A stretch of 50,540 bases of DNA from Mesotaenium endlicherianum (Eukaryota): assembly GCA_009602735.1 (NCBI GenBank), contig WELA01001245.1:1-50540 (forward strand), in the 5' to 3' direction. Below the pieces are notes generated by a model. It was not told where the DNA came from. It did not search any database and saw only the letters and a list, made by a program, of their open reading frames with translations. Positions 1-50,540 of the stretch are shown here, piece after piece. The translations under genes and the position numbers were made by a program. Within the stretch, counting starts at the first letter, position 1. Each line of letters begins with the position of its first letter.

Positions 1-36
1 TGTTGTCGAGGCGACAACAAGTTAAGTTGGAGGGAT

Positions 37-781
37 TGTAATGAATCAGTATATTAGTAGATATAATATTCATTTAAGTATAATAGTTGATTTAGTTCAG
101 CCGGCTGAACTTTAGTTAGTAGTCAGTCTGCTGAACTTTAGTTAATAATCAGTCTGCTGGACTTTACATAATTATCAGTTTAATGACTCGGCCAAAAGCA
201 GCAGGCTGAAGTCAACTTAAGTCAGCTTGCTGACACATTCTTTGACAGCCAGCTGACTTCCGTGCTCGGTAGCAGCGAACTGCCTTGATATGCATCTAAG
301 TACGACCTGCTAGATGAATGGCCAGATGACATCCCCATGATGGATGGCTATTCGGGATGATGGGAGATGGCGGTGGATTTGGTTAACCGAGGTCCTACCA
401 ACGTGGTTAACTCCCGGGTAGGCGGTGCCATCGCACTGACCGTTGAACAGTAAACTCATTCCATGTACATATGCTAGGCATTGCTCTCGAGTTCGGCATT
501 CGGAAACGAGGCCAACTCTCTTGTACAGCTTACTGAGAGAGATCTGAATCCAAGGCGAGAAGCCATTGATACGCACTGTCTTCTAACCTTGCTTATGTAT
601 GAGTTTACTGATTTGCATTACTGATGCTAGTTTACTCGCATTTGACTTACGAGTATTATTCCCTGCTAGTGTATTGTCCTTTGCCGTTTAACTAGTTAAC
701 GGAAATACCATAAAGATTACTTGTTGATATAAAGATCTTTATTAATTGTTAATTGCCTATTTGGTAAGTCGATTCATTTCA
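37..781 (+). mobile_element. Family A LTR (3' LTR of a plus-strand chromovirus extending left out of the window)
   Basis: Runs TGTAATGAATC...GATTCATTTCA and is preceded by PPT AAGTTGGAGGGAT (24-36). Homologous to the reverse complements of 18293-19012, 22554-23273 and 29599-30317. Truncates the family B gag at 781. Confidence 0.9.
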
Positions 782-1296
782 GTCTGATCAACAGTATTAG
801 GTACTCCAGACAGCTGCTCTTCTCGTTCATACCAAGCTCCAGCACTCTTCTTCAGCAAAGTAATTACAAAGGCGACTTGCCTGTCAGGCGTGAGCGCAGA
901 ATACTCCATAAACTTCTTTACTTCAGAAATCCATTGATGAACAGGCGGCGATCCACGTTCTCCAGTGTACACTTCAGGCTTAGGCGCGCGCACTCCCGAT
1001 GCGGGTGGAATAACTAGTTGCACCACTAAATTAACATGGATTGGTGGTACAACAGGTGTAGGTGTCAAACTTGTCGAAGCGGCATTCCCAACAACAGCTC
1101 GCAGCATTCTCTCCACCTCCGCGCGCATATTTTGTTGAAATTGGGCGTAGACTTCTCCTCCAATTGCGTTTGCCATTTGCCTTAGCATCGCCTGCATCTC
1201 TTGTTGCTCTTTGGTCATTGTTGGTGCTGCCTGCTGCCCCGCGCGCTCAACATGCTCGACATGTTCGCCTCCTCCGACTGCTGGCTGCGACTCCAT
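782..1296 (-). pseudogene. gag: Family B Gypsy gag N-terminal fragment, cut by the family A insertion
   Basis: ATG at 1296 shortly after the PBS. PKPEVYTGERG...WISEVKKF...LLKKSAGAWY resembles a retrotransposon capsid N-terminus. Confidence 0.75.
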
Positions 1297-1319
1297 AATA
1301 TAATATGCAAACTCGCCCA

Positions 1320-1331
1320 GCTCCGATACCA
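1320..1331 (-). promoter_or_regulatory. Primer-binding site, tRNA-iMet type (family B)
   Basis: TGGTATCGGAGC on the minus strand, 2 nt after the LTR end ...CCTTTCA. Confidence 0.85.
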
Positions 1332-1333
1332 AA

Positions 1334-2079
1334 TGAAAGGGGCATAGTACCCTAGTGGAAGCGTAGTGACTCATGAGGAACAAAGCTAGTTGCAATCATA
1401 CTCAAGAGTGCAGCGGCATATTGCTAAGAAAGCTTAGGAAAATTACTCAGCAATTTGAGTAGCAAGAAACTGCTCACAAATGATGTAGGATGGAAGGCCT
1501 TGTGATTACAAACCCGTAAAAATTTACAGAAGTGAAAACTGATAAGAAACAAAGAATTTATGCCTATTTACAGTTTTCTGCCTAAGTGCTCCTCTCTAGG
1601 AGGAAGCTACGAAATTTCTTAAGGGTTCGTCAAGTCGTACCTTCCTGAATATTTGTGAGTATGCCAGATCAGTCTCATCTGACGTGTCGAGTCAAATTGA
1701 CGTCCACATACATGCATCGACATTACTAGAATATTCTATCTTAGGCGCGCTAGGCTAAATCGAAACTTCTAGGTAAATCGACCTAGTCGGCCTTCTGCGT
1801 CAGCCGAACATACGTGAAGGTTCGAGTTCACTCTAACAGGCCAGATCGCTCGACATTGTCGGTCAATCCAACGGTCGCGCTCACCGCAAATTAAGGATAG
1901 TTGTCAACCGACCTCAAAACTAATTAAATCTCGGAAATCCCTAACTCTCTCAATACTTGACAAAAAATTCGATGAACTTTATATCAAAATGACCACAAAA
2001 GTGCACTCTAGAAATCTATGCAATCAAAACATACTTTCATGAAATTAAAAAATGCACTTTATAAACCTATGACCTTACA
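1334..2079 (-). mobile_element. Family B 5' LTR (746 bp)
   Basis: On the minus strand it reads TGTAAGG...CCTTTCA, followed by PBS and gag. The right boundary abuts family A pol sequence. Confidence 0.75.
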
Positions 2080-2502
2080 CTCATCATGCACAGAATAATT
2101 AATTTCAGCTGGGCTAAATTTTATAGACTCATACAACACCGGGTGCCAATCTTGCTTTACCTTACCATCCTTTGTGGTTTTGTCAGCAGGCTGCAACAAA
2201 ATAGCACCCATGGCAAAGTCCGAAGCATCAATAACCACCTGCACAGGTTTGCTGGGGTCATACACAGCAAAGACTGGGGCAGAACAGAGAGCATCTTTAA
2301 GGTTCTGGAAGGCAGCTTGCTGGTCTTCCCCCCACACATACCCTATGTCCCTCTTAGTAAGGTCAGTCAGTTTACTGGCCTTTGTAGAAGAATTTTTAAA
2401 TGAATCTCCTATAACAGTTAGCCAATCCAAGGAAGGATCTAACTTCCAAGACAGACTGTGGTACTGGCTAGTCCCTTATGGTCTGGACTTTCTTAGGATC
2501 CA
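2080..2502 (-). pseudogene. pol: Family A pol fragment (RT connection/RNase H); continues at 12335-12410 beyond the family C insertion
   Basis: [13 protein letters not shown]...WHPVLYES. Collinear with the pol at 26090-26590 once 2503-12334 is removed. Confidence 0.85.
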
Positions 2503-3329
2503 TGTCATGATTTATTAAGTCAAAACCAACCTCTACGTGTGTGAATCATCAACCTAGGAAGACCAACTTTGCATTGACTTTACGCATCCATATGTTGACC
2601 TTCTCTAGATTTCCAAGTCACCAAAGTGTAGCGCGTCAAAGCATCTTTTGAATGGCACCGGTTTCGCGTCATTTGGTTAATTATCGAGCGAGATAGACGC
2701 GATCTAGTCCGCACTCCTTTCGGCACCTAGCGGAATCACACCAAACGGCCAACTTGTGACTCAATGCACCCGAAGGTGACAATGTTGACTATTCGTGACC
2801 CCAAGGACCCCTAGCTTTGTGCGCACAAAGCCGCGAGCTCTTTAGACTACATAAGTCTTGCATTTCCATAGTATGAGTGCATCATTGAGGCTATAACTTG
2901 GTGACTGCATCACCTACTCCTAGAGGAAGCTTCCTCAAGTTTCAGATTCACTTTTGAGGCGCTATCTAGCTACATGCATTGGATCCGCTGCATACAACGC
3001 CGGGTTTTCAGAAGTATATGTGCTAGAGATGTCCCTAGAAAAACATCTTTTTAGAAGTCCCATTATGTCAGTTGTAAGCCACAGATATTATCAGTAAAGC
3101 TTACGCTTTTATCTCTTGTGTTTTCAGGACCACTTAGTCTCTCTCTCTTGTGAAGAGCAAGCCTTGCTGGCTTCCACTCACTAGAAGAACTTCACAAGTG
3201 GTGAGCAAAGTCACAGCTTATATCCCCTGCCATAGGACTACTCTTGAAGATCATGATGTGCTTCCAGGGATCTTTTGGGCCAGACTTCATTAGTTGTTTT
3301 CCTACCAGATTACAGTCTTGAGGTGCTCA
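2503..3329 (+). repeat. Family C terminal repeat A1 (827 bp)
   Basis: Direct repeat of 11204-12194, lacking a 13-bp and a ~151-bp segment. The match ends at GAGGTGCTCA. Confidence 0.9.
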
Positions 3330-3401
3330 CTCTGGAGGATACACACTCCTTACTTCTAAAAAGATCTCTCTTTGCCTGCACGCAATTAGAATCTTCAGCG
3401 C

Positions 3402-4844
3402 ATGCCTACCCGTAGTGGGCGTGCTTACCAGCCTTACTACGAAGGGGTTAGTGGAGAAGATTCAGACTCTGATCTCGATACTGTCACTGAACCCTCTGAA
3501 GGGGAACAACCGGCACTTGTGCTTCCTTTCATTGTCCCTGAGCCGTCTTCCCATTGGGCTCACCACGATTCTTGGTATCCCATGACAGGTGACCACGAGG
3601 TCAAGGCTGACAGGTCCTCCCTCTTCCGCTTCAGCGGCAGACCAGGAACCTGTGATCTGGACGACACAATCTCAGAGTTCGAGGCTGAGTTCGTGACCGC
3701 GAGGCTTAAGACGCCCGCGCTCACTAAGCGGGACGTGTTCTATACGCTCATGCGCTATCTCCTCTACGAGGCCCGTGACACATTCCGTGAGAAGGGTGAC
3801 GAGATCTATGCACGCACAGAGCCTGTGGGGGAACCCCCAGTGGAGACCCCCCTCGCTGATCCGGTCAAGGCCTTCTAGGTCGTCCTCAGGAAGGAGTTCC
3901 AGGCCGCGACCGAAGAGAAGATGTACGAGCTGCACCACTTCTTCCGCCGCAAGAATGAGACGATCCGCATGATGTACCGCCGCTTGACGCACCTTCGTCG
4001 AGACGTTGGCACCGTCACTGACCGAGAGGTAGCGGAGATCTTCTTGCGCACCGTAGAGCCACGTTTAAGGGAGCGAGCCATGGCTCCTCTCATCTACCAC
4101 ATCGGCTCCGAGTACTCGCTCGAAGATGCTTACCTCTCAGTCGAGAAGCAGAGCTTGGCCGCAGCACGGAGCAACATTAGCGACCGTATAGGCCTCGCAT
4201 CCACGGGCGTACGCCAGGAGTCTTCGGTGCTGCCACCCACAACGATGCGCCCAGCTCCGGCTCGCCAGCCCCAGCAACAGCAGCAGCCCCAGCGCTCTCA
4301 GCTGTCCCAGCAAACCCAACAGTGCGGGGCTCCGCGTGGCGGCACTTCCATGGCCGCCACAACGAGCAACCCCTGTTGGTCCTGCGGGAAGACGGGCCAC
4401 TCTCGCCAAAACTGCACTATTGCACAGAATGGCAAGCCCGGTGACTGTACCTACTTTGGCAAGGCCGGCCACCTCCAGATCGTATGCCTACAGAATAAGC
4501 GCGACGCCGAGAACGGACGCGCTCGTGACGGCCTTGCGCCAGCAGCAGGACTTCGGGGCGTGCGTAACCCTCGCACGGGTGGACGCCCCTCGATGACTGC
4601 AGCCTCGGCTACAATGGACGCCGCGCTGACCCTCGGAGCCGATTACTACAGTTTTGACGACGTCAGCGACGCCCTCGTAGAGGCCAACGCAGAGATTGCC
4701 AGACTCCGCGGCCTCATCGCCACCGACAGTTACGACGCGTGCGGAGCCCTCTTCGCACGCGTCCCGCTGTCGACGCTCCGGCTCCTGCGCACTTTCATGA
4801 CGCCGACACGTGGCAGCTCCAGAGGCTTGCACCTGGCGCTATAG
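3402..4844 (+). pseudogene. gag: Family C gag with two CCHC zinc knuckles, in-frame TAG at 3876-3878
   Basis: ORFs 3402-3878 and 3921-4844 share a frame. Contains CWSCGKTGHSRQNC and a degenerate CTYFGKAGHLQIVC. Confidence 0.8.
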
Positions 4845-5311
4845 CAGCTCTGCAGCCTCGCACGCGCCCGCCCCACGACAGAGCTACGGCGACCAGCGCG
4901 GCAGACATCTGCGCAGACGCTTCTGCCAGACCTGCGCACTCGGCGCTGATGTCCGTCAGCAGTTGCTGCACTCGTCCGGTTGGGCTTCCAGATGGCAGGC
5001 TGCAGGCGTACGCGGTCCCGCTACCCTGCGTCACAGACGCTGCAGCTCCCGACGCGTCCCTTGACAGTCCGGCACACACGCCAGCACAGCCGCAGGCTCC
5101 AGCAGCCCCTCTGGCCTGTGCCGCCCTGCTGACGCCAGCAAGGCTTTCGGCAGTCTGCGCAGCGACATTTGTCGCAACGGGGTGCGCTCGCCAGCTGAGT
5201 ACCACGACTACAGCACACACGGCTGCAGCGCCCCCCGCTTTGCGCGTTGCCAGCCCAGGCGCAGACCTACGCACCAGCCGGCAACGTCGGAATGATGGCC
5301 CCCTACTGGCA

Positions 5312-5413
5312 GCTGCAAGCAGCAGGATCCAGCAAGCGCTGACACTTGCCGCGTGTCCGGAGCGGCTGCAAGCAGCAGGATCCAGCAAGCGCTGACACTT
5401 GCCGCGTGTCCGG
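5312..5413. repeat. Local tandem duplication, period 53 bp
   Basis: GCTGCAAGCAGCAGGATCCAGCAAGCGCTGACACTTGCCGCGTGTCCGG occurs at 5312-5360 and 5365-5413. Confidence 0.9.
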
Positions 5414-5621
5414 CAGGCCAGGCCGCTCCTGTCGGCAGTCACACGCACACTCGCGCTCTCACTCGTCCGCTCACACCGCACACGGCGGCGCGAGGCTTGC
5501 CGGGCAGCCAGCTACGGGACCGTAGCCCGGCAGCCACAGCAGCAGCTGCGCACGCCAGGAGGCGATCCCGCCCTGGGCTGTCGCCCCCTTCCTACGCCTA
5601 TCTACACCGCACAGCTCGACG

Positions 5622-6559
5622 TGTGACGTTTCTGCTTTTCAAGAGGATCTTTCCTCGGTATTCAAGGAATATTTAATTCAAGTGGGAGGAAAATCTGTAT
5701 ACTTGTGGAAATTGACGAACACTCGAAAGAGCGAAAATGAAAACTAACGTAGAATGTGTGCTTGTGAGAGTTGCACTCACAATGACTCTGCAGGCATTTA
5801 TACCTGCACAACATGAGGCACTGGAGTGCTTCGAGTCACCACCTAGGGCACTGGTTCATGTTCAACAAAAACGGTCGAAGGGACGTGTCCCATTCGGCCG
5901 AATGCTCGAAACGCGCAGTTGGCCGTTTGGAGACTTTTCGACGGTTTCCAAAAAACCGTTTCGCGCCAAACGGGCGTTTTCGCGTTCTCGCGACTTGGAA
6001 AGTCGCGATTGATCGCGGAGTCGCGTACACATGCTTTCGTCATGAACCGGTAGTTTATAAAGCTACTTTGGCCGATCGGTTAGGTGTGAACGTTTCAAAC
6101 GAAAGTCGCGAGTTCGAATCCGCTCGGATGCAAAGCGACATTGCATATTTCGTTTCGTTTGACTTTACGACTGTTTGTTCGTATTAATGATATGACAGTT
6201 TCTTCGTATCACAACTAGTCGTAATCCGAAATCTGTGATTGTCCATTATTCGTAATAATGACAATCAAAATAACTTAATCAAGCAATGATTAATTAAATT
6301 ATCATCTCATAATTATTCGAAGTAACTTTATGAATAATTATGTCGTACTTTTGCGAAGTAGTCGAATTACGTTACAACGCTTTTTGCAATAGTATCTCGG
6401 TCGTTTCGCCAAACGACAGGGAATTAATCGGCATACGTGTGTGGCAAATAATTCAATGTGATGCGATCATTTATCAAATAACTTATGATAAATAGTATAA
6501 CGTATATTAGCTAATTGGGAAAACGTCCCAAATACGCCTAAAAAGCTCAAATCGTTACA
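5622..6559. mobile_element. Family D solo LTR (938 bp) inserted just upstream of DNMT motif I
   Basis: TGTGACG...CGTTACA with 5-bp TSD CGACG (5617-5621 / 6560-6564). AT-rich, homologous to 17371-18285. Removing it rejoins ...YTAQLD to ERPGGIVLVELFA in frame. Confidence 0.92.
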
Positions 6560-6564
6560 CGACG

Positions 6565-7601
6565 AGCGTCCCGGCGGCATTGTCCTTGTCGAGCTCTTCG
6601 CCGTCATTGCGACAGGACTGGTGGCCACCCTGCAGGCTGGCATCCCCGTACGTCGGTACGTCTACGTCGACCCCGATGGCGAGGCGCAGCAGGTCGCCTG
6701 CAGGCAGATGGCCTTATGCCACGAGCGTTTCCCAGACCTCTTCCCTGAGAATGCCTTCTACCGCGCCCAGACTGACTGGCCCATGGACATCCGCGACATT
6801 ACCGCCGAGCACATCACGCGCCTCGGGCCCATCGACCTCATCATTGCTGGCTGGGAGTGCCAGGGCTTCTCTATTGCGGGACGGGGCAACGCGCTCAATG
6901 ACCCGCGTACGGCCTTGTTCTGGCACCTGCTCCGCGTCCTCAACATGGTTGAGGACCGCCAGCCGCCGCACACGCTCGCCTGGGTGTTGGAGAACGTGGC
7001 TGTCCGCCACGATTCTCGGCCCAACGTCAGCGCCAACTTTTCCCTTTGCAGCAGCTACGTCGGTCGTGAGGCAGTCATCGACGCCGCTCAAATTGGTTCC
7101 TTCGCGCATCGTGTGCGCGCCTACTTCACCAACCTGGCCATGCCAGGCACACTTGAGGCATTGGCGGCCGCACATCCACGCCACACGCGCAACGTTGACT
7201 CCATCCTCAACGTGGCGCGCCTGGCCCAGCGCGTGGTCGCCCTTCCGCATCCTTCTCAGGCCCAGTGTGAGGTCCTCCGCGACGTCACGCGGGCGCTTCC
7301 TACGTTCGTGAGTCGCTACGACAGCGCGGCCTACATGGGCGACCAGCGCGGCATGATCATTGACCTCGAGACTGGCATGTTCCAACGACCCCGTGCCGTG
7401 GAGATGGAACGTGCGATGGGCTTCCCTGTGCACCTCACACAGGTGGACGGCATCACCGAGGTCAACCGCGTGCGTCTCCTTGGCCAGGCTATCGATGCCA
7501 ACGTCTTGACGTGGCTTCTCCTGCAGACACAGGCCTTGACTCCCCTTTACGCCCAGGCTCGTCATCCTGAGATGGACCAGTCCTATGACGCCATGGATTG
7601 A
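6565..7601 (+). pseudogene. DNA (cytosine-5)-methyltransferase domain of the family C polyprotein
   Basis: Canonical motif order: I VLVELFA(V)IATG, II YVYVD, III DIRDI, IV IIAGWECQGFS, VI WVLENV, VIII HRVRAYFTN, IX ERAMGFP, X LLGQAID. Confidence 0.9.
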
Positions 7602-9437
7602 GATTCCGACGGCGACGGGCGCGCCCCGCCTGGTACGACCTGGCATTCCCAGCGCGAGGGCCCAGCTTCCCAGCAGCCGCCTGCCCCTTGTCATGGTCCT
7701 CGTTTTGGTTCGCTGGGGGGGGGCAGAAGGAGACAGGAGTCCTCACAGCGACCCGGGGAGTTTTGTATCCCGTTTCTTTTTCCACGCTCTCCGCCGCTGA
7801 CAAGTGGTGCAGGGCAGATGGCAGCTGCTGCCAAGAAGAGGGCACCCGAGGCAGGCCGAGCGCAGCCAGCTGCAGGACAGGTGACGCCTGCAGCCCCACA
7901 GATCACGCCAGCAGCAGGGCAGGAGGCGCCAGCCGCAGCGCAGGAGCCACCACCAGCTGTCCCTACTTGGAAGCTGGGGGGGACTCTCACTCGGGCACAG
8001 GCTGCTCAGCTAACGGCATTGCTGGATGCACGGCGCAGCCCCAGCTTTGCCAGCGGCATGCACGATCTTGGGCGCTACACAGGCGACATTATGAGGATAC
8101 CCCTCCAGACAGACGTGCCCATCTTCCAGAAGCGCTATCGCTACAGCCGCTTTGAGGACGACCTGATCAGCACGCAGACAGGCAAGCTAGAGGAGTGTCA
8201 GCTCATTCGTGAGTCTGCCTCCACCTACGCTGCGCCCACAGTCATGCCAGCTAAGAATGACGCCTTAGGCAACTGGTCTGAGAAGAGGATGTGCGGTGAC
8301 TATCATAAGCTTAACGAGGTCACTGAGCAGGACAGATACCCTATGCCGACCCCTGACGAGATCTTCGACGACATCGACGCTTGTACTTGGTTCTCGGTGC
8401 TGGATTTGAGGCAGGGCTTCAACCAGATACCCATTGCGGAGGAGGACCAGCATAAGATGACTTTTTGGGGATCGCAGCGTCTCTACGAGTGGAGGGTTAT
8501 GCCCTTCGGCTTGAAGAACGCTCCTGCCACCTTCCAGCGAGTCATGGATAAGGAGCTGAGAGGGCTCTCCTTTGCCCGGTGCTACATCAATGACGTGCTT
8601 GTCTTCAGTGAGACGTTTGAGGAGCATGTGGCGCATATCACTACAGTCCTGGACCGCTTGGAGGCCGTTGGGCTCAAGTGTCATCCAGGCAAGTGCACCT
8701 TTGGGACCCGGGAGGTGGAGTACCTCGGGCATCTTCTGTCTTCCAGTGGTTTGGCTCCTCAGCTGGCCAAGATCTTGGCCATCACAGGCATCCCGCCGCC
8801 AACCGGCCTCTCGCAGTTGAGGTCCTTCCTTGGCATCGCCAACTACTATCGCCGCTTTGTGCCTGGGTTTAGCGAGCTGGCCAAGCCGCTCAACGACTTG
8901 CTACGCAAGGGCGTTGCTTATGTATGGGGACTAGAGCAGCAGACGACGTTTGACAAGCTCAAGAAGCTGTTGGTGAGCGCCCCACTACTACGGCGGCCCG
9001 ACTATCAGAAGCCCTTCATCCTCCACACCGACTGGTCGCAGGCAGGGCTTGGAGCGGTGCTGGTGCAGGAGCATGACGGCTTTGAGCATGTGGTGGCGTA
9101 CGCCAACCTCAGCAACAACCTCGCCGAGGGCAACCACGGCTCCTATGAGGGGGAGTGCCTGGCAGCGGTGTGGGCGATTGTGCATTTCAGGCACTATCTC
9201 TACGGCACCCACTTCCGCTTGGTCACCGACTATCAGCCAATCAAGTGGCTCATGACGTCGGAGCGCCTGACAGGCAAGTACGCACGATGGGCACTCATCT
9301 TGCAGGACTACACCTTTGACGTGCACCATCGTCCAGGGTCGACAAACCTGGACGCTGACGGCCTCAGCCGCAACCCGCTGCCCTCTTCGCGAGACCTCAT
9401 GGTAGCCCGCCACGATGAGGATGAGCCAGTGGCCTAG
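7602..9437 (+). pseudogene. pol: Family C reverse transcriptase and RNase H
   Basis: KRMCGDY, LDLRQGFNQI, MPFGLKNAPATFQ, YIND (degenerate YIDD), LHTDWS, YEGECLA, DADGLSR. Same frame as the DNMT, with 72 open codons between TGA 7599-7601 and ATG 7818. Confidence 0.93.
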
Positions 9438-11052
9438 CACGCAGCGGCATTCCTGGCCTTCACCGTTGACGGCGACGTGCGGCCCGCAGGGCTCACTAGC
9501 CTAGAAATGGTAACTGTCACCACTCGACGACTAGCCTTGGCAGCAGCTGAGGAGCAGGACAGCTGGCAGCGCGGGCCCGAGGACATGTGGGACGACACCC
9601 CGGTGCTACAGTACGTCACGGCCAAGGAGTTGGTCCCAGGCATTAGTGCGCGCGAGCGTGACCGCATGCTCAAGCGTAGCCGAGATTTCGTCTTCATGGA
9701 GGGGCGCGAGTGATGGCGGACGGCTCTGTCCTGGTGGTCCCTGAGCTCGCTATACGCAGCCAGCTGGTGCGACGTGTGCACGAGACGCTTGGACACTTTG
9801 GTGTTAAGCGCACTCTCAGCCTCCTCCAGGCTGAGTACTGGTGGCACGGCATGACTAAGGCGCCGATGTCGTCAGAAACTGCACACTTTGCGACCGGGTG
9901 CGCTCGGGCTTCACAGCCCGCACCGTTGCTCTCAGCCCTCTCCCTATTCAGGGGCTGTTCTACAGGTGGTCGCTCAACTTGGCTGGGGAGCTGCCCAAGT
10001 CTCGCCAAGGCAACCTCTATGTCTTGGTGATGATTGAGCACATGTCCAAGTGGATTGAGCTTGTGCCGTTGCCCAGCAAGGCCAGTGAGGGGATTGCCCA
10101 GGCTTTCCTCAATCACGTCCTTAGCCGCTTTGGCGGCTGCGCTGAGGTCCTCACCAACCAAGGCAAAGAGTTCCAGGGCAGCTTTCAAAAGCTGCTAGAG
10201 CGCTTGATGATCGACCACCGCACCACCTCCCGCGACCATCCCCAGGCTGACGGCCTCGCCGAACGCATGGTGCAGACCGTCAAGCTTGGGCTGCGGAAGT
10301 ACTGCCTGGCCCACGACAGCACCCACTGGGACGACGCCCTCCCATGGTTGGCTATGGGGTACAGGTTCAGTAAGCAGGCCTCCTTGGCCTCGCATTCTCC
10401 CTACTTCCTTCTCTACGGCCGACAGCCAGTTCTGCCCGCAGCAGCCAGGACCGTGGCCGAGAACGTTCTGGACTTGGACAGTCTCGAGACGTGGAGCGCT
10501 CTTATCGGGCAACGTGCACAGCTCTTTTGGCGCCTGATGCCCATGGCCATGGACAACCTCAGCATTGCTCAGCACCGCGACACACTGAGGTATGCCATGA
10601 CCTGTGGAGGAGCCTATCGCCCGCGAGTGTTGCAGTTCTCCGCAAAAGACTTCGTGTACATGCGACGCCAGACGAAGAACACCCTCGACACCAGCAGCTC
10701 GCCCGTCATCCTGCGCGTCACACGTGTCTTGGCGTTAGGCGTTTTGGAGCTGGAAGGCGCAGATGGCCGTCTTCACAAGGACCACACAAAGAATTGTGGA
10801 CCATGCCACCTTCCTAACCTTGACATGCAGGTTCGTCCCCGCGACGCGAGGCCGCCCAAGGACTGGGCGTGCCAGATTTGCTACAGACCCGGCCAGGAGG
10901 CCAGCATGCTGCTCTGCGACAGCTGCAACCTCGGCTTCCACATCGGTTGCCTTGACCAGCCGCTGGCTCGCGTGCCAGCTGGCGACTAGTTTTGTAGCGA
11001 CTGCACTGCTTTAGCTCTAGACAGCGATCACAGCCCATCAGCTGGTGGCTGA
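9438..11052 (+). pseudogene. pol: Family C integrase (HHCC plus degenerate DDE) with C-terminal PHD finger; frameshifted and with stops
   Basis: VHETLGHFGVKRT, WSLNLAG, VLTNQG, HPQADGLAERMV, then CQIC...LLCDSCNLGFHIGCLDQPLARVPAGD*FCSDC (C4HC3). The frame closes at TGA 11050-11052. Confidence 0.9.
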
Positions 11053-11065
11053 GAGCTGGGAGGGG
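11051..11065 (+). promoter_or_regulatory. Polypurine tract of family C
   Basis: GAGAGCTGGGAGGGG lies directly after the pol stop and directly before repeat B1. Confidence 0.75.
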
Positions 11066-11201
11066 AATTAAAACATTTGACGCGTGACTATCGTTTGGCT
11101 ATAAAGCCACATGTATTATAGACCTCATTGCAGCAAAGCCTGCTCGCACATTATGCATTGCTTGTGTCGTTGATACGCACCCGACCTCCTACCGCACGAC
11201 A
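11066..11201 (+). repeat. Family C terminal repeat B1 (136 bp)
   Basis: AATTAAAACATTTGAC...CCGCACGACA, near-identical to 12195-12330. Confidence 0.92.
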
Positions 11202-11203
11202 AC

Positions 11204-12194
11204 TGTCATGATTTATTAAGTCGAGGTTGACGTACAAAACCAAGCTCTACGTGTGTGAACCATCAACCTAGGAAGACCAACTTTGCATCGACTTTACACA
11301 TCCATATGTTGACCCTCTCTAGATTTCCGAGTCACCAAAGTGTAGCGCGTCGAAGCATCTTCCGAATGGCACCGGTTTCGCGTCATTTGGTTAATTATCG
11401 AGCGAGATAGACGCGATCTAGTCCGCACTCCTTTCGGCACCTAGCGGAATCACACCAAACGGCCAACTTGTGACTCAATGCACCCAAAGGTGACAATGTT
11501 GACTATTCGTGACCCCAAGGACCCCTAGCTTTGTGCGCACAAATCCGCGAGCCCTTTAGACTACATAAGTCTTGCATTTCCATAGTATAAGTGCATCATT
11601 GAGGCTATAACGTGGTGACTGCATCACCTACTCCTAGAGGAAGCTTCCTCAAGTTTCAGATTCACTTTTGAGGCGCTATCTAGGTAGAACTACCCAAGGT
11701 AAGCTCCACCAATGAGAGACACTTAGCATATTCTACGTGCTTTGCTTTGATTGGTTTGAGTTATGTTTAGCCTATAGGAGTGCTAGTACATGCCTTGTAC
11801 ACATTAGTGGACATAGGAGAGCCTCCTAGAGTGACTACATGCATTGGATCCGCCGCATACGACGCCGGGTTTTTAGGAGTATATGTGCTAGAGATGTCCT
11901 TAGAGGAACATCTTTTTAGAAGTCCCTTTATGCCAGTTGTAAGCCACAAAAATTATCAGTAGAGCTTACACTTTTATCTCTTGTGTTTTCAGGACCACTT
12001 AGTCTCTCTCTCTTGTGAAGAGCAAGCCTTGCTGGCTTCCACTCACTAGAAGAACTTCACAAGTGGTGAGCAAAGTCACAGCTTATATCCCCTGCCATAG
12101 GACTACTCTTGAAGATCATGATGTGCTTCTAGTGATCTTTTGGGCCAGACTTCATTAGTTGTTTCCCTACCAGATTACAATCTTGAGGTGCTCA
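11204..12194 (+). repeat. Family C terminal repeat A2 (991 bp)
   Basis: TGTCATGATTTATTAAG...GAGGTGCTCA, separated from B1 by the dinucleotide AC. Confidence 0.92.
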
Positions 12195-12330
12195 AATTAA
12201 GACATTTGACGCGTGACTATCGTTTGGCTATAAAGCCACATGTATTATAGACTTCATTGCAGCAAAGCCTGCTTGCACATTATGCATTGCTTGTGTTGTT
12301 GATACGCACCCGACCTCCTACCGCACGACA
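12195..12330 (+). repeat. Family C terminal repeat B2 (136 bp)
   Basis: AATTAAGACATTTGAC...CCGCACGACA, followed by TSD TCCA. Confidence 0.92.
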
Positions 12331-12650
12331 TCCACACTGATGCCTTCCTCACTTACAACGTGGCAATACTTTTAAAAAAAAAAATCACACTTGCTCATTT
12401 TAGCATATAACTGAGCCCACCACTCGGAAGGAGAATAGGTACCAGCACATCAATAAATCACTTGACTCACCCTGCACACACATTCATTTGTTTATTCTCA
12501 TCGCAAGGCAGCTCCGTTAACTCCTAGTAATCACCTTGTAAGGTAAAAGGGAACGCACCTATCATATCGATACAAACTTACTTCTCTTTCTGCAACTCCT
12601 GCGACAAGGATTGAGATCCTACTTACTTGTGCCCTGGTTACATGTGCAGG

Positions 12651-14331
12651 ATGGCTCCCACCACACAAAAGGAAGACAGAAAGCGCAAGGCAGAAGACGC
12701 CAGGAGGACCATGGAGCAATACCGGAAAGAGCTGGCGGCGACGTCCCTCACCAGGAGAGAACAAGAAAGGGTCCGCAGACAACAAGAGGCGGCAGAAGAA
12801 GCACAGAGGAAGAAGGAGCAGGAGGCGGAAAATCTCAGGAAAGCTGAGGAGGAGAGACACAGAAAACAACAAGAAGAAGCGGCGGCAGCAGAGGAGGAGA
12901 GAAGAAAGAAGGCTGAAGCTGAGGAGCAGAAGAGCCTGGCCACTTACATATATATTGTGGTGGGTGGCCAAACCATTGATAACCTGAAGGAGGGCATTAC
13001 TGGCTGCCCAGGAGATCAACAAGGTGGAACAGAAAACAATGTTACAGAGATAAGAATCTGAAGCTTTGGATAAGTACATTGAGACACACACTGGTGTGGT
13101 CCTCTACAAAGATTATGCCAAAGTGGTGGGGTATACAACAAAGCAGACACGGTTTCTTGCAGATGACTCGGAAGATAAGCCAGTACCAGTGCCTGTCATA
13201 GTGGGGAATCAGAGACTCATCAAAATGGTCAGCATGCAGCCTGATAGCTCTAAGGATGCAGTATTTTACCTGACGCTACTGCCAGCCTACAATGAAGTTG
13301 GTAGGAGGAGCTGGGAGTACTTGGCCAGGGAAACAGGGCAGCAGATTTTCTCCCCCCACTGGTTTCCTTGTAAGCTGAAAAAGGCTGAGCACGGGCCACA
13401 GTACTACCAGCAGCCCACAGACTGGAGGTGGATGACCGTTACTAACAGAAAGTAGGAGTGTGACCGGGCCCACCCAGATGACTTCCACTATGGGCTAGAC
13501 GGCTACCTCATCCTACCACCTCACATTGCCCCTTGGGACCCCAAGCTTAATGGATGCCTGAGTAATATGAATGCTGAGACCAAGGAGCACAAGAGGAGGG
13601 GAAGAGACCATTTCTCTAAGGGGAAGCATGCCTTTGTCAAATGGGCGAAGAATGCAGGCAGGATAGATATCTGCAGGCTGAAGGCCAAGCAACCTCCAGC
13701 TCGTCCTAAGAAAGGGCAATCAGTAGGTTTTTCCATGTCTATCACGGAGCAGGATGACTTAGTGGACGAGACCCCTACCCTTTCAGAGGAGGAAGATGAA
13801 GAGGATGAGGAAGAGGAACAGGGCAGAGGAGAAGCATCAGGAGCTGGTACTTAGAAGATCCTGGGGTAGTCAGAAGCAGGGACTCCTAGGGCGCCAAAAT
13901 CAGGTATATGGAATGTGATCCCTACTATGGAGGCATCAGAAATCCGCACTCGTTCTCCCAGCCCACCTGCCCAAGCAGGGGAAGAAGTCGATCTGACTGT
14001 TCGTGGCAGCGGATAAAGGCAGAAATTTCAAGAGGACAAGGGTATCAGAAGAACAACACGCGGAGTAGCCAGAGGTATGCTGGCCATCCCCTTCAGTCAG
14101 GGACATGTACCTCTTGCCAATGTATTTCAGCATTCTATTAGAATGTCGGTTTATGTGGGCGTTAACACCCAGGTGGTTGAAGAGCAGGCTACCATCCTTC
14201 GTTCTCCTCAAGGCCCAACTTTAGAACTAACAGGGTTCTTTAGAAGGCCAGCTAACAGACCTAGAGGGTTGTCCAAATCTAGGTCCAGATCTCAGTCTCC
14301 TGATCCTGGAGCCCCAGGAACAACCCCCTAA
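12651..14331 (+). pseudogene. Family A extra ORF (ORF3) of unknown function, disrupted
   Basis: ORF pieces 12627-13061, 13066-13455, 13567-13854 and 14077-14331 align motif by motif with the minus-strand copies at 19184-20868 and 23316-24503. Lies upstream of PPT 14551-14563 and the LTR at 14564. Confidence 0.75.
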
Positions 14332-14563
14332 ACATCAAAACCATCCTCCAGTCAAGCCTTGCTGGAGGTCTCTTTGTTTGCACCCCACAACGGAAGTGGA
14401 CTGAGGGTGGAGGTGACAGTTCCCTGTCACTAGTGATCCCCACAGCTAGGCAACAGTGTTGAAACAAGAGACAGGCGGTGGAGGGTCAGTTCTGTTAGTT
14501 CCCAAACCAGATGATTCTACAATTTAATGTTGTCGAGTCGACAACAATTTAAGTTGGGGGGAT

Positions 14564-16112
14564 TGTAATGAATCAGTATATTGGTAGTTATAGTATTCAT
14601 TTATGTATAATAGTTAATTAAGTTCAGCCTGCTGAACTTCAGTCAATATTCAGTCTGCTGGACTTCAAATACTTGTCATGATTTATTGAGTTGAAGTCAT
14701 TGCACGTACCCGAGCTACAAGCGTGTGAGCAATCAACTTCGGACGGGCATTTGCCTCTTTGCATTTGTGTGATTTAGTTTATTAAGTTGCTATGCTCGCA
14801 TGCTTAGGGGATAGATGCCACGTGACAAGTCAACACTTGTCACGCGCGCCAGACCTACTAGATGCGCAAGGCACAGGTCAAGTATCTCGTCCAATACTGG
14901 ACGGTGGTACTTGACTTTCGCTCATAGCCACTACGGGCCACTAGGACCCAAGTAACAACCGTTACTTAGGCAACAACACCGAGGGGGGCCACGTGGAGCC
15001 ACCAGGAGGTGGCGGGCTCCAGCGTTTGGCCCAAACACCCCCAGCTGCTCGACACCCAAGCGACGATAGCCACTGAGGCCACGTGGCGCCACCGGAAGGT
15101 GGCGGGTACCTTCAAGTGGTCCAGGGGCACTTAATGCCCGTCACTTGGTCCCAGGCACTCCTAAGTGCACGACACTCAAGTGGCAAGGTCACCAGAGGCA
15201 CCCTGGGCCACCGACCGACAGCTGCAGCCCGTCGGTTGGCCCAAGCGCAGCTGACCAACGTGTGCTCAGCCGACAGGAACTGTCACAGCCTGCAGAATTA
15301 CCACAGTTTAGCAGGCAACCATCCGATTGCACGAACATAAGTGTGCAAGCTTATCTTACAAGCTTAGCATGTGCTAAAGTGAGCTCGACCTATTACAAGC
15401 ATTTAGCATATTCTAGCATCTCGCTTTTGATTGGATTGAGTGATAACTAGCCTATTGGAGCGCGAGCACAATAGGTACATGTGTGTGTGTGTGTAACGGT
15501 AGATCTTAGATGAAGACTACATGCATTGAATCTGCGCCTAATCTGCCGGGTTGCCAGGATTATAATTACTAGAGATGTCCCTAGATAGACATCTTTTTAA
15601 AAGTTCCATTATGCCAGTTGTAAGTCACAGAGATTGTCAGTGAAGCTTACACTTTTATCTCTTGTGATTTCAGGACCACTTAGTCTCTCTCTTGTGAGAA
15701 GCAAGCCTTGCTGGCTTCCAGTCACTTGAAGAACTTCACAAGTGGTGAGCAAAGTCACAGCTTATACCCTCTGCCATAGGACTACTCTTGAAGATCATGA
15801 TGTGCTTCCAGTGATCTTTTGGGCCAAACTTCATTAGTTGTTTTCCTACCAGATTACAGTCTTGAGGTGCTCACTCTGGAGAGTACACACTCTTTGATAA
15901 AAGTACTCAACACTTGCCTCTCTTTTTGTCGAATACGCCACATGTATTATAGCCTTTATTGCAGCAAAGCCCGTTGACTTGTTTCGTCCTGCGTATGACA
16001 CTGATGCACGCCCACGCTCTTAGCGCACGACTTACTTATCAGTTTAACGACTCAGCCGAGAGCAGCAGGCTGAAGTCAACTTAGGTCAGCTTGCTGACAC
16101 ATTCTATGTCAG
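14564..16112 (+). mobile_element. Family A 3' LTR, truncated and interrupted by a family C-like solo repeat
   Basis: TGTAATGAATC after PPT AAGTTGGGGGGAT. LTR sequence spans 14564-14673 and resumes at 16037 to ~16110. Confidence 0.85.
14674..16032 (+). mobile_element. Solo A+B terminal repeat of a family C relative (1359 bp)
   Basis: TGTCATGATTTATTGAG...GCGCACGAC(T) with 4-bp TSD TACT (14670-14673 / 16033-16036). 15400-15873 is strongly similar to A2, and 15937-16031 is similar to B. Confidence 0.85.
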
Positions 16113-16171
16113 AGAAATAAGTCTAGACACACACCGCCCGGGGGGCTATTACAACCACTACCCATCCCAAC
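16107..16171 (+). pseudogene. pol: Short family A integrase fragment
   Basis: Translates to [21 protein letters not shown], as in the pol ORF at 24454-27567. Confidence 0.75.
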
Positions 16172-16710
16172 TGAAATGAATGAACTTACCAATTGACGAT
16201 TCACAATTAATGAAGATCTCTATATCAGCAAGTAAACTTTATGGTAAAATATGTTAACTGATTAAACAGCAAAAAGACAACACACTAGCAGTGGACAATA
16301 CTCGCAAGTCAAATGCAAGTAAACTAGCATCAATATTGCAATCAGTAAACACATACATAATTAAGGCTAGAAGAGAGTGCGTATTAATAACTTCTCGCCT
16401 TGGATTCAGATATCTCTCAGTTTGCAGTACAAGAGAGTTGGCCTTGTTTCCAAATGCCGAACTTGAGAGCAATGTCTAGCATATGTACATGGAATGAGTT
16501 TACTGTTCAACGGCAAGTGCGATGGCACCGCCTACCCGGGAGTTAACCATGTTGGTAGGACCTCGGTTAACCAAATCCACCACCATCTCCCATCATCCCC
16601 AATCGCCATCCATCCCAAGGATGTCATCTAGCCATTCATCTAGCATATCACACTTAGATGCATATCTAGGCAGTTTGCTCCTACCGAGTACGGAAGTCAG
16701 CTGGTTGTCT
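16172..16710 (-). mobile_element. Truncated family A LTR
   Basis: Begins TGAAATGAATGAACTTACC on the plus strand and is homologous to 22554-23092, then switches into pol sequence. Confidence 0.85.
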
Positions 16711-17370
16711 TTCAAAACCTCCCGTGGCAACCCATCCCAGTGATAATGTTTTGCCAGCTTGCTTACATTTTTGGCCTGCCCCGAATGCCCACCCATTAAA
16801 ATGTCATGTGCTTGACTCAGTAAGAGTGACCTTATTTCCAAGTTCTTAGGAATGACCAATTTTGGTCTGCCTGAAGTGGTTTCAATTACCCAAACCCCTT
16901 CCTTTAGCCTATACCCGAGTGCAGTAGCAGGACACACACCATCAGTGGGGCTGGGCTCAAATGTTGGGTCAGAAAGGTAGGCTTTCCTAAGTTGTTCAAG
17001 GACGGACTTTTTCACCTTTAGTGAAGTGAGTGCACAAAGGACTTTATCTACAGCATGCTGACTAAAGTTCCTTTCTTGCGAGTCAGGTCTCCTAGAGAGT
17101 GCATCAGCAGGATTCAACTTCCCTGATTTGTAGTCGATCGGGACTTGGAACTGCTCCAGCATCTGGCTCCAGCGGTTCTCCCTCCTCGACAGCCTGGACT
17201 TCTTCTGAAAGTGAGTTAGAGCTAGATGATATGTAATCACCTTAAATCCTTTACCATGTAAGTATTCTCTCCACTGTTTGAGCACAAAAATGATAGCAAG
17301 CAGCTCTTTATCATGCACAGAATAGTTAATTTCAGCTGGGTTAAATTTTATAGACTCGTACAGCACAGGG
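16711..17370 (-). pseudogene. pol: Family A pol fragment (RNase H to integrase zinc-binding region)
   Basis: [31 protein letters not shown]. Confidence 0.85.
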
Positions 17371-18285
17371 TGTAACGTTTTTGCTGAGGATCTGTTCTCA
17401 ATATTCAAGGAATATTTAAATGAAGTGGAAAGAAAATCTATATAGTTGTGCAAATTGACAAATCCTCGAGAAAGCAAAAATGAAAACTAACGTAGACTGT
17501 GTGCTTGTGAGAGTTGCATCCACAATGACTCTGCAAGTATTTATACCTGCACGACGCTAGGCACTGGAGTGCTTCGAGTCACCACCTAGGGCAGTGATTC
17601 ATGTCAACAAAAACAGGCGAAGGGGTACGACCCATTTCGGCTGAATGCTCGAAACGCGCTGTTTGGCCATTTGGAGACTTTTCGACGATTTCTGAAAAAC
17701 CGTTTCGCGCCAAATGGGCGTTTTCGCGTTCTTGCGACTTTCCTAAAAGTCGCGACTGTTCGCGAAGACGCGTACAGATGCTTTTTGTAATGACCCGGTA
17801 GTTATAAAAACTACTTCGCCAATCGAGTAGGTGTGAACATTTCAAATGACAGGTCGCGGGTTCGAATCCGCTTGGATGCAAAGTCGCTTTGCATATTATG
17901 TGTCATTTGATTTTTACGACTGTTTGTTCGCATCAACGACTGGTCGTAAATCCAAAATCTGTGACTGTGCATTATCCGAAATAATGACAATCAAAATAAA
18001 TTAATCAAACAATGATTTATTAAGTTATTATCTCATGATTAATCAAAGTAAACTTATGAATAATTATGTCGTACTTTTGCGAAGTAGTCGAATTACGTTA
18101 CGACGCTTTTTGCAATAGTATCTCGGTCGTTCTGCCAATCGATCGGGAATTAATCAGCACATGCGTGTGGCAAATAATTCATTGTGATGCAATCATTTAT
18201 CAAATAATGTATGATAAATAATATAACAAAATTTAGGTAATCGAGAAAACGTCCCAAATACGCCTAAAAAGCTCGGATCGTTACA
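17371..18285. mobile_element. Family D solo LTR (915 bp)
   Basis: TGTAACG...CGTTACA with 5-bp TSD CAGGG (17366-17370 / 18286-18290). Homologous to 5622-6559. Confidence 0.92.
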
Positions 18286-18292
18286 CAGGGTG

Positions 18293-19012
18293 TGAAATGA
18301 ATCGACTTACCAAAATAGGCGATTAACAATTAATGAAGATCTTTATATCACCAAGTAATCTTTTATGGTATTTTCTGTTAATTGATTAAACAGCGAACGA
18401 CAACAAACTAGCAGTGGACAATACTCGCAAGTCAAATGGAAGTAAACTAGCATCAATAATGCAATCAGTAAACTCATACATAAGCAAGGCTAGAAGACAG
18501 TGCATATCAATGGCTTTTCGCCTTGGATTCAGATCTCTCTCCGTAAGTTGTACAAGAGAGTTGGCCTCGTTTCCGAATGCCGAACTCGAGAGCAATCTCT
18601 AGCAGATGTACATGGAATGAGTTTACTGTTCAACGGCAAGTGCGATGGCACCGCCTACCCGGGAGTTAACCACGTTGGTGGTACCTCGGTTAACCAAATC
18701 CATCGCCATCTCCCATCAACCCGAATCGCCATCCATCCTAAGGATGTCATCTGGCCAGTCATCTAGCACACCACACTTAGATGCATATCTAGGCAGTTCG
18801 CTGCTACCGAGTACAGAAGTGAGCTGGCTGTCAAAGAATGTGTCAGCAAGCTGACCTAAGTTGACCTCAGCCTGCTGCTCCCGGGTGAGTCATTAAACTG
18901 ATTATTTTATAAGTCCAGCAGAATCAATATCAACTAAAGTTCAGCAGGCTGAACTTATTTAACTATTATATTTTAATGAATATTATATATACCAATATAC
19001 TGATTCATTACA
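18293..19012 (-). repeat. Family A 3' LTR (720 bp)
   Basis: TG...CA ends, with ATCCCTCCAACTT (PPT complement) adjacent. Confidence 0.9.
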
Positions 19013-19183
19013 ATCCCTCCAACTTAACAGGTTGTCGTCTCGACAACACTAACATTGGGTATATGGTCTTCCTCAACTGAAAGTACTGATCTCCCTCCCA
19101 CCGCCTCTTGCTCCAACACTGATGCCTCACTGTGGGGATCACTAGTAACAGTGTGCTGTCCCTCCGCCCTTAGCCTACTGCCC

Positions 19184-20868
19184 TTATGAGGGAGATGTTC
19201 CTGGGGCTCTACGGTCAGGGGAGCGAGACCGGGAGCCAGACCTCCTCCTTCTGTCTTGGGGTGTCCTGAAGCCTGGGGGTTCCAAGTAGGGGGAACCAAG
19301 GGGAGAACGCAGTAACTGGGCTGTTTCCTTGTGCACAGTCTGAAAATGAAGGGAGGCAGCCTTCTCCTGGGCATCCCTCAAAATGACAGGTTCATATACT
19401 GGCATCCCAGAACGATGTTGCATGACATGAGCCAAGGGCACATGTCCTCTCTGCGAGGGAGATGCTGGCAGGCCTTTGACAATTTTCCTAGCAGCCCTCT
19501 TGTCTGCCCTGTCTGAGTGGGTCTCTGCGCCTGCAGATGGGCTCTATCCTCTGGCAGTTCCCAGCCAAGTGATATCTTCCTCTTCAGCGAGCTGGTGCAG
19601 AGTTATGTGTGTCCTAGCCAACCTAGTCTTCTCCATTGCAGGGGATGTGGCAGTTGTCTGGATCACAACGGGGCTAGTGTCCTCTTCCTCGCCTTCCTCC
19701 TCGTCTTCCTCTAACTCCTCTTCTTCTCTTGGCTCTTCTGAGACTGCTGGGGTCTCCTCTGTCAGCTGCTCTAGCTGTTCCCGAGAAAAAGAATACCCCA
19801 CTGACCTTCCCCTTTTAGGTGCTGGTGGGGGCTGTTGAGTCCTGACCGCACACAAGTCTTTCTCTCTTTGCTTGCTTGCCCACTTGGCATGAGCGTGCTT
19901 CCCTTTAGAGAATGACTCTCGGGCCCTGCTCCTGTCCTATTGCATTTCTGGACTCATGCAGTCTCTTACTCCATCCAATCTTGGGTCCCAAGCTGCAATG
20001 TGAGGGGGCAACACTATGTTCCCTCGTGGGTCTGTTAGGAAATTTTCCTCCTCTGCCCTGTCATTTTGCTGGTCCCTCATGTTAATGGTCATCCACCGCC
20101 AATCGGTGGGCTGTTGGAAGAAGGCAGGGTCTGTCCTTTTCAGCATACAAGGGTACTAATGCCCTGCCAAGTCCACCTAACCGGTTTCCCTGGCTAAGAC
20201 TTCCCAGCTCCTTCTCTCCACCTCATTATACATGGCCTTGAACCTGTTATGGGATGCAGAGTTCTTAAAGCTGTCCGCGTCCATGGGGATCATCCTGATG
20301 ACCCTATCTTTCCCCCAGATACCCGGGATCGATACAGCTCCTTCCTCATTCACTTGGGCCATTGCCTTGGCCTCTCTGACCGTATATCCTACCATCCTGG
20401 CATAATTGTGGTAGAGGGGAAGTCCTGTGCTGACCTCTATATACTTGTCAAAGTTTTCAGATGTCTCCCCTTACCTCTGCAGGATTTTCTTCTGCGACCC
20501 ACTGCGACTTCTCTGGGCATACTTGAAGGCCTCTTCCAGTAGATCAAAGCCCTTGCCTAGCTCTGTGTAGCGGTAGCTGCTGATTCTCCTCTGTTCTTCT
20601 TCTTCAGCCTGCTGCTTCTGCCTCTCTTCAGCTTGCCTCTCCTCCTCTACCTTCTTGGCCTCCTCTGCAGCTTGTTTGTCCAGTTTTCCTGCCTCAGGTT
20701 GGCCTGTTCCTCCTCCTACTTCTTCTTCTGTGCCTCCTGCTGTTGTTGGAGTCGTTGTGAATCCCGAGCGGAGATGGAGGATGATTCGATGTCGCCACGG
20801 AATTGCAAGTATTCCGCATGTGCCTCTTCCGCTCTTTTCTTCCTCTTAAGTTCCGACTTCTGAGTCAT
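19184..20868 (-). pseudogene. Family A ORF3 (~560 codons), disrupted
   Basis: E/K/Q/R-rich N-terminus (MTQKSELKRKKRAEE...), then YNEVERRSWEVLARETG, QQPTDWRWMT, LPPHIAAWDPRL, QPPPAPKRGRSVG, an acidic run and an RS-rich C-terminus. Confidence 0.75.
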
Positions 20869-21242
20869 CCTGCTCAATCATAAACACAATGCAGTCAGTG
20901 AAGTCATAGTACTTTGCCGCTACTAAGTACCCTTGGTGGAGAAGAACGTGGTAGGGAGAGTTCTAAGTGTGTAATACCTTCTGTGAGTGAGTAGGAGAGG
21001 GAAATTGAGTTAGAGAGAAAAAGTGAGTGTGAGCGCAGGTTGAGTGTGTAGAATGATTACAAAAAAATTTGCCTGGCTGATCTCGAGACGGAACACACTC
21101 CCTCCAACTTAATTTGAAGATGGGTTGCCTGTCACAACTGTCACTATCTGTCATTAACTCCCACGTTTTACTGTCACATTCCCCTCCAACTTACTTGGAG
21201 ACAGGACCTCCTGTCACATGTCCAGGGCGACTAAAATGACAG

Positions 21243-22553
21243 TTAGGGAGGTGTGCCAGCCGCCCGAAGGTGGAACCGCTTTAACGCCCCTTTGGCATTG
21301 GTCAGCTGGTCTTTAAATTTCCAAGTGTCCCGAGAGGCATCGTAACCCTTCCATCTGACCAGGTACTTCATCACATATTTAGATGATCGACGGACAGAGC
21401 GAGCGTCTAAAATCTCCTCAATTTCATATTTCTCAGGGTCACCATGCCTGACAGCGGGAACCGGTCCCGGTTGGACAGGTAATCGACCTATGAACAGTGT
21501 GTCACCTTTGATGTACGGTTCCAGGAAGGAGACATTAAAGACTGGGTGACCCTTGTATTCTGCTGACATGTTCAGTTTGTAAGCATTCTGACCGACACGG
21601 CGCACCACCGAATATGGACCGACCCAGACCGGACCAAGCTTTTTCTTGACCACACCAAGCAGGTTCAGGTGTTGAGAATGCAGCTTGACCGAATTGCCCT
21701 TAGAAAATGTCGGCTCTCGACGGTGCTGATTAGCGTATTTTTGTTGATGTTCTTGGGCTTTGTGCAGGTTTGACTGGACTTTTGACAAGGTGTTGGCAAA
21801 CTCCTGTGTTAACTGGAGAGACACGAGATTGTCAATCCCCTCAGGGTGAGTTGAAGACTCCTCTAGTGCACTTGAAGGAGACTTAGGGACTCTACCCAAA
21901 CTGAATTCAAAAGGGGTGTCTCCCGTTGACGCGTGCACCGCACTGTTGACCGCAAACAAAATTTGGGGCAACAGGTCATCCCAATTATCTTGTATTTGGT
22001 TAATATATGCTCTCAACACCTCTTGTAGAACTCGGTTAGTTCTTTCAGTCTGCCCAACAGTCTGAGGGTGGTTTGCTGTGCTGAGTAGCTGTTTGACTCC
22101 CATTAACCCCATTAAAGCTCTCTAGAACTTAGAGGTAAATTGTGAGCCAGTGTTTGAGATGATACTAGAGGGTAGCCTATGTTGGCATACTACATGATTG
22201 TAGAACTGTCTTGCTGTTTCGAATGCAGTTACTTTGACAGTTGTGGGGATGAAAATGACCATTTTTGTCAATCTATCCACTACTACCAGTATGGAATCAT
22301 GCCCATTGGAAGTTCATGGTAGTGTTACCACCCAAGTCCATGGATATTGATTCCCAGCGTCCAGCTGGGATGGGCAGTGGTTGTAAGAGACCCCCCGGTG
22401 GTGTGTGCCTTGACTTATTTCTCTGACACTGATCACAAGACTCTCGATATTTCAAGACCTCTCAAGGCAACCCATCCCAATGATAATGTTTTACCAGTTT
22501 GCCAACAGTTTGGCCTGCCCCAAATGGCCACCCAGTAAACTGTCATGCGCTTG
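21243..22553 (-). pseudogene. pol: Family A integrase core, GPY/F motif and chromodomain
   Basis: HPQTVGQTERTN, WVGPY, HPVFNVSFL, YEIEEILD...YLVRWKGY...DTW. Confidence 0.9.
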
Positions 22554-23273
22554 TGAAATGAATCGACTTACCAAATAAGCAATTAACAATTAATAAAGAT
22601 CTTTATAACAGCAAGTAATCTTTATGGTATTTTTTGTTAACTGGTTAAACGGCAAAGGACAACACACTAGCAGTGAATAATACTCGTAAGTCAAATGCGA
22701 GTAAAATAACATGAATAATGCAAATCAGTATACTCATACATAAGCAAGGTTAGAAGACAGTGCGTATCAATGGCTTCTCGCCTTGGATTCAGATCTCTCT
22801 CAGTAAGCTGTACAAGAGAGTTGGCCTCGTCTCCGAATGCCGAACTCGAGAGCGATGCCTAGCATATGTACATGGAATGAGTTTACTGTTCAACGGTCAG
22901 TGCGATGGCACCGCCTACCCGGGAGTTAACCACGTTGGTAGGACCTCGGTTAACCAGATCCACCGCCATCTCCCATCATCCCGAATAGCCATCCATCATA
23001 GGGATGTCATCTGGCCATTCATCAAGCATATCGCACTTAGATGCATATCAAGGCAGTTCGCTGCTACCGAGTACGGAAGTCAGCTGGCTGTCAAAGAATG
23101 GGTCAGCAAGCTGACTTATATGGACTTCAACCTGCTGCTTACGGCTGAGTCATTAAACTGATAATTATGTAAAGTCCAGCAGACTGACTATTAACTAAAG
23201 TTCAGCAGGCTGAACTTAATTAACTATTATATTTAAATGAATATTATATCCACTAATATACTGATTCATTACA
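22554..23273 (-). repeat. 3' LTR (720 bp)
   Basis: TG...CA ends, PPT adjacent, direct repeat of 29599-30317. Confidence 0.93.
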
Positions 23274-23315
23274 ATCCCTCCAACTTAACTTGTTGTCGCC
23301 TCGACAATACTAACA

Positions 23316-24503
23316 CTAATAACAGCGTGATGTCCCTTCCAGCCCCATCCTACTGCCATTAGGAGGGAGATGTCCTGAGGCTCTATACTCAGGGGAGCCA
23401 GACCTCCTCCTGTCTTGGGGTCTTCTGAAGCCAGTCAGAGAGGGAGGTTCCGTGTAAGGACCTCGCGGAGAACGCCGTAACTGGGCTGTTTCCTCCTGCA
23501 CAGTCTGGAGGGAGGCAGCCTTCTCCTGGGCAGCCCTCAAACTGACAGGTACGTATACCGGCATCCCAGAAGGATGTTGCATGACATGAGCCAAGGGTAC
23601 ATGCCCTCTCTGCGAGGGAGATGCTGGCAGGCCTCTGGCTATTTCCCAAGCAGCCCTCCTGTCTGCCCTGTCTGACTGGGTCTCCTTGTCTGGAGATGGG
23701 CTGTGTCCTCTGGCAGTTCCCAGCCAAGTGATATCCTCCTCTTGAGCGAGTTGCTGCGGGGCCAACCCCGTCTTCTCCATTACAGGGGATGTAGCAGGTG
23801 TCAGGATCACGGCGGGGCTATTGTCTTCCTCCTCGCCTTCCTCCTCGTCTTCCTCCGACTCCTCCTCCTTGCCGTCCCCGGGTTCCTCTGAGACTTCTGG
23901 GGTCTCTTCTGTCAGCTGCTCCAGCTCTTCCCGAGAAAAAGAATATCCTACTGACCTTCCCCTTTTGGGTGCTGGTGGGGGCTGCTGAGTCCGGACCGCA
24001 TAGAGGTCCTTTTCCCCCTGCTTACTTGCCCATTTGGCATAAGCGTGCTTCCCTTTGGAGAATGACTCTCGGGCCCTGCTTCTGTCCCCCTGCATCTCTT
24101 GGCTCATGCAGTCTCTGACTCCATCCAATCTTGGGTCCCAAGCCGCAATGTGAGGGGGCAATACTATGTTCCCCTTTAAGTCTGTCAGGAAATCCTCATC
24201 CGTCGCCCTGTCATTCTGCTGGTCCCTCATGTTGATGGTCATCCACCGCCAATCAGTGGGCTTTTGGAAGAAGGCAGCGTCTGTCTATCTGAGAGTACAA
24301 GGGTACCAGTGCCCTGCAAAGTCCAGCTGACTGGTTTCCCTGGCCAAGAATTCCCAGCTCCTCCTCTCCACCTCATTGTACATGGCCTTGAACCTGTTGT
24401 GGGGTGTTGAGTCCTTGAAGCTGTCCGCGTCCATGGGGATCATCCTGTTGACCCTATCTTCCCCCCAGATACCAGGAATCGAGACAGCCCTTGCTTCGTT
24501 CAC
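23316..24503 (-). pseudogene. C-terminal two-thirds of family A ORF3
   Basis: ORFs 24285-24572 and 23316-24242 carry the same motifs as 19184-20355. The N-terminus was removed by a deletion. Confidence 0.75.
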
Positions 24504-27500
24504 CTGGTTGGACAGGTAACCGACCTGTGAACAGTGTATCACCTTTGATGTATGGTTCCAGGAAGGAGACATTAAAGACCGAGTGACCCTTGTAGTCAGC
24601 TGACATGTTTAGTTTGTAAGCATTCTGACCAACACGACGTAGTACCGAATATGGACCGACCCATACAGGGCCAAGCTTTTTCTTGACCACACCAGGGAGG
24701 TACAGGTGCTGAGAATGCAGTTTGACTAAATCGCCCTTAGAAAATGTCAGCTCCCGACGGTGTTCATTAGCGTATTTTTGTTGGTTTTCTTGGGCTTTGT
24801 GCAGGTTTTGTTGGACTTCTGACAGGGTGTCAGCAAACTCCTGAGTTAACTGGAGGGAGACCGGGTTGTCAATCCCTTCAGGGTGAGTTAAAGATTCCCC
24901 TAGCACATCTAGAGGAGACTTAGGGACTCTACCCAGGCTGAGTTCAAAAGGAGTCTTGCCCGTTGACGCGTGCACCGCACTGTTGACCGCAAACTGAATT
25001 TGAGGCAACAGGTCATCCCAATTATCTTGTTTTTGGTTAATATATGCTCTCAGCACCTCCTGCAGAACTCGGTTAGTTCTTTCAGTCTGCCCATCAGTCT
25101 GAGGGTGGTTGGCTGTGCTGAGCAGCTGTTTGACTCCCATTAACCCCATTAAAGCTCTCCAGAACTTAGAGGTGAATTTTGAGTCTCTGTCTGAGATGAT
25201 ATTAGAAGGGAGCCCATGTTGGCATACTACATGGTTGTAAAACTGTCTCGCTGTTTCGAGTGCAGTCACTTTGACAGTTGTGGGGATAAAAATGACCATT
25301 TTTGTCAGTTTATCCACGACTACCAGTATTGAATCATGCCCGTTGGCAGTTCTTGGTAGTGAGACCACCCAGTCCATGGATATAGTTTCCCAGCGTCCCG
25401 CTGGGATGGGTAGCGGTTGCAAGAGACCTCCGGGTGGTGTGTGCCGAGACTTATTTCTCTGACACTGGTCACAGGACTTGACATATTTCAAGACCTCCCG
25501 GGGTAACCCCTCCCAATGATAATGTTTTAACAGTTTGCCAACAGTTTTGGCCTGCCCCAAATGTCCACCCAGGAGACTGTCATGAGCTTGACTCAGTAAG
25601 AGAGACCTTATTTCCAAGTTATTAGGATTGACCAGCTTCAGCCAGCCTGAAGTGGTTTCAGTCACCCAGACCCCTCCCTTAAGCTTATACCCGAGTGCAG
25701 TAGCACGACACACACCAGTAGTGGGGCTGGGCTCAAATGTTGGGTCAGAAAGGTAGGCTTTCCTAAGTTGTTCAAGGAAGGACTTTTTCACCTTTAGTGA
25801 AGTGAGTGCACACAGGACTTTATCTACAGCATGCTGACTAAAGTTCCTTTCTTGCAAGTCAGGTCTTCTAGAGAGTGCATCAGCAGGATTCAACTTCCCT
25901 GGTTTGTAGTCGATCTGGACTTGGAACTGCTCCAGCATCTGGCTCCAGTGGTTCTCCCTCCTCGACAGCTTGGACTTCTTCTGAAAGTGAGTCAGAGCTA
26001 AATGATCTGTAATCACCTTAAAAGCTTTACCATGTAAGTATGCTCTCCACTGTTTGAGTACATGAATGATAGCTAGCAGCTCTTTATCATGCACTGAGTA
26101 ATTAATCTCCGCTGGATTAAATTTCATAGACTCATACAACACAGGATGCCACTCCTGCCGTACCTTACCATCCTTTGTGGTTTTGTCAGCAGGCTGCAAC
26201 AAAATAGCACCCATGGCAAAATCAGAGGCATCAGTAACCACCTGCACCGGTTTGCTGGGGTCATACACGGCTAGCACTGGGGCAGAACAAAGGGCATCTT
26301 TAAGGGTCTGGAAGGCAGCCTGCTGCTCTTCCCCCCACACATACCCGATGTCTTTCTTAGTAAGGTCAGTCAGTTTACTGGCCTTTGTGGAATAATTCTC
26401 AATAAATCTCCTATAGTAGTTAGCCAACCCGAGGAAGGATCTAACTTCAGAGACAGACTGTGGTACTGGCCAGTCCCTTATGGTCTGGACTTTCTTAGGA
26501 TCCACACTGATGCCCTCTTTACTGACAACGTGGCCTAAGAATTCAATACTTTCCTTAAAGAAATCACACTTGCTCATTTTAGCATATAAGTGATTTTTCC
26601 GCAGAGTGTCCAGGACTGTTTTTAAGTGTTCAGTGTGCTGAGCTTCATCTTTAGAGAAAATTAAAATATCATCCAGGAAAACTTGCACAAACTTATCCAA
26701 ATAAGGTCTGAGAATGTCGTTCATAGCACCCATGAAGGTAGCAGGAGCATTAGTCAGTCCAAATGGCATCACGTTGAACTCATAGTGTCCATAACGTGTG
26801 CGGAAAGCAGTCTTGTGTTCATCCCCCTCAGCAATTCTGATTTGATGATAACCACTCTTGAGATCTATCTTACTGAACACCTTAGCGCCAGACAGGGTAT
26901 CAAGCAAGTCCTCGATTCTGGGTAAAGCATACTTGTTCTTTACTGTAATTCTGTTCAGAGCTCTGTAATCCACACACATCCGCATACTGCCATCCTTTTT
27001 CTTAACAAATAGGATNTTAACAAACAAGATGGGTGCGCCATAAGGTGATTTACTGGGGGAAATATAACCATTTTTCTCAAGCTCTGCGATCTGTGTTTTC
27101 AACTCCTCACTCTCCAAATAAGACAAGCCATACGTGCGTTGCCAAGGTGGCTGACTACCAGGTAATAAATCAATCATATGATCTACTTCCCTCTTAGGGG
27201 GTAGTCCTGGAGGCATATTAAATACATCCGTGTACTGAGCAACAATTTTTGCAGCAGTAGGGTGCTTCGGAGGGCTTACCTTTTTCTCTACCACATCTTC
27301 AGGTTGAGGAGGTACCTCTCTTAGCAGCAAATAGAACGTTCTGTCCTCCTTCTGGTTCCAGCTTTTGACGAACTCCATTGCATTCAGCAACTTGCATCCT
27401 TCTGGAAGCCTCTTCTTTTCCTTCATTTGCCATCCACACAGGACAAGAGGAAGAGCACTGGTGGGTGCCAAGTTAGTCTGCCCATCACTGGCTCCTCTCA

Positions 27501-27567
27501 CTTTAACTATACCTCTGCTCCAACACACTTCAGCTTGATGTCTATTAAGCCAGGACCTGTCTACCAC
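24454..27567 (-). CDS. pol: Family A Pol: RT, RNase H, integrase (chromodomain deleted)
   Basis: 1037-aa ORF with [39 protein letters not shown] / SDRD / GQTE (DDE intact) and WVGPY. One assembly N at 27016. Confidence 0.93.
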
Positions 27568-28088
27568 GAGATCATAAAAGCCAGTGTTGAGTACCTAAAT
27601 GTAAGCGTTTCAGTTAGAACTGCAAATGCCAGAACCTNTCAGAACCTAACTGGACCTCAATAGGCTTGGTATAACTCCTCCCGGGATACTTGAGGCATCT
27701 CCAAGGAATATTTTCCTATTCCCTTGGGTGACAGTAGGCAGCCTTAGCCGCTTAACTAAGTCCTTGTGGATAAAAGTATGTGACGCCCCTCCGTCAACAA
27801 ATGCCCTCACCTTCCTACCTGCAATCATGCAATGCAGTAGGATAGGGGGGACTGTCTTTTCCTGACTTTCGCATTGTTCTCCTGACGTAGCAAAGAAATG
27901 TTGGACATCAGGTGGAACAAGAGCATCCAGAGTGTGCACTCTCTGGACGTCTATATTGCTGATGGTCTCCTTTATCTGGTTGTCAGGCATGCATAGTGAA
28001 TCCAGTTCAGCAGGACCCATAATACCTGCTACGAGGGCAGCTAGTGACGACTCACTATCTCTAGCATCCTCACAGTCAGTAGACTGGA
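27568..28088 (-). CDS. pol: Family A aspartic protease region, in the -1 frame relative to gag
   Basis: IAGRKVRAFVDGGASHTFI, and FYDLV at ~27570. Interrupted by an assembly N at 27638. Confidence 0.75.
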
Positions 28089-29564
28089 TTACTGACTGTT
28101 GCTGTCTTTTAAAGGCTGGTCTTTTCTCTCGACCTTAGGCAGGTGCTTGACCGGACACTGTTCTCTGTAGTGGCCTTTCTGCTGACAATGGTAGCAAGTA
28201 GATTTTGCTGAGGCTGGTCTCGGCTTAGTCCTACCACCACCCCTTCCATAGCCACCTCGAGAGGGACCACCTCTACCTCTAGACTGAATAGCATTGTACT
28301 CATACTCATATTCATCACCCTGATTATCCTCAGCCTGGTCTCCTTCAACTGCATTGTAGGAACCGTGGGGCTTTTTGACAATCTTAGACACCAAAGCGTT
28401 ACTCTGGCGCTTGTGATTGAACTGCTGCTGATCCCAGGCGTCAGCATCCTGGATCAAGTCAGCCAGTTTCTCATACTTTTTCTCAGCAAAATGACCAGAG
28501 ACCTCGGATTTCAAGCCATACCTGAAGTATGCTATCCTATACCGTTCTGGCAAATCTGGCTGCTTCATCATGTTCTCTTGGAATTTTTGAGCAAACTCAG
28601 CAACTGAAGTGGCCTGCTTCAGTGTCAGGGAGATCATCGCATAGATAGCTTTCTCCTGCTGGTTGATGACATCAAACTTCTCATGCAACTTCTCGACAAA
28701 CTCTACCCACGTAGGGTCACCGAGTTGCCGAGCCTTACGCTCTTCCTTCCAGTAAAGCCACCAGTCTGCGGCACTGCCTTTCAGTAGCGCACCGGTGTGC
28801 CTGACCTTCTCGTAATCTTGCAGTTCTGGGTAGTTCTCCAGCCACTGCTCAACATCCGCGAGAAACTTGATCAGGTAATATTTTCTGTTTCCCTCAGGAT
28901 CATAGTCCTGGGGAGGTTTCGGCTTGGGCTTACTAGGCCCTCGGCCACCACCACTAGTGGTTTGAGACCCCAGTTGGTCTCTGTCCCGCAGTAGGGACAT
29001 TATGATTCTTTTGTCCTCCTGCTGGGACTGATACATGGTCGCCATTTGCGACTGCATCTGAACGAACAACGCTCCCAAGTCTACACTCTGGGGTGGTAGT
29101 CAAGCAAATGTAGCAGCAGCATTGGCATCTATTCGCTGAGTAGTGTCCTCAACAATCCCTCTCGCTCCTGCAGCAGCAATTCCTGCCGCATTCAGCCGGT
29201 CACGTATTTGACCTAGGGGTACATTGAGTTGTACAGCAGGAGGTGGGTTCAGAACATTGGCCCTTGCCATAAGTTCTTCAACAGTGCGCTCATCAGGTGG
29301 CTGTCCTTCTTTCCTTTCTGTATCTTCAGCGGCCTTTGCTACTTGTTCAGCTTCTAATCTGGCTCTCTCCTCCTCAGCTTGCTGTGCTGCGACTGCAGCA
29401 ATAGCAGCTGCCTCATCTGCAGCCTCTCTTGCAGCAGTATCTGCTACTGCTTCAGAATAGGTACGGGTTCCCGCTACATGACTTTCCGCCTGGTTTTCGA
29501 CATTCTCGTTATCCTGGTTCTCCATGTCTCGGGAGTGGCTAGTTTGAGACCTTGTCCTTACCAT
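28089..29564 (-). pseudogene. gag: Family A gag with CCHC; in-frame TGA at 29100-29102
   Basis: MVRTRSQ start just after the PBS, LLKGSAADWW, FRYGLKSEV, CYHCQQKGHYREQC. The paralogous copy has Arg at the stop position. Confidence 0.88.
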
Positions 29565-29585
29565 ACAAAGAAGACTGTGATAACT

Positions 29586-29597
29586 GCTCCGATACCA
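29586..29597 (-). promoter_or_regulatory. Primer-binding site, tRNA-iMet type (family A)
   Basis: TGGTATCGGAGC, 1 nt from the 5' LTR end. Confidence 0.88.
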
Positions 29598-29598
29598 T

Positions 29599-30317
29599 TG
29601 AAATGAATTGACTTACCAAATAAGCGATTAACAATTAATAAAGATCTTTATATCAGCAAGTAATCTTTATGGTATTTTTCGTTAACTGGTTAAACGGCAA
29701 AGGACAACACACTAGCAGTGAATAATACTCGTAAATCAAATGCGAGTAAACTAACATGAATAATGCAAATCAGTAAACTCATACATAAGCCAGGTTAGAA
29801 GACAGTGCGTATCAATGGCTTCTCGCCTTGGATTCAGACTCTCTCAGTAAGCTGTACAAGAGAGTTGGCCTCGTCTCCGAATGCCGAACTCGAGAGCAAT
29901 GCCTAGCATATGTACATGGAATGAGTTTACTGTTCAACGGTCAGTGCGATGGCACCGCCTACCCGGGAGTTAACCACGTTGGTAGGACCTCGGTTAACCA
30001 GATCCACCGCCATCTCCCATCATCCCGAATAGCCATCCATCATAGGGATGTCATCTGGCCATTCATCTAGCATATCGTACTTAGGTGCATATCAAGGCAG
30101 TTCGCTGCTACCGAGTACGGAAGTCAGCTGGCTGTCAAAGAATGGGTCAGCAAGCTGACTTATATGGACTTCAACCTGCTGCTTACGGCTGAGTCATTAA
30201 ACTGATAATTATGTAAAGTCCAGCAGACTGACTATTAACTAAAGTTCAGCAGGCTGAACTTAATTAACTATTATATTTAAATGAATATTATATCCACTAA
30301 TATACTGATTCATTACA
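29599..30317 (-). repeat. 5' LTR (719 bp)
   Basis: TG...CA ends, PBS adjacent. Confidence 0.93.
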
Positions 30318-30607
30318 ACTTGACTCAGTAAGAGGGACCTTATGTCCAAGTTATTAAGAATGACCAGCTTCAGCCTGCCTGAAGTGGTTTCAGTCACCCA
30401 GACCCCTCTTTGAAGCCTATACCCGAGTGCAGTAGCAGGACACACACCATCAGTGGGGCTGGGCTTGAATGTTGGGTCAGAAAGGTAGGCTTTCCTAAGT
30501 TGTTCAAGGAAGGACTTTTTCACTTTTAGTGAAGTAATTGCTCAAAGGACTTTATCTCTAGCATGCTGACTTAAGTTCCATTCTTGCAAGTCCGGTCTTC
30601 TAGAGAG

Positions 30608-31761
30608 TGTCGTAACAGTGGCCGTCGACGGACCCTAGGCATCGACACCCCTAATCTTCACAAGTGCGGAAATAGCATGGACCGGACATGACCCTAAGGG
30701 ACTAGGCGTGGACTGGCTAACCGAAGTGCTGTGGGTAAAAACTCCCCTTATTAGGGGGAGAAGCCTACAGCTTATGAGCTGTAAATGAAAAAGAATACGA
30801 GAGGTTTGAACTGGGCACTACTGGGCAACTGAGCAGCTACAAAGGATTAACTAGAGAGCGAAAAAAGAGCTATGAAAATGTAAACGAGCTAAGGCGGAGT
30901 AGTATTACCCGGAGCGTGAGTGCACGAACCCTCTATGTCGAGCAAACTATTAGTGGAAAGCTATGTTACAGCCGCGAGAAAGAATGGGGTGTTCGCGACT
31001 AAATGTGAGTGGTGATGGGCACTACGAGCAACCTACACATAGAAGTGAGGAAAGCGAGAGTGGATAAGCACACACTATGAGCATTTAGTCACATAGAAAC
31101 AATTATCCTCTCACTCATAAAAACGAACATACAAAACCAACACCGAAATGGTGCTAGCTCGCGGCCTAAGTAGCGTGCTCTTGAATGCTATGCCCAGTGC
31201 CTACAAAACTCACCAAACTCTAGACTCTACGATGAACGCGTCATCGCGTCATCTCACACAAATCCACAATAAACTAAATATGGAAAAGAAGAGAACTTAG
31301 TGGTTGACAGACACACGTACAACTCAACGACTATGGCCAAAAGGGAACCCGACACCCCAATGTCCCCTACTCTCCCTAACCCCTAGCAATCCTTGGGCAT
31401 ACCCATGGGGATTGCCTATGGTACAATGATGATCTAGCCATGGACCATGGGCGATCCCCCTGGGTACCCGCGCCGACCCTTCAGGCGAGCGAACTTGAGG
31501 GTCGACCTCCACACATGTGGGCGGCAACACCATGTGTGGAGGTAAAGAAAGTGCGCGTGATCTGGGAAGGGCCTCACAGCTGCTCAAAAGCAGAACCTCG
31601 TGAGCAGATCCTGGGTCCCAGGGTTCACCACCAGGGCACATAGACTAGACCATCCTCACCTACCGCCCTAACCCGACTAACCACTAGAGCCTGCAAGTGA
31701 CCCTCCACCCTCAAGGAACCACTAGACACCCAAAGAGGACTCGACAAGGACGGGCACGACA
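30608..31761. mobile_element. Non-coding solo LTR-like insertion (1154 bp) with family C-type termini
   Basis: TGTCGT...GCACGACA with 4-bp TSD AGAG (30604-30607 / 31762-31765). Splits the ADALSR motif of the host pol. Confidence 0.85.
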
Positions 31762-31765
31762 AGAG

Positions 31766-33944
31766 TGCATCAGCAAGATTTAACTTCCCTGGTTTGTAGT
31801 CAATCTGGACTTGGAATTGCTCCAGCATCTGGCTCCAGCGGTTCTCCCTCCTCGACAGCTTGGACTTCTTCTGAAAGTGAGTCAGAGCTAAATGATCTGT
31901 AATCACCTTAAAAGCTTTACCATGTAAGTATACTGTCCACTGTTTGAGCACATTAACGATAGCAAGCAGCCCTTTATCATGCACGGAATAGTTAATTTCA
32001 GCTGGGTTGAATTTCAAAGACTCATACAGCACAGGGTGCCACTCCTGCCGTACCTTACCATCCTTTGTGGTTTTGTCAGCAGGCTGCAACAAAATAGCAC
32101 CCATGGCAAAGTCAGAAGCATCAGTAATCACCTGCACAGGTTTGTTGGGGTCATACACGGCTAGGACTGGGGCGGAACAAAGAGCATCTTTAAGGGTCTG
32201 GAAGGCAGCCTGCTGCTCTTCCCCCCACACATACCCTATGTCCTTCTTAATAAGGTCAGTCAGTTTACTGGCCTTTGTAGAATAATTCTCAATAATTCTC
32301 CTTAGTAGTTAGCCAACCCAAGGAAGGATCTAACTTCAGAGCCAGACTGTGGTACAGGCCAATCCCTTATGGTCTGGACTTTCTTAGGATCCACACTGAT
32401 GCCTTCTTTACCGACAACGTGGCCTAAGAATTTAATGCTTTCCTCGAAGAAATCATACTTCCTCATTTTAGCATATAAGTGATTTCTTCTCAGAGTGTCC
32501 ACGACTGTCCATGAGTGTGCAGCATGTTGAGCTTCATCTTTCGAGAAAATTAAAATATCATCCAAGGAAGACTTGCACAAACTTATCCACGTAAGGTTTG
32601 AAAATGTCATTCATAGCGCCCATGAAGGTTGCAGGAGCATTAGTCAGTCCAAATGGCATCACATTAAACTCATAGTGTCCATAAAGTGTGCATAAGGCAG
32701 TCTTGTGTTCATCTCCCTCAGCAAATCTGATTTGATGATAACCACTCTTGAGATCTATCTTACTGAACATTTTAGCACCAGATAGGGTATCAAGCAAGTC
32801 CTCGATTCTGAGTGAAGCATACTTGTTTTTTACTGTAAAACTGTTAAGAGCTCTGTAATCAACGCATATCCGCATACTTCCATCTTTTTTCTTAACAAAT
32901 AGGATGGGTGCGCCATAAGGTGATTTACGGGGGGAAATATAACCATTTTCCTCAAGCTTTGCAATCTGTGTTTTCATCTCTTCGCTCTCCACATAAGACA
33001 AGCCATAAGTGCGTTGCCAGGGTGACTGACTTTCAGGTAATAAATCAATTCTGTGATCTACTTCCCTCTTAGGGGGTATTCCTGGAGGCATATTAAATAC
33101 ATCCGTGTACTGAGCAACAATTTTTGCAGCAGTAGGGTGCTCTGGAGGGCTTACCTTTTTCTCAACCACTTCTTCAGGTTCAGAGGGTACTTCTCTTAGC
33201 AGCAGACAAAACATTCTGTCTTCCTTCTGGTTCTAGCTTTCGATGAACTCCATTGCATTCAGCAATTTGCATCCTCCTGGAAGTCTCTTCTTTTCCTTCA
33301 TTTGCCATCCACACAGGACAAGAGGAAGAGCACTGGTGGGTGCCAAGTTAGTCTGCCCATCACTGGCTCCTCTCACTTTAACTGTACCTCTGCTCCAACA
33401 CACTTCAGCTTGATGTCTACTAAGCCAGGACCTGCCTAGCACAAGATCATAAAAGCCAGTGTTGAGTACCTCAAATGTAAGCATTTCAGTTAGAATTGCA
33501 ATGCCAGAACCTTACTGGACCTCAATAGGCTTCGTTATAATTCCTCCCGGGATACTTGAGGCATCTCCAAGGAATATTTTTCTATTCTCTTGGGTGATAG
33601 TAGGCAGCCTTAGCCGCTTAACTAAGTCCTTAAGTATGTGACGCCCCTCCGTCAACAAATGCCCTCACCTTCTTACCTTGAATTATGCAATGCAGTAGGA
33701 TAGGGGGGACTGACTTTTCCTGACTTTCGTGTTGTTCTCCTGACTTAGCAAAGAAATGTTAGACATCAGGTGGAACAAGATCATCCAGAGTGTGCACTCT
33801 CTAGAGATCTATGTTCTATGGTCTCCTTTATCTGTCTGTCAGGCATGCATAGTGAATCCAATTCAGCAGGACCCATAATACCTGCTACGAGGGCAGCTAG
33901 TGACGACTCACTATCTCTAGCATCCTCACAGTCAGTAGACTGGA
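31766..33944 (-). pseudogene. pol: Family A pol (protease, RT, RNase H), frameshifted
   Basis: ORF pieces 33233-33484, 32558-33214, 32302-32610 and 31625-32230 are collinear with 25870-28088. Confidence 0.9.
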
Positions 33945-35375
33945 TTACTGACTGTTGCTGTCACTTAAAGGCTGGTCTTTCCTCTCGACCTTTGGGAGGT
34001 GCTTAACTGGACACTACTCTCTGAGGTGACCCAGCTGCTGGCAATGGAAGCAAACAGATTTTGCTGAGGCTGGTCTCGGCTTAGTCCTACCACCACCTCT
34101 TCCATAGCCACCTCGAGAGTAACCACCTCTCCATCTAGACTGTATAGCATTATACTCATACTCGTACTCATCACCCTGATCATCCTCAGCCTGGTCTCCT
34201 TCAATTGCATTGTAGGACCCGTGGGGCTTTTTGACAATCTTAGACACCAAAGCATTACTCTGGTGCTTGTGATTGAACTGCTGCTGATCCCAGGCATCAG
34301 CGTCCTGGATCAAGTCAGCCAGTTTCTCATATTTCTTTTCAGCGAAGTGACCAGAGACTTCGGATTTCAAACCATACCTGAAGTATGCTATCATACACCG
34401 CTCTGGCAAGTCTGGCTGCTTCATCATGTTCTCCTGGAACTTTTGAGCAAACTCAGCAACTGAAGTGGTCTGCTTCAGTGTCAAGGAGATCATTGCATAG
34501 ATAGCTTTCTCCTGCTGATTGATGACATCAAACTTCTCATGCAGTTTCTCGACAAACTCTACCCAAGTAGGGTCATCGAGTTGCTGAAACTTACGCTCTC
34601 CTTCCCAATACAGCCACCAGTCTGCTGCACTGCCTTTCAGTAGAGCATCAGTATGCCCAACCTTCTCGTAATCCTGCAATTCTAGGTAGTTCTCCAGCCA
34701 CTGCTCAACATCAGCGAGAAGCTTGATCAGGTTATACTTTTTGTTTCCCTCAGGATCATAGTCCTGGGGAGGTTTCGGCTTAGGCTTACTAGGCCCTCTG
34801 CCACCACCACCAGTGGTTTGAGAACCCAGTTGGTCTCTGTCCCGCAGCAGAGACGATATGATTCTTTTGTCCTCCTGTTGGGACTGATACATGCTCGTCA
34901 TTTGCGATTGCATTTGCGCAAGTAATGCTCCCAAATCCACACTCTGAGGTGGGATTCTAGCAAATGCAGCAGTAGCAGTGGCATCCACTCGCTGAGTAGT
35001 GTCCTCAACAGTTCCTCTCGCTCCTGCAGCAGCAATTTTTGCCGCATTCAACCGGTCACAAATTTGACCTAGAGGCACATTAAGTTGTACAGCAGGAGGT
35101 GGGTTCAAAACATTGGCCCTTGCTGCCATACGTGTTCAACAGTGCGCTCGTCCGCTGGCTGTCCTTCCCTCCATTCTGTATCTTCAGCAGCTTTTGCTAA
35201 TCGTTCGGCTTCTAGTCTAAGTCTTTCCTCCTCAGCCTGCTGTGTTGCGACTGCAACAATAGCAGCTGCCTCATCTGCAACCTCTCTAGCTGCAGTATCT
35301 GCCACTGCTTCAGAATAGGTACGGGTTCCCGCTACATGGCTTTCAGCCTGATTTTTGACATTCTCGTTATCCTTG
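33945..35375 (-). pseudogene. gag: Family A gag, 5'-truncated and frameshifted
   Basis: ORFs 35105-35395 and 34014-35129 closely match 28089-29564. Contains CFHCQQLGH. Confidence 0.88.
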
Positions 35376-35382
35376 TTGCGCC

Positions 35383-46677: not shown

Positions 46678-49600
46678 TCACTCTGCCGCGTAAGACTCTC
46701 GAGAGGGAAGCGCAGCAGCAACGGCGGCAGCCGCAGCGGCAGCGGCAGCGGCTGCAGCGGCTGCAGCGCCAGCGGGGAGAAGCTCGGCGATGGGGGCGTT
46801 GCAGAAGAAGCAGCGCTGGTGATTCAGCAGGTGGCGCGACACGCAGCGCCGGCACGAGCGGTGCTTGCACGGTGCAAACTCCGTGTCGATTGCACACGCG
46901 TAGCAGATGCTGCACATCTCCTGCCCCCCCTCCTCGTCGTCCTCGTCCGCCTCCGCAGCTCCCTCGGCTCCCTTGCCACCTGCACATACGGCATCGCGCT
47001 GGGGGTCACGTCAGGCAGGCAGGCATGCACACACGTCGCACTTGATACAGGTGATATTCACAGAGCAAGGGTCCAGGGGCATGCTTCCTCTCTGCTGCCC
47101 AGGCGCGTAGCCGCAGTTGCCTTCTGTGCCTCGAGTGCGCCCGATCTGCACTGCTTTGAAGTGTGCCCTCAGACTACTTCCTCTTCTGACTCATTCTGCG
47201 TCTCCCTGTCATTCCGTATGCGGCCAACAACACCCACAACTGCGCTGACGTAGAGGGCAGGGGGGGGTACGCCCACAATACTTCTCCCTTGAGTAAGCCT
47301 GGGCCCTTGCCTCGTCCTCCTCTGCGCGGCATGTGCCAGAGCCCCCCGTCCCAAGTCCCACGCCGTCTGCGACGGCGCTTCCGCCGCTCTGAATGGCTAC
47401 AGCCATGGCTGACTACTACTTTTTATAGGACTCAGGCGAGAAGCCTTCGATGGCGCAGCAAGAAATCTCCCTCCTCTTCCATCCCGTCACCCATCAGGAA
47501 GCATCAACTGAGTCCCGAGCACGCACCCCATCCAGCAGGCGAGGAACACGCAGAGAGCGTCTGAACGCGGCGCAGGGGTCAACTCCACGGGATGAGAGGG
47601 GGAGGGGGGCGGGGCGGGGGCGGGGGCGGGACAGCTAGCGGGCTCACCTGGCGAGCTCTGGCTGGCCACCGCGCGCCTGGCTGTCGCCTCCGCGTCCTGC
47701 GCTCGCGCCACCTCGGCCTTGAGGCGCGTCACAAACTGCTTCAGGAGCGGCAGGCGCTGCAGCGAGGCGTCCCCTCGGAACACCTCCGTCTGGCACCCGC
47801 AGCCAGCCACTCCCCACGGCGCCCAAACATCTGAGCCAAGTCCTAAGCAACGTCCTACACCAAGTCTTACACAACGCAAAAGTCCTACGCAAGTCCTACA
47901 CAAAGTCCTACACAAAGTCCTACGCAAAGTCCCACGCAGAGTCCTACACACGTGTCTCCACAAAGGCCTCCGGAAAGGCCTACGCAGATTTTTTGCTCAC
48001 GGTCCCATGCAAAGTGTCGTGCACAAAGATCTCAAGCCAAGTCTCAAGCCATCGTCATCCACTGGAAGCCCACAAAATCCCCCGCGTGCACAGAACTGCC
48101 GGAATGCCCCGCCCACTTCCATTGCCAGACTCGTAAACTCGCACACTCGCAAGCGTACAGACTCACACACACACACACACACAGCTCACAGCCTCACGAG
48201 GTTGCACAACTTGCAGCCCCCCGCGAGCGATGGGTGCGTGCGGGGACAAGCAGCCGACCTTTCAGCCCAGCCCAGCCCGGCCCAGTCCGGCCCTTGAGGG
48301 GGAAACAGCACGCGGGAGCAGGCACGGTGCGCCAGCTGGACAGGCCGAACCTGCTGACTTGCCAGAACGCATCGAGAGCGCGCGACCTGGAGCATATCCG
48401 TATGCGCCCCTGCCTGGTTAGACCGAGCTAGCCAAAGCGCACGCCGGAGCCCGTTGCAGCAGCAGCAGACGTAAAAGAGGAGGAAAGGACAGGGGGCTGG
48501 CACCCCCGAGCCCCAAACATCAGACCCCAGACCCTAATTCCAAATTCCTGATGCCTGCGCTGCTCTCCAGCCGCAGACGACGCCGCCACAGAGCGGCAAT
48601 CGTAAGAGCCACACATCCCACCTCCCATCCCGTCCCGTCCAAAGATTAACACCGCGCAAGAGCCCCTACCCTTACATTTCGTGCTGGCGCCGCGCAAGGA
48701 GAGAGAGCCACAAGCCACAAGTCGTCAAGAACAAGCCTCGCCCCACTTCGGACTCCCCGAGCCTTGTCCCCCCAGGCCCCCCCAACTCAAACACCCCCAT
48801 GACCCAGCACCCGCAACCCTCATCCTATCCCGATGACTGAACCGGCAGAGCACAACCCGCAACCCGCAACCCGCAACCCGGAACCGGCAACCGCCAACCC
48901 TAAGCAGGCGGGACAGGCGGGGCAGGACGGGCGGCGGCAGTGGCGCACCCAGTTGAAGTTGACGAGGAAGTTGAAGCTGGCCAGGCACGCGGGCGACGAG
49001 TCCACGCGCGCCATGGCCCGCGCAAACTCGTCCGGCAGCGAGGCCGCCCCTCCCTCGTCGGCGCCGCCACTCACGCCGCTCCCACCGCCGTTGCTGCCGC
49101 CGGCGTCGCCGCTGTTGTGGCTGCCGCTGCCCCCTGCCCCCTCGGCCTCGACCTCCACCTCCGCCTCCTGCTCCTCCGTGCCAGCTGTCAGGTTGATGAT
49201 GATGCCCACGAGCGGCGCCAGGATCTGCGCGCGGTTCACCTTTTCCAGCGGCTGTGCGTGCACGCGAGAGACTCTGCTCCCTCTCTCTCCCCGCCCGCCC
49301 GCCCGCCCCCATTCGCAGGACTTGACGACAGTTAGCGAAGTGCCCTACAGCTCGTGGAGGGAAAGGGGGTGACCTTCTGCAGCAGCTGACGCCGTGCGCG
49401 CGCGCATCGGCCAACAGATGGAGGGCAGAGAAGAGCGCGTAAGGTGGGCGCAGCACAGAAGTGCACAGTGGCATCTCCTGGCATCTGGCAAACACGGCCC
49501 TTTGGCAAACGCTTCGGGCTTCCGGAAGGTTCCTACTGCGCTAAGGCAAGCGCTGACTGTACAGTGACATATGCTTATACATGAAATGATAAAAATTTAT

Positions 49601-50118
49601 ATGTGGATATGTACATATATGCGTTGCCTCATGCGGGACCAGTTTCTGATTATTTCGAGGCAACATGGTCAGGCAGCCTCTTCCCTCTTCCCTCTTCGCA
49701 CGACAGGACTCTGAAGAGCGAGCAGGAGGGCCAGGCTGGGAATTGAGGGCAGCGATAGCAGCAGCAGCAGCAGCAATAGCATCACCACAACCACCAGCAG
49801 CAGCGGCGGCGGCGGCGGCAGCAGGAGCGGCAGGGCAGGGAGGACATGCCACCTGTCGAAGATGCGCGCGTCGGGGCCGGCCGTGGTGTGGTTGAGCACA
49901 AAGTGCAGGAGCTCGCAGAGGCGCATCAGGTTCATCTCCTCCGCCGCCGCCGCCGCCTCCGCGCGCGCTCCGTCTCCGGCTCCGGCTCCAGCTCCAGGGC
50001 CATGGCGGCGGTGCAGGAAGGCGTGCGGCAAGCGCAGCGAGAAGAACTCGAGGATGCGCTCCAGGTTGCACGACAGCTCAAACATGATGCCGCACTTGCG
50101 CTGCTGCAGCTCCGCCAC
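46678..50118 (-). CDS. RKP: Second copy of the RKP/KPC1-like 3' exons (49853-50118, 48949-49273, 47648-47789, 46678-46979); upstream exons lie beyond the window
   Basis: Identical translation to 40964-44404, offset by 5714. Confidence 0.85.
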
Positions 50119-50540
50119 CTGGCGCCGCGCCGCAGCGTCGTGCCACGAGGGCAGGGGACGGGGCGGGGGAGGAGGGGTCAAGGGGGAGGGAAGGAGGGGG
50201 CTTTGCAGCCCTTATGCTGCTGCGGCTGATCTCGTGGGATGGAAGGGAGAGGCTGCCAGCATTAGTTGTGTACAGAAAAGGAGGGTCTGACGTCAATTCA
50301 GGAGAGGGCCAGGGCCAGGGGGGCTAGGATGTACGTGCCGCTGGCATCTGCACGGGTCCTGTTATGTGCGCGTGCGTCTCTACGTGTGCGTACGCACGTG
50401 CATGCGTGCATGTGTATGTGCGCGTGTGCGCATGCGCATGTCGTGTCTGGGCCCGAGAGAGGGAAGGGGAGGGCAGGGGGGGGCTTGAGCGCCATCGGCG
50501 CATGGCTGGCTGGCTGGCTGCATGCATGCATGGCGGGGGG

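Follow-up and report, generated by a model that had tools for sequence, protein, structure and literature searches.

How does a Ty3/Gypsy element with a DDE integrase come to carry split direct repeats, of the kind seen in PAT and Ngaro, which use a tyrosine recombinase and for which a circular intermediate has been proposed? The question is posed by contig WELA01001245.1 of Mesotaenium endlicherianum (the window, meaning the whole stretch of 50,540 nt that was analysed), where one element has the order A1-body-PPT-B1-AC-A2-B2 (Table 1). The answer we favour on sequence evidence, with a probability of roughly 0.7, is that the DDE integrase would cut end-joined cDNA at a palindrome in its interior, CA-GC-TG, and that the genomic ends would thus lie inside the predicted repeat made by reverse transcription.

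The window copy itself is well delimited. Its genomic ends are TGTCATG on the left and CACGACA on the right, and they meet again inside the element as CACGACA-AC-TGTCATG, while B1 starts with AATT directly after GGGG. A1 (2503-3329) and A2 (11204-12194) are identical in 796 of 827 ungapped columns (96.3%), A1 lacking two stretches of 13 nt and 151 nt that are found in A2; B1 and B2 agree at 132/136 positions. This divergence of 3-4%, mostly made of transitions, rules out an assembly duplication. The insertion site is documented by two further copies of the host element (at about 26.5 kb and 32.4 kb) that read through a single TCCA, and the empty-site joint is also present in DNA contigs. Alignment and empty site thus bear out the repeat boundaries, the TG/CA ends and the TCCA duplication given by an earlier sequence-only reading, except at one point: it had placed A1 at 2503-3329, and its start and its repetition stand, but the deepest A/B joint among those listed in DNA contigs is 3351>11066, so that A truly reaches 3351 and the A2 of the window is 22 nt short at its join. 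The unrelated solo LTR nested in the element has a second copy near 17.4-18.3 kb.

Table 1. Features of the element and its surroundings in the window (positions in nt).
Feature	Positions	Strand	Remarks
Left TSD TCCA	2499..2502	.	Site found empty in contigs and in two host copies
A1, left genomic end TGTCATG	2503..3351	+	22 nt beyond the earlier A1; contig joint 3351>11066
A1 as 3' part of putative RT LTR (distal U3, R, U5)	2503..3351	+	
TATA-like box, 30 nt upstream of predicted self-primer	3015..3019	+	TATAA in other copies; T>A at 3019 in every contig aligned
Predicted transcript 5' end and self-primer	3045..3058	+	Exact complement of 3352-3365, 14/14 nt
Predicted self-priming PBS, marking U5 end	3352..3365	+	Like arrangement, other letters, in relatives
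Gag-like ORF, one stop, weak zinc knuckle	3390..4844	+	zf-CCHC E=0.008, under curated cut-off
Nested unrelated solo LTR, TG...CA, 5-bp TSD CGACG	5622..6559	.	Contig joints across insertion
C5 DNA methyltransferase ORF, domain from ~6576, ending in in-frame TGA	6501..7601	+	Pfam DNA_methylase E=3.9e-12
Reverse transcriptase and RNase H	7602..9437	+	Catalytic motif decayed, stop at end
DDE integrase (H2C2 zinc domain, rve core) and PHD finger	9680..10989	+	Frameshifted, catalytic motifs decayed
Polypurine tract (G-run) adjoining B1	11058..11065	+	11061 A>G in other copies
B1, 5' part of putative RT LTR, ending CACGACA	11066..11201	+	
Internal att-like palindrome GACA-[AC]-TGTC, 2-nt spacer 11202-11203	11198..11207	.	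GC in most copies
A2, second A copy, 3' end 22 nt short	11204..12194	+	
A2/B2 join, putative end-joining scar (U5 end to U3 start)	12194..12195	+	Varies between copies
B2, right genomic end CACGACA	12195..12330	+	
Right TSD TCCA	12331..12334	.	
Solo A'B', sibling subfamily, 4-bp TSD TACT, 22-nt A tail kept	14674..16032	+	

Its coding capacity is that of a Gypsy element. Pfam profiles match RVT_1, RNase H, Integrase_H2C2, rve, PHD and DNA_methylase, the Ty3/Gypsy order RT-RNase H-integrase is present with a Ty3-like RT and a DDE integrase, and the methyltransferase (DNMT) domain sits inside the Gypsy polyprotein region. The DNMT ORF is 37% identical to ORF1 of the relative L005, and a similarity search with it gave three unnamed matches only. 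No aspartic protease was detected in the window element by profile search and comparison; Asp_protease_2 matched weakly, under the cut-off, in L081 and L005. The integrase of L081 retains D, D and E, and this relative has Ty3 as its closest solved RT, and Ty3 and foamy virus as its closest solved integrases. As the sequence-only reading had stated, no tyrosine recombinase is visible: PF00589 was found in none of the 52 window ORFs of at least 70 aa, nor among 36 ORFs taken from the 74 long ones listed for 10 relatives. This weighs against a PAT/Ngaro/DIRS-like replication, with the whole BAB end copied from RNA and the circle inserted by a tyrosine recombinase acting in trans. The repeat order is indeed identical to that of SymbioDIRS (A-coding-B-A-B), but the element has 4-bp TSDs, TG/CA ends, a PPT and a DDE integrase, and a templated A2/B2 join should be constant where the observed ones vary. 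We regard this explanation as very improbable, and largely refuted.

To what extent is the layout a property of the family? Structures were counted in 56 metagenome loci from two other families (M1 and M2), representing 48 distinct sites; of 88 loci in all, nine were left out of these counts, six with fewer than 10 nt downstream, one interrupted before the PPT (L023) and two distant ones (L087 and L088, 26%). B starts directly after the PPT G-run in 56/56 M1/M2 loci, the constant start that had been predicted, and none of the 56 has a PPT-TG-A arrangement or A1 followed by B. The PPT adjoins B and the PBS comes after A, unlike the two-LTR standard of Ty3/Gypsy elements. The BAB end occurs at 24 distinct sites in these two families and additionally in L082, and A...B-NN-A-B with 4-bp TSDs recurs at unrelated loci, as foreseen for independent insertions. 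The layout of the window element is therefore common to the whole family, an algal and moss one, and the window copy is a decayed member of this widespread group of Ty3/Gypsy elements with a PHD-bearing integrase. A scan of viral contigs for relatives of the element found none, and a search for look-alike windows gave no match.

The sequence-only reading had named an alternative against itself, in which an ordinary A+B LTR element was rearranged once, inserted in tandem or assembled wrongly. It could draw on two facts: no long read or contig across the locus of the element was found among the records examined, and the solo A'B' resembles a conventional solo LTR in having a TSD and ends of the type TG...C(T). 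This solo copy is, however, also the expected product of recombination between A1 and A2 in a BAB copy. Against a single accident stand the distinct BAB sites elsewhere, the att junction in 38 M. endlicherianum contigs, the layout reported in Klebsormidium nitens (PMC5890265) and the absence of any conventional layout (two full direct LTRs with the PPT at the 3' TG) among the 56 loci, so that this alternative, refuted at the family level, retains next to no credit.

A second common form, A-body-B, was missed by the earlier reading and accounts for 22/47 informative sites. TSDs occur with both forms; at 18 two-ended sites, nine are exact 4-bp duplications, four carry one transition and five are unclear or absent. 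In a tree of 43 M1 copies, BAB and B-only copies are intermingled (14 changes versus 14.2-14.4 when shuffled), but the tree is mostly unresolved, with strong support on 3/40 branches, and this mixing is thus weak evidence only. B-only copies could be post-insertion deletions between B1 and B2; in an age comparison bearing on this, terminal branches do not differ between 22 BAB and 19 B-only copies (Mann-Whitney p=0.37).

The internal junction is conserved as well. The CA-NN-TG spacer is exactly 2 nt long in 25/25 distinct att junctions of M1/M2 (AC 8, GC 6, GT 5, AT 3, other 3), and AC, GT and AT are C>T products of GC. In M. endlicherianum, whose copies are visible as short contigs, GC is the spacer nearly everywhere (11202 A>G, 38 contigs, depth 60,313/62,513, summed contig depths indicating presence only and not copy number). 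With this spacer the palindrome is GACAGCTGTC, which has 12 exact matches in 923,640 nt of loci, every one at an internal junction. Among 23 other related loci, 13 (12 of them distant) have, 9-184 nt past the G-run, a junction that reads CA-GC-TG or CA-GT-TG, a second B being seen in L082 only, and the palindrome was not seen in the remaining 10 (short contigs, interrupted copies or B-only). The simplicity of the CAGCTG palindrome leaves room for a host or other nuclease that would open it, with the integrase merely joining the resulting ends. Yet on each strand the genomic end follows CA exactly, where integrase carries out 3'-processing, and retroviral integrase performs such a cleavage in vitro (PMC1180852), which makes the intervention of another nuclease quite improbable.

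Signals relevant to the ends of the cDNA lie in A and just past it. The predicted self-primer and the PBS (3045-3058 and 3352-3365) are paired in both MFE and centroid structures, with a whole-fold z of only -1.31. A candidate tRNA PBS from the TGG at 3333 was dropped by eye for this 14-nt self-complement. A PBS complement lies 31-32 nt past TATAA in 14/16 M1 loci, the match being weak in the other 2/16 and in the two M2 loci, and a like arrangement with different letters is found in the window, L081 and L005. Because the predicted self-priming PBS comes right after A, the LTR defined by reverse transcription would be B-GC-A, in support of the B+A order proposed from the sequence alone. RNA data are thin: three runs, of which 6-13% was sampled (90-339 reads each), gave no read over position 11202, reads resembling read-through of solo elements, and a rise in coverage near 11930 in one of the three. 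A search of sequencing runs listed no RNA run as carrying the element.

The following scheme is built on what the copies show directly, namely their layouts and TSDs, the place of the PPT, the length of the spacer, the conserved palindrome, the variable joins and the complementarity of the PBS. Transcription would start about 30 nt past the A1 TATA box, cross B1 and the palindrome, and continue into A2. The RNA 5' end would then prime the minus strand at the PBS just after A, in a Tf1-type self-priming, and the PPT would prime the plus strand at B. With the PBS after A and the PPT at B, the predicted linear cDNA is B-GC-A-body-B-GC-A, the ends of which are not TG/CA att sites. These ends would be joined into a 2-LTR circle, non-homologous end joining being the simplest way, and each event would create a new, imprecise A/B join. 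In one palindrome, integrase would nick each strand after CA, so that 2-nt 5' overhangs remain as at processed retroviral ends, and insertion with a 4-bp TSD would yield A-body-B-GC-A-B. A 1-LTR circle, or linear cDNA cut at both palindromes, would give A-body-B, presumably a dead end as it is devoid of A2. In our best reading, BAB copies are hence the only form predicted to replicate, and would derive from end-joined (2-LTR circle) cDNA.

The A2/B2 joins are variable, in line with such end joining. They fall into eight classes in 22 M1 copies (seven with +AT, six exact, four with a deletion or other change, and five singletons), a variability that had been predicted, and they also vary between M. 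endlicherianum contigs; the extra +AT and +ATT letters correspond to the start of the PBS. An identical layout, with variable scars and letters derived from the PBS, is expected if no covalent circle ever forms, the A/B join arising by head-to-tail ligation of two linear cDNAs or by RT jumping between cDNA ends, and integrase excising A-body-B-A-B from a multimer. Head-to-tail joined linear DNA leaves the same traces, so the copies do not distinguish a covalent circle from it. The closed contig of L081, in which B-att-A runs into the body, would also be given by a tandem array, but is equally a collapsed repeat. No tandem A-body-B-A-body array with unique flanks is seen among the 48 sites, and unintegrated cDNA usually ends up joined to itself (PMC4372172). 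We consider the multimer route unlikely.

Cleavage of an end-joined junction has relatives among known systems. Whether circular cDNA is a true integration precursor for retroviruses has been debated for decades. The available text of two reports treats it as contested or auxiliary (PMC1180852, PMC4372172). Junction cleavage in 2-LTR circles is described for foamy virus and HIV-1 (PMC1180852, PMC4372172, PMC1905944), and foamy virus integrase cuts each strand of the palindromic junction after CA and so produces 5'-AT overhangs (PMC1180852). A palindromic junction is shared with the window family, as the cut positions after CA and the 2-nt 5' overhangs would be. In retroviruses, however, the palindrome is made by LTR end joining, the substrate is normally linear DNA and the proviruses carry LTRs of the ordinary kind, whereas the window family has the palindrome as a fixed part of its LTR and predicted cDNA ends that are not att sites, and would have internal cutting as its sole route. 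In IS3 and IS30, a DDE enzyme integrates from a junction of abutting inverted ends with a 2-4 nt spacer; these are DNA transposons whose transposase makes the junction, while that of the window family is inherited through RNA.

On the side of priming, the RNA of Tf1/Tf2-sushi and plant Tcn1 elements is complementary at its 5' end to a PBS directly downstream of U5 (PMC5341516, PMC6317226), as predicted here, but these elements have conventional LTRs and mostly chromodomains, where the window family has a PHD finger. The DIRS-like layout had escaped the sequence-only reading as a published observation: it is given, together with Gypsy domains, in the legend of Fig. 4c for KnitGypsy-Dnmt3 of K. 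nitens (de Mendoza et al. 2018, PMC5890265), which like the window element joins a Gypsy Pol with a C5 DNMT and A-coding-B-A-B repeats. The passages of that paper that entered the comparison give no TSD, PPT, PBS, palindrome, A-body-B form or mechanism, and the published literature searched yielded no mechanism for such a layout in Gypsy elements. The window integrase is 54% identical to the K. nitens protein P0016.

The clade-wide genomic record fits cleavage of the internal junction, a 10-bp substrate, as the normal route of integration. We lean slightly towards a broader proposal, that of a green-lineage-wide LTR clade with its att site inside the LTR, in which 2-LTR circles would be obligatory for replicating copies and direct cutting would yield sterile A-body-B only. 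Tools requiring two matching LTRs would miss or mis-bound such elements, and repeat catalogues of algae and bryophytes therefore likely under-count the clade; Neumann's survey, which according to its available text located elements with LTR-FINDER by two similar LTRs, would likely miss the window family. Dating from A/B divergence would also differ for such elements. If the proposal is true, 2-LTR circles, elsewhere dead ends or side products, would be obligatory precursors, and the survival of these elements would depend on the end joining of their host.

The element at 2503-12330 of the window has the order A1-body-polypurine tract (PPT)-B1-AC-A2-B2, with ends TGTCATG / CACGACA and internal junction CACGACA-AC-TGTCATG, and the coordinates that the sequence-only reading had assigned to repeats, ends and junction proved exact on re-examination. 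A1 and A2 are identical at 796 of 827 columns, and B1 and B2 at 132 of 136. The element is inserted within another retroelement, two further copies of which in the window run across one single TCCA; the claimed clean 4-bp target-site duplication (TSD) is therefore real, and empty-site joints in DNA contigs of Mesotaenium endlicherianum bear it out. A Pfam search of the 52 window ORFs of at least 70 aa matched DNA_methylase, RVT_1, RNase H, Integrase_H2C2, rve and PHD, with a weak zinc knuckle, and found no tyrosine recombinase (YR), in agreement with the earlier reading. The decay of this copy shows in stop codons, frameshifts and degenerate catalytic motifs of RT and integrase; nested within it is a solo LTR of 938 bp, flanked by a 5-bp TSD. 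At least one nested family in the window is conventional, its 5-bp TSDs contrasting with the 4-bp TSD of the split-repeat family, and the duplication closing the window is probably an assembly artefact.

Coordinates of features in the window and in single relative loci (L-numbers)
Feature	Coordinates	Remark
A1	window 2503-3329	extends to 3351
B1	window 11066-11201	
A2	window 11204-12194	
B2	window 12195-12330	
Solo A'B'	window 14674-16032	4-bp TSD
In-frame stop before RT-IN ORF	window 7599-7601	TGA
In-frame stop before RT-IN ORF	L081:3489-3491	TAG
In-frame stop before RT-IN ORF	L005:5083-5085	TAG
In-frame stop before RT-IN ORF	L034:4857-4859	TAG
Conventional nested family	window 5622-6559 and about 17372-18286	TG...CA ends, 5-bp TSDs
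Fragments of other LTR retroelements and solo LTRs, densely nested	window 1-2500 and 13000-35400	
Tandem array	window 35223-36162	160-bp period, copies 97-99% identical
Tandem duplication	window 39114-44826 and 44828-50540	5,713 bp, 100% identical, one N between (44827)

The arrangement extends beyond this copy. In same-organism DNA contigs (four runs of one sample, possibly the window's source), position 11202 is G in 38 contigs (depth 60,313/62,513), which makes the junction family-wide and normally GACAGCTGTC. The deepest listed A-to-B joint there is 3351>11066, with several variants besides, so that A is 22 nt longer than the window's A2 and the A/B join varies. No RNA reads over the internal junction were found among the few retrieved from each of three runs.

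Relatives were sought by alignment, giving 80 metagenome loci (the best 80 of 329 confirmed) and eight in prokaryote assemblies. We take the latter to be eukaryotic contamination; L081-L086 are eukaryote-type retrotransposons within contigs of GTDB prokaryote MAGs, likely placed there by binning, and the contig of L081 is closed, its ends overlapping by 127 bp. Listed integrase matches include proteins from Klebsormidium, Calypogeia, Marchantia and Sphagnum, and one labelled Chrzof, which we take to be Chromochloris. Two metagenome families, M1 and M2, take in 56 of these loci, and by eye no resemblance between their B sequences and that of the window is apparent except at the termini. B begins directly after the G-run in 56/56, the constant start that had been predicted, and none has the conventional layout, either as PPT-TG-A or as an upstream A directly followed by B. 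By flank they reduce to 48 sites: 24 A-body-B-NN-A-B (BAB), 22 A-body-B (B-only), one cut after B-A and one too short. The CA-to-TG spacer is 2 nt in 25/25 (AC 8, GC 6, GT 5, AT 3, other 3), whereas the A2/B2 join falls into eight classes in 22 M1 copies, the variability anticipated. The 4-bp TSDs predicted at independent BAB loci do occur: among 18 two-ended sites, nine TSDs are exact, four differ by one transition and five are unclear or absent. Matches occur in BAB and B-only copies alike; the latter could also be products of deletion after insertion.

Among the 23 other relative loci, 13 carry CA-GC-TG or CA-GT-TG 9-184 nt past a G-run, including variants GTCAGCTGTC and GGCAGCTGCC, and in 10 this junction was not seen. 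L082 directly displays B-att-A-B, att being the internal palindrome, and L045 is the B-only form of the L083 family. Exact GACAGCTGTC occurs 12 times in 923,640 nt of relative loci, always at att. A search of 36 long ORFs, picked from 74 listed for 10 relatives, gave no YR. At the right ends of L030, L032, L039 and L061 the B match breaks off 13-15 nt early; in L030 and L039 the break coincides with the first member of a pair of GTCACGACA-like repeats, which may reflect slippage or a second half-site being used.

In four elements (table) the upstream ORF and the RT-IN ORF share one frame and are divided by just one stop codon in that frame, possibly a case of programmed read-through. The C5 DNA methyltransferase (DNMT) domain lies upstream of RT in the window, L081 and L005, and L067 (797-6814) and L072 (699-6800) carry it between RNase H and integrase, positions indicating that it was relocated or acquired more than once; L035 has a G-patch match in the latter interval.

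Window 3352-3365, the predicted primer-binding site (PBS), is perfectly complementary to 3045-3058, which lies 30 nt downstream of a TATA-like box; the two pair in a predicted fold that is not significant as a whole (z -1.31). In M1 the best complement of the post-A sequence lies 31-32 nt after TATAA in 14/16 loci; it is weak in both M2 loci, and L081 and L005 have complements of 13 and 16 nt with different letters. Self-priming Tf1/Tf2 show the same arrangement (PMC5341516; PMC6317226). Given a PBS that follows A and a PPT that precedes B, reverse transcription by the standard scheme would yield cDNA with B-GC-A at both ends, supporting the B+A LTR proposed earlier. Such an LTR would place the genomic ends inside itself, and cutting internal to the LTR is very probable; the A/B join would be obtainable only by joining cDNA ends.

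The palindrome would be inherited and kept by selection as integrase site, and the join formed afresh every cycle by joining of cDNA ends; a fixed palindromic spacer and a variable join are what this predicts. That A/B-joined cDNA multimers take the place of covalent circles seems unlikely. If both strands were cut after CA, the resulting ends would resemble processed retroviral ends, and foamy virus integrase is reported to cut its 2-LTR junction in this way in vitro (PMC1180852); a host nuclease as palindrome cutter seems improbable. A 2-LTR circle, reported in HIV as a reserve for integration (PMC4372172), would give a BAB copy if opened once, and a 1-LTR circle, or linear cDNA cut twice, an A-body-B copy, which, with no A2 copy of R, would not be expected to replicate. 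We give the whole model (internal cutting, covalent circles and integrase as cutter) a probability of about 0.7.

The sequence-only reading knew of no such description for integrase-type elements. The layout is in print, since the Figure 4c legend of de Mendoza et al. (2018) gives KnitGypsy-Dnmt3 DIRS-like repeats with Gypsy domains (PMC5890265), as in the window family; a mechanism was not found in the passages and supplement terms covered. Passages of a 2026 preprint mention streptophyte Gypsy-DNMT3 and hold no repeat structure, and no further description came up in listings of openly accessible literature on Gypsy elements with split repeats or split LTRs, on KnitGypsy, and on permuted or circular Gypsy in bryophytes and algae. 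With a layout noted once in print and a proposed internal-att mechanism that we found nowhere in the literature searched, the window family is a new variant of Ty3/Gypsy, whose split-repeat organisation is real and family-wide.
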